From: Anaerohalosphaeraceae bacterium
GTDB lineage: Bacteria > Planctomycetota > Phycisphaerae > Sedimentisphaerales > Anaerohalosphaeraceae
Direction of reading: 5' to 3'
Assembly (NCBI GenBank): GCA_050309605.1
Contig: JBNRMN010000082.1
Coordinates: 1-64,000 of the forward strand
DNA length: 64,000 nucleotides
Part shown: positions 1-64,000 of the stretch, one piece after another
How positions within the stretch are numbered: the first letter of the stretch is position 1
Layout: the number at the start of each line of letters is the position of its first letter
Notes under the pieces: model-generated
What the model was told of the DNA's origin: nothing
Seen by the model: only the letters and a program-made list of their open reading frames with translations
The model's database searches: none
Translations under genes and position numbers: made by a program

Positions 1-42
1 CAAATTGTCAAAGAGCTTGGGCGACTACTGATCGCCGCATAA
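1..42 (+). CDS. 3' end of a gene cut by the window edge (…QIVKELGRLLIAA*); product unknown, possibly a transposase
   Basis: Open frame from base 1 to TAA at 40-42; too short to identify. Confidence 0.3.
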   Translation, partial: QIVKELGRLLIAA

Positions 43-71
43 ATCTATGTTTAAAAAATCAGTCAACTTGA

Positions 72-248
72 GTTACTTACAATAGTATACTCCAGTTGTT
101 TGACCATTTAGGGTTTAAAATTGTAAAAATTGAGGGAATTAATAAAAGTAAAAACAAAAAGATTTCTTTGTTCAACTGGCTTACCTTAGGTCGATTCCAG
201 GATACTTTATATTTACAATTTGCAGTTGTAGCGGAACCCAAACGATGA
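72..248 (+). pseudogene. 5'-truncated remnant of a class I SAM-dependent methyltransferase (C-terminal ~58 aa)
   Basis: Start-less frame VTYNSILQLFDHLGFKIVKIEGINKSKNKKISLFNWLTLGRFQDTLYLQFAVVAEPKR*. It resembles the C-terminus after the HLRFFT motif of polysaccharide-locus methyltransferases. Its TGA (246-248) overlaps the next ATG (245). In-frame TGA upstream at 69-71. Confidence 0.55.
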
Positions 249-1159
249 TCTCCTGCATTATTCTGACTTGCAATCAATTTGAAAATGCCACATTGCCCAT
301 GTGGGAAACGCTGATCCAGAGCTTACCGTCTGATGGATGGGAGGCTATTTTTGTTGACAACCATTCCAGTGATGAAACATGTGATTTCATTCGCCATCTT
401 CAGATGCAACATGGGAATGTCAAAGCAATTTTTAATTCCGATAATCTGGGTTTCAGCAAAGGGATGAATCAAGGGCTTTCTGTGGCAAAAGGAGATGTAT
501 TGTTTTTGATGAACAATGATATCCTGTTCCCTGCAAACTGGCTCAGTCCTGCTTTGACAGTTATTAACCGGCCGGAGGCGGGGTTGGTCAGTCCTGTGGT
601 GAATCGCTATGGCGATGGGATCACGGCCCGGAATTATGTTCAAAAAGCAGAAGCGATTTCACGTTCTTGTGGTCAAGGTGTCGCATATCAATGTTTTGTG
701 CCGTTTTGCTGTGTGGGTTTTCGCCGAGAGGTGTTTGAGCGAATTGGATATCTTGATGAGGCGTTTACCCCTGCATACTATGAAGATAATGATTACTGTT
801 TGCGATCGCTTTATTCAGGATACAAAAATGCCATTGCTTTGCAAAGCTTTGTATTTCATAATCACTGTCAAACATCCGGCAAGTTGTTGGATAGGACTGC
901 TATTCTAAAACGCAATCTGAGCTACTACTGTGAAAAACACCTGATCGCCCAGTATATTGAAACACTGAGAAATGAAAATAAATCTCTCAGAAAAAAGTTG
1001 CTATCTTACAGAATCAAAAAAATTGTCATAGAATTTATCTGCTTTTTTGTTTATTCGACCCGACGAAAGAAAACAATTCGAAATCGGTTAAAATATATAC
1101 TGCATTTGACTTCTAACGATAGTTGCAATTATGCTTCGAAAAATATTGATTATATCTGA
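245..1159 (+). CDS. Glycosyltransferase family 2
   Basis: IFVDNHSSD, NLGFSKGMNQG, LMNND, GYLDEAF..YYEDNDYCLR motifs. Confidence 0.9.
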   Translation: MISCIILTCNQFENATLPMWETLIQSLPSDGWEAIFVDNHSSDETCDFIRHLQMQHGNVKAIFNSDNLGFSKGMNQGLSVAKGDVLFLMNNDILFPANWLSPALTVINRPEAGLVSPVVNRYGDGITARNYVQKAEAISRSCGQGVAYQCFVPFCCVGFRREVFERIGYLDEAFTPAYYEDNDYCLRSLYSGYKNAIALQSFVFHNHCQTSGKLLDRTAILKRNLSYYCEKHLIAQYIETLRNENKSLRKKLLSYRIKKIVIEFICFFVYSTRRKKTIRNRLKYILHLTSNDSCNYASKNIDYI

Positions 1160-2165
1160 TATTTCAAACAGGTTAAAGACTACTTTTGTAGATCCAATTC
1201 CCAAATTGACCAAGGGATTTATTCGGCTCGGCCATGATGTGCGATGTCTGAGCTACGGCGGTATCCTGGCGCAGCTCAGTCCGTTTAAGAGCCGCAGTTT
1301 GTCCAGACTCTTGTGTAAAAAGAAAACAGATGAAACGATCTGTTGTTTTGCACAGCAGTATCGTCCGGATATGATATTGATTGGGTTTGCAAAATTTCTT
1401 GATGATGCAACAATCCGCTTGCTGCGAGAAAAGGTTCGCTCCGCCGTTTTTGTCGGCTTTGACGGCGATCTGTGGCCCGGCAGAAATCCCGGCCGTATTG
1501 AGGCGGCTCGGGAACTGGATGTTGTGTTGGCGACCAATAACGGCAGCTCGCTGGATGAATACCGGCAAGCCGGGGTTAAAAAGTGTGTCTTTCTCCCGAA
1601 TGTCTGCGATCCGGACTTGGATTATCGGTATCCGGTCAATGATCATATGCGTTCTGACATTCTCTGGACCGGAAAAGTGCAGCATAAAGGGAGTTTGAAC
1701 AGCGGCGATACGCTCCGTCAGGACGTGCTGAATCTGCTGGCGGCGGATTCACGTGCTCGGCTGTACGGCTGCTTGGGACGTCCGCAGATTGAAGGGCTTG
1801 ATTATCTGTACGCCATCAGCGGCGCCAAAATCGGCGTATCGATTAATGCCATCAATTCTGTTCCGTTGTATCATTCTGACCGTTTTACGCATTATACCGC
1901 CTGCGGCACGATGGTGCTGGCCAAGCGCGTGCCGGATACGGAACGGCTGATGGAAGACAAAAAGCACGTCGTCTATTTTGATACGCCGCAGGAATGTATG
2001 GAGCTGATTGATTGGTATCTCAGCCGCGAAGAGGAACGAAAACAAATCGCCGACGCCGGGATGCAGCGATGCCATACGTATTTTAATCCGACCCGCATTG
2101 CCGGTTATATTCTGGAGTTGGTTGAGCGAGGCCGCTATGAAGCTCCCTGGGGTGTTTTTGAATGA
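1131..2165 (+). CDS. GT-B glycosyltransferase (CgeB/Glyco_trans_1_2-like)
   Basis: C-terminal AKIGVSINA..YHSDRFTHYTACG..YFDTPQEC..EEERKQIADAG pattern. Confidence 0.8.
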   Translation: MLRKILIISDISNRLKTTFVDPIPKLTKGFIRLGHDVRCLSYGGILAQLSPFKSRSLSRLLCKKKTDETICCFAQQYRPDMILIGFAKFLDDATIRLLREKVRSAVFVGFDGDLWPGRNPGRIEAARELDVVLATNNGSSLDEYRQAGVKKCVFLPNVCDPDLDYRYPVNDHMRSDILWTGKVQHKGSLNSGDTLRQDVLNLLAADSRARLYGCLGRPQIEGLDYLYAISGAKIGVSINAINSVPLYHSDRFTHYTACGTMVLAKRVPDTERLMEDKKHVVYFDTPQECMELIDWYLSREEERKQIADAGMQRCHTYFNPTRIAGYILELVERGRYEAPWGVFE

Positions 2166-2247
2166 TAGGTATTGACAATATTGAAGGGAATTGCTTGTAT
2201 TGTGTCGGGAATGCGACGGATGAGTAATTTTTTGAAAGGATGCCTTT

Positions 2248-2931
2248 GTGCGACAGGTAGTTAAAGATTTTGCGGCGATTGTATCGGGCCTGCTGCCGAT
2301 TGAAGAGCCGGTTTATGAGTTCGGGGCCTTGCGGGTTGCCGGTCAGGAAGAATTCGCCGATCTTCGTCCGTTGTTTGCCGGCAAGGAATATGTCGGCGCC
2401 GATATGCGCGAGGGATTGGGCGTGGATAAGGTGCTCGATCTGCACACGATTGATCTGCCGGATGCATCGGTCGGGACCGTTTTGTGTCTGGATACGCTTG
2501 AGCATGTGGAGTATCCGCATACGGCGATGCGCGAAATCCACCGCATTCTCAAGCCCAATGGCATCGCGGTCATTTCAAGCGTGATGTTGTTTCGCATTCA
2601 TGCGTATCCGTATGATTACTGGCGCTTTACGCCGGAGGCGTTCCGGTCGCTTCTCAAGCCGTTTACGTCGGCGTTTGTCGGGTATGCGGGCGAGGAAAAC
2701 TTTCCTCACACGGTCGTCGGGGTCGGTTTCAAAGCAATGGGCCGATATTGGCGGAATTTGAAGAAAAATACCGAACTTGGCAGCGTCAGTTTTACCGTCC
2801 GGCAAGCATGTCCATCGGCAAGAAAATCCGGAGATTGCTTGTGCCTCCGCTGTTTTCCCGAAGCAGCCGCAAGGCACTGGGGCTTTGAACGATGCAGAGG
2901 AGGATGCAGTGAGCGCCAAAATCAAAATTGA
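2248..2931 (+). CDS. SAM-dependent methyltransferase (type 11-like); probably frameshifted near 2733, with the native end at 2888
   Basis: YEFGA..YVGADMREGLGVD..LDTLEHVEYP..LKPNG..HAYPYDYWRFT; the alternative frame gives a more protein-like C-terminus. Confidence 0.8.
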   Translation: MRQVVKDFAAIVSGLLPIEEPVYEFGALRVAGQEEFADLRPLFAGKEYVGADMREGLGVDKVLDLHTIDLPDASVGTVLCLDTLEHVEYPHTAMREIHRILKPNGIAVISSVMLFRIHAYPYDYWRFTPEAFRSLLKPFTSAFVGYAGEENFPHTVVGVGFKAMGRYWRNLKKNTELGSVSFTVRQACPSARKSGDCLCLRCFPEAAARHWGFERCRGGCSERQNQN

Positions 2932-3538
2932 TCTTGCCAAGCGGCTGGCCGGGGGGCGTGCAGTAGCGATTGAAATCGGCTGCGGGCCGAAGCGGCGCGA
3001 TGCGTCTGTGATTACAATTGACCGGGTGGATCTGGAGGCGGTGGATATTGTCGCGGATATCGAAAAGGGGCTTCCGTTTTTGCCGGATGGCAGTGTGGAT
3101 CGGCTGTATTGCCGCAGCGTACTTGAGCATATCGACCATTTCGAAGGGCTGCTCGGCGAGATGCTGCGGGTTCTGAGCGATGACGGCAGGGCGTATGTCT
3201 TTGTGCCGCATTTTTCCAATCCGTATTATTATTCCGATTATACCCACAAACGGTTTTTCGGATTGTATTCGTTTTACTATTTTGTCAGGCCGCAACAGCA
3301 GTTGCGGCGAAAAGTACCGACCTTTTATTCGGATATGCGAATAGAGATTGTGTCGCTGAAACTGGATTTTAAGACGCCGTTTTGGATATCGCGGCATCTG
3401 CGCAAAATGTTCGGTCTGTTGGTCAATAGCTGTCGGTGGATGCAGGAGTGTTACGAGTTGCATGGGTGCTATCTGGTTCCGTGTAACGGGATTGAGGTGG
3501 TCTTCAAGAAAGCCGCGGTGGAGGAACGCACGCCGTGA
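2909..3538 (+). CDS. SAM-dependent methyltransferase domain protein
   Basis: IEIGCG, VDIVADIEKGLPF, SVLEHI, VPHFSNPY..DYTHKRFF; GTG start at 2909 follows GAGGAGG. Confidence 0.85.
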   Translation: MSAKIKIDLAKRLAGGRAVAIEIGCGPKRRDASVITIDRVDLEAVDIVADIEKGLPFLPDGSVDRLYCRSVLEHIDHFEGLLGEMLRVLSDDGRAYVFVPHFSNPYYYSDYTHKRFFGLYSFYYFVRPQQQLRRKVPTFYSDMRIEIVSLKLDFKTPFWISRHLRKMFGLLVNSCRWMQECYELHGCYLVPCNGIEVVFKKAAVEERTP

Positions 3539-4539
3539 AGCTGCTGATTATCAGCAACAATCCGTCGCGTGCCAGTTTCCGTCTGCGGATCGGGGAGCAT
3601 TTGGAGGCGCTTGGGCGTGAGGGAATCGAGTCTGAGGTGTGCCCATTGCCGCCGGGGGCGTTGGCGCGACAGCGGTTGTTCAAGTCGTCGCGTGCGTACG
3701 ATGCCGTGCTGCTCCATCGCAAGTGTCTGAATTTTCGCGATGCGATGGTCTTGTGGCATTATCGGCCGAAATTGATTTTTGATTTTGATGATGCAATCAT
3801 GTATAGCCCTTCCCGTCCGCAGAGCGATTGCACCAGTCATTATCGTCTTTTTCGCCGCACCGCCCGAATGATGGATGTGATGATTGCCGGTAATGCCTAT
3901 CTGGCCGAACACGCCGGCCGATATTGCCGGCAGGTCGTCGTTTTGCCGACCGGTCTGGATGTGGCGGCCTATCGGGTTCAGGATAGCCCCAAACGCTCCG
4001 ATACCATTCGCTTGGTCTGGATCGGCAGTCAAAGCACCTTACAATATCTGGCGCAATTGAAGCCGGTGCTGGAGTCTGTCGGAAAAAAAAGAAAAAACGT
4101 TGTTCTTCGCATTATTGCCGACGCGTTCTTTGATTTGAATGAGATGCCCGTAGAACGGTGCCGCTGGTCGCTTATGACGCAGGCGGCCGATTTGGCGGCG
4201 TGTGATATAGGCCTTTCGCCGCTGCCGGATAACCGGTTTACCCGCGGTAAGTGCGGTTTTAAGCTGCTTCAGTATTTTGCAGCCGGGCTGCCGGTGGTCG
4301 CCTCGCCGGTCGGCGTCAATGCAGCCTTTATCAACGACAGCGGGGCGGGGCTTTCGGCTTCGACGTCGGATGAATGGACGGCGGCACTTGAGCGAATGAT
4401 TGACAACAACGACACCTATCGGCAATGGGGTCAAAACGGCCGACAATATGTACAGGCGTTTGATAAAAACGTCATAGCCCGGCAGTTGTGCCGCATCATA
4501 AAAGCGGCAGTCGAAAACCAATCGGAGACGATAAAATGA
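3535..4539 (+). CDS. Glycosyltransferase family 4
   Basis: FDFDDAI, VWIGS, DIGLSPL..RGKCGFKLLQYFAAGLPVVASPVG. Confidence 0.9.
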   Translation: MKLLIISNNPSRASFRLRIGEHLEALGREGIESEVCPLPPGALARQRLFKSSRAYDAVLLHRKCLNFRDAMVLWHYRPKLIFDFDDAIMYSPSRPQSDCTSHYRLFRRTARMMDVMIAGNAYLAEHAGRYCRQVVVLPTGLDVAAYRVQDSPKRSDTIRLVWIGSQSTLQYLAQLKPVLESVGKKRKNVVLRIIADAFFDLNEMPVERCRWSLMTQAADLAACDIGLSPLPDNRFTRGKCGFKLLQYFAAGLPVVASPVGVNAAFINDSGAGLSASTSDEWTAALERMIDNNDTYRQWGQNGRQYVQAFDKNVIARQLCRIIKAAVENQSETIK

Positions 4540-5423
4540 AAAGGCAGATGCTGAAAATAATGGGTGTGGCGATGGGCCTGATCGTTGGCACGGTTTCAGC
4601 GGTAAATTCAACACAGACAACTATTGCTCTGTGGGCTGACGGTGCACCGGCAGCGCTGGGCGATGCCGAAAAGGACTGTCCCACTTTAACCCTTTACCAA
4701 CCCGCAGCGGAAAATCGTATCCCTGCGGCGGTGATCATCTGTCCGGGTGGGGGATATGCCCGCCTGGCGATGGACCATGAAGGCGTACAAATCGCCGAAT
4801 GGCTCAATTCCATCGGCGTTACGGCCTTTATTCTTCGCTATCGTTTGCCGGCTGACGGCTATCGCCATCCGATTCCGTTGATGGATGCCCAGCGAGCAAT
4901 CCGCCTGGTGCGGTCGCGTGCGGCTGATTGGAACATCCAGCCGGACCGAATCGGTATTCTCGGGTTTTCGGCCGGCGGTCATCTGGCTTCAACCGCCGCG
5001 ACGCATTTTGACAAACCCGCTGCAACCGGATCTAAAGCGGACGCTGTCGATACACTGTCATGCAGGCCAGACTTTCACATTCTGATTTATCCGGTCATTT
5101 CGATGGATACGGCCATTACCCATCGCGGCTCGCGGAACAATCTTCTGGGACCGGAGCCTTCCGATGAGCTGGTGCGTCTGCTAAGCAATGAGCTTCAGAT
5201 AACCGCTGCAATGCCGCCGGCCTTTTTGGTTCATGCCAACGATGATAAGGCGGTGGTGCCCGAAAACAGCATTCGTTACTATCTCGGTTTGCGCCAAGCC
5301 GACGTCCCCGCAGAGCTGCATATCTATCTCAAAGGCGGGCATGGTTTTGGTATGCGCCCCTCAGCAGGCCCGGCGGCTGCCTGGACAGAATCCTGCCGAA
5401 AATGGCTTGGCCAATTAAGATGA
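4536..5423 (+). CDS. Secreted alpha/beta hydrolase (carbohydrate esterase, BD-FAE-like)
   Basis: Signal peptide; CPGGGY, GFSAGGH nucleophile elbow, D(DKAV), GGHGFG; ATGA overlap with the upstream gene. Confidence 0.85.
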   Translation: MKRQMLKIMGVAMGLIVGTVSAVNSTQTTIALWADGAPAALGDAEKDCPTLTLYQPAAENRIPAAVIICPGGGYARLAMDHEGVQIAEWLNSIGVTAFILRYRLPADGYRHPIPLMDAQRAIRLVRSRAADWNIQPDRIGILGFSAGGHLASTAATHFDKPAATGSKADAVDTLSCRPDFHILIYPVISMDTAITHRGSRNNLLGPEPSDELVRLLSNELQITAAMPPAFLVHANDDKAVVPENSIRYYLGLRQADVPAELHIYLKGGHGFGMRPSAGPAAAWTESCRKWLGQLR

Positions 5424-5452
5424 GGGCGGACCGTTGAGGTATTTGACGGGGA

Positions 5453-6562
5453 CTATTTTTTGGACGAGGTTGCCTGGGGCACATGGGGGGGCGTTTTGGC
5501 GGCGTCAAGCTGAGCCTTGAGCGACAGGCGGTCGGCCATGGCGGGTTTGGGTCGGTCCTCGGCGAATGCTGAGGCGGAAATACATGCGGCCCCGATGCTG
5601 CGAATCTTTCCGTAGCGGTTATTGACCAGCTTATCGACGGAGATGCGCTTAAGCTGAGTCAGGCTTTTGGTGATGAACTGCTCGACGTTGTAAATCGTGT
5701 CATGGATGTTGCGATGCGCCCCGCCGAGTGGTTCGGGAATGATTGCATCAACCAGTTTGAGTTTGAGCAACTCTTTTCCGGTCAGCTTCAGGGCGTCGGC
5801 TGCACGGGGGGCCTGGGTGCCGTCGTGCCAGAGTATGGCCGCACAGCCCTCCGGTGAAATAACCGAATAATAAGCATGTTCCAAAATCGCCAGCCGGTCG
5901 CCGACGCCGATGCCCAATGCGCCGCCGGAACCGCCTTCGCCGATGACCACGCAGACAATCGGCACGCGCAGCCGGCTCATCTCCATCAGATTGACGGCGA
6001 TCGCCTGGGCCTGGCCGCGTTCTTCAGCCCCGATGCCCGGATAGGCGCCTGGTGTATCAATCAGGGTGACCACCGGCAGGCCGAACTTCTCGGCCAGTTT
6101 CATTTTCGCCAGGGCCTTGCGATAGCCTTCCGGATTCGGGCAGCCGAAATTGCAGGCGACTTTCTCCTTGACTTCTTTTCCCTTATTCTGGCCAATAATC
6201 ATCACTTTTTGGCGGCCGATTTGCCCCAATGCCGTAACGATGGCCTTGTCGTCGCCGAAACACCGGTCGCCGTGGAGTATGCGGACGTCCTTGAACATTA
6301 AGTTCAAATAATCGCTGAAAATGGGACGCTGCGGATGCCGAGCGACCTGAACGGTTTGCCACGGCGTCAATTTCGAGTAAATCTCTTTGAGCAGTTGAGT
6401 CTGCCTGACCTGCAATTTGCGAATGGCCGGTGAGGCGTCGCCCTGCAAAGACTGTTGCGGGTTTTGTTTGCGCAACTGCTCGATTTGACGATCCAATTCG
6501 GCAATCTTGTCCTCAAAAGGCAGATATTGTAAAACTATATTTTTTGTGTCTCTAATTGCCAT
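5453..6562 (-). CDS. accA: Acetyl-CoA carboxylase carboxyltransferase subunit alpha
   Basis: ARHPQRP, PEGYRKA, LIDTPGAYPG..AEERGQ, GEGGSGGAL, YSVISPEGCAAILW. Confidence 0.97.
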   Translation of the reverse strand: MAIRDTKNIVLQYLPFEDKIAELDRQIEQLRKQNPQQSLQGDASPAIRKLQVRQTQLLKEIYSKLTPWQTVQVARHPQRPIFSDYLNLMFKDVRILHGDRCFGDDKAIVTALGQIGRQKVMIIGQNKGKEVKEKVACNFGCPNPEGYRKALAKMKLAEKFGLPVVTLIDTPGAYPGIGAEERGQAQAIAVNLMEMSRLRVPIVCVVIGEGGSGGALGIGVGDRLAILEHAYYSVISPEGCAAILWHDGTQAPRAADALKLTGKELLKLKLVDAIIPEPLGGAHRNIHDTIYNVEQFITKSLTQLKRISVDKLVNNRYGKIRSIGAACISASAFAEDRPKPAMADRLSLKAQLDAAKTPPHVPQATSSKK

Positions 6563-6720
6563 TTTTTTTCTCTGTCATTCAAAAAAATATTCCGGGCGCG
6601 CACTTCGTGTCCCAGAATTTCTTGATTTTCAATGCGGAATCTAAGCACACTCCATTGCTCGGTTCACATAGATTATGAACAAAAGTGTACCATAAATTCA
6701 TCCCAAAACAAAGAAAAAAA

Positions 6721-6749
6721 TTGACGCACCATCCCCATCTAAGTACAGT
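6721..6749 (+). promoter_or_regulatory. sigma70-like promoter for tyrA
   Basis: TTGACG-N17-TACAGT. Confidence 0.5.
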
Positions 6750-6855
6750 GGCCTGCAACAGTGCGGCGGCGCAGGCTGCCCAATCGAGTGAGATTCTATG
6801 GGAGTCGCAATCCGGCCGCGTGCGCGGCTCGGCTGTTGTTCGAGTAGCCTTTTCT

Positions 6856-7728
6856 ATGAATCAGTTAAATCAAGTTTCGATTATTGGTCTGGGTCTTTTG
6901 GGGGCCAGCGTATCGCTGTCGATTCGGCGGGCAATGCCTGGGGTCCGGGTTGTGGGGTATTCTCATCGGGAATCAACGCGACAGAAAGCTGCAGAACAGG
7001 ATATTCTGGATCGCGTTGAAGAGACGGTTCAGGCATGTGTCGAGTTTTCCGATCTGATTATATTAGCTTCACCGATTCGCACGTTTGAAGGATATTTTCG
7101 CGACATCGGGCCCTGCCTAAAGAAAGGGGCCTTTGTTACGGATGTCGGCTCGACCAAACGGATTGTTCATCAGTGGGCGGCGCGTTTTCTTCCAAAGCAG
7201 GTCAAATTTGTCGGGTCTCATCCGATTGCCGGCTCCGAAAAGCAGGGTCTGGACTTCGGTCGGGATGATTTACTCATTGGGGCGCGGTGCATTCTGACGC
7301 ATACCCGAACGACTGACCCTGAGGCGCTGGCCGTGGTGAAAACGTTTTGGAAAAAGCTCGGCTGTTCAATTGAAGTGATGAGTCCTTATGCCCATGATTT
7401 GGCGCTGGGGATGGTCAGCCATCTGCCGCATATCACGGCCGCGGCTCTGGTCAATGCCAACCAGTTAAAGGATTTGTATCGCTGCGGCAAGGGGTTCATC
7501 GATACCTCGCGCGTCGCGTCCGGCCCAGCCAATATCTGGACGGATATCCTCCTGACCAACAAACAGGGCTGTCTGCGGGGTATTTCCAAGCTGATAGTCG
7601 AACTGGAGCGATTCTACCATGCCATTGAGCAGGGCGATGAACAACAACTCGAAAAACTTCTCAACCAGGCCCGGCAGAAGCGCGAGCAGTTGATTGAATA
7701 TAAACTGGAAAAGAAGGAGTTGTTTTGA
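6856..7728 (+). CDS. tyrA: Prephenate/arogenate dehydrogenase
   Basis: IIGLGLLGAS, TDVGSTK, FVGSHPIAGSE, HD..VSHLPH, DTSRVASG. Confidence 0.92.
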   Translation: MNQLNQVSIIGLGLLGASVSLSIRRAMPGVRVVGYSHRESTRQKAAEQDILDRVEETVQACVEFSDLIILASPIRTFEGYFRDIGPCLKKGAFVTDVGSTKRIVHQWAARFLPKQVKFVGSHPIAGSEKQGLDFGRDDLLIGARCILTHTRTTDPEALAVVKTFWKKLGCSIEVMSPYAHDLALGMVSHLPHITAAALVNANQLKDLYRCGKGFIDTSRVASGPANIWTDILLTNKQGCLRGISKLIVELERFYHAIEQGDEQQLEKLLNQARQKREQLIEYKLEKKELF

Positions 7729-7828
7729 GTTTCAACAGCGCGGCAGCGCGAGCTGTCCGATGATGCGTGACGTCGTGGGCCTCGCTATCCGGTCGCTTGT
7801 GCGGCGCGGGTTTTGTTTTTGGTTTTGG

Positions 7829-7857
7829 TTGAGAAACGGGTTGATTCGGAGTAAAAT
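7829..7857 (+). promoter_or_regulatory. sigma70-like promoter for the purL operon
   Basis: TTGAGA-N17-TAAAAT. Confidence 0.45.
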
Positions 7858-7942
7858 ACTTGTTTTTATACCCCCTTGGCGGGGCGGGGCGTGGTGTATA
7901 TAGACATTTTTATATTACGGCACAGAAGAAAAGGACTTAATT

Positions 7943-10828
7943 GTGAGACAATGGCGGTTTGAAATTACCCCCAAAACGGGGTTTAACGATGTGCACGGCA
8001 CGGCGGTGCTGGAGGATATTGGCCAGCTTGGAATAGCGTCCGTCGAGGCTGCCCAGTCGGCGCGGGTGTATCTGATCGAAGCGGATTTTGACGAGGCGTT
8101 TGCCGAGCGGGTCGCGCGGGAACTGTTGACCGATCCGGTCTGTCAGACGTATTACATCGGGCGTCAGGAGGTTCCGGACGATGAGCGTCCGATGACACTG
8201 GTGGAGGTGCACTTAAAAAGCGGCGTAACCGATCCGGTGGCCGAGTCGGTTCGGGCGGCGCTGAAGGATATGGGCGCCGGTGCGGTCGAATCGGTGCGTA
8301 CGGCACGCCGATTTGTGCTGTTCGGGTCACTGACGCCGGAGCAGCGGGATATGATTGTCCGCCGTGTGTTGGCCAATGACTGCATCGAAGAGGTCATTTA
8401 CGGCGCCGACGCCGAGCCGCCCAGTCCGCATACCCGGCCGTATGAGCTTAATCTGATTGAAATTCCCATCCGCGATCTGAATGATGCGGCGCTGGTCAAC
8501 CTAAGCAAAGAGAAAGATTTGTTCCTGAATCTGCGTGAGATGCAGACGATTCGGGACTATTATCGCACAGTCGGACGCGAGCCGACGGACGTGGAACTGG
8601 AGACACTGGCCCAGACCTGGAGCGAGCACTGCGTCCATAAGACCCTCAAGAGCAGTGTGGATATGGATTTGGACGGCCAGTCTGTTCACTTTGACAATCT
8701 GCTCAAGGAGACGGTCTTTAAGGCCACCAAAGATCTGAATCAAGACTGGTGTATTTCGGTTTTTGTTGACAATGCCGGCGTAATTGAATTCGATCAGGAC
8801 GCGGCCCTTTGTTTCAAGGTCGAGACCCACAATCGTCCTTCGGCCCTGGATCCGTACGGCGGGGCGGCCACCGGCATCGGCGGGGTCATCCGCGATTCGA
8901 TGGGCACGGGGCTGGGGGCCAAACCCATCGCCAACACCGATGTGTTCTGCTTTGGACGGCCGGATATGAAGATACAAGACGTGCCCAAGGGTGTACTTCA
9001 TCCGCGGCGTGTGATGAAGGGGGTCGTTGCCGGCGTGCGCGATTACGGCAACCGAATGGGGATTCCGACAGTCAACGGGGCGATTTTTTTTGATGACCGC
9101 TATCTGGCCAATCCGCTGGTATTTTGCGGCAGTATCGGGACACTGCCGCGAGATAAATGTTTCAAGAAGGCCCGCAGCGGCGATCTTATCGTGGTGGTCG
9201 GCGGGCGAACCGGACGCGACGGCATTCACGGGGCGACCTTTTCCAGCGGTGAGATTACCCACGAACACGAGACGATCTTTTCACACGCCGTGCAGATCGG
9301 CAATGCCATTACGGAAAAAAAGATGCTTGATACGCTCCTGCAGGCACGCGATGCCGGCCTGTATGAGGCTGTTACCGACTGTGGAGCGGGCGGGCTGAGC
9401 AGCGCCGTCGGCGAGATGGGGGCCGACTTGGGCGCTGAGGTCGATCTGGAGAAAGTGCCGCTCAAATATATGGGCCTGTCTTATACCGAAATCTGGATAA
9501 GCGAGGCCCAGGAGCGAATGGTGCTGGCGGTCAGTCCGGAGAAAGTGGATGCGATCTTGGCGATTTTTTCCGCCGAGGATGTGGAGGCGACCGTGATCGG
9601 GCGGTTTACCGACGATAAGAAGCTGACGCTTCGTTATAATAATGTGCAGGTCGGTCAGTTGGATATGGATTTTCTGCACGAGGGGATTTGCAAGTATCAG
9701 CGCAAGGCCGTGTGGTACAGCCGACCGGCCGCGGAGCCGACGCCGACGCCCAAAGATCATTACAACGACGATCTGTTGAGACTGCTCGGTTCTTATAATA
9801 TTGCGTCCAAAGAATGGGTCATTCGACAATACGACCATGAAGTGCAGGGCGCCAGCGTCATTAAGCCTCTCGGCGGCATCGCCAATGATGGACCGATGGA
9901 TGCGGCGGTGCTGCGGCCGAAATTTGACAGCGACAAGGGCTTTGCCGTCGCCTGCGGGATGAATCCATGTTACGGCGATATCGATCCGTATTGGATGGCG
10001 CTGGCGGGAATTGACGAGGCGGTTCGCAATCTGATCTGTGTCGGCGCGCGGTTTGATCGGATTGCCTTGCTGGATAATTTCTGCTGGGGCGACTGCAATG
10101 ACCCCGAAACGCTCGGTGCGCTGGTTAGGGCTTGTCAGGCCTGTTACGACGGCGCGGTGGGTTACGGCACGCCGTTTATTTCCGGCAAGGATTCACTGAA
10201 CAACGCCTTTGTTGCTGATGACGGCCGGCGTGTTTCGATTCCGCATACGCTGTTGATCAGTGCAATCGGGCTGGTGGAGGATGTCCATCGCTGTGTAACG
10301 ATGGATGTCAAGGAGGCGGGCAATCTGCTGTTTGTTGTGGGATTGACGAAAAACGAACTGGGCGGCTCGCATTATTATCGCCTGTTCAATCAGCTTGGCT
10401 CGAGCGTGCCGAAAGTCGATATCAAGACCGCTGCGGAAACGGCCCGACGCATCAGCGCAGCGATCGACAAAGGCCTGGTTCGATCCTGCCATGACTGTTC
10501 GGAAGGCGGGCTGGCTGTGGCGCTGGCGGAGATGGCGTTTGCCGGCGGGCTGGGGATTGAGGCTGACCTGCGCGGTTTGCCGACGGCACCGGACTGTGTG
10601 CGCACCGAAGCGCAGCTCTTTAGCGAATCCAACGCCCGCTATGTCGTGGAGGTCACGCCGGATAACTTCCATGCGTTTGCCGAATTGTTGCTGAATCTGC
10701 CGTTCGGCCGGATCGGCGGCGTGGTCGAGGACAAACGCCTTAAGATTCTTGACCGACAGCAAAAAACGGTCATTGACCAGCCCCTTGACGTGCTCAAAGC
10801 AGCCTGGCAAAAACCCCTCTCCTGGTGA
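7943..10828 (+). CDS. purL: Phosphoribosylformylglycinamidine synthase subunit PurL with N-terminal PurS-like region
   Basis: WSEHCVHKT, KVETHN, GAATGIGGVIRD, DCGAGGL, SEAQERM, QYDHEVQG, ISGKDS, HDCSEGG. Confidence 0.97.
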   Translation: MRQWRFEITPKTGFNDVHGTAVLEDIGQLGIASVEAAQSARVYLIEADFDEAFAERVARELLTDPVCQTYYIGRQEVPDDERPMTLVEVHLKSGVTDPVAESVRAALKDMGAGAVESVRTARRFVLFGSLTPEQRDMIVRRVLANDCIEEVIYGADAEPPSPHTRPYELNLIEIPIRDLNDAALVNLSKEKDLFLNLREMQTIRDYYRTVGREPTDVELETLAQTWSEHCVHKTLKSSVDMDLDGQSVHFDNLLKETVFKATKDLNQDWCISVFVDNAGVIEFDQDAALCFKVETHNRPSALDPYGGAATGIGGVIRDSMGTGLGAKPIANTDVFCFGRPDMKIQDVPKGVLHPRRVMKGVVAGVRDYGNRMGIPTVNGAIFFDDRYLANPLVFCGSIGTLPRDKCFKKARSGDLIVVVGGRTGRDGIHGATFSSGEITHEHETIFSHAVQIGNAITEKKMLDTLLQARDAGLYEAVTDCGAGGLSSAVGEMGADLGAEVDLEKVPLKYMGLSYTEIWISEAQERMVLAVSPEKVDAILAIFSAEDVEATVIGRFTDDKKLTLRYNNVQVGQLDMDFLHEGICKYQRKAVWYSRPAAEPTPTPKDHYNDDLLRLLGSYNIASKEWVIRQYDHEVQGASVIKPLGGIANDGPMDAAVLRPKFDSDKGFAVACGMNPCYGDIDPYWMALAGIDEAVRNLICVGARFDRIALLDNFCWGDCNDPETLGALVRACQACYDGAVGYGTPFISGKDSLNNAFVADDGRRVSIPHTLLISAIGLVEDVHRCVTMDVKEAGNLLFVVGLTKNELGGSHYYRLFNQLGSSVPKVDIKTAAETARRISAAIDKGLVRSCHDCSEGGLAVALAEMAFAGGLGIEADLRGLPTAPDCVRTEAQLFSESNARYVVEVTPDNFHAFAELLLNLPFGRIGGVVEDKRLKILDRQQKTVIDQPLDVLKAAWQKPLSW

Positions 10829-10836
10829 AACGATTT

Positions 10837-11099
10837 AACCACGGAGGACACGAAGAGCACGAAGGTTTAATAATGGTAAAGCAAAATGAATTCAGCGAGT
10901 TGTCCGGACGGGTCATTGGTTGTGCCATCGAGGTGCATAGGACGCTGGGGCCGGGTTTGCTGGAGTCGGCTTATCGGCAGTGCCTTTGTCATGAATTACG
11001 ATTGAACGAGATACGATTCGAAGTTGAAAAATGGACTGAAAAGTTTTGTGCTGTAAACAACCAAAAGAAACCTTCGTGAACTTTGTGTTCTTCGTGGTT
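10837..11099. mobile_element. Inverted-repeat-bounded GxxExxY cassette inserted between purL and purQ
   Basis: 32-bp arms at 10837-10868 and 11068-11099 (27/32 complementary, plus 3 G-U wobbles) enclosing a GxxExxY gene remnant. Confidence 0.6.
10873..11056 (+). pseudogene. GxxExxY protein (PD-(D/E)xK nuclease-like), internally deleted
   Basis: N-terminus VIGCAIEVHRTLGPGLLESAYRQCLCHEL..FEVEK is joined out of frame to the family-type C-terminus LKNGLKSFVL* (TAA 11054-11056); the central core is missing. Confidence 0.85.
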
Positions 11100-11123
11100 T
11101 GGTTTTATTGTTAGGGATTGTGA

Positions 11124-11924
11124 ATGAACAACGTAAAAGCAATTGTATTACGGGCGGCGGGGATTAACTGCGACCTGGAGACCGAACACGCCCTGCGGCT
11201 GGCAGGTGCCGAAGCGGAGCGAATTCATATGAACCGGATCATGGCCGAGCCGTCTCTGCTGGACGGCGTACAGATTCTGGTCTTTCCCGGCGGGTTCAGC
11301 TACGGCGACGATGTGGCGGCGGGCAAGATTCTGGCCAATCAGGTCGTGCATCATCTCAGCGACCTGCTGCACCGGTTTGTTGAGCAGGGCAAACTGATTC
11401 TCGGCATCTGCAACGGGTTTCAGGTGCTGATAAAAACCGGTCTGACACCGGCGCTGAACAACGACGCACAAACGTCCGCGGCCGATTATCCGGCGACGCT
11501 GACGGATAATGACAGCGGACGATTTGAAGACCGCTGGGTCTATTTGCAGCCCGGCACCGAGCGCTGCGTGTTTATCGAATCGGAACGGCGGATTTATCTG
11601 CCGATCGCACACGGCGAGGGCAAGGTCGTCGTCCGTGATGCGGCCACGCTGGCACGGTTGCGCGACGAAGGCTACGTGGCGTTTCGCTATGTCGATGCCG
11701 AAGGTCGCCGCGGTCCGTTTCCGGTCAATCCCAATGGCTCGCAGGACGATATCGCTGCGCTGACCGATTCGACCGGGCGTGTGTTGGGGATGATGCCGCA
11801 TCCGGAACGGTTTGTCCGGCTGACGCAGCATCCGCACTGGACGCGGCTGAAAGAACGTGAAGGATTCGGCGACGGCATGACGATTTTCAATAACGCCGTC
11901 AGATATATTCGTGAACATTTTTAA
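11124..11924 (+). CDS. purQ: Phosphoribosylformylglycinamidine synthase glutaminase subunit
   Basis: GINCD, PGGFSYGD, LGICNGFQ, AHGEG, NPNGS, GMMPHPER. Confidence 0.97.
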   Translation: MNNVKAIVLRAAGINCDLETEHALRLAGAEAERIHMNRIMAEPSLLDGVQILVFPGGFSYGDDVAAGKILANQVVHHLSDLLHRFVEQGKLILGICNGFQVLIKTGLTPALNNDAQTSAADYPATLTDNDSGRFEDRWVYLQPGTERCVFIESERRIYLPIAHGEGKVVVRDAATLARLRDEGYVAFRYVDAEGRRGPFPVNPNGSQDDIAALTDSTGRVLGMMPHPERFVRLTQHPHWTRLKEREGFGDGMTIFNNAVRYIREHF

Positions 11925-11942
11925 GTAGAGAGGCATGACAGG

Positions 11943-13178
11943 ATGATTTCAGTCAACGAACATTTTCTAAAACTTAAAGCCGGTTATTTATTTCCAGAAA
12001 TCGGGCGGCGTGTGGCCGCTTTTTCGAAAGCCAATCCCGATGCGAATATCATTCGTTTGGGCATCGGAGATGTGACCGAGCCGCTTGTGCCGGCACTCAT
12101 TGAAGCGATGCACAAAGCGGTTGATGAGATGGCCTCAGCCAAGACGTTTCGCGGGTACGGTCCGGAGCAAGGGTACGCTTTCTTGCGCGAGGCGATTGTC
12201 GAGCATGATTATCGAGCGCGTCAGATGGACATTTCGCCGGAAGAGATTTTCATCAGTGACGGCGCCAAATGCGACACCGGCAACTTGCAGGAAATCTTTT
12301 CGGTTGATAATACGGTGGCGGTGACCGACCCGGTGTATCCGGTCTATGTTGATACCAATGTCATGGCCGGTCGCACCGGTCAGGCCGACCAGGCCGGTCG
12401 TTACGGCAACATTGTCTATATGCCCTGCACTGCCGAAAACGATTTTGTGCCCGAGCTGCCCACAGAGGCGGTGGACATGATTTATTTGTGCTATCCGAAT
12501 AATCCGACCGGCGCAACGGCGACGAAAGAACAACTGAAAAAATGGGTTGATTACGCCATCGCCAACAAATCGATCATTCTGTACGACGCCGCTTATGAGG
12601 CGTTCATTAAGGACCAGACGATTCCCCGGTCGATTTACGAAATTGAGGGCGCCAAAAAGGCGGCGATTGAATTTCGCAGTTTTTCCAAAACGGCCGGTTT
12701 TACCGGTGTGCGGTGTGCGTTTACGGTTGTTCCGAAAGACCTTGTCGCCTACAAAAAAGACGGCTCGACGGTGGAGCTGAACGCTATATGGAACCGCCGG
12801 CAGAGCACCAAGTTCAACGGCGTCAGCTATGTGACGCAAGCGGCGGCGGCGGCGGTTTATACCCCTGAAGGACAAACGCAGATTCGCAGGGTCATTGATC
12901 TGTATATGGGCAATGCCAAAATGATGCGCGATGCGCTGACAGCGCTGGGGCTGTCGGTCTATGGCGGCCTGCACGCCCCGTATGTCTGGCTCAAGACGCC
13001 CGACGGCGTTGGCTCGTGGGAATTTTTCGACCGATTGCTGAATAAGGCACATGTCGTCGGCACGCCGGGAGCGGGCTTTGGCGCCGCCGGTGAAGGATAC
13101 TTCCGCCTAAGCGCATTCAATCATCCCGACAAGGTGGCCGAGGCGATGAAACGGATGGAATCGCTTGATTGCTTATGA
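11943..13178 (+). CDS. dapL: LL-diaminopimelate aminotransferase
   Basis: [50 protein letters not shown]. Confidence 0.95.
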
Positions 13179-13204
13179 TAATTACGGCCTGAAAGGCCGA
13201 TTTT

Positions 13205-14281
13205 ATGACGATGATTGTCTATCTCGGTTTGGGATCGAACCTGGGCGACCGTACGGCGAATTTCCGTGCAGCGCTGGCGGCACTGCAGGCACATCCGGCG
13301 ATTGCGGCGGTGCAGGTCAGTTCGTTTTATGAAACTGCACCGCTGGCCGATTCCGAACAGCCGATGTATCTCAATGCTGTTGCGCAGGTTGAAACGTCGC
13401 TGGAGCCGACGGCGCTGCTGACGGTTTTGCAGGAAATTGAGCAGCGGCTGGGACGAACGCGCGGCAATCGCTGGCAGCCCAGAACGATGGATCTGGATTT
13501 GCTTTTGTACGGCAACCGAGTCGTTCAAACGTCGGACTTGATCGTGCCGCATCCGCAGATGCACCTGCGTTCTTTCGTTCTGAAAGGGCTTTGTGAGTTG
13601 AACGGGAATGTGATTCATCCGCTTTTAGGCCGAACAGCGGCGCAGTTATACGAACGGCTGAACGGTCGGGATTATTATCGCGACCCGGCCCGACCGCAGT
13701 TGGTTTCGATTGCCGGCCTGATCGGCGTGGGCAAAACCACACTGGCCGCACGACTGGCCGACAGGCTCAGGGCGATGCTGATTTGCGAACGATATGACGA
13801 CAATCCCTATCTGGCGGATGTCTATGCCGGCAACCGAAGTGTGGTACTTGACTCGGAGTTATTTTTTCTGTCCAGCAGTGCCGCGCAGTTACGCCGTGAC
13901 CGACTGAAAAACGGCCGGGGCTACATCAGCGATTATGTCTTTGACAAAGCCCTGGTGTATGCATCAAGCTGGCTGGATGCCGACGAACTGGCCTCGTACA
14001 CACGCCATTATGAGTGCGTCGTTGAACAGGTGTCCGCTCCGGTTGTGGTCGTGTATTTGAACGATTCGGTCCAAGCGTGCCTGGATCGGATTCATCGGCG
14101 CAATCGACCGTACGAACAACACATTGAGCCGGATTTTTTGACGGCTCTCAAGCAAAAATACGATACCCTGTACGCTGCCTGGACGAGGTGTCCGGTGATC
14201 CGCGTTGATGCGTGTCAATGCGCTCAGCCGGAGCAGGCGGCTGCGTGGGCGGATGAAATACGATATTATCTGGCTTTGTAA
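13205..14281 (+). CDS. folK: HPPK (FolK) fused to a deoxynucleoside-kinase-family domain
   Basis: YLGLGSNLGDR, YET, PRTMDLDLL, PHP..HLRSFVL, then P-loop GLIGVGKTT, NPYL, RIHRRNRPYE. Confidence 0.9.
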   Translation: MTMIVYLGLGSNLGDRTANFRAALAALQAHPAIAAVQVSSFYETAPLADSEQPMYLNAVAQVETSLEPTALLTVLQEIEQRLGRTRGNRWQPRTMDLDLLLYGNRVVQTSDLIVPHPQMHLRSFVLKGLCELNGNVIHPLLGRTAAQLYERLNGRDYYRDPARPQLVSIAGLIGVGKTTLAARLADRLRAMLICERYDDNPYLADVYAGNRSVVLDSELFFLSSSAAQLRRDRLKNGRGYISDYVFDKALVYASSWLDADELASYTRHYECVVEQVSAPVVVVYLNDSVQACLDRIHRRNRPYEQHIEPDFLTALKQKYDTLYAAWTRCPVIRVDACQCAQPEQAAAWADEIRYYLAL

Positions 14282-14284
14282 ACA

Positions 14285-15148
14285 ATGAAAATAGCCTCTA
14301 CCATAGATGAAGTTCGAGAATGTGTCCGCTCGGCACGCCGCGACGGCAAACGTCTCGGTCTGGTGCCGACGATGGGGGCGCTTCATGCCGGACATGGGGC
14401 GCTGATCGAAAACGCGGTGCGCGAGTGCGGCTATGTCATCGTCAGCATTTTCGTCAACCCGACTCAGTTTGGTCCGAACGAAGATTTTGCGCAATATCCT
14501 CGTCCGTTCGAGCAGGATACGGCCTATTGTCAGCGGCGTGGTGTGGATGCGATTTTTGCGCCTTCGGCGGAACAAATGTACCCCCGATGTCAGCACACCT
14601 GGGTCGAGGTGGACAAGTTGACCGAGGGCTTGTGCGGTGCGGCCCGGCCGGGTCATTTTCGCGGCGTCACAACCGTGTGTGCCAAATTGTTCAATATTGT
14701 GATGCCCGATGTCGCCTATTTCGGCCAAAAAGACGCGCAGCAGGTCGTCGTGATCCGGCGGATGGTGGACGATTTGAATTTTCCGCTGATGATTCGGGTC
14801 TGTCCGATTGTCCGAGAGCCGGACGGGCTGGCGATGAGCAGTCGAAATCGCTACTTGTCGCCCGAGCAGCGGCGAAGGGCGGTCTGCTTGCATCAGGCGC
14901 TGGAATCCTGCCGCCAAACGTTTGACCAAGGCTGTCGCCGTGCCACTGAACTAATTGAGCTAATGCGCGGTGTCATTGAACGGGCTGGGGGGCGCATTGA
15001 ATATGTCAGCATCGTCGATGCGGAAACACTTGAACCGGTCGAGACCATTGACCGCCGGGCGCTGGTTGCGCTGGCGGTGTTTATCGGCTCGACGCGGCTG
15101 ATTGATAATTGTCTGCTGGACTTGCATCCGCCGGAAAAGTGCGTATAA
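14285..15148 (+). CDS. panC: Pantoate-beta-alanine ligase
   Basis: VPTMGALHAGH, SIFVNPTQF, RPGHFRGV, FGQKDAQQ, GLAMSSRN, RLIDN. Confidence 0.97.
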   Translation: MKIASTIDEVRECVRSARRDGKRLGLVPTMGALHAGHGALIENAVRECGYVIVSIFVNPTQFGPNEDFAQYPRPFEQDTAYCQRRGVDAIFAPSAEQMYPRCQHTWVEVDKLTEGLCGAARPGHFRGVTTVCAKLFNIVMPDVAYFGQKDAQQVVVIRRMVDDLNFPLMIRVCPIVREPDGLAMSSRNRYLSPEQRRRAVCLHQALESCRQTFDQGCRRATELIELMRGVIERAGGRIEYVSIVDAETLEPVETIDRRALVALAVFIGSTRLIDNCLLDLHPPEKCV

Positions 15149-15191
15149 TAGCAAGTTTCAAATATCTGATTTATTGCGGGAATCATTGAGT

Positions 15192-15548
15192 ATGTGGGTA
15201 AAAGCGTTAAAAGGCAAAATTCATCGGGCACGAGTCACCCGGACGAAAATTGATTACCCCGGCAGTATCGGCATTGACGCCGAGATGCTCGAAGCAGCGG
15301 GAATCCAAAATTACGAAGAGGTGCTGGTGGCCAATGTCACCAACGGTGAGCGGGTGGAGACCTATGTGGTGCCCGAACCGGCCGGCAGTAAAGACATCAT
15401 CGTCCTCGGTGCGGCGGCACGGCTGTTTAGCCCCGGCGATATTGTGATTATCATGAACTTTGCCTATTATGACCGGGATGAGCTGAAAGCTCATAAACCG
15501 CATATTATCGCGTGCGACGAGCACAATGGCTATCACTTCGTTAAATAA
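15192..15548 (+). CDS. panD: Aspartate 1-decarboxylase
   Basis: KIHRA, Y-x-G/S self-cleavage site (YPGSI), NGERVETY, GAAARL; ATG at 15192. Confidence 0.93.
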   Translation: MWVKALKGKIHRARVTRTKIDYPGSIGIDAEMLEAAGIQNYEEVLVANVTNGERVETYVVPEPAGSKDIIVLGAAARLFSPGDIVIIMNFAYYDRDELKAHKPHIIACDEHNGYHFVK

Positions 15549-15560
15549 GACAGAGAACAC

Positions 15561-16556
15561 ATGCACCCGGAATTATTCGAAGTTCCGTTTCTGAATATCA
15601 CTGTCAAAAGTTACGGCACGATGATGGTGATCGGGTTTTTGCTGGCGACGCTGCTGATGCGCCGGATGATGAAAAAGGCCGGAGAAAATCCTGAATGGAT
15701 TACCAATGCCGCGTTGTATGCCCTCCTTGCCGGTGTGGCCGGTTCCAAGCTGTTTTATGTGGTTCACCATTATGACCCGTCGCGCTCGCTGTGGAAGCTG
15801 ATTTTTTCCGGTGCAGGCTTTGAGTTTCTCGGCGGAGTCTTGACGGCTATCGTCTTTTTGCTGATTTATCTTCGCTTCAAAAAGCTGTCGTGGCGGCTGT
15901 ATTTTGACGTGCTGGCGGTTGGATTGATGCTTGGGTTGGCGTTCGGTCGAATCGGGTGCTTTTTGAACGGCTGCTGTTACGGCGGTCCTGCTGACGTGCC
16001 GTGGGCGGTACGGTTTCCTTACGGAAGTTTGCCGTATTACAATCTGGTCTATCCGAATGAGGCGCGGATGCGGGATAAGCCTCGGCTGGAATTGCCGAGC
16101 GATTATTTCGGCTGGCAGGATCGGCAGGGCGATTGGATTGCGGCCTCTGAACAGGATAAATACAGCGCCGCGCTTAAGCCCAAAGAACAGTTGACGCCTG
16201 AACAGCGAGCCGCCGTTGCTGAGGGGCTGTATCGCTGTTTGCCCGTTCATCCGACGCAACTTTATTCGAGTCTGAATGCGTTTTTGCTGACGGCGATTTT
16301 CTATGGCCTGTGGCGCCGCATCGGCCTGAGAAAGCCGGGGGTGGTTTTGGGATTGATGCTCATTGCCTATGGGGTAACGCGATTTGCCCTGGAAATGCTG
16401 CGCGACGACAATCCCTTTGAATACGCTTGGTGGATGCTGTATAAAGGCGGCACCATTTCGCAGAATATCTCGATTTATCTTATTCTGTTTGGAGCCGTCC
16501 TGCTGGGCATTGTGTCAAAGATGAAGCCGCCGGTCGTACCTCGAAAAAAATCCTGA
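15561..16556 (+). CDS. lgt: Prolipoprotein diacylglyceryl transferase
   Basis: MHPELF, SYG, GRIGCFLNGCCYG, HPTQLY, RFALEMLR. Confidence 0.92.
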   Translation: MHPELFEVPFLNITVKSYGTMMVIGFLLATLLMRRMMKKAGENPEWITNAALYALLAGVAGSKLFYVVHHYDPSRSLWKLIFSGAGFEFLGGVLTAIVFLLIYLRFKKLSWRLYFDVLAVGLMLGLAFGRIGCFLNGCCYGGPADVPWAVRFPYGSLPYYNLVYPNEARMRDKPRLELPSDYFGWQDRQGDWIAASEQDKYSAALKPKEQLTPEQRAAVAEGLYRCLPVHPTQLYSSLNAFLLTAIFYGLWRRIGLRKPGVVLGLMLIAYGVTRFALEMLRDDNPFEYAWWMLYKGGTISQNISIYLILFGAVLLGIVSKMKPPVVPRKKS

Positions 16557-16579
16557 TAGAAAAAGTTTGAGCGAAGATA

Positions 16580-17230
16580 TTATGTTTTTCGGCCGATTTT
16601 GTGTTCCGAGCCGTTCAGCAGGCGTTTGATGTTATCGTGGTGTCGAACCACGACTAAAATCGCCATCACCGCCGCGATAATCAGCAGCGGCCAAAGCTGT
16701 GAAAACCGCCAGTCATCAAAGACAGCCGTCAGGGTTGCGAATATCACCGGAAAGCTGATTGCGGCAATCATTGAGGCCAGCGAGACATAGCGCCAAAGCC
16801 ATACCGACAGCACCCAGATCAGAAACGCCGCGATGCCGCAAAGCGTAAAATACGGCCACAGCCCCAACACAATCCCCAGACTGGTGGCCACGCCTTTGCC
16901 GCCTTTGAAGTTCAGATAAATCGGGAAAATATGGCCGCACACCGCCGCACATCCGACCAGAATCCAGATTAGCAGTTCCTGTGTATTCGGCTGCTCTGAA
17001 ACAACACCCGCCAGCCGTGCCAGCAGCATCGGCGTCAGGCCCTTGAGTACATCCAGCAGAAAACACACATACGCCCATTTTTTGCCCAATGCCCGCGAGA
17101 CATTGGTTGCGCCGATATTGCCCGAACCGACCGCACGCAAATTCACCCCGTGCGCCCGGGCGATCAGGAAACCGAACGGAATCGAGCCGAGCAGATAAGC
17201 GCCTGCGATTAGTATCATTGAGTTCATCAT
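16580..17230 (-). CDS. plsY: Glycerol-3-phosphate acyltransferase PlsY
   Basis: YLLGSIPFG, GSGNIGATNVSR, DVLKG, GHIFP..FKGGKGVAT, RHHDNIKRL. Confidence 0.96.
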   Translation of the reverse strand: MMNSMILIAGAYLLGSIPFGFLIARAHGVNLRAVGSGNIGATNVSRALGKKWAYVCFLLDVLKGLTPMLLARLAGVVSEQPNTQELLIWILVGCAAVCGHIFPIYLNFKGGKGVATSLGIVLGLWPYFTLCGIAAFLIWVLSVWLWRYVSLASMIAAISFPVIFATLTAVFDDWRFSQLWPLLIIAAVMAILVVVRHHDNIKRLLNGSEHKIGRKT

Positions 17231-18405
17231 ACGGTTTGATGCTTTTGGTTATAAATAGGCTGGTAGAGATTGATTAAGGCGGTGCAATGGTTCTCAATGG
17301 AGACGGCCTGTGTCAGGCCGTCCTGCCGAATGGCCTCGGACATATGGAGCCGGTTTTCAGGCTGTGAAAGGGCGGTCAGGCCATGGACGAATGGTTCGAT
17401 GTGGTTCGGTTCATCGAGAATGATGCCATGTCGAAGGTGTTGATAAACCTCGGCCGCTCCGTTGTAACGGGTGGTCAAGACCGGTTTGGCCAATGCCAAT
17501 GCCTCAAGTATAAACCGCGAGCACGGGTCATAATAGGTGGGCAGTACGGCCGCGTCGCAGATGGCTAAATAGTTTTCAACGGCGTCGGTGTAACCGGCGA
17601 AATACACATCGCTGTCAATATGAAGCCTGGCGGCAAGGCGTCGAAAAGGACGCTGTTTGCCGGAGCCGACAACGATCAGCACGAGCCGATGAGAAGGCAT
17701 CCGCCGTTTGAAGACGCTCATAGCGTTCAGCAGGTCGTGCAGTCCTTTCAGGCGGAAATTATTGGCGGCAAACAGCAGCACGGTGGCCTGTGATCGGTCT
17801 GCCTGCAGCGCCGAAATAACCTGCTGCTCGCAATGGCCGGCCTGATCCGAGTCGATTGGCAAGGGGATCTTGACGCCGCCGGGCGTCAGGGCAATACGCT
17901 GATCGGGCAGATGATAGTGCATTTGAAACTGTCTCTTGACGTAATCCGACAGCGCAGCGATAAGGACCGTGCTCCCGCAGCAGAGATGCCGCTCAGCCCG
18001 TATATATTGCCTGCGTCTGGAATTGGCAAGACCGGTGGCGCGTTTGAACAGCGAGGCCATCGGATTCGCATAGGCCGCGGCGCTGCGCAGAGCGGCTTGG
18101 GCATACGAGCCGCCGCGGGGCTGATAGAGATCGGCCCCGTCGAATGGCAGAGTGCTGTGAATGATGTCGTAATCGGCGGCTTTCAGATGCGCCTCGAGGG
18201 CGGCTCGATATTGGGAAAACGGCACACGTTCTCGTGATTGGTGGCCGCACAGAGCCGTGACACCTGGAGCCGCAGCGGGTGCGACAGAGGCCAGGATAGT
18301 CGTCCGATGCCCCATGGCCTCAAGCTGCTCGGCAATTTGACAGACCGAACGCTCTGCGCCGCCGAGGGCGATGTCAAAACGCTCAACGATCAGGGCAATG
18401 TTCAT
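17227..18405 (-). CDS. Glycosyltransferase family 4 (WaaG/RfaG-like)
   Basis: GGAER, ANNFRLKG, LPTYYDPCSRFILEALA. Confidence 0.88.
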   Translation of the reverse strand: MNIALIVERFDIALGGAERSVCQIAEQLEAMGHRTTILASVAPAAAPGVTALCGHQSRERVPFSQYRAALEAHLKAADYDIIHSTLPFDGADLYQPRGGSYAQAALRSAAAYANPMASLFKRATGLANSRRRQYIRAERHLCCGSTVLIAALSDYVKRQFQMHYHLPDQRIALTPGGVKIPLPIDSDQAGHCEQQVISALQADRSQATVLLFAANNFRLKGLHDLLNAMSVFKRRMPSHRLVLIVVGSGKQRPFRRLAARLHIDSDVYFAGYTDAVENYLAICDAAVLPTYYDPCSRFILEALALAKPVLTTRYNGAAEVYQHLRHGIILDEPNHIEPFVHGLTALSQPENRLHMSEAIRQDGLTQAVSIENHCTALINLYQPIYNQKHQTV

Positions 18406-18560
18406 TTTTACTCTATCCGGCCAGGTCGTGTTTGCATAGACCATTCACATTAGATTTTCAAGACAGGGTTTATTGGAAAAGTACCCGAAAATTAGCCAAT
18501 ATCACACGTTAACGCAAGTGAAAAATCCCGGTTTCACCGCTTTTTAGGGTCAAGGAATTG

Positions 18561-18589
18561 TTGACTTTTCAAGGGGATTGGGGTATATT
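18561..18589 (+). promoter_or_regulatory. sigma70-like promoter for gyrA-holA
   Basis: TTGACT-N17-TATATT, about 190 bp upstream of the ATG. Confidence 0.55.
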
Positions 18590-18776
18590 TTGATATTCTG
18601 TACTTTGCTGGAAAGCGCCGGCAGACTGCCGGCAGAAGCAGCCTCTTGGGTTAATGTTTTCTGACACGGCGGTGTGTGCGCGGCGGCCCCCGGATGATGG
18701 CAATATGGCGGGTTTTCCCCATCGAGAGGCAATCGCGCAAAGGAAAGAGCCGACCCTATCAAGAGAGAGATAATTT

Positions 18777-21335
18777 ATGGATGAAGAAAAGATAGAATCT
18801 CGACCGGAACGTTTCGAGGAGATGCAAATCCTTGACGAGCTGAAGAATTCATATCTGAACTACGCAATGAGCGTGATTGTGGCCCGTGCGCTGCCGGATG
18901 TGCGAGACGGCCTGAAACCTTCACAGCGTCGAATCTTAGTGGCGATGAATGACCTGAATCTCGGGCCGCGTTCCAAACATCGAAAGTGTGCCAAGATCGT
19001 CGGTGACACCGGCGGTAACTATCACCCGCACGGCGATCAGGCCACGTACGGCACATTGGTGCGGTTGGGGCAGACTTGGAATATGCGGGTACCGCTGGTC
19101 GATCCGCAGGGCAACTTCGGCAGTATTGACGCCGATCCGCCGGCGGCGATGCGTTATACTGAAGCCCGGATGACGCAGGCCGCGATGGATATGCTCGAAG
19201 ACCTGAAGCTGGATACGGTCGATTTTGTGCCGAACTACGACGAAACACGGCAGGAGCCGACGGTGCTGCCGGCCAAGTTTCCGAATCTGCTGGTCAACGG
19301 CGCCAGCGGCATCGCCGTGGGTATGGCGACGAATCTGCCGCCGCACAATGTCGGCGAGGTATGCGATGCCCTGCTGCTGATGATTGACGATCCGGAGTGC
19401 GGGTTTAAGGATATTCTTGAAAAACTGCCCGGGCCGGATTTCCCCACCGGCGGCATCATTTGCGGACGAAAGGGCATTCTGGACGCCTATGTAACCGGAC
19501 GCGGCCATCTGAGAGTTCGCGCCAAGGTGCATATTGAAACCACCAAACGCGGTCGCGAATCCATCATTGTGACGGAAATCCCGTATATGGTGGTCAAGAC
19601 CAATATCGTTTCCAAGATCGCCGATTGTGTTAAAGACGGCGTCATTGAAGAGATTTCGGACATTCGGGACGAGTCCGACCGCAAAGGACTGCGGATCGTT
19701 GTTGAGTTAAAGAAAGATGTTGACAGCAACGTCGTCCTGAACAAGCTCTATCGCTACACACCGCTGCAAACGACGTTTGCGGTCAATAATGTCGCGCTGG
19801 TCAACAATCGCCCGGAAACGCTCAATATACGCCAGATGCTCAAGCTGTACATCAGCCATCGGCTCAATGTCATTCGCCGGCGGACGCGGTTTTTGCTGCG
19901 CAAATGCCTGAATCGCGCTCACATTCTTGAAGGATTGATTCTGGCGGTTAGTGATATTGATGAAATCATCGCGCTGATCAAGGCCTCACCGGACGCCCCG
20001 ACCGCGAAAGAACGGCTGATGGCCAAACCGCTGCGGTTGATTGAGGTGGAAACGCTTCGCAAGCTGCTGCCGGCTTCCTTTGTCGATCAGCGGACGCAGA
20101 CTGATCAATTCCTGACCGCTCCGCAGGCGGATGCGATTTTGACGATGCAGCTTCAGCGATTGACCGGCCTGGAAATTGAAAAGCTGGCTAAAGAATACGC
20201 CGAGTTATCCGAGAAAATAGCCGATTATGAAGCGCTGCTGGCCAATCGCGACCTGCAGCTTGATGTCATTCGCGAAGACCTGCATGAGATCAAGGACAAG
20301 TACAAAAGTCCCCGTCGAACCGAAATCATCCAGGACGAGGCCGATACCTTTGAGATTGAAGACCTGATCGCCGAAGAAGAAACGCTGGTGATGATTACGC
20401 ACGGCGGCTACATCAAGCGAACGCCGCTGGACACCTATCGCAAGCAGGGACGCGGCGGCAGGGGCGTCATCGGCTCGGAAACCAAAGAAGGCGATTTTCT
20501 GGAACATTTATTCGTCGCCTCGACGCACGATTTTCTATTGGTCTTTACCAGCCGGGGGGTGTGCCACTGGCTGAAGGTCTATAATATTCCCGAAATGAGC
20601 CGCCAAAGCAAAGGGCGAAATATTGTCAACTTGCTGAGCCTGCCGCCGGATGAAAAGGTGATGTCGATTATTAACGTGCGGGAATTCGATGACGCGCATT
20701 ACTTGATGACGGCGACCAAAAACGGTATTGTGAAAAAGACGGTGCTCAGTGCGTACGGGCATCCGCGCAGTAATGGTCTGATCGCCCTGAAGCTGGATGA
20801 AAACGATGTTCTGATCGGTGCGGCCATCACCAGCGGAGCGGATGAAATCATCCTTGGGACACAGGACGGCATGGCGATTCGTTTTCACGAGTCCAATGTG
20901 CGGCCGATGGGGCGTGTCAGTATGGGAGTACGCGGCATCAAACTGCGCGACGGCGATGAGGTCGTCGATATGGTCATCGTCGAGCCGGGTGCGTCGCTGC
21001 TGACGATGTGCGAACGGGGATTCGGCAAACGCACAGTACTGGACGATTATCGTGTGCAAAGCCGCGGCGGCATCGGTCTGATCAATATCAAAGTGACCGA
21101 ACGAAACGGAAAAGTCGTTGCGCTCAAGGCGGTTCGGGACGACGACGAAGTGATGATGATTACCGCTAACGGAATGATTGTTCGCACCGGTCTGGAGGAG
21201 GTGCGTACCATTGGCCGCAACACCGCCGGGGTACGAATGATTTCACTGAAAGACGGCGATAAGCTGGTGGCGGTGGCCCGACTGCTGGTCGAAGGCGTGG
21301 ACGAAGACGAAACATCGAATTCGGAGAACACATAA
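18777..21335 (+). CDS. gyrA: DNA gyrase subunit A
   Basis: [34 protein letters not shown], GyrA-box QGRGGRG, beta-pinwheel repeats. Confidence 0.97.
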
Positions 21336-21350
21336 CAGACGGTGCTGCGC

Positions 21351-22373
21351 ATGGCGAAACGAACGTCCTCATCTAAAACACCGGAAAAGACGACGCCTCC
21401 GGTGTGTGTGGTGTTCGGCGAGGATCCCTTTTTGGTTGCCAAGGAAGCGGAAAGGCAGCTCGATGTGCTGCTTGATGAGGAAGAACGGATGACGGCTTTG
21501 TCCGAGCCGAAAGCTGCCGACGTGCAGATTGCCGATGTGTTGGATGAATTGCGGACGGTTCCGTTTTTGGCGTCGCGGCGGGTGGTTCTGATTAAAGATG
21601 CCGAGCCGTTTATAAAAAATTACAGCTCACAGCTTGAGGCATATCTCGAATCCCCCAGCCCAACCGGCGTTTTGCTGATGACGATGGCCGGTCTGGACAA
21701 ACGCACGCGATTTTCCAAGATCCTTAAAAAAATCGGCGGGGCGGTAGAGGTTGCGTCCCTGAGATCTTCTGACTTGCCGCGATACGTAACGGCCTATGCC
21801 CATCAGGAACACGGCATCACGCTGGATGTGCGTTCCAGCCGGCTGTTGGTGGAATTGACCGGTGACGACCCCGGCCGCCTATGCCGTGAGATGGACAAGC
21901 TGGCGCTGTATGTCGCGCCTCGAAAAACAGTAACTACGGACGATATTGAGCAGCTCATCGGCCGCAACCGTATGTTCAATGCGTTTGAAGTCATCGACGG
22001 CATTACGCGGAACAATCCTGCACAGGCCCTGACGCGGCTGCAAAAAATGTTTGCCGCCGACCGCGAATCGCAGTATCGCGTTGTCGGGGCGTTCGGCTAT
22101 CATTTTCGCAAGCTCTTTTCGGCTCGCGCTCTGATGGCCAAAGGGATGAACCCCCAGCAGGCGATGCAAAAGGCCGGTGTTTTTTGGGCGCAAAAAGAGG
22201 CGTTTTCCGCTCAGCTTTCTCGACTCACGCTCGAAGAAATGGCGTGGGTCCTGGCCGAGCTGGGGCGGATTGATCACGACATCAAGACCGGGCGTACGAC
22301 GGCGCCGGTAGCCATGGAGCGTCTGGCGATTCATTTGTTCGAAATGCAGCAAAAATCCGGCTCACGTCGATAA
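21351..22373 (+). CDS. holA: DNA polymerase III subunit delta
   Basis: FGEDPFL, LRTVPFLASRRVV, EMDKLALY, DHDIKTG; length about 340 aa. Confidence 0.88.
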   Translation: MAKRTSSSKTPEKTTPPVCVVFGEDPFLVAKEAERQLDVLLDEEERMTALSEPKAADVQIADVLDELRTVPFLASRRVVLIKDAEPFIKNYSSQLEAYLESPSPTGVLLMTMAGLDKRTRFSKILKKIGGAVEVASLRSSDLPRYVTAYAHQEHGITLDVRSSRLLVELTGDDPGRLCREMDKLALYVAPRKTVTTDDIEQLIGRNRMFNAFEVIDGITRNNPAQALTRLQKMFAADRESQYRVVGAFGYHFRKLFSARALMAKGMNPQQAMQKAGVFWAQKEAFSAQLSRLTLEEMAWVLAELGRIDHDIKTGRTTAPVAMERLAIHLFEMQQKSGSRR

Positions 22374-22488
22374 TTGTGTTGAAAATATCTCATGTCCTGT
22401 TATATTTCTTATGCTTATACGTTAAAAAGCATTATTTATAGTGTTACACGGCAACAGGACATAGTGAACCATATAATAGAGGTTTGAA

Positions 22489-23346
22489 TTGGCGTACCGA
22501 ATTATAAATAAAAGTCAACTTTCAGAACATGTGTTCCGGATCGACGTAGTAGCGCCGTTGGTTGCTCAGGCACGCAAGGCCGGGCAGTTTGTGATTGTTT
22601 CGCCGGAGGCCGAGGGCGGCGAACGGATTCCGCTGACCATCGCCGGTGCGGACCGAGAAAAAGGAACCATTCGGCTGATCTTTCAGCGAGTGGGCAAAAC
22701 GACCGCCCAAATGGCTGAAATTCCCGAAGGCGGGACGCTGGGCTATGTGGCCGGGCCGTTGGGGCGTCCGACGCATATCGAAAAGTTTGGTACGGTCGTT
22801 TGTGTCGGCGGGGGGATCGGCGTTGCGCCGCTGCTGCCGATTGCCGAGGCGATGAGGGAAGCCGGCAATGCGATTATTTCAATTCTGGGGGCACGAACAA
22901 AAGAATTACTGATTCTTGAAGAGGAATTCACGTCACTCAGCGACGAGACCGTTATTGTAACCGATGACGGCTCATACGGACGCAAGGCCCTGGTGACCGA
23001 GCCGCTCCAGGGGGTCTGTGCGCGGCGTCCAAAGCCCGATTTGGCGGTGGCGATCGGCCCGGCGATTATGATGAAATTCTGTTGCGAAATGACCCGCCGG
23101 TACAGCGTGCCGACGCAGGTATCGCTCAACACGATCATGGTGGACGGAACGGGAATGTGCGGCGGCTGCCGCGTAGAGGTCGGCGGGCAGACGCGGTTTG
23201 TTTGCGTTGACGGGCCGGAGTTCGACGGCCATCAGGTCAACTTTGATTTGATGATGCGCCGGATGGACGCCTACAAAGACCTCGAAAAACGTGCTTTGCA
23301 ACAGTATAAAGACCACCAATGTAAAATCGGACTGGATCAAAAGTAA
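22489..23346 (+). CDS. nfnA: NfnA-type (PyrK/SudB-like) FAD/NAD-binding [2Fe-2S] subunit
   Basis: AGQFVI, ERIPLTI, GPLG, GGGIGVAP, IGPAIMMK, MVDGTGMCGGCRV, CVDGPEFDG; TTG start. Confidence 0.85.
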   Translation: MAYRIINKSQLSEHVFRIDVVAPLVAQARKAGQFVIVSPEAEGGERIPLTIAGADREKGTIRLIFQRVGKTTAQMAEIPEGGTLGYVAGPLGRPTHIEKFGTVVCVGGGIGVAPLLPIAEAMREAGNAIISILGARTKELLILEEEFTSLSDETVIVTDDGSYGRKALVTEPLQGVCARRPKPDLAVAIGPAIMMKFCCEMTRRYSVPTQVSLNTIMVDGTGMCGGCRVEVGGQTRFVCVDGPEFDGHQVNFDLMMRRMDAYKDLEKRALQQYKDHQCKIGLDQK

Positions 23347-23374
23347 CTATGCGACTTATCCTGTTGATATCGAT

Positions 23375-24841
23375 ATGAATGAACAAGAAAAATACTTACA
23401 GGAATTGTTGACCAAACAGGCCCAGGGTCAGTTAAAACCCAAAGATCGTTATGCGATTAAGCCGCAGGACATGCCGGCTCAGGACGCCGTGAAGCGGCGT
23501 CATACCATGACGGAAGTAGCGCTGGGCTATACCGAAACGCAGGCACGGCTGGAGGCCATGCGCTGTCTGCAATGTGCCAATGCCCCTTGTGTAGAAGGGT
23601 GTCCGGTGCGAATTCGGATTCGGGATTTTATTGTTGAAATCACAAAGGGGCATTATGACAGGGCACTGGAAATCATCAAGGAAAACTCACTGCTGCCGGC
23701 GGTGTGCGGGCGTGTCTGTCCACAGGAAGTGCAGTGTCAGGAACGCTGCACCGTCGGCAAAAAGTTCAAAGATGTGAATATGAGCGTTTCCATCGGACGT
23801 TTGGAGCGGTATGCAGCCGATCTGGCGCATGGCGGCGGACAGACGCCGGCTGTTGCCCCGCCGACCGGCAAAAAAGTGGCGGTTATCGGTTCCGGACCAG
23901 GCGGGATTGTGGTCGCCGCCGATACCCGTCGAGCCGGACATGAGGTAACGCTGTTTGAGGCGTTTCACAAGCCCGGCGGCGTGATGGTCTATGGCATTCC
24001 CGAATTTCGTCTGCCCAAGGCGATTGTGCAGGAAGAGATCGATGTCCTGAAAAAGATGGACGTCAACATTGTCTGCAACTTCATTGTCGGGCGGACCCGC
24101 ACCATCGAACAGTTGATGAAGGAGGATGGTTTTGACGCGGTCTATGTCGGCGTCGGGGCGGGCCTGCCGAAATTTATGGGCATTGAAGGCGAGCATCTGG
24201 TCGGCGTCTATAGCGCCAACGAGTATTTGACGCGGGCCAATCTGATGAAGGCGTATGAATTCGGCAAAGGCGCCGATACGCCGATTGCGGTCAGCAAAAA
24301 GGTCGCGGTACTCGGCGGCGGTAATGTGGCGATGGATGCGGCGCGAATGGCCGTGCGGCTGGGCGCCGAGAAGGTGTCTCTGGTGTATCGTCGCAGTGAG
24401 ACCGAGATGCCGGCCCGTATCGAAGAAGTCCACCACGCTAAAGAAGAAGGCGTCATTTTCTGCACGCTGCAAAACCCCAAACGCATTCTTGGCAACGACG
24501 CCGGTCAGGTGGTCGGGATGGAATGCCTGCGATATGAGCTGGGCGAACCGGACGAGTCCGGTCGGCGCCGGCCCGTGGCCATCGGAGGCAGTGAGTTTGT
24601 CATGGATGTCGATACCGTCATTGTGGCCATCGGCAACGGAGCCAATCCGCTGATTCAGCAGACCACGTCGGGGCTGGAATTTAATCAGTGGGGCAATATC
24701 GTCGTCGATGAGAACTGCCGCACTTCAATGAAGGGCGTCTATGCCGGCGGCGACATCGTCCTTGGCGCTGCAACGGTGATTCTGGCCATGGGGCAGGGCC
24801 GCATCGCGGCACAAGCCATCAACATCGATTTAGCGAAATAA
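23375..24841 (+). CDS. nfnB: NfnB-type (GltD/SudA-like) flavo-iron-sulfur subunit
   Basis: RCLQC..CVEGCPV, CGRVCPQEVQC, YGIPEFRLPK, GGGNVAMDAAR, AGGDIVLGAATVILAM; adjacent to nfnA, no gltB nearby. Confidence 0.85.
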   Translation: MNEQEKYLQELLTKQAQGQLKPKDRYAIKPQDMPAQDAVKRRHTMTEVALGYTETQARLEAMRCLQCANAPCVEGCPVRIRIRDFIVEITKGHYDRALEIIKENSLLPAVCGRVCPQEVQCQERCTVGKKFKDVNMSVSIGRLERYAADLAHGGGQTPAVAPPTGKKVAVIGSGPGGIVVAADTRRAGHEVTLFEAFHKPGGVMVYGIPEFRLPKAIVQEEIDVLKKMDVNIVCNFIVGRTRTIEQLMKEDGFDAVYVGVGAGLPKFMGIEGEHLVGVYSANEYLTRANLMKAYEFGKGADTPIAVSKKVAVLGGGNVAMDAARMAVRLGAEKVSLVYRRSETEMPARIEEVHHAKEEGVIFCTLQNPKRILGNDAGQVVGMECLRYELGEPDESGRRRPVAIGGSEFVMDVDTVIVAIGNGANPLIQQTTSGLEFNQWGNIVVDENCRTSMKGVYAGGDIVLGAATVILAMGQGRIAAQAINIDLAK

Positions 24842-24904
24842 AGACAACGCTTAAGGCTAACATCCATAGCAAGCCCTGTCGGTCGGCTTCGTGTTGAACG
24901 ATTG

Positions 24905-26926
24905 TTATGTGTTGTGGATAAGCTGCCAGGCTCGCAGGACCTCGGCGACGCTCCAGGCTTGGGCAAATGCGCCTCGCGGCTTGTGCGGCGGGTCGCCTTC
25001 AAAGATTTCGGAGATCGATCCGATACAGGCTTCCTCTTCAAGGTGTCGCAGCAGCGGCGCCAGCCAGGTGCGACACCTGCGTTTGGCCTCGTCGCTGAAG
25101 TCATTGACCTTTAAGTAGGCCTCAATGAACGGTCCGATCAGCCACGCCCAGACGGTCCCCTGATGATACGCCGCGTCGCGCTGTCCCTGATGGCCGAAAT
25201 AGTGCCCTTTATACCGTGGATCGATCGGCGCCAGTGTTCTTAATCCGCGCGACGTGAGCAGTTCCCATTGCACGGCGTCCACTACGTTTTGCTGCTTGGG
25301 TCTGTCCAGCGGGCAGTACGGCAGCGAAACCGCCAAAATCTGGTTGGGACGTAGGCTCGCATCAGCCGTTCCGTTCGGCAGGACACAGTCGTTCAGATAG
25401 CCGACTTGTCCGTTCCAGAACACACGATTAAAACTCTCGGCCACCTGCTCGGCCAGCTCGGCGTAAAAACGGGCGTTTTCGGCCTGTCGATTTTTATAGT
25501 ATTTGGCCAGATGACACAGGGCATTATACCACAGGGCGTTGACTTCGACCGCTTTGCCGTGTCGCGGCGTAAAGCAGATGCCGTCGAATTTGGCGTCCAT
25601 CCAGGTCAGTTGCGTGTGAGCGTCGCCGCCGGTGACCAGTTTATCGCTGTCGGTATGGATACCAAACCGCGTGCCGCGACGGTAAGATTCGACAATCCAC
25701 TTGACGGCGGGCAGAAGCGTTTTGGAAAAACGTCTGACATTGCCGGTTTCCTTGAGCCACGCAAACGCCGCGTGGATAAACCACAGTGATGCATCAATGC
25801 TGTTGTAATGCGGCTCATTGCCGTAGTCGTCGAAACGATTGGGGATCATTCCTTCGCTGACAGCGCCGGCGAACGTCTTAAGCACACCCCAGGCCGTCTC
25901 GGTTCGACCGGTGCACAGACATAATCCTTCCAGCGCGATAAAGGTATCCCGTCCCCAATCCAGAAACCACGGGTAACCGGCGATGATGGTCGGCGCGGTC
26001 TCGTTGTGAATGACACGTTCGGTAACAAACTGGCCCGCAGCCGAAAACAGATGCCGACTGACGGTATCGTGCGGATCACAGACCGCCAGCAATTCCTTTT
26101 CACGCAGACGCAGTGCGTCAACGGCGACGTCAATATCCAGCGCTTCCAGTTCGGCGGCGCTGACTTGATCCGTTAAGGCCGCCCAAAGGACAAGGCGCCT
26201 CGGCCCGCTGATTCGGGCGGTATAGACCCCCGGCGACCACAAATCTTCATAACAGTCCTGTCCCCGAAAACGTTCCGTGCGATACAAAAACCGATACCAC
26301 CATTGCGGCTCGGCGGTATAGTCCATTCCCTCGCCGCGCAGCATCAACTTGCCGTTTTGTGCGTTGTCGGTTTCAATCACCACGTTACACGGATCGACGG
26401 TCACGCTCTTAAACGCGGCGGTATTGTTCTGAAGGCTGTGAAAATCGCGCAGCGCCGCAAACGGACGCACTGTCAATTCGAACCCCGCACAGACATCGCT
26501 GAATTCATAAACAACCGCCGCTGCATCGGAATCCGGCAGCAGATAAATCGATTTGGTCAGATTCGCAATGCCCAGTTCGTAATCGAAATGGACTCCGAGA
26601 TGTTTTCGAAAGGCGGTTTGATATTCATATCCGCGGGGATGAAGCGTACGGTCAAATTCAAATGTGCTCAGGGCAATGGTATTGTCGCTGCACGTAACGG
26701 TTTCCAGACAGTTGGACAAAGCGGCGATGCGATTGGCCGGCGGCAGGTGCGTTCCGACAAGCAGACCATGATAGCGACGGGTGTTGCAGCCGATTGCCGT
26801 GCCGCTTGCAAACCCCGCGCGACTATTAGTCAGGAGCCATTCTTTGGCCAGCAATTCATCTGCGCTGTAACGCGGCGTCAACACCGTCAGCGCATCCGAT
26901 TCGGTTCGATTGTTCGTTCGTTCCAT
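24905..26926 (-). CDS. Glycogen debranching enzyme (amylo-alpha-1,6-glucosidase, GH133-like)
   Basis: EWLLTN..TRRYHGLL, IIAGYPWF..WGRDTFI, QLTWMDA, VEVNALWYNAL, YHQGTVW, AQAWSVAE. Confidence 0.92.
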   Translation of the reverse strand: MERTNNRTESDALTVLTPRYSADELLAKEWLLTNSRAGFASGTAIGCNTRRYHGLLVGTHLPPANRIAALSNCLETVTCSDNTIALSTFEFDRTLHPRGYEYQTAFRKHLGVHFDYELGIANLTKSIYLLPDSDAAAVVYEFSDVCAGFELTVRPFAALRDFHSLQNNTAAFKSVTVDPCNVVIETDNAQNGKLMLRGEGMDYTAEPQWWYRFLYRTERFRGQDCYEDLWSPGVYTARISGPRRLVLWAALTDQVSAAELEALDIDVAVDALRLREKELLAVCDPHDTVSRHLFSAAGQFVTERVIHNETAPTIIAGYPWFLDWGRDTFIALEGLCLCTGRTETAWGVLKTFAGAVSEGMIPNRFDDYGNEPHYNSIDASLWFIHAAFAWLKETGNVRRFSKTLLPAVKWIVESYRRGTRFGIHTDSDKLVTGGDAHTQLTWMDAKFDGICFTPRHGKAVEVNALWYNALCHLAKYYKNRQAENARFYAELAEQVAESFNRVFWNGQVGYLNDCVLPNGTADASLRPNQILAVSLPYCPLDRPKQQNVVDAVQWELLTSRGLRTLAPIDPRYKGHYFGHQGQRDAAYHQGTVWAWLIGPFIEAYLKVNDFSDEAKRRCRTWLAPLLRHLEEEACIGSISEIFEGDPPHKPRGAFAQAWSVAEVLRAWQLIHNT

Positions 26927-26971
26927 AGGCGTTCCCTGCCTGACGGTGTTCCATCTCCCCCGAAGACGACG

Positions 26972-28192
26972 CTATGAGATGTGTTCTGCCGGCTGCCGGG
27001 GGCTGCTGATGAACGACTGACCGCACCGTTCTTTCAAATTGTTCAGTACGTTCATAAAGTTAATGTACGAGTCATAAGGCGATTCGTAGGGATTGAAGTA
27101 TTTATGCACATCGCCGTCCGAGAAGTACTTGGTGCACATATAGTAAAAGTGATCCGAGGTCTGAAGTTTTCGCCAATCATCAAGGAGTTCCTGATTGCAG
27201 GTTTGTTTGACGAGTTTTTCCAGTTTATATACCTCGTGAAGCGCATTGGACTGCATCGCGTTGCCCAGCCACGCCGACAGATCGCGTTCCATATCGGCCC
27301 AACTGATGATATGCGGCACATCAATCACATCAACCGGTTCAAAGGCGTCGATGACTTCGCTGGGGGTCTTAAAGTCATTGTCAGGGTGTTTAAGGATTTC
27401 TTCGGGCAGATGACGCATAAAATCAAATATGCCGGTGTCCTGCCACTGGTGCTCGCCGAAAGTTTCATAATCCATAAACAGATTGACGACCTGGCCGTTG
27501 CCGTTGACCTTATTGATCCAGCCGGCAAATTTATCGGCCATCAGCGGGTATTCCTTCCAGTTGCGATTGCCGAAGCGAAACGCGATATCGTCGCTGAGCG
27601 AGTAGTTTTTCAATAGCAGCCTCAAGCGGTTACAGCCGACCGGGCGATAGACAAAATTGCTGTTGCGATGGCCCAGAATATGGTCGGCGCCTTCAGTAAT
27701 AATGCCGTCAAACCGGTCAACCGATTCGATGATCTCGGCCAGCCGGTTATTGTAAATCAGCTCCGTGTTGCGAAAGACACGAACGTTTTGGCCGAACAGC
27801 CGTTCCATGGTGTCGGTATGTTTGTTGATTTGCTCAAGAAAATCGTCGCGCGAATACAGAAAGCTGAGGCTGTGGTAGTAGGTCTCGGCCAGAAACTCCA
27901 CACATCCCGTATCGGCCAAGGCATCAAAGGTACTCATCACCTCCGGACAGTATTTCTGAAATTGCTCGATGACCACGCCGGTCAGACTGAAGGCTATCCG
28001 AAACCGTCCCTCATTGCGTCGGATCACATCCAGCAGCAGCCGATTGGTCGGCAGGTAACATTTGTTGGCGACTTTGCGGCAGATCGACGCATTTTTGAAC
28101 TCGTCAAAATAACGCGGCGAACGATCAAAGACCGTATAATGCCGAAGCCGAAACGGTTGATGAACCTGGAAATAAAAACAAACCGACGCCAT
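26972..28192 (-). CDS. Glycoside hydrolase family 57 (alpha-amylase-like)
   Basis: YFQVHQP, ETYYHSL, FRNTELIY, SDDIAFRF, DYETFGEHQ, LQTSDHFYYM. Confidence 0.93.
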   Translation of the reverse strand: MASVCFYFQVHQPFRLRHYTVFDRSPRYFDEFKNASICRKVANKCYLPTNRLLLDVIRRNEGRFRIAFSLTGVVIEQFQKYCPEVMSTFDALADTGCVEFLAETYYHSLSFLYSRDDFLEQINKHTDTMERLFGQNVRVFRNTELIYNNRLAEIIESVDRFDGIITEGADHILGHRNSNFVYRPVGCNRLRLLLKNYSLSDDIAFRFGNRNWKEYPLMADKFAGWINKVNGNGQVVNLFMDYETFGEHQWQDTGIFDFMRHLPEEILKHPDNDFKTPSEVIDAFEPVDVIDVPHIISWADMERDLSAWLGNAMQSNALHEVYKLEKLVKQTCNQELLDDWRKLQTSDHFYYMCTKYFSDGDVHKYFNPYESPYDSYINFMNVLNNLKERCGQSFISSPRQPAEHIS

Positions 28193-28229
28193 AGCAGCAC
28201 CCTCAATTGTTCAAATCCGATTTTGTTAT

Positions 28230-29573
28230 TCAGACGTGCTGAAACAGTTCGTTATAGACTTTCACACATTTCTGCGCCGCACCGGACCAGCGAAGCCGAC
28301 GTACTTCAAAATTACCGTGTTCCCGCAGTGTCAACTGAAGCGGCGGGTACTTCAATACGGCGATGATTTTGTTGGCCATCTCGGTGACATCCCAGAAATC
28401 CACCTTCAGCACGTGCGTCAGGACCTCCGCAACGCCGCTTTGCTTGCTGATCAGAACCGGCACATCATAGTTCAATGCCTCCAGCGGGGCGATGCCGAAC
28501 GGCTCGGAAACAGACGGCATCACGTACAAATCGGACATCTGATAGACCTGCTGAACATCTTTGCCGCGAAGAAAGCCGGTAAACAGCACTTTATGGCCGA
28601 TGCCCATCTGAGCGGCCATCTCGATGATTCGGTGCATCATATCGCCGGTGCCGGCCATCACGAACTTGACATTCTCGATTTCTTCAAGCACTTTTCGAGC
28701 CGCCATCAGGAAATATTCAGGTCCTTTTTGCATGGTGATGCGGCCCAGGAAAAGTACGATTTTTTCATCGCTTCGAATACCGATTTTGTTGAACGCGGTG
28801 CGATTGTCATTATTTTGCTCGACGCCGTTATACACCACCTCGACTTTGTCGCCGAGCACGCCATAACGGCTGATGATAATGTTGCGCGTCAGATAGCTGA
28901 CGGCGATGACCTTGCGTGCCGCGTGCATACCGCGACGTTCAATATCGTAAATCATCTGGTTGACATGCTCGCCGCTGCGGTCAAATTCGGTTGAATGCAC
29001 GTGAACCACCAGCGGCTTGCCTGTGACAGCGGCCACGGCGATGCCGGCCGGGAACGTCATCCAGTCATGCGCATGAATCACATCAAACTCTTCCTGCAAC
29101 GCCAAACGTGCGGCCGCGGCGGCATAACGATGGACTTCCGTGTACATATCGCCGCTGTATTGACCGGCGCCGATCGATTCATGGGCCAGGTTTTCCCATT
29201 GCTGAAGCGCCAAGGCCCGTTCGCTGTCCGAAAAACCGCCTTCTTCGTTCTTTTGCTGAATGATTTCTTTGATCTTCTGCTGATAGTACTCCGGCGTTGT
29301 GTAGGGCTGCATCGACGAGGCGATCGAGTGGAACGTGACATGCTCCAGGCCGACCATGGTACCGGCGTCCGATTTCGATGTCTCAAAATCGCGAATCTGA
29401 GACGGGCTGAGCATTTTGACGTGTGAGGCCTGGGGCGATTCAATCGGCTTGGGCAATACAAAGACAATGTCCTGTCCCAATTCACTCAAAGCCCGCGTCA
29501 ACCCATGACAGGCTGTCCCCAGACCTCCGCTGATATACGGCGGAAATTCCCAGCCAAGCATGAAGATTCTCAT
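28230..29573 (-). CDS. Glycosyltransferase family 4, putative glycogen synthase
   Basis: LGWEFPP..GGLG, HAHDW, HSTEFDR, PSVSEPFGIAPLEA; clustered with GH57 and the debranching enzyme. Confidence 0.85.
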   Translation of the reverse strand: MRIFMLGWEFPPYISGGLGTACHGLTRALSELGQDIVFVLPKPIESPQASHVKMLSPSQIRDFETSKSDAGTMVGLEHVTFHSIASSMQPYTTPEYYQQKIKEIIQQKNEEGGFSDSERALALQQWENLAHESIGAGQYSGDMYTEVHRYAAAAARLALQEEFDVIHAHDWMTFPAGIAVAAVTGKPLVVHVHSTEFDRSGEHVNQMIYDIERRGMHAARKVIAVSYLTRNIIISRYGVLGDKVEVVYNGVEQNNDNRTAFNKIGIRSDEKIVLFLGRITMQKGPEYFLMAARKVLEEIENVKFVMAGTGDMMHRIIEMAAQMGIGHKVLFTGFLRGKDVQQVYQMSDLYVMPSVSEPFGIAPLEALNYDVPVLISKQSGVAEVLTHVLKVDFWDVTEMANKIIAVLKYPPLQLTLREHGNFEVRRLRWSGAAQKCVKVYNELFQHV

Positions 29574-29815
29574 AACCATACTCCGCAATAGTTGTGCGCC
29601 TTCACGTGTTTGGAACAGTTAAAATCCATTTCTCTGTCCGGCAGCAAAAGAGTTAAATTGTCTAAAAATTAAGACATCGCGAATATTATAATTGATGATT
29701 ATCGGGACGTCTATAGAATTATACAAAAAATGTTTCAATTTCGACGGCACGATTTATGGTGTCGAAACGGCGTGAGGCGTCATAAAGACCTACACCGATA
29801 CCGGACAAAAAATAA

Positions 29816-29888
29816 TGGGTGAGCTGGGACTCGAACCCAGGACCTACGGCTTAAAAGGCCGTTGCTCTGCCGGCTGAGCTACTCACCC
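29816..29888 (-). tRNA. tRNA-Lys(UUU)
   Basis: GGGTGAG/CTCACCC acceptor stem, ACGGC-CTTTTAA-GCCGT anticodon arm, TTCGA T-loop; CCA not encoded. Confidence 0.96.
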
Positions 29889-29936
29889 TTATTCTAAAGA
29901 GAGCTATGAGGTCGTTTTATGTCAAATAACAGAAAT

Positions 29937-29963
29937 AAAAAAAGCCGGAAGACCCATTCCGAC
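29937..29963 (-). terminator. Intrinsic terminator downstream of the GH2 gene
   Basis: Minus strand GTCGGAA-TGGGTC-TTCCGGC followed by T7. Confidence 0.55.
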
Positions 29964-30104
29964 AAATTTTCGCTTACCCTACACAAAACAGGTCAGCATT
30001 GCAAGAAAATTTAAGGGAAAATTAAGATTATAGCATCTTTTCAGGAATTTTTTCTATCCGATTCTTTATTATCTGTCATTGTCCCAAAGTTTGCCGATGT
30101 TGGG

Positions 30105-33100
30105 CTAATCGAACAGCAGATTGATATTGGCCGCCGAGGTGTGCGGATCGCCTTCGAAACCGCCGAGCGAAACCAGGCGCACAAAACGGCCCATTCGCGG
30201 CATATCAAATCGTATCGTTTGAAGGGCGGCATTATTTTCAAACCTTCCCTTGGCTGCCGGCAGGCCCCACGCGGCCGGGTCGGTACTGACATACACTTCG
30301 TACTCGGCGATCCGACCGTTTGAGTTGCCGTCCTGCCGCGGCAGGTAAGTCAAACCGGTAAGTGACACTGGCCGGCTCAGCTCAATTTGGATTTGATGAG
30401 GACGCGGCGTTGTCTGAGGCGACCAGCGCGTATGCCACATGGTGGTCGGATCGCCGTCGATGGCTTTCTGACCTTCATAGCCGGACTGATCACTGCTGGT
30501 GTAGATGACTTTGGCGTTGAGCTTTTCCAGCAGTGTCAGCTCTCGGAACAGACCGTTGACCGCTTCGACGCTTAGCTTTGTTGTAGGACGAAAGTCTGCT
30601 GAGTCCATATAGTTCAGCAGGCTGCGGCGAAGTTGCCCGGCGACAGGGCGGTTTTCAAGGTCACTGTCAATGTCCATACTGCACACCAGCAGTTTTCCGT
30701 TTTCGACTGCGGCCTCGAAGATCAATCCCAGGCTGCGGCACAGATTCCAGTCGTCGATCACCCTTACCAGCGGCTCAATATCAATGCCCAGGTCATTTAG
30801 CACGATCGGTTTGGAATGATCCAGCAACTCCCACCACTGCCAGTTGCTGTGAAAATCCGTCGGGAAATTTCTGAAGGCCGGGTGTCTCGGATCGCACAAA
30901 ATACCCATTGTATGCTCTTTCTGGGTCGGAAAGGTGATGCGGTTCCAGAAAATCGGGCGAAATGTCCCCAGGGTGTCGCTTTTTAGACGATTGGCCGGAG
31001 GCGTCAGCAGCACGGTGCCGCCGTCTGTGAGTATTGCGACGGCCTTTTCATCAAGCTGCTCAGCCTGATGAACCGATGCCGGCGCCGGGGGTGTCTTGTG
31101 TGCTGGATAGACCCAAAACTCCCAGTCATTGGTGATATCGGTCTCTTTCAGCGCAATTTCGAGAATCAGCTTTTGCGGCTGTGTGAACCGTTCCAGCGGC
31201 AAGCGAATTGCTCCCAGTGTCGTCAGACCGCCGGTGGGAGTCGTTTTTTGCGGCAATCTGCCGGAGGCCTTGACCCGCCCGGCCTGATCGCGCACCGTCC
31301 AGAATCCTTCGGCGTTGATCGCGGTCGGGCCGTAATGTGCCACATCGACGGTGGCCTCAAATATCTCGGAGCTGTAAAACGTTTTCTTGTTCATACGTGC
31401 CAGCGGAACGGTTGGGCCGCAGAACCGGCTGAACGCTTCGGCCGATACATAGCCTTTGGGTTCCCAGAAACAGTCCAGCACGCCGACCGGAGCGGTGCCC
31501 TGGCCGGGAAAATCATGCAGATCCAGTAATTGAAAGCCGCCGAATCCCGGCGTGCGCAGAGCGGCCTCGATTTCCTGCTTGTAAAGACGCACCTGAAACA
31601 TCCCGGAAGCCATGAAGAAATCGTGACCCAGGTGCAGCAAACCGGCTTGATTGAGCATATCGCGGGCAATTTCGATGTTGCCGCCGCGCAGGACGCCGTC
31701 GTATTTGAACCGCTCGGCCGGATTGGGATATACACACCATTGGCCGATCTCGTGGCTGATGACGGGGACATCATAACGGTTCACATGATCGCGGTAGTCC
31801 GTGGCGGTCTGCGGGCGTTCGTTTAGCCGCAGTGTCGGATATTGCTGAAGGCGTGGATATTGCATCACGTGAAATTCGTTGGCCCCAATGGCCGGCCAGC
31901 CGGAGCCGCCGGTATAATATCGACGGCTGTCCTGGTCCGACCAGGTTTGAATCAAGCGGGCCAGAAAGGTATCGCGCGTCTCGCCATGCGGGTGCGGTTC
32001 ATTGGCCGGCGCCATCAAAATAAATGACGGATGGTTACCGTAGGCCTTGAGCATCCGGTCGCCTTCCTCATAAATCCAGGTATCCACCGGTGTGCCCTGT
32101 CCCACACGCGGCCATGTGGAGGCCTCGGCTTGAATGAACACCCCCATTTCGTCAGCGGCCTCAAAAGCGGCTTTCGGTGGACACCACGAATGAAACCGCA
32201 GATGGTTCAGCCCATGCGCCTGAATAATGCGCATGATGCGTTTCCAGGACACCGTGTCCATCGGCGGATAACCAGTCTTGGGAAAGATAGCACATTCGAG
32301 TGTGCCGCGTAAAAAGAGGCGCCGTCCGTTGATAGTAAATTGTGTGCCATCCTGACCCAATTGGCGCATTCCGAAGGTCACCGTATGCTCAATGGGTTCC
32401 GGTTGGCCATTGGGAGCAAAGGTTAAAGTCAGTCGGTACAGAGCCGGCGAGAATTCGTCCCAAAGCTGAACGTCCCGGCCCATGGCATACTCGATCTCAA
32501 ACCGTCGCTTATCAGGGGGTAATTTCAGCGGTACGGTTTGCTCCGGTACGCGGTGCGTCGCGGGGCTGTTAAAACTTTCCGCACGCAGCTTCAGCATTCC
32601 CTCAAGGGGTTCGGAGCAGGCCGTGCCCAGCGCAGCCGAAATTGTTATTGTCCGGGCTTTCACATCAGGATAGACCTGCACATCCGAAAACCAAATCGCC
32701 GGATTCTGCGCAAGCAGGCCAATGTCGCCGATGATGCCGTTCCAGTTGGTTTGTGTCTGGTCAGAGACGCTGTGGGCGTCATTCCCAACCGGAACCAGCA
32801 CGCGATTGTCCACACGTATCGTCAGCCGGTGTCGGCCGGGACTGAGCATGTCCGTCAGGACATATTCATGGGGCGTGCCGAGGCTGTTCTGTGTTCCGAC
32901 GAGGGTATCGTTGACCCATACGGTTGTCTGCCAGTGCGGCCGTTCCAGGTGGAGAACAACCCGACTTCCCTTCCAGTCCTGGGGGATTGTTACCGACCGC
33001 TGATACCATGCCGGGCCGACATAATGTCGTTTTGGGGTCAGCCAGAAGGGGGACAAAAACTCCTCGGCCTGTATATACGAAGCGAACCGCTCATCGCCCA

Positions 33101-33362
33101 GAAGCCGAAAACCGATATCGGATGTCCATTCCGTATGCTGTGAAGGCGTATTGCCAAATCCCTGCTCCTGGAGCGAGCCGGGCAGTTGGATCAAATCCTC
33201 CGTGTCCAGGTCCCCGGCAAACCAGCGATGTGCAATCCCCCGGTCGTCCGGATCCAAAGCAAACCGCCACGCACCCTCCAACGGCAGCGTCTGTCCGCTC
33301 TGTACCGAGCCGCAACACAGAAGCGAACTTAAAACAATGGCCGGGACGATCAATTTTCTCAT
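30105..33362 (-). CDS. Secreted glycoside hydrolase family 2-like protein with C-terminal F5/8 type C (CBM32) domain
   Basis: Signal peptide; W.F..D, GPAWYQR, LERPHW, FLRGTLECAIFP, RFHSWCPP, NHPSF..NE, SHEIGQW; C-terminal AIDGDPTTMWHT..YLPRQDG. Confidence 0.85.
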   Translation of the reverse strand: MRKLIVPAIVLSSLLCCGSVQSGQTLPLEGAWRFALDPDDRGIAHRWFAGDLDTEDLIQLPGSLQEQGFGNTPSQHTEWTSDIGFRLLGDERFASYIQAEEFLSPFWLTPKRHYVGPAWYQRSVTIPQDWKGSRVVLHLERPHWQTTVWVNDTLVGTQNSLGTPHEYVLTDMLSPGRHRLTIRVDNRVLVPVGNDAHSVSDQTQTNWNGIIGDIGLLAQNPAIWFSDVQVYPDVKARTITISAALGTACSEPLEGMLKLRAESFNSPATHRVPEQTVPLKLPPDKRRFEIEYAMGRDVQLWDEFSPALYRLTLTFAPNGQPEPIEHTVTFGMRQLGQDGTQFTINGRRLFLRGTLECAIFPKTGYPPMDTVSWKRIMRIIQAHGLNHLRFHSWCPPKAAFEAADEMGVFIQAEASTWPRVGQGTPVDTWIYEEGDRMLKAYGNHPSFILMAPANEPHPHGETRDTFLARLIQTWSDQDSRRYYTGGSGWPAIGANEFHVMQYPRLQQYPTLRLNERPQTATDYRDHVNRYDVPVISHEIGQWCVYPNPAERFKYDGVLRGGNIEIARDMLNQAGLLHLGHDFFMASGMFQVRLYKQEIEAALRTPGFGGFQLLDLHDFPGQGTAPVGVLDCFWEPKGYVSAEAFSRFCGPTVPLARMNKKTFYSSEIFEATVDVAHYGPTAINAEGFWTVRDQAGRVKASGRLPQKTTPTGGLTTLGAIRLPLERFTQPQKLILEIALKETDITNDWEFWVYPAHKTPPAPASVHQAEQLDEKAVAILTDGGTVLLTPPANRLKSDTLGTFRPIFWNRITFPTQKEHTMGILCDPRHPAFRNFPTDFHSNWQWWELLDHSKPIVLNDLGIDIEPLVRVIDDWNLCRSLGLIFEAAVENGKLLVCSMDIDSDLENRPVAGQLRRSLLNYMDSADFRPTTKLSVEAVNGLFRELTLLEKLNAKVIYTSSDQSGYEGQKAIDGDPTTMWHTRWSPQTTPRPHQIQIELSRPVSLTGLTYLPRQDGNSNGRIAEYEVYVSTDPAAWGLPAAKGRFENNAALQTIRFDMPRMGRFVRLVSLGGFEGDPHTSAANINLLFD

Positions 33363-33385
33363 CTCAATAAGCCTGAATTCCAACT

Positions 33386-34729
33386 CTATTTGATCAGCGC
33401 GATAATTTTATCGAGATCATTGGCCGCGTGCATTGGCGGATTACTGAACGGACGCTGCATTTGACTGTGATAATCAACCGTGGCATTGGGGTCTTTGAGC
33501 GGATGGCCGGTCAGGACGCACGCGATGCGCTGGTCTGTGCCGACAGTTCCCTCGGCCAGCAAATGTTTCAGTCCCGCGATGGTTGCCGCCGAAGCCGGCT
33601 CACACCCCAGGCCGGTTTTTCCGATCTGGGCCTTGGCGTCGAGAATCTCTTCGTCCGTAACCGCCAAAACCACACCATTGCAGATCTCCAGCGCTCGCAG
33701 GCACTTTTTCAGATTGACCGGTCGAGAAATTTCAATCGCCGAGGCAATCGTGTGCGGCCGGTATCCCGTCGCGTCTAAATGGTCAAAGTAAGCCTTGATC
33801 GCGGCGTCATCGGTATGCCCGCCGTTCCAGCGGAGTTTTTTGTCGTTGTACAATTCGGTCAGCGTATTGGCGCCGACGGCGTTAATCACCGCCAGACGCG
33901 GTACACGATCAATCAAGCCCAGTGTCTGAAGCTCCATGAAGGCCTTGCCAAAGGCGCTGCTGTTGCCCAGATTGCCGCCGGGAACGATAATCCAGTCCGG
34001 CACTTCCCAACCGAGCTGCTCAATGATGCGGTACATAATCGTTTTTTGACCTTCCAGCCGGAACGGATTGAGCGAGTTGACCAGATAAATCTTCAATTGA
34101 CGGCACACGTCCTGTACCTGGCGCATGCAGTCATCGAAATCGCCCTCAATTTGGATCGTCTGCGCACCATAGTCCATCGCCTGGCTTAATTTACCGAAGG
34201 CGATCTTGCCCTGACCGATGAAGACCGTGGCCTTCAGCCCGCCGCTATGAGCGTATAACGCCATCGATGCCGAGGTGTTGCCGGTTGAGGCGCACGCACT
34301 GGCCGTTGCGCCGACCATTCGGGCATGGCTGAACGCGGCGGTCATGCCGTTGTCCTTAAACGACCCTGACGGATTCATGCCCTCGTACTGCAGGAACAGG
34401 CCGTCCGGATGCATCCCCAATTCAGTCGCCAGGACGCCATTTTGCTGCAAGAGCGTCTGTCCTTCGCCAATGCTGACTTTGCATGAATCCGGGCAAAAAT
34501 CCAGCAATTCCCGAAACCGCCACACCCCGGAAAAATCCAGCCGTTCATTTCGCTTCGCCCATCGTCCGGCAAAGTCGGCCAGCGTTTTCGGCAGGGCGAT
34601 TGTGTTCCAGTCGTAACAGATATCCAGCAAATCGCCGCAGGCCGGGCATTTAAACAAGACCTCCTCGCAGCCAAACGTGGCCGAACATTTCGGGTTGATG
34701 CATTTCTGATAGGCAGGGGGGGTGTCCAT
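33386..34729 (-). CDS. thrC: Threonine synthase
   Basis: [56 protein letters not shown]. Confidence 0.93.
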
Positions 34730-34731
34730 TA

Positions 34732-35499
34732 TTATTCTCTGAATGTATTGTCAGCGTTCAGTTTTTCGATAACGGCGGGCAGTTCGGCGATTTTGTCGAT
34801 GCGGAATGCACCTTGCGGCAGCGGCTTGCCGATATTGGCATGCCCGCATTTCAGAACCGCGGTCATGCCCGCCGCCAGTGCACCGGTGATGTCTTTGTCA
34901 ATCAGATCTCCCACGAACATAATGTGTTGCGGCTCAACTTCGATTCGAGCAGCGGCCTCCTGAAAAATCCTGACATTCGGTTTTCGCCACGGGAACTCAT
35001 AGGAATACAGCCGTACCGGAAAGTATTGCAGCAGTCCTTCCTGCTCAAGATGGCGCTCCAGACTGCATTTATGGATGAATGTGTTGCTCAGGACGCCCAG
35101 TTTCAGCCCCATTCGGGTCAACCGGTCCAGTGCCTCCTGTGTCCCCGGCTCCACGGCGCCGGCTTCGGCCAGTTTTTCGTACCATCGCCAGTTTAACTCT
35201 TCCCATTGCTCGGGCGCCAGATCCAGTCCGTTTTTGGCGCCGTATGTCTTGAGCAGCTCGAGCGAATTGAAGTCATTGCCCGTCAGCCACGACCGCAGCA
35301 AATGCCAGCGTATGCCCCACAGATGCAGCAGCCGATAGACTCGAAACGAGCCTACCGGCTGATTGTGTTCCTGCAAATAGGCATACGAACGCCGCATCGC
35401 CTCGTCAAGCAGCCGTCCTTTGCTCAGCTTGCCGAAATGCAGCAGCGTATCGCCCAGATCAAACAAAATCGCTTCGATCCGTCGTGCAGCCAAATCCAT
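34732..35499 (-). CDS. HAD-superfamily hydrolase
   Basis: [27 protein letters not shown] coupling with the upstream gene. Confidence 0.88.
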
Positions 35500-36833
35500 C
35501 ACCTCTTGGGGGGAAGCTTGTCTGCGAAGACCTCTTGGGTCCACGCTTCCATTTCGTCGTCGGAAATCGCCGACATCCGATCCGCGGCGTATTCCTGGTC
35601 AATTCGGTCTTTGATCGCAATGACGCGGGGGTCTTGCTTGGCAATGTCAATCTGATAGCGATCTTCGATCCAATGCTTGATGCCGGCTGCGCCGGTCTTG
35701 TCGGTAATTGCAACGCCGACCGGCCGCTTGAGCAGTTTGTACGTATCAAAGCAGTTGTAAATTTCTTCGTTTTTCAGCAGGCCGTCGGCGTGAATCCCCG
35801 CACGGGTGACATTAAAGTCCCGTCCGACCAGCGGATAGTTCGGCTGGATATTGAAGCCCAGCTCTTTGTTGGCGTATTGTGCCAGTTCGGTGATGGCCGC
35901 ATAATTGATGCGGCTGTCAGTCCCTTTGAGCTGGGCGTGTTCAACCACCAGAGCTTCAAGCGGGGGGTTGCCTGTTCGCTCGCCGACACCAAAGATCGCG
36001 CAGTTGGCCACGGCGCAGCCATACAGCCAGGCGGTGGCCGCACACACCTGCACCTTATGGAAATCATTGTGGCCGTGCCATTCCATCCATTCAGCCGGTA
36101 CCCCAATTTTTCGCAGCCCCGCGATCAGTTTCGGCAGCGACCGCGGTAGTTTGGCATTCGGATAAGGCACGCCAAAGCCCAGCGTATCGCACAGACGAAT
36201 CTTGACCGGCACCTTGTACTCTTGCGACAGTTCCATCAGCCGCGCCGCAAAAGGCAGCACAAACCCGTCATAGTCAGCCCGCGTGATGTCCTCAAAATGA
36301 CACCGCGGGTTAATGCCGCTGTCCAGCGCTGCCTTGACGATGTCCAGATACGACTGCATGGCCTGCGAACGGGTCTTTTTAAGCTTCAGGAAAATATGAT
36401 AATCGCTGGCACTGGTCAGAATACCGGTTTCCTTCAGACCCATTTGCGTGACATACTTAAAGTCCGACGGCGTGGCCCGAATCCAGCCGGTGATTTCCGG
36501 GAAATCATATCCGCGTTCCTGACACAGCCGGACCGCCTTGCGGTCACGGTCAGAGTACAGGAAAAACTCCGACTGGCGAATCAGGTCGGAGCCGCCGTTG
36601 ATTTCGTGGAAAAAATCAAAAATTTTCAACACCTGTTCCGGCGAATAAGGGGCACGGGCCTGCTGGCCGTCGCGGAAAGTGGTGTCTGTAATCCAAACTT
36701 TTTCGGGTATTTCCATCGGGACGGTCTGTTCTTCAAATTCCATCTTTGGGAATTCCGAATACGGAAAAACATCCCGATACAACTGGGGTTGCTGGACATC
36801 TTGAAGCTGAATCGATTTTAGATCCATACTCAC
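35499..36833 (-). CDS. DRE-TIM metallolyase, Re-citrate synthase-like
   Basis: ITDTTFRDGQQA, IRQSEFFLYS, ITGWIRA, SDYHIFLKL, CHFEDITRAD, EWHGHND, GIHADGLLKNEEIYN. Confidence 0.8.
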   Translation of the reverse strand: MSMDLKSIQLQDVQQPQLYRDVFPYSEFPKMEFEEQTVPMEIPEKVWITDTTFRDGQQARAPYSPEQVLKIFDFFHEINGGSDLIRQSEFFLYSDRDRKAVRLCQERGYDFPEITGWIRATPSDFKYVTQMGLKETGILTSASDYHIFLKLKKTRSQAMQSYLDIVKAALDSGINPRCHFEDITRADYDGFVLPFAARLMELSQEYKVPVKIRLCDTLGFGVPYPNAKLPRSLPKLIAGLRKIGVPAEWMEWHGHNDFHKVQVCAATAWLYGCAVANCAIFGVGERTGNPPLEALVVEHAQLKGTDSRINYAAITELAQYANKELGFNIQPNYPLVGRDFNVTRAGIHADGLLKNEEIYNCFDTYKLLKRPVGVAITDKTGAAGIKHWIEDRYQIDIAKQDPRVIAIKDRIDQEYAADRMSAISDDEMEAWTQEVFADKLPPKR

Positions 36834-36879
36834 CTCTCTATTAATGGGTTTTCACCTCTTGTTATCCGGAAACAACAGA

Positions 36880-36962
36880 TAGCCGAGGTGGGAGTCGAAC
36901 CCACACGCCCTTGCGGGCAGGGGATTTTAAGTCCCCAGCGTCTGCCATTCCGCCACTCGGCC
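36880..36962 (-). tRNA. tRNA-Leu(UAA)
   Basis: GGCCGAG/CTCGGCT acceptor stem, GGGGA-CTTAAAA-TCCCC anticodon arm, long variable arm GCCCGCAAGGGC, TTCGA; CCA not encoded. Confidence 0.96.
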
Positions 36963-37010
36963 AGATTTACGTGATAACACTGTTTCCGGTTCCGAAAATT
37001 CCAGAAGCGA

Positions 37011-37038
37011 ATTATAGAAACTCGCTTGTTTTTTTCAA
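37011..37038 (-). promoter_or_regulatory. sigma70-like promoter for tRNA-Leu and downstream genes
   Basis: TTGAAA-N16-TATAAT on the minus strand. Confidence 0.5.
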
Positions 37039-37137
37039 GAAAAACCTGTTCAGCAAAATTTTGTGTCTAATTTTTAGAAAAAAGGTGAATATTTGGTATA
37101 AAGGAAGTTTATGCTTATCGAACGGTGCTGTTGCTTT

Positions 37138-37650
37138 ATGAAACAAGACAAAGAAAAGCAGTTTTTTCGGCTTTTTATGCAGCATCAGCGGTCTATTTTT
37201 TGCTATATCTTGATGAACGTACGCAACGCCGATGATGCGCGAGATGTCATGCAGGATGCGGCGGTGATTATGTGGCAAAAATACACCATTGAAGACCAGG
37301 AAGAACGTTTTCTTGGTTGGAGCCTGGCCATTGCCCGCAATCTGATCAAACAATACTACCAGAAACTCAAACGGGATCACTTGATTTTTTGCGATGAGCT
37401 GCTGTCGGAAATTGAAGATCGCAGCCGCGCACAGATTGAATCCTATGAGGACTACGTCGCGGCCCTGCGCAAATGCCTTGCCCGACTGGATGCCCGGCAG
37501 CGTCAATTGCTGAGTTTGAAATATGAACGCGGGATGAAGGTCAAAGACATCTCTCGGCATGTTCAGCGCTCTACGGAAGCGATCTATAAAATCATTTCGC
37601 GGACGCAGGCGGCATTGCAGCGGTGTATCCTGAAATCGATGGCAGAGTAA
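37138..37650 (+). CDS. ECF sigma-70 factor (Rhodopirellula/Verrucomicrobium type)
   Basis: Region 2 HQRSIFCYI..DARDVMQD..W..FLGW..IARN; region 4 ALRKCLARL..LKYERG..IYKIISR..LQRCI. Confidence 0.9.
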   Translation: MKQDKEKQFFRLFMQHQRSIFCYILMNVRNADDARDVMQDAAVIMWQKYTIEDQEERFLGWSLAIARNLIKQYYQKLKRDHLIFCDELLSEIEDRSRAQIESYEDYVAALRKCLARLDARQRQLLSLKYERGMKVKDISRHVQRSTEAIYKIISRTQAALQRCILKSMAE

Positions 37651-37657
37651 TTCCGAG

Positions 37658-39376
37658 GTGTCAGGAGTGGATAAATACGAACAGATCATAACGCTGGTTA
37701 TCAAAGAACACGAAGGAATGCTGACAGCGGGGGAGTTCCGGATTCTCCAGACGTATCTAAGGAGTGATTCACAGCTTCTTGATTTTTACATTCATTGTTA
37801 TTTGACGATCTCGGTATTCAATAAATCGTACGATTTTTCGGATTGTATCGCTTGGTCTGAAGCGTATTTGGTGAATATCGACGGCCCGTTCTGGAAGGAG
37901 CTGGCCGATCTTGAGAAAGCCGCCCCTTCGTTTGAACAGCCCACACCGCCGGATGACAACAAACCGGCAGTCGGAAAACTGGCGGTGAAAAAGCCTCCCC
38001 ACAGGATTAAAAAATCCTCTGTTTTGACCGCTGTCCTGTCCAGTGCGGCGTTGCTGTTCTTTTTGATGTTGATCCGATTTCTCCCCGCTCCTCCGGTACG
38101 AACGCCTATCGGCAGGGTGCTTCAGTTGAATAACGCAGTTTTTCCCAAGTCTGTCAAGACGCTGGCCGAGGGACAGGACGTTTTTGCCGGGCCGTTATCG
38201 CTGGAAGCCGGTTCCGGCCTGGTGGAGCTGGATACCGGTACACGGGTCTTTTTGACGGCGCCGGTTGAGATTGAGCTGTACGACAAATCACTTGTCTATT
38301 TGAGTCAGGGACAATTGCTGGCTCAGGTGCCGCCGACGGGGCTGGGCTTTACCATCAGCACGCCGCAGGGGTCGGTCGTAGTTTACGGTACGGAGTTTAC
38401 GTTGGCAGTCGATCCGGACGGCTGGACGCGCGTGGAGGTGTTCAAGGGCAGGGTTGATTTACGCAGCAAGACCGGTTCACCTGTAAACGCGATTTCTCAA
38501 CTGGTTGCGGCCGGTCAGGTCGGGACGGTGGATGCAGCCGGATCGATCGCCGTGAAAGACAAACGTACCTCACCGGCCCCCGTCCGTCGCAGCCTCGAAA
38601 GAGTCTGGGCCGGAACACAGCCAAGATCCCTCTGGAATGACCCGGCCAATTGGGAAAACGGGGAAATGCCCGGCGCCTATTCTCCGGCGTTTTTGCAGCA
38701 CCGCCCCGTGCGGAGTATTTGTGTGATTGATGATACCCATACGGGCCAACATCGTGCCCGTGCCGAGTATGTCAATATTGGCCTGTGGGGATACGGTTGT
38801 CTGGAGATGACAGGCGGAGAATTGGAGACAGAGGAAATCTGGGTCGGTCGGCGCGACGGCGGCGACGGAGTGTTCACCCTCAGCGGCGGGACTGTTCTCA
38901 TTACCGAAAAACGGGACGGGATTATTATCGGCAAGTCATGGGAGAAAAAGGCCGGGCACGGCGTGATGAATTTCAGGGGAGGAACGATTTTATTCGAAGA
39001 TTCGAAGGATAATATGATTCTGGGCTGGGGCTATCCGGCGCAGGGGGTCTTGAACATGGAAGGCGGACGGCTGAGCATCCCCAACCAACTGATTCTTGGC
39101 GCCGTCAGTGATGAGATTCAATCCCCCGAGCCGCTGATGGGAACCGGTTATGTCAATATCAAGGCCGGTGTTCTGCGGGCCGGATCGCTGCTGATTCGGC
39201 AGGGACGGGTGGATATTCAGGATGGCGTCCTGGTCCTCAAAGGCGATGTGCGCCAATCGCTTCAGGAATATGTCCGCACTGGCCGGCTGACCGCCAATAA
39301 CGGGGCCAAAATCCTGCGGTTTGACTATGATTCGACGGCCGACGAAACGCGGATTCGTGCCGACGGTTTGCCTTAA
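37658..39376 (+). CDS. FecR-domain transmembrane anti-sigma factor with C-terminal Gly-rich beta-helix-like domain
   Basis: Single TM helix; FecR motif GFTISTPQGSVVVYGTEF..VEVFKGRV; then WNDPANW and repeated G.L.M.GG units; GTG start directly after the ECF gene. Confidence 0.82.
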   Translation: MSGVDKYEQIITLVIKEHEGMLTAGEFRILQTYLRSDSQLLDFYIHCYLTISVFNKSYDFSDCIAWSEAYLVNIDGPFWKELADLEKAAPSFEQPTPPDDNKPAVGKLAVKKPPHRIKKSSVLTAVLSSAALLFFLMLIRFLPAPPVRTPIGRVLQLNNAVFPKSVKTLAEGQDVFAGPLSLEAGSGLVELDTGTRVFLTAPVEIELYDKSLVYLSQGQLLAQVPPTGLGFTISTPQGSVVVYGTEFTLAVDPDGWTRVEVFKGRVDLRSKTGSPVNAISQLVAAGQVGTVDAAGSIAVKDKRTSPAPVRRSLERVWAGTQPRSLWNDPANWENGEMPGAYSPAFLQHRPVRSICVIDDTHTGQHRARAEYVNIGLWGYGCLEMTGGELETEEIWVGRRDGGDGVFTLSGGTVLITEKRDGIIIGKSWEKKAGHGVMNFRGGTILFEDSKDNMILGWGYPAQGVLNMEGGRLSIPNQLILGAVSDEIQSPEPLMGTGYVNIKAGVLRAGSLLIRQGRVDIQDGVLVLKGDVRQSLQEYVRTGRLTANNGAKILRFDYDSTADETRIRADGLP

Positions 39377-39633
39377 GAATGTTCGTTCGGTCGTTTTCCT
39401 GAGATGGAAACGCCAAAGTACCGATAATCGATTGGATACGGTGTGGAGGTGAAATGTGATGAGTCATGGGCGTGACGAAAAACACAAAATGAAAGCAAAT
39501 CCGATGATCCCCGTTTTTGGAAAGGAGGGTGTTTATGCAAGAGATCGGTAGATCAGGTTAGCGTACAGGATGTGGAAGGGTATGTGCCCTTCATGGGCAA
39601 GACAGGCTTATATGACACTTTTTTTTAGGAGTA

Positions 39634-41208
39634 ATGATGATGAGAAAGGTATTGATGTTATTGCTCTGTCTGTTGTGGGCGGCGCCGGCTGTCGCTCTGA
39701 TAGACACGTTTGACACGAGCCACAATTTTGTCGCTGACGGTGTTGCCGGTACCGATTGGCAGGCCGTCGTGTATTCCGGCGGCACTCTTCCCAGCCTGCA
39801 GATCCAAAGCGCAGGCGGCAAGCTGCGTTTACAGTCTCAAGGTACGACCGCCGGCGGATGGGATGGCGTTTGGGATATCAACGGCGACGGTACGGCTGAT
39901 GTGTGTCCGATGCTGTTGACGGAAGTGACCGGCGATTTTGTGCTGATCACACGGTTTGCCGGCATCAACGGCTTGTCGGTGGATCACCAGGCCGCCGGGC
40001 TGGTCGTTCGCAATCCCGACAACGCCGCGGGTGAGAATATGGTGCAAAGTGCCTTTTTCTCACGCTGGACCGGACATATCGCCTGGAACGTGGTCAACGG
40101 GACCCGAACCGGAGAGGCCGGAGCGACGGGTCTTAACGTAAATCAATATTCTTATATGAAACTGGAACGCGTGGGGAACCTCTTCACGCCGTCGGTCAGC
40201 CAGGACGGCGTCAACTGGACTCCCATGTTTGCCGGATGGACACGCAATGATCTGCCTCAGACCGTTCAGGTGGGCTTGTTTCACGCGATGTTTTCCCAGA
40301 ATCTGGGCTGGACGGATTTTGAGTTTCTTTACGCCGGCAAGCAGGTCGCTTCGCTGTCTCCGCTGGAGCCGACGGTGGAAGAGGAAGGAGAAACGACTGA
40401 GACCATGACGATTACGCTGACCGGCCCTGAGCCGATCGCGGATGTGTATGTGGATGTCATTCCGTATGCCTTGCCTTTGAACCTGGACCCTGAAGCCAAC
40501 GATCCGAATGATATTCGTCTTATCGGGCCGGACGGGCCGCAAGAGCCGGGGATGCCGCTGACGCTCCATTTTCCGGCGGGAACCACCCAGAAAACATGCG
40601 TGGTGCAGGCGGTGGATGACGACTATGTCGAGGGGCTTGAACAGATCGGACTGAAGGTGCTGATCTACAGCGACGATCCCGCCTATGATCAGCAATTGGG
40701 TCAATGGACGCTGGCCACCGTGATTGATGACGAGCAAGGGTATTTGATAATGGATACTGGTGAAGGCCTGGTTGTGGATGAAAATCAGACGATGACGGCA
40801 GAATTTACCGTCAGTTTGTCCCATCCGCCGGCTGAGGACGTTACGGTCTCAATGACAACCCCCGACGGACAAACCGCCGTTAGCCCGACCACGCTGGTCT
40901 TTACACCGGAAAATTATCTGAATCCGCAACCGGTAACGGTCATTGCCATTGATGATGAACTCGTGGAAAACGATCCGCATACCGGAAGAATTGCGTTTGC
41001 GGTCAGCAGCGATGATCCGTTCTATCATGGCATTACCGTGCCGCAGATAACAGTCGTTATCGTTGAGAACAACTGCGGAGCGTGGGGATATTCCCGATTT
41101 GACGCCAATCAGGACTGCGTGGTTGATCTGCTTGATGTGGCGATACTGGCCTCGCAATGGCTGCAATGCACACATCCAAATGCCGTGGATTGCATTGATG
41201 TACGCTGA
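39634..41208 (+). CDS. Secreted modular protein: ConA-like (DUF1349-like) domain, two Calx-beta/Ig-like domains, Cys-bounded EF-hand/dockerin-like tail
   Basis: Signal peptide; VTGDF..AGLVVR..SQDGVNW..QVGLFH; AVDDDYVEG and AIDDELVE Calx-beta motifs; DANQDCVVDLLD..WL. Confidence 0.75.
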   Translation: MMMRKVLMLLLCLLWAAPAVALIDTFDTSHNFVADGVAGTDWQAVVYSGGTLPSLQIQSAGGKLRLQSQGTTAGGWDGVWDINGDGTADVCPMLLTEVTGDFVLITRFAGINGLSVDHQAAGLVVRNPDNAAGENMVQSAFFSRWTGHIAWNVVNGTRTGEAGATGLNVNQYSYMKLERVGNLFTPSVSQDGVNWTPMFAGWTRNDLPQTVQVGLFHAMFSQNLGWTDFEFLYAGKQVASLSPLEPTVEEEGETTETMTITLTGPEPIADVYVDVIPYALPLNLDPEANDPNDIRLIGPDGPQEPGMPLTLHFPAGTTQKTCVVQAVDDDYVEGLEQIGLKVLIYSDDPAYDQQLGQWTLATVIDDEQGYLIMDTGEGLVVDENQTMTAEFTVSLSHPPAEDVTVSMTTPDGQTAVSPTTLVFTPENYLNPQPVTVIAIDDELVENDPHTGRIAFAVSSDDPFYHGITVPQITVVIVENNCGAWGYSRFDANQDCVVDLLDVAILASQWLQCTHPNAVDCIDVR

Positions 41209-41270
41209 CAGGGCCGGATGACGCCACACGCGTAAGAAACAGTTGAAACTTATAATTGGGAGATGATATT

Positions 41271-43886
41271 ATGAATAAGTTTGGCATATTCAGTCAATTA
41301 CTTGCGCTGATGTGTTTTGTCGGCTTGGCGACGGCGGCGCCGCAGCCCCTGATCGATCTGAATGCAGACAATCTGCCTGAAGGCGATTTGAATGCGTGGG
41401 TCAATGAGGGGACGGTGGAATGCGTCTTTCTCATTGCGGACCGGCAAGAGGTAGAAGGCACCGATCCCAACGCGGTTGTGCAGGATGTGGCCGGACGCAA
41501 GGCGGTCTCGTTTGCCGGCGGGGCATGGATGCAGTCGGACATCACCACGCCGGACGAGCTGACCGGCGCCAATCCCTGGTCGGTTCTGGTCTGGGCGTAT
41601 GCCCCTTCGACGACGGGCGAAGACTGCCTGTTTCAGTGGGCCGATCGCGGCACCGGCGCGGCACACTTCAATTTCGGCACGCGCGCCTTCACCAATTTCT
41701 TCGATGACGTGTTTTACACGTCGCCGCCGCCGGTCAATCAGTGGGTGCATCTGGCAATGACGTATGACGGAACCAACATCCGGCTGTATATCAACGGCAT
41801 AGACGACACCGTGGCCGCCCGCGCGATGAACATCGCCGAAGGCCATTATATGCGGATTGCCCGCTCGATGCCGGATTTGTGGGGGACGCACCCGTTCGGC
41901 GGTTCCATTGCGTCGCTTCAAGTGTACGATACAGCCCTGAGTCCGCAGGAAATTCAGGAACTGGGCGGCGTCTTTGAGGCCGGCGCCATTGGTCCGACCG
42001 GATTGCGCGTGGTGGAAGGCAGCACGGTGGAAATTGAAGTGGAAATTTATACCAATCCGCTGACCGGCCAGGGACCGCAGGACGATCTGGAAGTTACGCT
42101 GAGTCTCATCGGCGCCTGGGGGGACGTCATTCTGGGCGATTCGGAAGTCGGACAGCCATACACCGTTGTCGTGCCCGCAGCGGATTATCAAACGCCGATT
42201 ACCATCCCTGTAACCGCCTACGATGACGATGTCTTTCAACCGGCCCACAATGTTTATATTCAGGCGGTCGTAACGGCGGGGGATCCGGATTATTTGAACA
42301 AGATTCTGACGCCGACGACCGGTCTTGCCATTCGAATCATTGACAATGTGCCGCTTGAGTGTCCTTTGCCTCAACTGATTGGCGGCGCCTATGTGGACAA
42401 TTTTGATTGTGCGTCGGATTATCTGTCGTTCGGCACTGAAGGGTCGCTCTGGAGCGGTCTGATGGATATCGGTGAAAACACCATGGAAGCCGCGGCCAAT
42501 ATGACCGTGTCCAATGCCTTGCGCCTGTCCTCGTCCAACAGCTATTGGGGCGGCAACGATACGACCGGACCGTTCCTCTATGTGGATGTCACCGGCGATT
42601 TTGAGGTCGAGACCTACATCGCAGATGCTTCAGGTGTAAACTATAACGACGGCGGTCTTATGATTCGTCTGGCCGATACAGCGGCCGGCGGGGCTGGTGA
42701 AGACAATATCCAGCTTTGTTATTTCCCGCTTTATAATGTCGGGAATATCCTGCGGTGGAACGACAACGGCGCCCGCACGGAAACCGATATTACCTGGGAT
42801 GGCTGGGACGCCGCGCCGTATCTCAAGCTCGTCCGGCGCGGAGCCAATTTCTATGCTTACAATAGTTTTGACGGGGTCAACTGGCTGCCGTCGTTCCCCT
42901 CGGCCAGTCCTGATAACCCGCTCGTGCGCGAGGATATGAACGTGCCGACGCTGCAAGTCGGTCTGTATCATGCCACATTCTCCAATGCCGAGGGATATAT
43001 CGACTATGGTTATTTCTCGCTGAGAAAAGCCAGAGGCGTTATTTCGGGCGAATTGTTCCTGAATGAAGGCGACAACGGGGCCGTGCAGTTGCAGTTGTTT
43101 GCCGACGAGGATGTCCCCGCTCCGAGTACGGATCTTGAGGTGACGCTCAGAGCCGTTGCCGCGGCGGGCGCCGATCCGAATTCAGACCCCAACGCCATCC
43201 TTCTCGGCGCCACTCCCGGCGGCTTGCCGCACACGTTCTTCCTGCCGGCCGAGACCTATGATCAGCCGTTGGATATTCTTGTTACGGCGGCGATGGACAG
43301 TTCCGACGGTATGGATCATTTGCTCACGGTCGAGGCCCAGATCGTCAGTGCCGACCCCAACTGGAACGAATTGCTGATTCTTCCGGAGGCTCAGATTACG
43401 GTCTTAAAGACGCCGGGGCTGTTCCTTGACGCCGCCGATGAAGTCGTTGTACTCGAAGGCGGTTATGAGGATGTCTTTACGGTCCGATTGAAAGTGCCGC
43501 CGCAAGCGCCGGTAACGGTTTCGATTGCGGATCAGGCCGAGAGCGATCAGGTTGCCGTCTGGCCGGACGAGCTGTATTTCGATCAGACCAACTGGAAGAT
43601 TCCGCAGGTCGTTACGGTAACGGCGATTGACGACGATGTTCTCGAAAATGATCCGCATACAACAACGCTTTCGCTGACGGCATCCGATGGCGGCATTGAC
43701 TATGACGATTTGGAACCGCTGACGGTGCCTGTTACCATTTATGAAAACAATTGCGGCGCGTGGGGTTATTTCTGGGCGGACGTCAATCAGGACTGCGACG
43801 TGAACATCGAAGACTTGAGTCTGTTTGCCGAAGAATGGCTGACTTGCTCAAGACCCAATGACCCGGCTTGCATTGACTACAGATAA
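41271..43886 (+). CDS. Secreted modular protein: LamG, Calx-beta, DUF1349-like, further Ig-like domains, EF-hand/dockerin-like tail
   Basis: Signal peptide; WVHLAMTYDG..LYING..FGGSIASLQVYDTALS; VTGDF..DGVNW..LQVGLYH; DVNQDCDVNIED..WL. Confidence 0.75.
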   Translation: MNKFGIFSQLLALMCFVGLATAAPQPLIDLNADNLPEGDLNAWVNEGTVECVFLIADRQEVEGTDPNAVVQDVAGRKAVSFAGGAWMQSDITTPDELTGANPWSVLVWAYAPSTTGEDCLFQWADRGTGAAHFNFGTRAFTNFFDDVFYTSPPPVNQWVHLAMTYDGTNIRLYINGIDDTVAARAMNIAEGHYMRIARSMPDLWGTHPFGGSIASLQVYDTALSPQEIQELGGVFEAGAIGPTGLRVVEGSTVEIEVEIYTNPLTGQGPQDDLEVTLSLIGAWGDVILGDSEVGQPYTVVVPAADYQTPITIPVTAYDDDVFQPAHNVYIQAVVTAGDPDYLNKILTPTTGLAIRIIDNVPLECPLPQLIGGAYVDNFDCASDYLSFGTEGSLWSGLMDIGENTMEAAANMTVSNALRLSSSNSYWGGNDTTGPFLYVDVTGDFEVETYIADASGVNYNDGGLMIRLADTAAGGAGEDNIQLCYFPLYNVGNILRWNDNGARTETDITWDGWDAAPYLKLVRRGANFYAYNSFDGVNWLPSFPSASPDNPLVREDMNVPTLQVGLYHATFSNAEGYIDYGYFSLRKARGVISGELFLNEGDNGAVQLQLFADEDVPAPSTDLEVTLRAVAAAGADPNSDPNAILLGATPGGLPHTFFLPAETYDQPLDILVTAAMDSSDGMDHLLTVEAQIVSADPNWNELLILPEAQITVLKTPGLFLDAADEVVVLEGGYEDVFTVRLKVPPQAPVTVSIADQAESDQVAVWPDELYFDQTNWKIPQVVTVTAIDDDVLENDPHTTTLSLTASDGGIDYDDLEPLTVPVTIYENNCGAWGYFWADVNQDCDVNIEDLSLFAEEWLTCSRPNDPACIDYR

Positions 43887-43918
43887 GTCGCCGGTACGGG
43901 GTTAAGTATGTGTTCATC

Positions 43919-43954
43919 GGGCCGGGGGCGATTCGGCTCCCGGTCCTTTTCTTT
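43919..43954 (+). terminator. Intrinsic terminator-like hairpin between secreted-protein genes 2 and 3
   Basis: GGGCCGGGGGC-GATTCG-GCTCCCGGTCC (11 bp including 2 G-U) followed by TTTTCTTT. Confidence 0.6.
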
Positions 43955-43969
43955 CTGAACGGGGGTTTT

Positions 43970-46900
43970 ATGAGCGGTGTCAAGCGATTTGTCCTGATTA
44001 TGATCGGTACGGCCTTGTGCGGCGTGCCGCAGGCCCAGACATTTGAAGATTCCTTTGATGCGCCTCGAAATTATCTGACCGAAGGCGTCGGAGATACCAT
44101 CTGGGACGGCTTTCTCGGTCTGGCCGCGGGCGAAACGGTCAATCAGCTCAATGCATCGAACAGCCGTCCGGGCGAATTAGTTCTGTCGTCCGCCGGTGGG
44201 TTTTATCATGAACCGTGGGAACCGCTGGGGCCTTTTTTATATAAAGTCGTCAGCGGCGATTTTGTCGCCAGGGTCAAAGTGTCAGCCTATCAGAATATTA
44301 TGCACAATAATTGCGGCCTGATGGCGCGTGCTCTCCGTGATCCCGACTTGGCCGGGCCGGGCGAGGATTGGGTCAGCATGGATTATTTTCCCATTTACAA
44401 CTGCGGCAATTTTGTGCGCAATGCCGACAATAACAGCCGCACGGAATTATGCCATAACGGGCTGGCATGGAATGCGGATACCTGGTTGCAGCTTGAGAAA
44501 CAAGGCGCAACTTTTCATTTTCGTCACAGCCCGGACGGCGTCAACTGGACGGAGCTGGCCTGCTCGCCTGTAACCCGTTCGGATTTGGCCGATATCCCAC
44601 TGCAAGTAGGGCTTTTTCAGTGCACTTATTCATCCAATTTAGGGTATGCGGCCTTTGATCATTTTGCGTTGACCGTAACGGAGCCGCAGGAACAGGAACC
44701 CCCGTCTTGGACTGAACCGCCGATAACGCTGGACCCGGGGACGCGGCTGGTTGATAATTCCTCGGCGGTTAAGGGCTTGCCGGCCTTTCTGGCTGGTCAA
44801 TGGGACAATCCCGGTCAAATGGATGGCTGGACAACATCGGGTCTGATGAATATCTCCGTTGTCGATGGTACACTGACCGCTGCCGCTTCAACGGACGCAC
44901 CGTGTCTTCAATTGGCTTCGATAGCCGGCGGACCCGATTTGGATTTCGGCTACTTTGATTATCTCCAATTCCGGCTCAGGCTGCCGATTGGCTTGCAGGA
45001 TGACATGGTCATTTATTACGGTACATCCGCGGCGCCGGGCATCCATACCGGTTCGACGCGAAACCTGCTCATTCCCGCCGAGTCGATTCCCCAGGACGGT
45101 CAATGGCATACCTATCGGCTGGATCTGGGGCTGGCGGTCCGATGGCGGGACCGATTGACCGACCTGCGCATCTACCCGTTGGGCAAATCCGCGAACGGAT
45201 TGACTTTCTCAATCGACTATCTCGAAGTCGGCGACTTGCCCGGGGATGTCCTGTTGATCAACACCGATTTAAATATCCACGACGGAGAATCATTTTCCGA
45301 TCTTGAGTATATGGAATCCAAACACGCCGTATTCTGGTGGTCGCCGCAAAGTTACCAGCGACATTCCTCCTTTGATCCGGAAGTGATGTGCAGGCGGACT
45401 TTGCGGATGATCGAGGAAAGTTATCAGGTGTTTTGCAAAAAGCTGAATTATCTCGAACCATTTGAAAGTTTTGATGCATGGCGGCGCGATGGAAACCGCT
45501 ATAAAATCAATCATATCACGTGGTATGACGGATTCTGGTGCGGCGGCTGGAACGGTTTTATGCACATTGGCGTCAACGGGTGGGGACTGCAGGATGAAGG
45601 CTGGGGAAATCCGGTGCCGCACGAATTCGGCCATTACATCCAGGGACATCAGCCCGGTTTCCTGACCGGCGGACATTGGGAATCGCACGCCAATTTTCTG
45701 CGAAACGCCCGCAACATTCATTACGCCGAAATCCTCGGTAATATCAGCGGTATGATCGATGATCGGATTTTTGATGCAACCAACTTCCGACAGGATCACG
45801 GTTCGCTGATTTATCACGATTTCCGCATCCATCATGCGCTTCAGGATTTCGGCGCGGATGCAGGGACGCCGAATGCAGTGGCGGACGTCTGGATTGCCGG
45901 CCCCAAAGAACAGACGATTTATACCAAGCTGGCCTCGCTGCTGCCGTCGGGAACGAGCGTCGGCGATGTGGTCGCCGCCGGACTGCGGCATTGGCCGTTT
46001 CTGGATTTCAGCGTCGGGGATACGCTGAAATCCATCTTCTGGAACGGCGGCGACAAAGAGGCGATGTTTAAGTACCGTATCGGCTCACATCTGATTCCTT
46101 TACATGATAAACCCGGCTGGTATCGCGTCCCGTTTGAACGTGCACCGGAACGATTTGCGTATATGGTCCATCCATTGACCCCGACCGCCGATGCGGTGAC
46201 CGTGGAGCTTCGGGGCTTTGATCTGGTCGGGACGACGGAAGATTGGCGCTGGTCGCTGGTTGCCGCGGATGACAACTGGAATACGCCTCGATACAGCGAG
46301 GTGTTTGCGCCGGGCGTGCAGACATTTCAATTGAATTCCGATGAAACGCGATTGTTTTTAATTGTGGTTGCCGCCCCGACCGATACCCGTCTGAATCTGG
46401 AGTGGACAGACAACGCGTTGCCCGTCGATAAACATCCGGATCGGCTGCGCTATGCCTATGAGGTGGGTCTGGACGGGGCAACTGCTGCTGTGGCGGAGCG
46501 TCAATATTCGACTCCCTTGCCGGCCGGGCGCATTCACACCAACGGCGGCGGATTCGTCGCCCATACCGCAACCGTTGCGTCCACCGCTTATGTCGGCCCG
46601 AATGCGCGCGTGCTGGGTTCGGCGCGGGTCCTCAACGCGGCCCGTGTGGAAGATTATGCGGTTGTGACCGAATCGGCCACGGTACAGAACAACGCCGTCG
46701 TGTCCGGTCACGCACTGGTCAGAGGCAGTGCAAACGTCCGCGACAACGCGCGCATTCGCGATCGTGCCGACATCCACAATGCGACCGTTCGCGACAACGC
46801 CAAGGTGCAGGGTTACGCCAATGTGTCCGGCAATGCCATGGTACGTGACTACGCGATTGTTCGCGGCTGCAGCACGATTTCGGGCGGCACGCTGTCCGGT

Positions 46901-48328
46901 ACGGGGATTGCCGACTATGACTATTCGGGCGGTACGCTGTCGGACGGCGTGCATTTCAGCCATGTCCCGTGGGGCGAGTGGTATCAGGATTACTGGTGGA
47001 ATACCCTGTCCAAGCCGCGCGGCCTGACTGCTTCCTACCGTATTGAAGAAACCGAAGGCCAGATTTGCCGGGACGAATTCGGCGCTGCGCACGCCTTGCT
47101 CCGCGGTCGTCCGCGCAGACTGAACGATTTGACTTTGCAAAGTGTCTATCTGCGGTTCAATGGGATCAATCAGTATATGGTGCTTGACCGCGGCGTGTGC
47201 GACGTTCTCGAAGGCGGTTTCAGCCTGCGAATCAAGCCCGATTTTCAAACCCCTCAGCCGTTGGTGTTCATCGGTTCATCCGGCTCGGCCTCGATGCGGC
47301 TTGTTCTTAATGGCGACAGCAAAGCGGAATTTACCATCACCAACGGTTCGAATACGACGGTGTTGACGTCGCTGTCTGATATTCCGGCCGGCCAGTGGAC
47401 GCTGCTGACGGTCGTGCTCAGCGGTACGCAGGGTGTTTTGTATGTCAACGGCATTCCCGAAGCGCAGTCGCCGACGTCGCTGGTTCCAGAGCAGGTGTTC
47501 CGATCCAACAGCTATGAACAGCCGGCGGCGTGTTATATTGGTCGCGATGAAACAGGCGCTCTGTTCCGCGGCGGCATTGATGACGTGCGGTTTTACAACG
47601 TGGCAATGACGTTTGCTGAAGTACAAAACGAAGCCCGACGTATCGGCTCTCGGCTGGCGGCACGGTTTTATGACGACGAAACGGACTTTGACGGCCAATC
47701 AACCCGCATCGAATCCGGTGTGCGCAACGGATTGAAACGTCGGCTCACGGCTGATATTTTTCCGCGCACGTCGGGGAGTGTGTCGTTTTATGAGGGGATA
47801 TTTGACTCCAACGACGAACGCTCAAGCCAGCGGCCCGGCAGCGGCGTCGGTTTGAACAGCGGGACGTTCCGCGTGCGTCTGGACGGCCTGGGGATGTGGA
47901 ACACCTATGTTCCGGTCACGCTGAATCAATGGCAGACCATCACCCTTGAATTTGACGGATCCTGGGCGCGATTTTATGTCAATGGGTCGCTGCGTGCGTC
48001 CCGAAGTTATTCGGCCAATCCCAATGCGCTGGCCGCCAAGAATTATCGCATCGGGTTTGCGATGGACGACAGCGGTAATACGTACCATTTTGACGGCAAA
48101 ATCCGTAACCTTCAAATAATTGACCTGGCCGATTCCGTACCCGTTCAGCCGCCGCAGCCGGATATTAACGGCGACGGGGCCGTGGATATTTGGGATTTTC
48201 TGGAACTGGCGGCGCACTGGCTTTGTGCCGATTGCAGCACGGCCAATCACTGGTGCGTAATGACCGATTTGAATAGAAACGGCACAGTGGATTTGGAAGA
48301 TTTCAACATGCTCTGCACCCGTTGGTAA
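43970..48328 (+). CDS. Large secreted protein: DUF1349-like, CBM-like, HExxH metallopeptidase-like (DUF6055-like), hexapeptide LbH repeats, two LamG domains, dockerin-like tail
   Basis: Signal peptide; HEFGH..WESHAN; VASTAYVGPNARVLGSARV..VRDNARI repeats; FRGGIDDVRFYN; DINGDGAVD..DLNRNGTVD. Confidence 0.75.
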   Translation: MSGVKRFVLIMIGTALCGVPQAQTFEDSFDAPRNYLTEGVGDTIWDGFLGLAAGETVNQLNASNSRPGELVLSSAGGFYHEPWEPLGPFLYKVVSGDFVARVKVSAYQNIMHNNCGLMARALRDPDLAGPGEDWVSMDYFPIYNCGNFVRNADNNSRTELCHNGLAWNADTWLQLEKQGATFHFRHSPDGVNWTELACSPVTRSDLADIPLQVGLFQCTYSSNLGYAAFDHFALTVTEPQEQEPPSWTEPPITLDPGTRLVDNSSAVKGLPAFLAGQWDNPGQMDGWTTSGLMNISVVDGTLTAAASTDAPCLQLASIAGGPDLDFGYFDYLQFRLRLPIGLQDDMVIYYGTSAAPGIHTGSTRNLLIPAESIPQDGQWHTYRLDLGLAVRWRDRLTDLRIYPLGKSANGLTFSIDYLEVGDLPGDVLLINTDLNIHDGESFSDLEYMESKHAVFWWSPQSYQRHSSFDPEVMCRRTLRMIEESYQVFCKKLNYLEPFESFDAWRRDGNRYKINHITWYDGFWCGGWNGFMHIGVNGWGLQDEGWGNPVPHEFGHYIQGHQPGFLTGGHWESHANFLRNARNIHYAEILGNISGMIDDRIFDATNFRQDHGSLIYHDFRIHHALQDFGADAGTPNAVADVWIAGPKEQTIYTKLASLLPSGTSVGDVVAAGLRHWPFLDFSVGDTLKSIFWNGGDKEAMFKYRIGSHLIPLHDKPGWYRVPFERAPERFAYMVHPLTPTADAVTVELRGFDLVGTTEDWRWSLVAADDNWNTPRYSEVFAPGVQTFQLNSDETRLFLIVVAAPTDTRLNLEWTDNALPVDKHPDRLRYAYEVGLDGATAAVAERQYSTPLPAGRIHTNGGGFVAHTATVASTAYVGPNARVLGSARVLNAARVEDYAVVTESATVQNNAVVSGHALVRGSANVRDNARIRDRADIHNATVRDNAKVQGYANVSGNAMVRDYAIVRGCSTISGGTLSGTGIADYDYSGGTLSDGVHFSHVPWGEWYQDYWWNTLSKPRGLTASYRIEETEGQICRDEFGAAHALLRGRPRRLNDLTLQSVYLRFNGINQYMVLDRGVCDVLEGGFSLRIKPDFQTPQPLVFIGSSGSASMRLVLNGDSKAEFTITNGSNTTVLTSLSDIPAGQWTLLTVVLSGTQGVLYVNGIPEAQSPTSLVPEQVFRSNSYEQPAACYIGRDETGALFRGGIDDVRFYNVAMTFAEVQNEARRIGSRLAARFYDDETDFDGQSTRIESGVRNGLKRRLTADIFPRTSGSVSFYEGIFDSNDERSSQRPGSGVGLNSGTFRVRLDGLGMWNTYVPVTLNQWQTITLEFDGSWARFYVNGSLRASRSYSANPNALAAKNYRIGFAMDDSGNTYHFDGKIRNLQIIDLADSVPVQPPQPDINGDGAVDIWDFLELAAHWLCADCSTANHWCVMTDLNRNGTVDLEDFNMLCTRW

Positions 48329-48352
48329 CCAAGAAAGACGCTTTCAGACGGC

Positions 48353-50041
48353 CTATAAATAATAGGCCTTCAGCACATATTGCTGCATCATTCGCTGCGT
48401 GTTGAAAAATGAGCCGTTCAATGCGATGGCGTGCTGCATAATCGAACAGAATTTCGACGGTTCGTTATAGTACAAACCAATCACGTGTTCGAGCTTGCGG
48501 TATAAATCCTCGGCGTCTTTGGAAGGATCCACCTGGTCGTGGCCGTGCCGATGGTTTTGACCGATGGCCCAGCCGGTGGCATCTTCGATGCAGCCTTCGA
48601 TCCACCAGCCGTCCAACACACTCAGCGACGGCACGCCGTTCATCGCCGCCTTCATCCCGCTGGTACCCGACGCTTCCATCGGCGGCTGCGGGGTGTTGAG
48701 CCACACATCCACACCGGAAACGATTTGGCGCGCAATAGTCATCTCGTAGTTTGGAAGATAGGCGATTTTGATAGAGTTTCTCAGCTCACGCGAAGCGGCA
48801 AAAATCCGCTTAATCAGCGCCTTGCCTTCATGATCCTGCGGATGGGCCTTGCCGGAATACACAAGCTGAACCGAACCGACATCCTCAACCAGGCGTCGAA
48901 GCCGGTCGGGGTTGCCAAACAGCAGGTCTGCGCGTTTGTACGTCGTCGAGCGTCGCGCAAATCCAAGCGTCAGCACATCCATATCAAAACCCAGATTCGT
49001 CTGGCGATTAACCTCATTGATCAGCTCGCGTTTGGCCGCGGCGTGGGCCGCAGTAATTTCCTGACACGGAATGCTCAGGGCATATCGCAGACTGAAATTA
49101 TCCTCACGCCAGCCGGGAATATGTCGGTCATACAGCGTCTGCATCGATTCGCAGACCCAGCGATTATGAATTCCATTGGTTATCGCATCAATTTTGTAGC
49201 CTTCGAACATTTGTCGCGAAACCTGGCCGTGTTTTTTGGCCACGCCGTTGACATAATGGCTTAGGTTCAATGCCAGGTAGGTCATGTTCATTGTGCCGTT
49301 GCAGCAAAAGACCCCCTCCATGGCAAAGGCCTCATGCGGGCCAAGGACGCGACCGGCCAGCTCCATATCGAACTGGTCATGGCCGGCGGCCACCGGGGTA
49401 TGGGTGGTAAATACACATTGCTCCCGAACCGCCGCAAGGTCCTCGGCGGTAATGGTTTTGTCGTCTTTTGCGCGAATCCGTTCATCCAGCAGCTCAAGCG
49501 TCAGCAAACTGGCATGTCCTTCGTTCATATGGAATCGTTTGATGGCGTCATATCCCAAGGCCCGGAGCATCCGGACCCCGCCAATCCCCAGGACAACTTC
49601 CTGACAAAGCCGATAGCGTTTATCCAGCCCGTATAAGTAATGGGTTAGCTTGCGGTCTTCTTCGGCGTTGTCCCCAAGGTCGGTATCCAGAAAAAACACC
49701 GGCACGACAAACCCGCCGGTCCCCTTGACCTCAAACTTCCAGGCGCGCATCTGAACCGTCCGTCCTTCAATGGAGACAGTGACCCGTTGAGGCATTTCCT
49801 GCGTAAAGTCATCCGGATTCCAGACAACCGGCTCTTCGATTTGCGTTCCGTCCTCGGTCAGCCGCTGGTAAAAATACCCTTTGCGATGCAGCAGCGAGAC
49901 TGCCACCATCGGCACGCGAAGATCCGCCGCCGAGAGAATGGTATCCCCAGCTAAGATACCCAATCCTCCGCTGTAGGTCGGCATCGCGGCCTCTAACCCA
50001 ATCTCCATCGAAAAATAGGCGATTTTGCGTTCTTCGTTCAC
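48353..50041 (-). CDS. glgP: Alpha-glucan phosphorylase (short form)
   Basis: [52 protein letters not shown] motif. Confidence 0.92.
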
Positions 50042-50100
50042 TCTGCAATCTCCTCAACCATATTCTGCGGCCATGGCATCCAAAGTCCATGACGGCTTCA

Positions 50101-50109
50101 ATTATAGCA
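50101..50109 (-). promoter_or_regulatory. Extended -10 promoter for glgP
   Basis: TGCTATAAT on the minus strand, 60 bp upstream of the start. Confidence 0.5.
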
Positions 50110-50291
50110 GGCGGCCGAACGTGAAAAAGAAAAAAACGAAAAGAGGTCGTTTACCCATCCGGTTGTGACTCGAACAGAGTAAAAAAATTCGAACAGCGTC
50201 CGAAAAAATGCACGACAACTCTATACAGATGAGTATTTTAACGTTTTTTTATGTTTTTGGTGTTGGTTTTCAACCCGTGGCCGGCATTATT

Positions 50292-50300
50292 TGTTATACT
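50292..50300 (+). promoter_or_regulatory. Extended -10 promoter for the small coiled-coil gene
   Basis: TGTTATACT. Confidence 0.45.
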
Positions 50301-50457
50301 GCGTTCAATGACTTTGGGGGACAGAAAGCCGTAGTGGTGATGAAAGCCGAATGCCCTCGGGGGGGCATCTGGCACGCAAGGCAATCTTATGGAACCGGAT
50401 GGCAAATCCGTATCGTGATTGGCTTCGGAGAATGACTAACTTGTTTTGGGGGTGACT

Positions 50458-50736
50458 ATGGACGAAGCAAAATTTGAGAAAAAACTGGAAGAGATTATGC
50501 AGCACAACGGATCGGTTCCGCCGCCGCAACAGGAAAAATTAATCAACTTGGCGCGTAAGAGCAGGCAGCATCATGACCGTCTTCAACAAAAGCTCAATAC
50601 GCTCCAGCAGTCGCTGGATTATCTGCGACTGAGCATTAAGTACCTGATTTTTGATCTGGAGGCGACCCGGCGTGAAAACGCCGACCTTCGCAAACGGCTG
50701 CACGGCGGCCAACCGGGGCCGGACAGCGAGTTCTGA
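50458..50736 (+). CDS. Small coiled-coil protein of a type I recall as conserved in Planctomycetes; function unknown
   Basis: LQQSLDYLRLSIKYLIFDLEATRRENADLRKRL heptad pattern; GGGGGTGA RBS; own terminator. Confidence 0.75.
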   Translation: MDEAKFEKKLEEIMQHNGSVPPPQQEKLINLARKSRQHHDRLQQKLNTLQQSLDYLRLSIKYLIFDLEATRRENADLRKRLHGGQPGPDSEF

Positions 50737-50788
50737 TCGGGTCCGTTCGACGTGCCAACGTCGGCTGACTGTGCAAGCGGTCATCAAT

Positions 50789-50821
50789 ACGCGATACCTA
50801 AGGGTGTCGCGTTTTTTTTTT
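50789..50821 (+). terminator. Intrinsic terminator
   Basis: ACGCGATACC-TAAG-GGTGTCGCGT followed by a T run. Confidence 0.85.
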
Positions 50822-50880
50822 GTCTCTATGCGGCAACAAACTTGCGGCGGCGTTTTCTGTGCAATTTGCATCAGATTCAT

Positions 50881-50906
50881 CACAACACCTTGCGTTTTCG
50901 AGCGTC
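50881..50906 (+). promoter_or_regulatory. Candidate ECF-type (autoregulatory) promoter
   Basis: CACAAC-N16-CGTC, matching the AAC/CGT ECF consensus, 30 bp upstream of an ECF gene. Confidence 0.35.
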
Positions 50907-50935
50907 AGAGTTTATGATGAAAACGTGTAATTTTC

Positions 50936-51559
50936 ATGTGCGACAAGAAAGGGTGTTCCGGCGGTTTGACATTTTCGCAGACGGACAATTCAGACTGTCT
51001 GGTCGAGGCGGCTCGCGAAGACAGAACCGTGTTTGCCCAGTTATTTCGTCGGCATTACGACGAGATATTCCGCTATTGTGCGCGCCGTCTGCCGTGCCGC
51101 CAAACCGCCGAAGATGTCACCTCAACGGTCTTTTTGAAAATGATTGATTGTTTTTGTACATTTCGGGGGGATGATGACGCCTTTCGGGTGTGGTTGTACC
51201 GCATTGCGGGCAATGAGGTCAATAGTTATTTCCGCAAGGCCGGTCGGCACGCACGGCTGTTGGACGGGCTTCGCAACCTCCCCTCGCCGACGCCCGAATC
51301 GGATCCGGGCCGGGAGGATGACAATCACATCCAGATTGCGCGGCTGCATCGGGCCATGGCTCAGCTCAAACCCGCATATCGAGAGATTGTTGCATTGCGG
51401 TATTTGCAGGGGTTCAACAGCGAAGAAATCGGAAAAATCACCGGCCTTAAATCCGTTACCGTTCGCAGTAAACTGGCGCGGGCGCTGCGCCTGCTTAAGA
51501 AAGAATTTCGCCGTGACAGAATGATGTGCGGCTCGGATGAACCTTATGACACAATTTGA
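50936..51559 (+). CDS. ECF sigma-70 factor
   Basis: FAQLFRRHYDEIFRY..AEDVTSTVFLK..FRVWLYRIAGN; YREIVALRYLQG..EEIG..TVRSKLARAL. Confidence 0.92.
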   Translation: MCDKKGCSGGLTFSQTDNSDCLVEAAREDRTVFAQLFRRHYDEIFRYCARRLPCRQTAEDVTSTVFLKMIDCFCTFRGDDDAFRVWLYRIAGNEVNSYFRKAGRHARLLDGLRNLPSPTPESDPGREDDNHIQIARLHRAMAQLKPAYREIVALRYLQGFNSEEIGKITGLKSVTVRSKLARALRLLKKEFRRDRMMCGSDEPYDTI

Positions 51560-52148
51560 CCGCGAATTTGAGAAGTTTGTCGATTCGCTCCGGTTCGACG
51601 ATACGCCGAGCGAGACGCATCGTCGGCAGCTTGAAAAAAAGCTGATGGAGGTCTGGGATCGCCGTTTTCAAGACGAGCCTGAGACAGCGCCGTCCGGTCT
51701 TTTTTATCTCAAGCGGATTGCTCTGGCGGCCGGTTTCGTCCTGGCGGCGGCGGTGCTGTTTGTATGGTTTGATGAATCGGGACAGGCCCCTCATACCCAG
51801 CTGGCGCACCGCCCGGATCCGCAAATAATCGAACAGATCCTCAATCGACAGTCCGCTTCGCCAACTGAACGTGAGCAACTGCTTGCGGAGATTCAGGAGG
51901 TGTGGAAGCTGATTGTTGATGAGGATGTGCAGGCGCTGACGACCGTGGTGCTGGATAGTCACAGAGCCGAGAGTATCCGACTCTGGGCGGGACACACCGT
52001 TGCCGAACTGGGCAGCGAGCAAACACTTGCAATCCTTGAACAATATATCGAAGTCAATACGCTGAGGAATCCTGATGACCCGGTCGTGCAGACGGCCTCA
52101 CAGTTGCGCCGGCGGCTGGCGGAAAAGCACGGCATCCCGTCCGATTAA
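51537..52148 (+). CDS. Putative single-TM anti-sigma factor with a helical extracytoplasmic domain
   Basis: Overlaps the ECF gene; N-terminal HRRQLEKKL helix, TM IALAAGFVLAAAVLFVWF, HEAT-like WAGHTVAELGSEQTLAIL. Confidence 0.7.
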   Translation: MNLMTQFDREFEKFVDSLRFDDTPSETHRRQLEKKLMEVWDRRFQDEPETAPSGLFYLKRIALAAGFVLAAAVLFVWFDESGQAPHTQLAHRPDPQIIEQILNRQSASPTEREQLLAEIQEVWKLIVDEDVQALTTVVLDSHRAESIRLWAGHTVAELGSEQTLAILEQYIEVNTLRNPDDPVVQTASQLRRRLAEKHGIPSD

Positions 52149-52578
52149 CTATACACACTATTCAAGCCAATAGTCATCCTGTTTTGGGCAAAACGGCATT
52201 CAGATTGGGCACTTTCACAAAATCTTGCGAATTAAATTGCGCATTATAAATTTGCAGTTATCATATACAAATTTATCTCTATAATGTCGCCTCTTCCTCT
52301 TAGTGTCATTTTGCATCGGATTTTGCACTAATTTCGCATTGCGGCAGGCTATAGCCGGAATAAGGGGGGGCTTGTGTGTATGATTTGTGCCCTGATATAT
52401 TGAAACCCCGCCTTCTGATGGACGTCCTGCCGGAATATTTTCGAAAACAAATAAGATTATAGGGCGTTGTCTTATTGGGTCAATGTCTTCAACGCTTTGC
52501 TCCTGTGAGGAATGTTATTTATGTTTTATGAGGCGTAAGCAACAGAGCCGCAAATGGGGTTGTTTGAGGCATTGAATA

Positions 52579-53877
52579 ATGATGACCGATACATTATCGA
52601 AAGATCTGGCAGGCATCGTGGTGTTGATAGTGGCCGTCGTGCTGTTTCCGGGCCAAGCCACGGCCCAAACGGTGTCGGAAACCGACTACGGGACGTGGGG
52701 AATCTCTGTTTCGGAGTTGGACATACCGGCCGGCAGTGTGATTACCGATGCCACATTAACGATTGGCGGTGTGTCCTCTGTGTCGGCTGATTTTGACGTG
52801 TACCTGCTGGATAACCCCAGGCCCGGCTATCACCAAAAATCGAAAAACGGCTTCGGGAGCGTTTTTGCCGGATTCGGACATCGCTTAAGCGGGGCGGTTC
52901 AAGACGGCAATTTCATTTGTCGTTTGGGGGATGCGGAAAACAACGACAGCCGCTCGTTTGTCTGGAATTCATTGACAGAACCCTTTGAGTTTACATTGGC
53001 CGATGGGCGAATTGTTTCTTATACCTCTTCGCTGCTTGAACTGCTGGATTATGCCGGCACGGGCGTGTCCTTTGGTTTCGGCATTGAATCGACGACCAAC
53101 ACACCGATAGAATTTTCATCTCTCAAACTCAAACTGACCGTTTCATCTTTCCAATCGCCCGCGGCGGACCAGATCCTGGAATTTAACTATACTCCACAAT
53201 CAACACATCCGGACCCCATTACGGCGCTTCGGTTTGACGGTGTGGATGATACCGTTGTGTGGCCTTGGGACGGCTCCTCGCCGTTGAACGGCTTTACAAC
53301 GTCGCTTTGGGTCAAGGCGGAATCCCCCACGGTTTTGCCGAGAGAAAACAACACCAGCACCAATGATGGCTGGGATACGAGGATACAGCATGTTCTGTTC
53401 CCGCTGAATTCAGAGGTGGGATTTGCGGTCGGCACCAACGGTATTGTGGTCTATGAAAGAGAATACGCTTACTTCCCTGCACTGGCGGTGTACGCCGGCG
53501 ACGTGGGAACGGGCTGGAATCATATTGCGGTCACCTATCAGGATAAACAGCCGCGAATCTACCTGAATGGTGAGTTGGTTCATATCGGTCTTAGATCGAA
53601 ACGTACGGAAGATTTCAGACCCGCTCGCTATGTAGGCGGCCACGAAAGCCCCAATGTGGGCAACTTCAAGGGATGTATTGCCGATATTCAGGTGTGGCGC
53701 CGGGCCTTGTCGCCTGCGGAAGCAGCGGCCTGTGCGAATGGAACACTGGAGGCCACTGGATTGGCCGGCCACTGGAAACTCAATGAAGGCGAAGGCTCCA
53801 GGGCATTTGACAGTTCCGGTAACGGGCGAAACGGCACCATTTACGGAGCCTCCTGGATACTTGAAACGACCAAGTAA
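52579..53877 (+). CDS. Secreted protein: unknown N-terminal domain plus LamG-like jellyroll
   Basis: Signal peptide (ATA-Q); ALRFDGVDD, WNHIAVTY..IYLNG, FKGCIADIQVWRRALS, HWKLNEGEG..DSSGNG. Confidence 0.8.
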   Translation: MMTDTLSKDLAGIVVLIVAVVLFPGQATAQTVSETDYGTWGISVSELDIPAGSVITDATLTIGGVSSVSADFDVYLLDNPRPGYHQKSKNGFGSVFAGFGHRLSGAVQDGNFICRLGDAENNDSRSFVWNSLTEPFEFTLADGRIVSYTSSLLELLDYAGTGVSFGFGIESTTNTPIEFSSLKLKLTVSSFQSPAADQILEFNYTPQSTHPDPITALRFDGVDDTVVWPWDGSSPLNGFTTSLWVKAESPTVLPRENNTSTNDGWDTRIQHVLFPLNSEVGFAVGTNGIVVYEREYAYFPALAVYAGDVGTGWNHIAVTYQDKQPRIYLNGELVHIGLRSKRTEDFRPARYVGGHESPNVGNFKGCIADIQVWRRALSPAEAAACANGTLEATGLAGHWKLNEGEGSRAFDSSGNGRNGTIYGASWILETTK

Positions 53878-54040
53878 AAGTAGATGTACCCGGCGTCATT
53901 AAAATGAATGATGGATTTAACCCAATTGCGCTTAGAGGTAAAATTCAGCAATTATATCTTGAAACCAGATCCCTTTGTCGGTATTCTTTTGCATTACGTG
54001 AAAAAGTTAAGTTCGATACGGTAAAGGGATATTCAGAGGC

Positions 54041-56284
54041 GTGTTTAGGGCCAAAGAATTTGTATTCATTCTTGTGATCGTTTTAATCGCCGGCGTTCTG
54101 GGGATAGGGTCTGTTGCCTCTTCAATACTCATAAGCCAGGACGGCGTCTTCTGGGTACAGGCGGCTCAGGATTACCGTTCTCTTCAGTCTGGCGATAGGC
54201 TTCCTAAGCAAACGGGGTACGATTGGCGTTCTTTTCCCGTCGAAAACCTGAGTGATTCCAAGGCCGGATGGAACCCGTATCGCAGATATCTTTTTTATCC
54301 TTACAATGGCCAGCTCGGCATTTCAGTGGATACAAACGGCATTGCTGTTTTTGAACGGCAGGTTGGTTATTTTCCCGTCTTGGCTGTTTATCAGAAGGAG
54401 CTTGGAACGAGTTGGCACCATATCGCTGTCACCTATGAGGACAAACAGGCTGTCATCTACCTCAACGGCAGACAGGTACGCACCGGTCTGGTTTCCGATT
54501 GCGAGCAGTCTTTTTCTGCGGCAAAAACTCTGGGTGGACATACAAGCTCTTCTGTGGGAAATTTCAAAGGACTTGTTCGTGACGTTCAAATATGGAACAG
54601 GGCCTTGAGCGCAGAGGAGGTGAGGGAGGTTGCCGACGGCGTCTTGATTGATCAGGGGATGGCATGTCATTGGCCGTTTAACGAAGGAGCGGGGACAAAA
54701 CTCGATGATAAATCAGGAAATGGCCATCAGGCGATAATCAAAGGGGCGCGGTGGATTGACACTGAAGAGGACAGAGCACTGCAATTTGACGGCGTCCAGG
54801 ACACGGTGGTATTAAATTATCCGACCCTTGAAGATTCGTTTTCAATAGCTGTGCGGGTTCGAGTCGAAGCGGGACATATCAGTGAATCCTTGTCTTTATG
54901 GTTCTGGCAAATTCAGGACATCGGCTTTCCCTGGATGATCAACCATTGGCATCGGTTGCTGAGCCTTTTTGGATTAGGTCAAGAAAATCGGGATTGGCTT
55001 CTGGCCGGACAGACGTTTTGTTTATTATGTCGGTTACTGTCTGTGATTCCGCTTTATTTTCTTGGCAGGCGGTTGGTCGGTGGCCGTTATGCATTCTGGG
55101 CGTTAATTATCCTGGTTTGTTTGCCGTGGCCGGCAGAGTGGGGGCACGATGTCCTGCGGGAATGGCCGCATCTGTTGTTCCTGGGCGGCGGGCTGTTCAT
55201 GGTGCTGCGGGCGTTTGAGTCCGGACGTGTTTTCTATTTGCTGCCGGCAGGAGTGATGGCGGGGGCGGGGCACACTATTCGGCCGGAAGCCGCGCAAGTC
55301 ATACTCTATGCATTAGTGGGGTTGATCTTGGCTTTACTTCGGCCTGAGAAAATGAAATTTTCCCGCAAGCAATCCCTGACAGGGGCGCTCTGGTTAATCG
55401 GGGGATTTGCTGTTATCGCTCTGCCGTATCTGCATGCCAAAGGCTATGCGATGCCGCAGAAACTGGACAAATTGTTGTCTATGAACGTACAGGACAGCTC
55501 CGTTGTCATGCACAGCACCGATGCCCCAAACAGTTATTCAACCTCTGCAGGCAATGCATTTGCCTCGTTGGAGGGTGTGATCGATTTGGTTCAAGATCTT
55601 TGTGAGAATTTTTACTATTATTTTTTTCCCTTTATGCTAATGGGACTTTATCGTTTTTTAGTTCAGCCGCGACAAATGCCTTTTGAAAAACCGCTGCTGA
55701 TTGCGTTTATAGTTATAAATACTCTGATGCTGACCACACTCTATCACAATTGGGGGTATATCACTCGAAGGCATGTGCTGCCGCTGACAGCAATGACCGT
55801 GTTTTTTGTGCCGCAGGGTTTACAATGTGCCGCTGCGTTGTTGAGCAGAAAAAAAACGGAACCCGCCGGTCGGGGTAAGCCGGGCAAACAGGGGCGGATG
55901 TTTGGTGTAATGATGTGCCTGGGCATTCTGGTCTGCCTGCCCAAATTGGCTAAGCCGCAAGGCTCCAACATCGGTTTTCGCAAAACGGCTGATTATCTGA
56001 GGCTGAAGACGCCGACCCATACGATCATTGCCGTTCCTGACCCGCGCATCGGTTTTTATGCGGAACGGACTCAGATTCCGTATGAAGTCAGGCCGCCTTC
56101 AGGCGAATGGGAATATATCGTCATTCATGAAAAAAACAGCAAGATCAAGTCGGACGGTCCGCTGATAAAGATCTATTCCCATCCGCTGCGATTGGATCGG
56201 GATTCTGGTGACGCGGTTATCTATCGTCGGGCGCCTATCCCGCGTACTGACGACAATAAATCTGTTACCAACCCTGCATCTTGA
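54041..56284 (+). CDS. GT-C (PMT/ArnT-like) polytopic glycosyltransferase with an inserted LamG domain
   Basis: TM1 followed by SQDGVFW; GFP motif; IPLYFLGRRL, DVLREWP, IRPEAA, ITRRHVLPL; many TM helices; LamG motifs at about 54230-54890. Confidence 0.75.
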   Translation: MFRAKEFVFILVIVLIAGVLGIGSVASSILISQDGVFWVQAAQDYRSLQSGDRLPKQTGYDWRSFPVENLSDSKAGWNPYRRYLFYPYNGQLGISVDTNGIAVFERQVGYFPVLAVYQKELGTSWHHIAVTYEDKQAVIYLNGRQVRTGLVSDCEQSFSAAKTLGGHTSSSVGNFKGLVRDVQIWNRALSAEEVREVADGVLIDQGMACHWPFNEGAGTKLDDKSGNGHQAIIKGARWIDTEEDRALQFDGVQDTVVLNYPTLEDSFSIAVRVRVEAGHISESLSLWFWQIQDIGFPWMINHWHRLLSLFGLGQENRDWLLAGQTFCLLCRLLSVIPLYFLGRRLVGGRYAFWALIILVCLPWPAEWGHDVLREWPHLLFLGGGLFMVLRAFESGRVFYLLPAGVMAGAGHTIRPEAAQVILYALVGLILALLRPEKMKFSRKQSLTGALWLIGGFAVIALPYLHAKGYAMPQKLDKLLSMNVQDSSVVMHSTDAPNSYSTSAGNAFASLEGVIDLVQDLCENFYYYFFPFMLMGLYRFLVQPRQMPFEKPLLIAFIVINTLMLTTLYHNWGYITRRHVLPLTAMTVFFVPQGLQCAAALLSRKKTEPAGRGKPGKQGRMFGVMMCLGILVCLPKLAKPQGSNIGFRKTADYLRLKTPTHTIIAVPDPRIGFYAERTQIPYEVRPPSGEWEYIVIHEKNSKIKSDGPLIKIYSHPLRLDRDSGDAVIYRRAPIPRTDDNKSVTNPAS

Positions 56285-57599
56285 TCAGAGCGGGAAGGGT
56301 ATTGATGAGAATATAAAGATTCAGCCGAAGTGAACGTCGCTGAATATATAAATAGTCATATTTGAGTTTATGACGGGGATGGAGGTCATACAGTCCTCGA
56401 ATCTGGGCCAATCCTGTCAAGCCGGGCTTGACCGCCAGACGGATACCGCGAAGCGCTTTGTGTGAGTTCACACGAAACAGGTTTTCCGGGCGCGGCCCGA
56501 CCAGGCTCATCTCACCCCTGAGAATATTGAAAAGCTGGGGGATTTCATCCAAACGATAACGCCGCAAGAAACGACCTGCCGGCGTGATGCGGCTGTCAGA
56601 TGGGCAGGCCGGCTGAAAGCCCTTGATTTTCTCGGCATTTTGATACATGGTGCGAAATTTATAAATCGTGAACAAAGCGCCGTCTTTTCCGACTCTGGAT
56701 TGGGTATAGAAAACCGGGCCGTGCGAAGTCAGTTTGACGGTTAAGGCAATCGCTCCTAATATCGGCGTAAGCACAATCAAACCTGTCAGTGCAAAGAGGA
56801 TATCAATCAGTCGAATAAAGAATTCTTCTGCATCGCGTCGTTGACCTTCAAATGTACGGAGAAACCGCTTTTCGGTCCCGTTAATCTGTTCAGTGATCAG
56901 TTTCAAATAGATTACCGGAGTAAACACCAGATCAATCCCAAAACGTTGAGTCAACAGCATCAGTTCCTGCATCAGATCGGAAGATGTAATTTCTTCGGCA
57001 ATGATAATTTGGTCGATGTCTTTTAAATTGATTTTCAGTGCTTTGCATTCCTCAGGCAAAAACCGATGAACGACGCTTTTTTTGCCTATAATACCTTTCA
57101 CATCCCCGCGACCGATCACAATAATTTTTTTTTGGATGCCATCATGTCGTTTGAGTATCCACTGATTGAGTTTGAAAACCGTCAGCGTAATGATTGGAGT
57201 AACGATAATGAAGATGCTGGTCGGAAAGGTGCCCCATTTCTCTCTGAAAATATACATAAAAACGGTGCTTATTAAAGCGGCTGCCATCGCGCCGAGGGTT
57301 ATCCTGATGAACAGTTGCCATGAGGAACGGAACCGGAGCTTATAAACTCCGAAAACAGACAACGATAACAAATAAAGAGCCGTCAGCCACGGCCAGCTTT
57401 CACGATACGGAGTAAAACTTCGTGCCGGAATCCCGCCGTACCGCAGATAAAATGCGGCAATAAAGCCGAGGTTAATCAAAAACACATCGAAAATAATCGC
57501 ACGTATTCTGCTCGTCGTTTCTTTGTTGAGATAATTCGATAAAACTCTATCGCCGGAGAATTGTTTACTTGTGTTGTTCTCCGCAGACGACCGCTTCAT
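56265..57599 (-). CDS. Polyprenyl glycosylphosphotransferase (priming sugar transferase, WcaJ/WbaP type)
   Basis: GPVFYTQSRVG..YKFRTM, LRRYRLDEIPQLFNILRGEMSLVGPRPE, KPGLTGLAQI; start position uncertain. Confidence 0.92.
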   Translation of the reverse strand: MKRSSAENNTSKQFSGDRVLSNYLNKETTSRIRAIIFDVFLINLGFIAAFYLRYGGIPARSFTPYRESWPWLTALYLLSLSVFGVYKLRFRSSWQLFIRITLGAMAAALISTVFMYIFREKWGTFPTSIFIIVTPIITLTVFKLNQWILKRHDGIQKKIIVIGRGDVKGIIGKKSVVHRFLPEECKALKINLKDIDQIIIAEEITSSDLMQELMLLTQRFGIDLVFTPVIYLKLITEQINGTEKRFLRTFEGQRRDAEEFFIRLIDILFALTGLIVLTPILGAIALTVKLTSHGPVFYTQSRVGKDGALFTIYKFRTMYQNAEKIKGFQPACPSDSRITPAGRFLRRYRLDEIPQLFNILRGEMSLVGPRPENLFRVNSHKALRGIRLAVKPGLTGLAQIRGLYDLHPRHKLKYDYLYIQRRSLRLNLYILINTLPALIKMQGW

Positions 57600-58677
57600 A
57601 AAACGTCTCCATTTGTTTCGTAACAAGTTCCCAGGAATAATAATGCCTAATCCGATTGACGGATGCGGATTTGATTCTATCGACCATTTCAGTCCGGCCA
57701 AGGAGCATCTTGATCTTATGGGACAGATCATCGATGGATTGATTCTTGAATGAATAGCCGCAATCCCCTATTGCCTCAAGATTTTCAGGAATGTCGCTGA
57801 CCAGGCAGCAGTTGCCGTAGCTCATGGCTTCCAACAGGGAAAGGGAGAGCCCTTCGACAATAGAGGGCTGAACATACAATCGAGCATGACTGAAAAGCTC
57901 ATCCAGCAGCCGACCTTCAACGAAACCCGGAAAAATAATCCGGTTGTCTCCTGTGGCCAGATTTTTCAATTGAATTAAATAGGGGTCTTTATTTCCAAGA
58001 TCGCCCGCTACGACCAGTTTAATCGGAAGATCGAGTTTGCGAAAGGCCGATATCAGATAATGAGCTCCTTTTTCCGGTACAAGCCGGGATGCAAAAAGGA
58101 TGTAATTGTCGGGTTGAAGTCCCAGCGCATAGAGATCACGAGGGGCGGCGGGGGATTTAATGGTTGCGGCGGTGGGGATATAATCCGCTGTAATCTGATA
58201 CGTTTTCAGGAGGTAGTCGCATTGTGTTCGGGACACAGCGGTACAGGCCGCAGCCTGTCTGATGGATGCTTTTTCGAGGCATTTCAAAAATCGGGAACCG
58301 AACGTTCCCCAGCGGCGACGACACCACTCAATACCGTGCATTTGCAGAACTGTCTTACAGCCGCGCATTCGCGGCAGTATTCCGAAGGCGCCGGCTGCAA
58401 CACTGTGGAGGTGAACAATGTCATATCGACCGCGAAAAAGCACATCAAGTGAAGCAGAAAGCGAAGCGGACAGTTTTTGCAGGGATGGTTTTTTGAAGGC
58501 GAAGACCGGTTGTATTCTCATCCCGTTGATTTGCGAATCCAGGGCCCCGTAATGAGTCATTGAATAGACCGTCACCTCGTGGCCTTTGGCAACAAGACGG
58601 GAACCCAGCTCATAGGTATATTTTTCAATCCCGCCGCCGCGAAGCGGATGTTTTACAACCAGATGTGCAATTCGCAT
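57565..58677 (-). CDS. Glycosyltransferase family 4
   Basis: GGIEKY, HGIEW, RLVPEKG, PSIVEGLSLSLLEAMSYG..SDIPEN. Confidence 0.92.
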   Translation of the reverse strand: MRIAHLVVKHPLRGGGIEKYTYELGSRLVAKGHEVTVYSMTHYGALDSQINGMRIQPVFAFKKPSLQKLSASLSASLDVLFRGRYDIVHLHSVAAGAFGILPRMRGCKTVLQMHGIEWCRRRWGTFGSRFLKCLEKASIRQAAACTAVSRTQCDYLLKTYQITADYIPTAATIKSPAAPRDLYALGLQPDNYILFASRLVPEKGAHYLISAFRKLDLPIKLVVAGDLGNKDPYLIQLKNLATGDNRIIFPGFVEGRLLDELFSHARLYVQPSIVEGLSLSLLEAMSYGNCCLVSDIPENLEAIGDCGYSFKNQSIDDLSHKIKMLLGRTEMVDRIKSASVNRIRHYYSWELVTKQMETFYEAVVCGEQHK

Positions 58678-58690
58678 AACAAATGCGCCT

Positions 58691-59734
58691 TCAGGCAGGG
58701 GTTGAATCCGTCGAGGTATTTGGAATATTGAAATTCAAATTGGTGTCCGCCGTGATACGTTTGCCAAATATTACGTTGAATTTATTTTTTATCACCCAGG
58801 GCAGAATGTATCGAATATATTTTTTCATTACCGGCGAGGCCGAACCAATCATCCAGCAGTTTTTAGGGCAATGGGCCACCTTCTTGCGCACCTGCTCAGC
58901 ATGATCGCTGTTCCAAATGTCCATAAAATCGGCAGCATCGCGCAGATTGCCCATTGTTTCGAACCAGAACCGGGCCTCCATTCCGTTGCAGGGCAGAATG
59001 TTACCGGTCGGATCGATAAAAAAATTCTCCGTTCCCGCTTCACATGGCAATATGCGGGGAAACCCTTTAATATAGTGAATCAGTCCGAGATTAAACAAGG
59101 CCCTGAACCAGGATTTGGGGTGCTTTTCCTGCATCAGCCGATTGACAAGGTCTTCAAAATCCGCGCTGACTTTTGCAACATCATGAATTCGATTATCGTT
59201 CTTGTGAAAATAATATGAGTTATGCAGGGCAGCCGTTGAGAACTCCATTTTCATACGTTTGGCCAGTTCATACAGCCACAGCATATCAGCGGAGTTATGG
59301 TCTGAGACCGTGATACCGAAACCGATATCCCGGATTCCCATTTTTCGAAGGCCCAGCAATGTGCGAAGTCCGCGGTCAAACCCTCCTGCACGTCCCCGCA
59401 GCTCATCGTTAATCCGTGAAAATCCCTCCAGGCTGACCCGAAAACCCAACGCCGGAAAGCGTTCGGCCAGCCGCAGCACGCGATCTTCAAACCAGCCGCT
59501 TGTCGAGATGACAACGCGGCGCGTTTTTGTAAACAAGATACGAATGATCTCGTCCAGATCATCACGCATAAACGGTTCGCCGCCGGTTACATTGGCCAAA
59601 GCCAGGGGGGGGAGTTTTTGTAACACAGAGGGAGGAAATTCATCTGTTATCTCTGTGGGATGATTCCAAATATTGCACATCATACACTGCATCGGGCAAC
59701 GATAGGTTGTGATGATGGAGGCTTCAAGGCTCAT
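58691..59734 (-). CDS. Radical SAM/SPASM-domain protein
   Basis: CPMQCMMC, TGGEPF, CEAG..IDPTGNILPC..CPKNCW. Confidence 0.92.
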   Translation of the reverse strand: MSLEASIITTYRCPMQCMMCNIWNHPTEITDEFPPSVLQKLPPLALANVTGGEPFMRDDLDEIIRILFTKTRRVVISTSGWFEDRVLRLAERFPALGFRVSLEGFSRINDELRGRAGGFDRGLRTLLGLRKMGIRDIGFGITVSDHNSADMLWLYELAKRMKMEFSTAALHNSYYFHKNDNRIHDVAKVSADFEDLVNRLMQEKHPKSWFRALFNLGLIHYIKGFPRILPCEAGTENFFIDPTGNILPCNGMEARFWFETMGNLRDAADFMDIWNSDHAEQVRKKVAHCPKNCWMIGSASPVMKKYIRYILPWVIKNKFNVIFGKRITADTNLNFNIPNTSTDSTPA

Positions 59735-60984
59735 GATAATAACTCACTGAAAATCCGGTTTATTTGTTCAAGATGATGTTGTTTTGTGAAGTTCTGCTCA
59801 TACAATTTGCGCGATTGCTGCCCCATTGAACGAATATCGACAGTGGCCAATTCGTCGAGGGCATGCGTCAGTGCCGATTTATCGCCGACAGGGACCAGTT
59901 TTCCGTTGATTCCGTCATGAACCAGTTCCGGCATACTGCCGATATCAAAAGCAAGAATAGGCTTTCCAAGACACATGGCTTCCAGCACGCTGTTGGGCGA
60001 ATTTTCATACCACAGCGCAGGATGCACTATAAATCGAGCACCCGACTGAATACGCTGCAAGGTGCCGGTTTCAAGCAGACCGGTAAATTTAACCATTGCT
60101 TTTTTTCTGTCGGGGATCAATGACTCCAGGTAGGAACGATAATCCGAGGTATATTTACCGACCAGAAGCAGCGGCAGCGAAGTTGTAGCGTGAACATAAG
60201 CCCGTATGAGTGCTTCGATGCCTTTTTCTTTCGAAATATTTCCACAATACAGGATATACTGTGGGTTGTTACTCGAAGACGAATTCTCCTTTGAGGTTTT
60301 CATATCTTCCGCGAAGGTTGGAATATGCAGAAGTTTATGTTCCTCGTATCCCGACTCTATCATCAATCGCCGCATAAATGCGGTTGGACAGATAAAACGA
60401 TCTACTTCGTCATAATATCCGCATCGGCGAAAAAGTTTGATTTGCATCGCCCGTGCCGTCGAGATCAGTCGCGACCCTTTCACGCAGCGGTACTTCACGG
60501 CGGCCCACAGTGTGCGGCGACAGGCAGTACAGACGCGCCCGTCCCGGCAGAATAAATAGCTCGCGCAAAATAGATGATAATCGGAAAGCCGATAAACGAC
60601 TGGAAGTCCAAACTCGCGTTTCGCGATTCGTATCAGATTTGGCAAAAATGACGAAGACAAGTAGATCATATAGATCAGGTCCGGCTTCTCATCACGCAGA
60701 ACTGTTCGAAACGCAGTGTTGACCGTCGAATTATAAAACATCGACAGCAGCGTTTGGGCACGTTTTCGAATGGAAAGCCGTTGCTGATCGAAAAGCGCAG
60801 GGCCGGGTCCTGTAATGGGCGGGGGAAAATAATGCCGATAAGGCGTGTCCCGTGTTTCTGCATAATCAAAACAAAACGGGATAACGGTATGGCCCTGTTC
60901 TTCAAGCGCACGCCGGATATTAAAGAAGTAGCGATCCGGACCGCCGTTGATGAAATAGTGATAATTAACCAATGCAATTCGCAT
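59731..60984 (-). CDS. Glycosyltransferase family 4 with Cys-rich insertion
   Basis: GGPDRY, DYHLFC..VCTAC..RCVK, EKGI, PALWYENSPNSVLEAM. Confidence 0.9.
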   Translation of the reverse strand: MRIALVNYHYFINGGPDRYFFNIRRALEEQGHTVIPFCFDYAETRDTPYRHYFPPPITGPGPALFDQQRLSIRKRAQTLLSMFYNSTVNTAFRTVLRDEKPDLIYMIYLSSSFLPNLIRIAKREFGLPVVYRLSDYHLFCASYLFCRDGRVCTACRRTLWAAVKYRCVKGSRLISTARAMQIKLFRRCGYYDEVDRFICPTAFMRRLMIESGYEEHKLLHIPTFAEDMKTSKENSSSSNNPQYILYCGNISKEKGIEALIRAYVHATTSLPLLLVGKYTSDYRSYLESLIPDRKKAMVKFTGLLETGTLQRIQSGARFIVHPALWYENSPNSVLEAMCLGKPILAFDIGSMPELVHDGINGKLVPVGDKSALTHALDELATVDIRSMGQQSRKLYEQNFTKQHHLEQINRIFSELLS

Positions 60985-60989
60985 TTTTC

Positions 60990-62282
60990 TTAATGTCTCA
61001 GGCCCTTTATCCGGCACACTATCTTTCCAAGCGACTCCAGCAAACTCCAGAAGCAGCGTCGTCGTCCTATCCAGGTTTGCACAAGCCCTGCCGCTACGCT
61101 AAAGATGTCTCTCATGCGAGCATGTCCGCTGAATTGTGCCCCGTAATCGGGAACGATCTTGCCGAACAGCCGACGCAGAAAAAACGCGGCGAAGATGCGT
61201 TGCTTTTTCATATAGAGGCCTTGACGTTGGGCGGCCAGAAGGGTTTCTTTGGGGAGCGGATTCAGCACGATTGCTCCTTCCTGTTGAGCGTCTCTGAGTA
61301 CCGCATCAAGTCGGGCGGATCGGACAATCAGGGCGTTGATGCCTTTGTCGTCTTGCAGATAGGGATTGATATGAATATCTCCAAAAGACATATCGGAAAA
61401 TTCCGCTGTATGGTCAAAGCATAGAAGACACCGCCTGTAATTGAAAAAAGCATGCAATTGACGGTAATACTCATGATAGGGAATTTTGCACAGCATCTGG
61501 CCGGTTTTGGAAACGACTTTCAGGCAGCCGGGATAACCTTCATCCCGATAAGAAAATGAGCCGATATTATTCGGATCAAGACCCAACTTATAGCACAGGT
61601 ATTCAGGCATCTGACGGGTTCGGGTCGAACTGCAAAACAAACCGAAAAAGGCATAAATTTTTGATCCAAATTCAGGATTCTGTGCCGCCAGAAGTCGAAA
61701 TCCCTGGAGGTGGCAAGGCAGGCCTACCAACACAAAAGGGCCTTCGGTTGACATGATCGTGTCATAAACACCATGCCGGCTGACCGGACAATATCGGCTG
61801 CTTCGGGCCGCTATGATCTCCTCTCGTGTCCGGGCCAGGACCGTCCGAGCTTGAATCGGCTCTTGCGGATCGTGGGCGGCCACCACGGCTCCGGCTATGA
61901 TTTTTTTTTCCAAAAGATAAATCAACAGGGCACAGACCATTCCGCCGGATGCAGAATGATAACGAATGGAATCATCTGCGGCATAGCCGGCATATAAGGC
62001 ACGGTAGCAGCCCAAGCCGTCTTCCGAAGAGATGTCGGCATTTTCGAATAAACGCTGGGTGTTGGCCCCAAAATCAAACCTTTTACCTGGACAGCTATGC
62101 AAACAGCGATGGCACCCCTGATTGGCCAGACAGTGTACATTCTCTACGGTGGGTTTATATGCATCCCACTCCAACCGCATCGTGACCGCGCCGACTGGAC
62201 AGGCCGCCGTACACACACCACATCCGACGCAAAGTCCTGAGGCGGCAACGGCGGCGACGTTTTGAAATGTATCAGTTTTCAT
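60990..62282 (-). CDS. FrhB/FdhB-like (F420 hydrogenase beta subunit family) protein with N-terminal 4Fe-4S ferredoxin
   Basis: CVGCGVC..CP, C..C..CLHSCP, SASGG, SRYCP, VGLPCH, GLFC, C..C.D..DMSFGD. Confidence 0.88.
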   Translation of the reverse strand: MKTDTFQNVAAVAASGLCVGCGVCTAACPVGAVTMRLEWDAYKPTVENVHCLANQGCHRCLHSCPGKRFDFGANTQRLFENADISSEDGLGCYRALYAGYAADDSIRYHSASGGMVCALLIYLLEKKIIAGAVVAAHDPQEPIQARTVLARTREEIIAARSSRYCPVSRHGVYDTIMSTEGPFVLVGLPCHLQGFRLLAAQNPEFGSKIYAFFGLFCSSTRTRQMPEYLCYKLGLDPNNIGSFSYRDEGYPGCLKVVSKTGQMLCKIPYHEYYRQLHAFFNYRRCLLCFDHTAEFSDMSFGDIHINPYLQDDKGINALIVRSARLDAVLRDAQQEGAIVLNPLPKETLLAAQRQGLYMKKQRIFAAFFLRRLFGKIVPDYGAQFSGHARMRDIFSVAAGLVQTWIGRRRCFWSLLESLGKIVCRIKGLRH

Positions 62283-63495
62283 TTTTTTTGCGGAGTATCG
62301 GATCCAGTTCATCCATTACGGCATAAGCACTTTCGATGAGCGAGTGTGTCATGGCAGAAAGCCGGCTTCGATAGGATTTTCGGTTTTGATGAAGCAGCGA
62401 AATCTTGGCCCGAAGGTTTGAAGGGGTATCCTGAATACTCCATCGGTATTCTCCCAATGACAGCATATTCATCAGGCCGTGGGCTTTATGGCTGTATTCA
62501 AGGATCAGGCTGGGAACGCAACATGATAAGGCGGCGATGACCGCATGCATACGTGCTCCGGCAAACAGAGCACATCGCGCGATCACCCCTTTGTAGTCTC
62601 GGGCGGAATATTCGCCGTGCAGCGCGTAAACAGATTGGGAGTTGGTCAGACGCTCATACAGCAATGGAAACAGCCGGCGGTCATCTCCGCCGGGGCCAAG
62701 CAAACGGTTGTTGTATTCGGGATAATGATCCAGCATTGCTTTGGAATAAATTTGATGCGGTATCAGAAGTACGGGCCTGTCCGTCAGGGCGATAAGTTGG
62801 CTGATCATTTCAGCCATAATCTGCAGATAATCCGCCCCGAGCAGTTTCATCCGGTGATAGAGCAAAACGCTGATATTGACACCGACATATGACCCCGCTG
62901 GAAGCACCGGAATGGATTCCGATTTTAATAAATGCTCAATACGCTCGTTCTGTGCGGCCTTCAGTACAAAGGCTGTGTCGGGATATAAGCGGACATTGTG
63001 CAACCCCAGTGATTGAAATGACTCATAGGTGATGCTGTCGCGGACGGTCAGCACGTCAAATTGCCGAAGGGCTTGTACAGCCAGAAATCGCTTCCAGCCC
63101 GGCTCAAAAGGACCGAGCGACGAAGTCATCAGCATCCGGGGAACACGGTATCGATGCAGTGCAAGCAGCTTGCGCAAAGTCAGATAAGGCGGAGAAGTGA
63201 TGTAGGCGTCTCCCCAGGGACAAACAACCGCATCCACCTGGCCGGCCAGATGACGCGCCTTAAGAAGTGTCTTGAACATGCTGCCGGGGCGCTGCACAAT
63301 ATGACAACGGCAACCGGTTTCGGACAAATATTGACTTTCAACCGGAGGACAGGCGCTCAGAAAATAATATTCGGATCCGGGATACCGATTTTCAATGATT
63401 TCAACGGCGGCATTCACCAGAGCCTGAGAACCTATGCTGACATGCGGCTTGGGACCCAGTCCGTCAATATAGAACTTTTTCGTGTGCATTGTCAT
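62272..63495 (-). CDS. Polysaccharide pyruvyl transferase (WcaK-like)
   Basis: SSLGPF, VRDSITY, PDTAF, LLIPH, GARMHAVIAAL, YSHK. Confidence 0.88.
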   Translation of the reverse strand: MTMHTKKFYIDGLGPKPHVSIGSQALVNAAVEIIENRYPGSEYYFLSACPPVESQYLSETGCRCHIVQRPGSMFKTLLKARHLAGQVDAVVCPWGDAYITSPPYLTLRKLLALHRYRVPRMLMTSSLGPFEPGWKRFLAVQALRQFDVLTVRDSITYESFQSLGLHNVRLYPDTAFVLKAAQNERIEHLLKSESIPVLPAGSYVGVNISVLLYHRMKLLGADYLQIMAEMISQLIALTDRPVLLIPHQIYSKAMLDHYPEYNNRLLGPGGDDRRLFPLLYERLTNSQSVYALHGEYSARDYKGVIARCALFAGARMHAVIAALSCCVPSLILEYSHKAHGLMNMLSLGEYRWSIQDTPSNLRAKISLLHQNRKSYRSRLSAMTHSLIESAYAVMDELDPILRKKNEN

Positions 63496-64000
63496 TGCAG
63501 ATACACTGTTGTTGCTGTAATTCGCTTTCCATTTCGTGGCACAAGGCGGCCAGAGGAAGCATCAGATACAGCGTTTCATATCGGGCCATTGCTCCATTGA
63601 AAAAGGAGATAAAGACATAAAAACAATAAAACACCAGCATGGCCGGCAGGAGCCTGCTCCGTCGTTTCCAGAGTTTCCAGAGGATAAACCAAAACGCAAA
63701 GTGCATCATCAATAAATGTGCCAGCCCGAGAAGCCCCAAATCCGGCAGAATCTGAAAGAAGTCGGAATGGGAGTGCAGCGGTATCGGCTCGGCTGCGGGA
63801 TTCCGGCTGTAATAAATATCCTGTAAATGAAATGACGTTTCATAAAAACCGTGGCCGAAGATACGTCGGGCAAGATTTGCTTCAATCCAGTGGTTGTAGG
63901 ATTCAAGATAGCGCCACCATCGTTGTGAATTGCCGGGCGAGGCAACATGTTGAAACCGCGATTTGACCGGTGAATAATGACGCACAAAGGTTGGCAAAAA
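63464..64000 (-). CDS. O-antigen ligase/Wzy-family polymerase, C-terminal part (cut by the window edge)
   Basis: IFGHGF..HSHSDFFQILPDLGLLG followed by TM helices. Confidence 0.75.
   Translation of the reverse strand, partial: FLPTFVRHYSPVKSRFQHVASPGNSQRWWRYLESYNHWIEANLARRIFGHGFYETSFHLQDIYYSRNPAAEPIPLHSHSDFFQILPDLGLLGLAHLLMMHFAFWFILWKLWKRRSRLLPAMLVFYCFYVFISFFNGAMARYETLYLMLPLAALCHEMESELQQQQCICNDNAHEKVLY

Follow-up and report, generated by a model that had tools for sequence, protein, structure and literature searches.

An inverted-repeat element enclosing a truncated GxxExxY gene between purL and purQ, read as a decayed member of a mobile cassette family

The window, the whole stretch of 64,000 nucleotides of an Anaerohalosphaeraceae bacterium that was analysed here, carries a compact inverted-repeat element between purL and purQ. 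This element is best read, from sequence comparison, as a decayed member of a mobile cassette family with likeness both to REP/RAYT systems and to the intervening sequences (IVS) of 23S rRNA. On this reading, the window carries a selfish "word-arm" cassette that was passed down vertically and died through an internal deletion. New in this study are the allelic series at the purL-purQ junction, a negative test for wobble pairing, a contrast between word cores and spacers, and a change of word between orthologous arms.

The purL-purQ locus is a single unit between housekeeping genes and has the following features:

7943 to 10828, plus strand: purL, the upstream host gene, 961 aa with a PurS-like N-terminal region
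10837 to 10868, plus strand: left arm, an inverted repeat of three 9-nt units
10873 to 11079, plus strand: truncated, frameshifted GxxExxY (PD-(D/E)xK, PF13366) pseudogene with a 68-aa ORF
11029 to 11032 (approximate), plus strand: deletion junction, with 200 nt absent relative to the full-length ortholog of a relative, G003 (DNA alignment, gap columns 237-436)
11054 to 11056, plus strand: ancestral TAA stop of the GxxExxY gene, now out of frame, located by alignment with the relatives G003 and G004
11068 to 11099, plus strand: right arm, three 9-nt units in inverted complementarity to the left arm
11124 to 11924, plus strand: purQ, the downstream host gene (TIGR01737, 190 bits; cut-off 177.8)

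The purL call is based on TIGR01736 (635.9 bits; cut-off 525.75); residues 4-75 and 87-150 are covered by PurS models, and the stop codon occupies 10826-10828. A first-pass annotation had described arms of three tandem 9-mers each, set 8 nt behind the purL stop and 24 nt ahead of the purQ start, and this layout was confirmed from the sequence. A repeat search together with direct reading also bore out its pairing count: the two 32-nt arms are complementary at 27 of 32 positions (84%) with 199 nt between them. The five non-Watson-Crick positions are three G:T on the plus strand, one A:A and one G:A, and 30 of the 32 positions are able to pair in plus-strand RNA. Each 9-nt unit contains a 7-nt core. 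The cores are purine-rich in the left arm (CACGGAG, CACGAAG, CACGAAG) and pyrimidine-rich in the right arm (CTTCGTG, CTTTGTG, CTTCGTG). By eye, a Shine-Dalgarno-like GAAGG lies in the last left-arm unit, about 5 nt upstream of the ATG of the enclosed gene. The spacers between the units differ between the left and the right arm, and each arm's spacers resemble another arm subfamily resident in the genome.

The arms were scored by strand-symmetric local alignment of the upstream sequence with the reverse-complemented downstream sequence. The score at purL-purQ was 39, compared with a mean of 15.6 and a maximum of 24 in 100 dinucleotide shuffles, which excludes a chance origin. The window has 4 occurrences of a two-unit word pattern where 0.40 would be expected, and no shuffle out of 100 gave as many as 4. 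As an RNA duplex the arms are calculated at -47.2 kcal/mol on the plus strand versus -35.1 on the minus strand, and as single-stranded DNA at -28.5 versus -22.3 kcal/mol. The entire 301-nt element folds to -99.3 kcal/mol (z -4.66) on the plus strand, with both arms paired in the minimum free energy structure, and to -65.6 kcal/mol (z -2.85) on the minus strand.

No direct repeats flanking the arms were seen by eye in the window copy or in the inspected gene-less copies, the empty sites being too diverged to align. A transposition intermediate was likewise not seen. Rfam models returned only three chance-level matches between 10500 and 11500, to eukaryotic or archaeal snoRNA and lncRNA families (E 6-7), and no terminator-like site was called on the plus strand between 10500 and 11400. 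An intrinsic terminator, defined by a short GC-rich stem, a loop of 3-8 nt and a U tract, was rejected for this element with its 199-nt loop. A T-rich stretch lies after the right arm, and a promoter scan placed one weak promoter-like site within the left arm. A coding role of the arms, as HEG-type tripeptide repeats in frame with an ORF from the GTG at 10825, was rejected because the period is 8 nt in many relatives. The same truncated allele is present in a DNA contig of a public sequencing run (X8), with 3 differences over 10300-11579.

The enclosed ORF scores 52 bits against TIGR04256 (cut-off 35; profile positions 2-45 of 116) and 49.4 bits against PF13366 (cut-off 22; positions 2-46 of 117), and its translation carries the GxxExxY motif as GLLESAY. 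The family assignment of the first-pass annotation thus stands with both models above cut-off, but the gene is not complete: homology is limited to the N-terminal 53 residues or so, and the catalytic core is lost. In an alignment of 72 relatives, E30, Y33, D70, E80 and G107 are invariant and K82 is nearly so. D70, E80 and K82 all fall within the 200-nt deletion, with which the D...ExK core is gone from the window copy. As 200 is no multiple of 3, the deletion also shifts the frame, and the open frame now terminates at a TGA within the right arm. The window copy is, by its sequence, a dead and truncated pseudogene, and it is this internal deletion that makes the cassette a dead one.

What the intact protein may look like was assessed with the full-length G003 ortholog. 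Its structure model (pLDDT 95.3) found its best fold matches in the Cas4 protein SSO0001, lambda exonuclease, a restriction-endonuclease-like protein and Hjc, with a Foldseek E of 2e-3 and a VIA Z of 7.6. The model thus shows a PD-(D/E)xK fold, with scores that assign no subfamily. A search of solved structures with a 3-sequence profile gave nothing relevant (best E 0.58). PF13366 is entered as "Unknown" in a 2012 survey of PD-(D/E)xK enzymes (PMC3424549). A literature search found no activity, binding or specificity for a GxxExxY protein; nor did it find a description of GxxExxY genes within repeat arms, subscription journals and supplements lying outside that search.

The history of the element was traced by taking the purL-purQ spacers from 20 genomes, this genome (G000) and 19 relatives. 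Among members of the same genus, G003 has a complete cassette with a 126-aa gene, G004 a cassette with a 141-nt in-frame deletion (79 aa), and G000 the 200-nt frameshifting deletion. G001 retains the last 60 nt or so of the gene together with a right arm in degraded form, the 75-nt spacer of G002 is free of the cassette, and in G006 the junction is occupied by another gene-less hairpin made of another word. In 14 genomes of other genera, plain spacers of 24-71 nt were found in 10 and other inserts in 3, while G018, from another genus of the same family, has a relic consisting of the left arm, a C-terminal motif fragment and one right-arm unit. The sequence immediately outside the arms is conserved across G000, G003, G004 and G001, and the divergence from G003 over the N-terminal 53 residues of the enclosed ORF is similar to that of the flanking genes. 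These two observations argue for one old, vertically inherited and independently decaying insertion, in which, by this comparison, the arms have outlived the gene twice. The first-pass annotation had supposed a compact mobile or intervening element and looked for an empty site in relatives; the empty, full, deleted and relic states agree with that view, with G002 and the 10 plain spacers of other genera as the empty ones. Presence/absence polymorphism at one site, which serves as a criterion for homing endonuclease genes, was thereby found at purL-purQ.

The same series bears on the idea that the element is a host regulatory structure, a terminator, attenuator or mRNA stabiliser that tunes purQ relative to purL and contains an ORF only by accident. 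The position within the operon and the T-rich stretch after the right arm would suit such a role. However, a plain spacer serves in 10 of the 14 genomes from other genera, the plus strand has no called terminator-like site and the loop measures 199 nt. Elements of this type also lie at ruvA-ruvB, after gatA and at ribE-pdxA and occur across phyla, and the interior is recognisable as a decayed nuclease gene. We therefore consider a regulatory structure highly improbable.

To place the decayed cassette in its family, GxxExxY loci were collected in a scan with one genome per species. The scan gave 79 loci that encode relatives, from Planctomycetota, Kiritimatiellota, Lentisphaerota, Acidobacteriota, Bacteroidota, Chloroflexota, Pseudomonadota, Methanotrichaceae and others, and 75 of them had sufficient flanking sequence to be analysed. 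With fixed windows reaching 150 nt from the gene, and mostly in draft bins, 49 of the 75 loci had arms with a score of 26 or more, compared with 0 of 150 dinucleotide shuffles. Six further loci reach 26 when 500-nt windows are used, the shuffle null covering the 150-nt windows. A cross-locus null was dropped in favour of the shuffles, since unrelated loci share arm words (maximum score 58). The expectation that such arms would surround other GxxExxY genes was thus borne out in many phyla as well as at two further loci of this genome, C21 and C59. The words found in the sample were CACGAAG, CACGGAG, CACAGAG, CGCAGAG, CGCGGAG and CATGAAG, with a period of 8-9 nt.

In 45 of the 49 cassettes it is the upstream arm that is purine-rich, and a median of 11 nt separates its end from the start codon. 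As called by a longest-ORF heuristic, on which these orientation and gap counts depend, the cassette gene shares its orientation with the upstream neighbour in 37 of 41 cases and with the downstream one in 30 of 39, and all three genes agree in 25 of 33; the gap between upstream stop and left arm has a median of 13 nt, that between right arm and downstream start one of 20 nt. The baselines for co-orientation, 0.7 for the same strand and a second of 0.49, are rules of thumb rather than computed values. The arm word follows the clade of the GxxExxY protein, with for example one cross-phylum clade in CACGAAG arms (in a poorly resolved tree, with 6 of 69 branches starred), a match that could be explained by shared descent alone.

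The 49 cassettes allowed the pairing of the arms to be examined as a family trait. The first-pass annotation had read the three G:T mismatches as a sign of selection on a folded strand and had predicted a strand bias in a larger sample. In a strand-symmetric alignment of the arms, with the gene's sense strand as reference for classing mismatches, G:U-type mismatches numbered 32 in the sense and 30 in the antisense direction (p = 0.90), compared with 69 of the transversion type; inside the word cores the numbers were 12 and 9. The predicted bias is therefore absent, and the three-of-three pattern of the window copy is not a property of the family. Duplex energies agreed, the sense strand being favoured at 21 loci and the antisense strand at 18, with 10 equal (Wilcoxon p = 0.62). 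A sense-strand advantage consequently holds for the window copy (-47.2 versus -35.1 kcal/mol) but fails as a family trait, and with it the argument for a selected folded strand.

Mismatches are instead distributed according to the word. The arms differ at 43 of 910 core positions (4.7%), at 66 of 160 positions of the 2-nt spacers (41%) and at 29 of 296 positions outside the arrays (9.8%). Complementarity between the arms is thus largely that of a conserved 7-nt word in inverted arrays, which suits a sequence-specific site better than pairing selection by itself, and the word could be a protein or recombination site.

These results weigh on a second alternative, an IVS-like RNA element in which the arms exist for their double-stranded stem and RNase III excises the cargo RNA, separating or stabilising the flanking cistrons. 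Such an element would profit from the 30/32 sense-strand stem at purL-purQ with its calculated energies (arms -47.2 kcal/mol; z -4.66 over the full element), from the co-oriented, stop-to-start packing of the cassettes and from the upstream position of the purine-rich arm in 45 of 49. The genome does encode RNase III, and the 23S IVS of Coxiella is, as described (PMC4990558), a stem-bounded selfish insert with a decaying ORF that RNase III excises. On the other side, neither an excess of sense wobble (32 versus 30; cores 12 versus 9) nor of sense stability (21, 18 and 10 loci) was found, and spacers mismatched at 41% beside cores at 4.7% are not what pairing selection alone predicts. Clear RNA coverage of the region came from run X20 only, over 10300-10510 and thus outside the element, run X14 being probably DNA. 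The spread to new junctions and the genome-wide change of word would also be left unexplained. An RNA element of this kind is thus unlikely, although the geometry of a gene looped out of the operon mRNA fits the co-orientation with both neighbours and the filling of the gap from stop to start.

The decayed-cassette reading draws further on the rest of this genome. CACGAAG-type arrays are present at about 12 loci, and the pattern has 26 matches compared with 4 for the reversed control. Most of these loci are gene-less hairpins of 70-90 nt, of which there are at least 7, and all are intergenic. The sole GxxExxY gene with CACGAAG arms is the dead one at purL-purQ. The genome's two intact GxxExxY genes also lie within inverted, periodic arms, of other words, one at the ruvA-ruvB junction with 43-nt arms of CACAGATTTT-type units (C21) and one downstream of gatA with CACAGAG units (C59). 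The same kind of arm also surrounds a 183-aa HNH protein (C90; PF01844, E 5.5e-7), a HicB/HicA pair (C67) and an unassigned 76-aa ORF (in a second compartment of C59). A RAYT system was rejected for this genome: its two Y1 genes (PF01797; C63:13043 and C90:77804) have no word pairs within 700 nt.

A comparison of orthologous arms pointed to a change of word within the old insertion. In G003 and G004 all six units of the purL-purQ cassette are CATGAAG or its complement, and the surviving units of the G018 relic are likewise CATGAAG, whereas the arms in G000 and the G001 relic are of the CACGAAG type. Genome-wide, CATGAAG-type and CACGAAG-type matches number 91 and 38 in G003, 0 and 27 in G006, and 5 and 26 in G000. 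CATGAAG is probably the older state, since CATGAAG arms accompany the genes of those proteins that are closest to the G003 ortholog, and the arms in the window have probably been aligned to the word resident in their genome. The word change and the mixed spacers would reflect ectopic conversion, or an exchange among arms dispersed in the genome, although the concerted change could alternatively come from replacement of the cassette as a whole.

At other junctions the cassettes differ between sister species. The C21-type cassette stands at ruvA-ruvB in G000 and is decayed at the same junction in G002; in G001 this junction holds a different GxxExxY cassette with ACAGGAT-type words, and in G003 and G004 another word hairpin, which is gene-less. 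G003 has a C21-type cassette between a ribE-like gene and pdxA, 74% identical over arms and gene; there the stop codon is immediately followed by the left arm, and 4 nt separate the right arm from the ATG. The ribE-pdxA junction of G000 is a plain 72-nt spacer. The compared sequences thus show that cassettes come and go at gene junctions, and that one type occupies different junctions in sister species.

At the level of whole genomes, 41 relatives were sorted by the presence of GxxExxY genes and of three-word arrays. Both were present in 26, the gene alone in 6, the arrays alone in 2 and neither in 7, the two array-only genomes being 73% and 83% complete; the reversed control of the pattern had 0 matches in every one of the 41. 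The link between gene and array (Fisher p = 0.002, Spearman 0.49) is inflated by kinship in both statistics, and the significance is overstated because the relatives are not independent.

The inventory of words and cargoes also suits a third alternative, in which the arms are generic brackets, akin to MITEs or recombination sites, that an unrelated trans-acting enzyme or recombination of the host between dispersed arms would move, and GxxExxY, HNH and HicAB genes are exchangeable passengers, such as defence or addiction genes, that contribute nothing to mobility. Unrelated cargo types in the same kind of arm within one genome agree with it, as do gene-less hairpins outnumbering genes, the patchwork of spacers in the two arms of the window copy, which looks like ectopic exchange, and the GxxExxY cassette with another word at ruvA-ruvB of G001. 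Yet both Y1 genes lack flanking arrays and no candidate enzyme was identified; no arrays were found in 7 of the 9 relatives without GxxExxY genes, and the arm word tracks the GxxExxY clade, though shared descent could yield the latter. We consider brackets moved by such an enzyme or by the host improbable.

In the preferred reading, that of a mobile cassette family with a decayed member at purL-purQ, a complete cassette would be a promoterless small gene, usually a minimal GxxExxY PD-(D/E)xK nuclease, enclosed by inverted arrays of a 7-nt word (CRYRRAG type, period 8-9 nt) and fitted precisely into the gap between a stop codon and the next gene's start, in the orientation of both neighbours. 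The arms may act chiefly on DNA, as sites for recognition, recombination or gene conversion, and the nuclease of the cassette would be the best trans-acting candidate by analogy with REP/RAYT or homing systems. We give an even chance to the view that the word arrays serve at the DNA level for recognition or recombination and that the nuclease of the cassette is probably the factor acting on them in trans. The cargo gene decays by internal deletion while the arms persist, and the gene-less hairpins may be deletion products or non-autonomous copies. When transcribed in the host operon, the arms would form an RNA stem of about 30 bp that brings the upstream stop and the downstream start together and hides the ribosome-binding site of the cargo. 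We propose that an insertion is tolerated because the stem joins stop to start and masks this site, and that copies in operons retain both arms because the stem renders them harmless. In the window copy nothing enzymatic is left, just the passive stem.

Several observations touch on this division of roles. Co-orientation and stop-to-start packing suit an RNA role at least as well as a DNA-level one. Counter to a nuclease-driven view, six relatives have the gene and no array of the three-word pattern, and in two with arrays no gene was found; moreover, the only CACGAAG-armed gene of this genome is dead, yet at least 7 CACGAAG hairpins exist. Because the same arms enclose HNH, HicAB and the 76-aa ORF, the nuclease may be a passenger rather than a driver. 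A more far-reaching proposal makes the GxxExxY proteins the enzymes of a large cross-phylum hairpin-cassette system, the PD-(D/E)xK equivalent of REP/RAYT, that read word arrays, spread cassettes and rewrite the word genome-wide; it is a possibility we hold only tentatively. Genome-wide concerted rewriting would then account for CATGAAG in two species where CACGAAG is found here. In the same tentative proposal, the nuclease would recognise arrays of its own word, probably as a hairpin or cruciform, and set off copying of the cassette into junctions or into gene-less hairpins.

The purL-purQ locus shows with unusual clarity the history of one cassette, with insertion into an operon junction, vertical descent, independent deletions of the core, persisting arms and a change of word. 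The analysis further ties GxxExxY/PF13366, a very widespread family, to dispersed hairpins built of words, which in many phyla occupy the gaps between genes. Removal of the wobble argument for a purely RNA-level role points toward DNA recognition by the nuclease. If the nuclease is indeed word-specific, the cassettes would represent a selfish element of a new kind, from which programmable recognition of short DNA words might be derived.

Among known systems, free-standing homing endonuclease genes belong to families that include PD-(D/E)xK and HNH, lie between genes, vary in presence and decay after fixation. The cassettes are like them in having a small nuclease gene between genes, variable presence at one site and decay. 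They differ in that the arms enclose the gene and exist without it, and in that unrelated junctions rather than one cognate site are occupied; we know of no case in which a GxxExxY cassette nuclease cleaves an empty allele. Integron gene cassettes are promoterless, co-oriented single-gene units whose attC site is a recombination substrate as a folded single strand. The element shares with them the promoterless, co-oriented single-gene unit and imperfect inverted repeats, but its repeats bracket the gene rather than trail it, its arms are built of words and the cassettes form no array.

Correia elements of Neisseria are inverted-repeat-bounded, intergenic and co-transcribed, with hairpins that can be bound or cut by RNase III (PMC2649163). 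Like these elements and MITEs, the cassettes are small, bounded by inverted repeats, intergenic and variable in presence, which in Neisseria is a variation between strains (PMC2649163). Unlike Correia elements, which have no coding capacity, the cassette carries a gene, and it has another arm architecture and a far wider phyletic spread; unlike MITEs, no target duplication is seen by eye around the arms.

REP and REPIN sequences are dispersed extragenic inverted-repeat doublets that can form hairpins, a few copies of which flank an enzyme gene, the RAYT (PMC3116915). The gene associated with the word arms is, unlike the Y1 HUH transposase RAYT, a nuclease of about 125 aa with a PD-(D/E)xK fold, sometimes an HNH protein. 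The arms are periodic in their words, unlike REP/REPIN, and the cassette shares its neighbours' orientation and fits tightly between their stop and start codons. The likeness lies in the dispersed extragenic hairpin doublets, here at least 7 gene-less CACGAAG hairpins that are all intergenic, and in a repeat that differs by group or genome and travels with the gene, as described for REP/RAYT (PMC3116915).

The comparison with the 23S rRNA IVS is similarly two-sided. Whereas an IVS lies in helix 45 of 23S rRNA, the element studied here lies between protein genes of an mRNA operon; its cargo is a PD-(D/E)xK nuclease instead of the four-helix bundle S23p, its arms are tandem arrays of a 7-nt word, and the statistics reveal no selection on sense-strand pairing. 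Both are compact inserts with complementary ends that form a stem and with a small, decaying ORF (PMC4990558). The Coxiella burnetii 23S IVS with its S23p gene was horizontally acquired and then vertically inherited, with a reductive ORF, and was deemed selfish (PMC4990558).

Besides GxxExxY genes, arms of this kind also carry a second nuclease family, because an HNH-domain gene lies within CACAGAG arms in G000, the genome of the window. This gene and two further cargo loci of G000 are as follows.

G000:C90:7620-8232 (outside the window), HNH-domain gene (PF01844), 183 aa, inside three-unit CACAGAG arms
G000:C67:168052-168670, HicB-like antitoxin gene and HicA-like gene between an arm and a hairpin
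G000:C59:18046-18850, cassette of two compartments, one with a GxxExxY gene

Both neighbours of the HNH gene are co-oriented with it, at gaps of 28 and 38 nt. The HicB- and HicA-like genes, the latter apparently frame-broken, are bordered on one side by a single CTTCGTG-type arm and on the other by a complete CACGGAG/CTTTGTG hairpin. The two-compartment cassette runs from an arm through the GxxExxY gene, a second same-sense arm copy and a 76-aa ORF, which matched no Pfam family, to an inverted arm.

At the window locus, an open frame (10825-11079) runs from a GTG at 10825, which overlaps the purL stop, via the left arm into the GxxExxY ORF. The arm translates in this frame to H-E-G-type tripeptides; the 9-nt period probably keeps the frame open incidentally. 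PurS models match the purL ORF (961 aa; window 7943-10828) at residues 4-75 and 87-150, which points to an apparent fusion of PurS to the PurL N-terminus, possibly in two copies. In the same-genus relative G001, the GxxExxY ORF at ruvA-ruvB (L142, G001:C74:10900-11600) seems extended C-terminally by read-on into its own right arm; the arms there consist of ACAGGAT-type words with a period of roughly 10-11 nt.

One subfamily of CACGAAG hairpins is multi-copy in G000 (C1:54134, C24:4632, C33:112930, C52:3487, C66:27828 and C96:67106). About 35 nt on either side of the hairpin are conserved across copies, and the two flanks also form an inverted repeat with each other; the repeated unit therefore extends beyond the hairpin, as a palindrome of some 150-190 nt. 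In another genome, G024, nine or more CACAGAG-type units follow one another in tandem with a 9-nt period (C53:8992-9070), an array that far exceeds the usual three-unit arm in length.

Different hairpin families appear to reuse the same gene gaps. Gene-less elements of other AT-rich words (ATCAAAA/TTTTGAT; ATGTAAA) occupy three spacers in same-genus relatives.

L031, purL-purQ spacer of G006
L140, ruvA-ruvB spacer of G003
L141, ruvA-ruvB spacer of G004

The same junctions hold GxxExxY cassettes in sister species.
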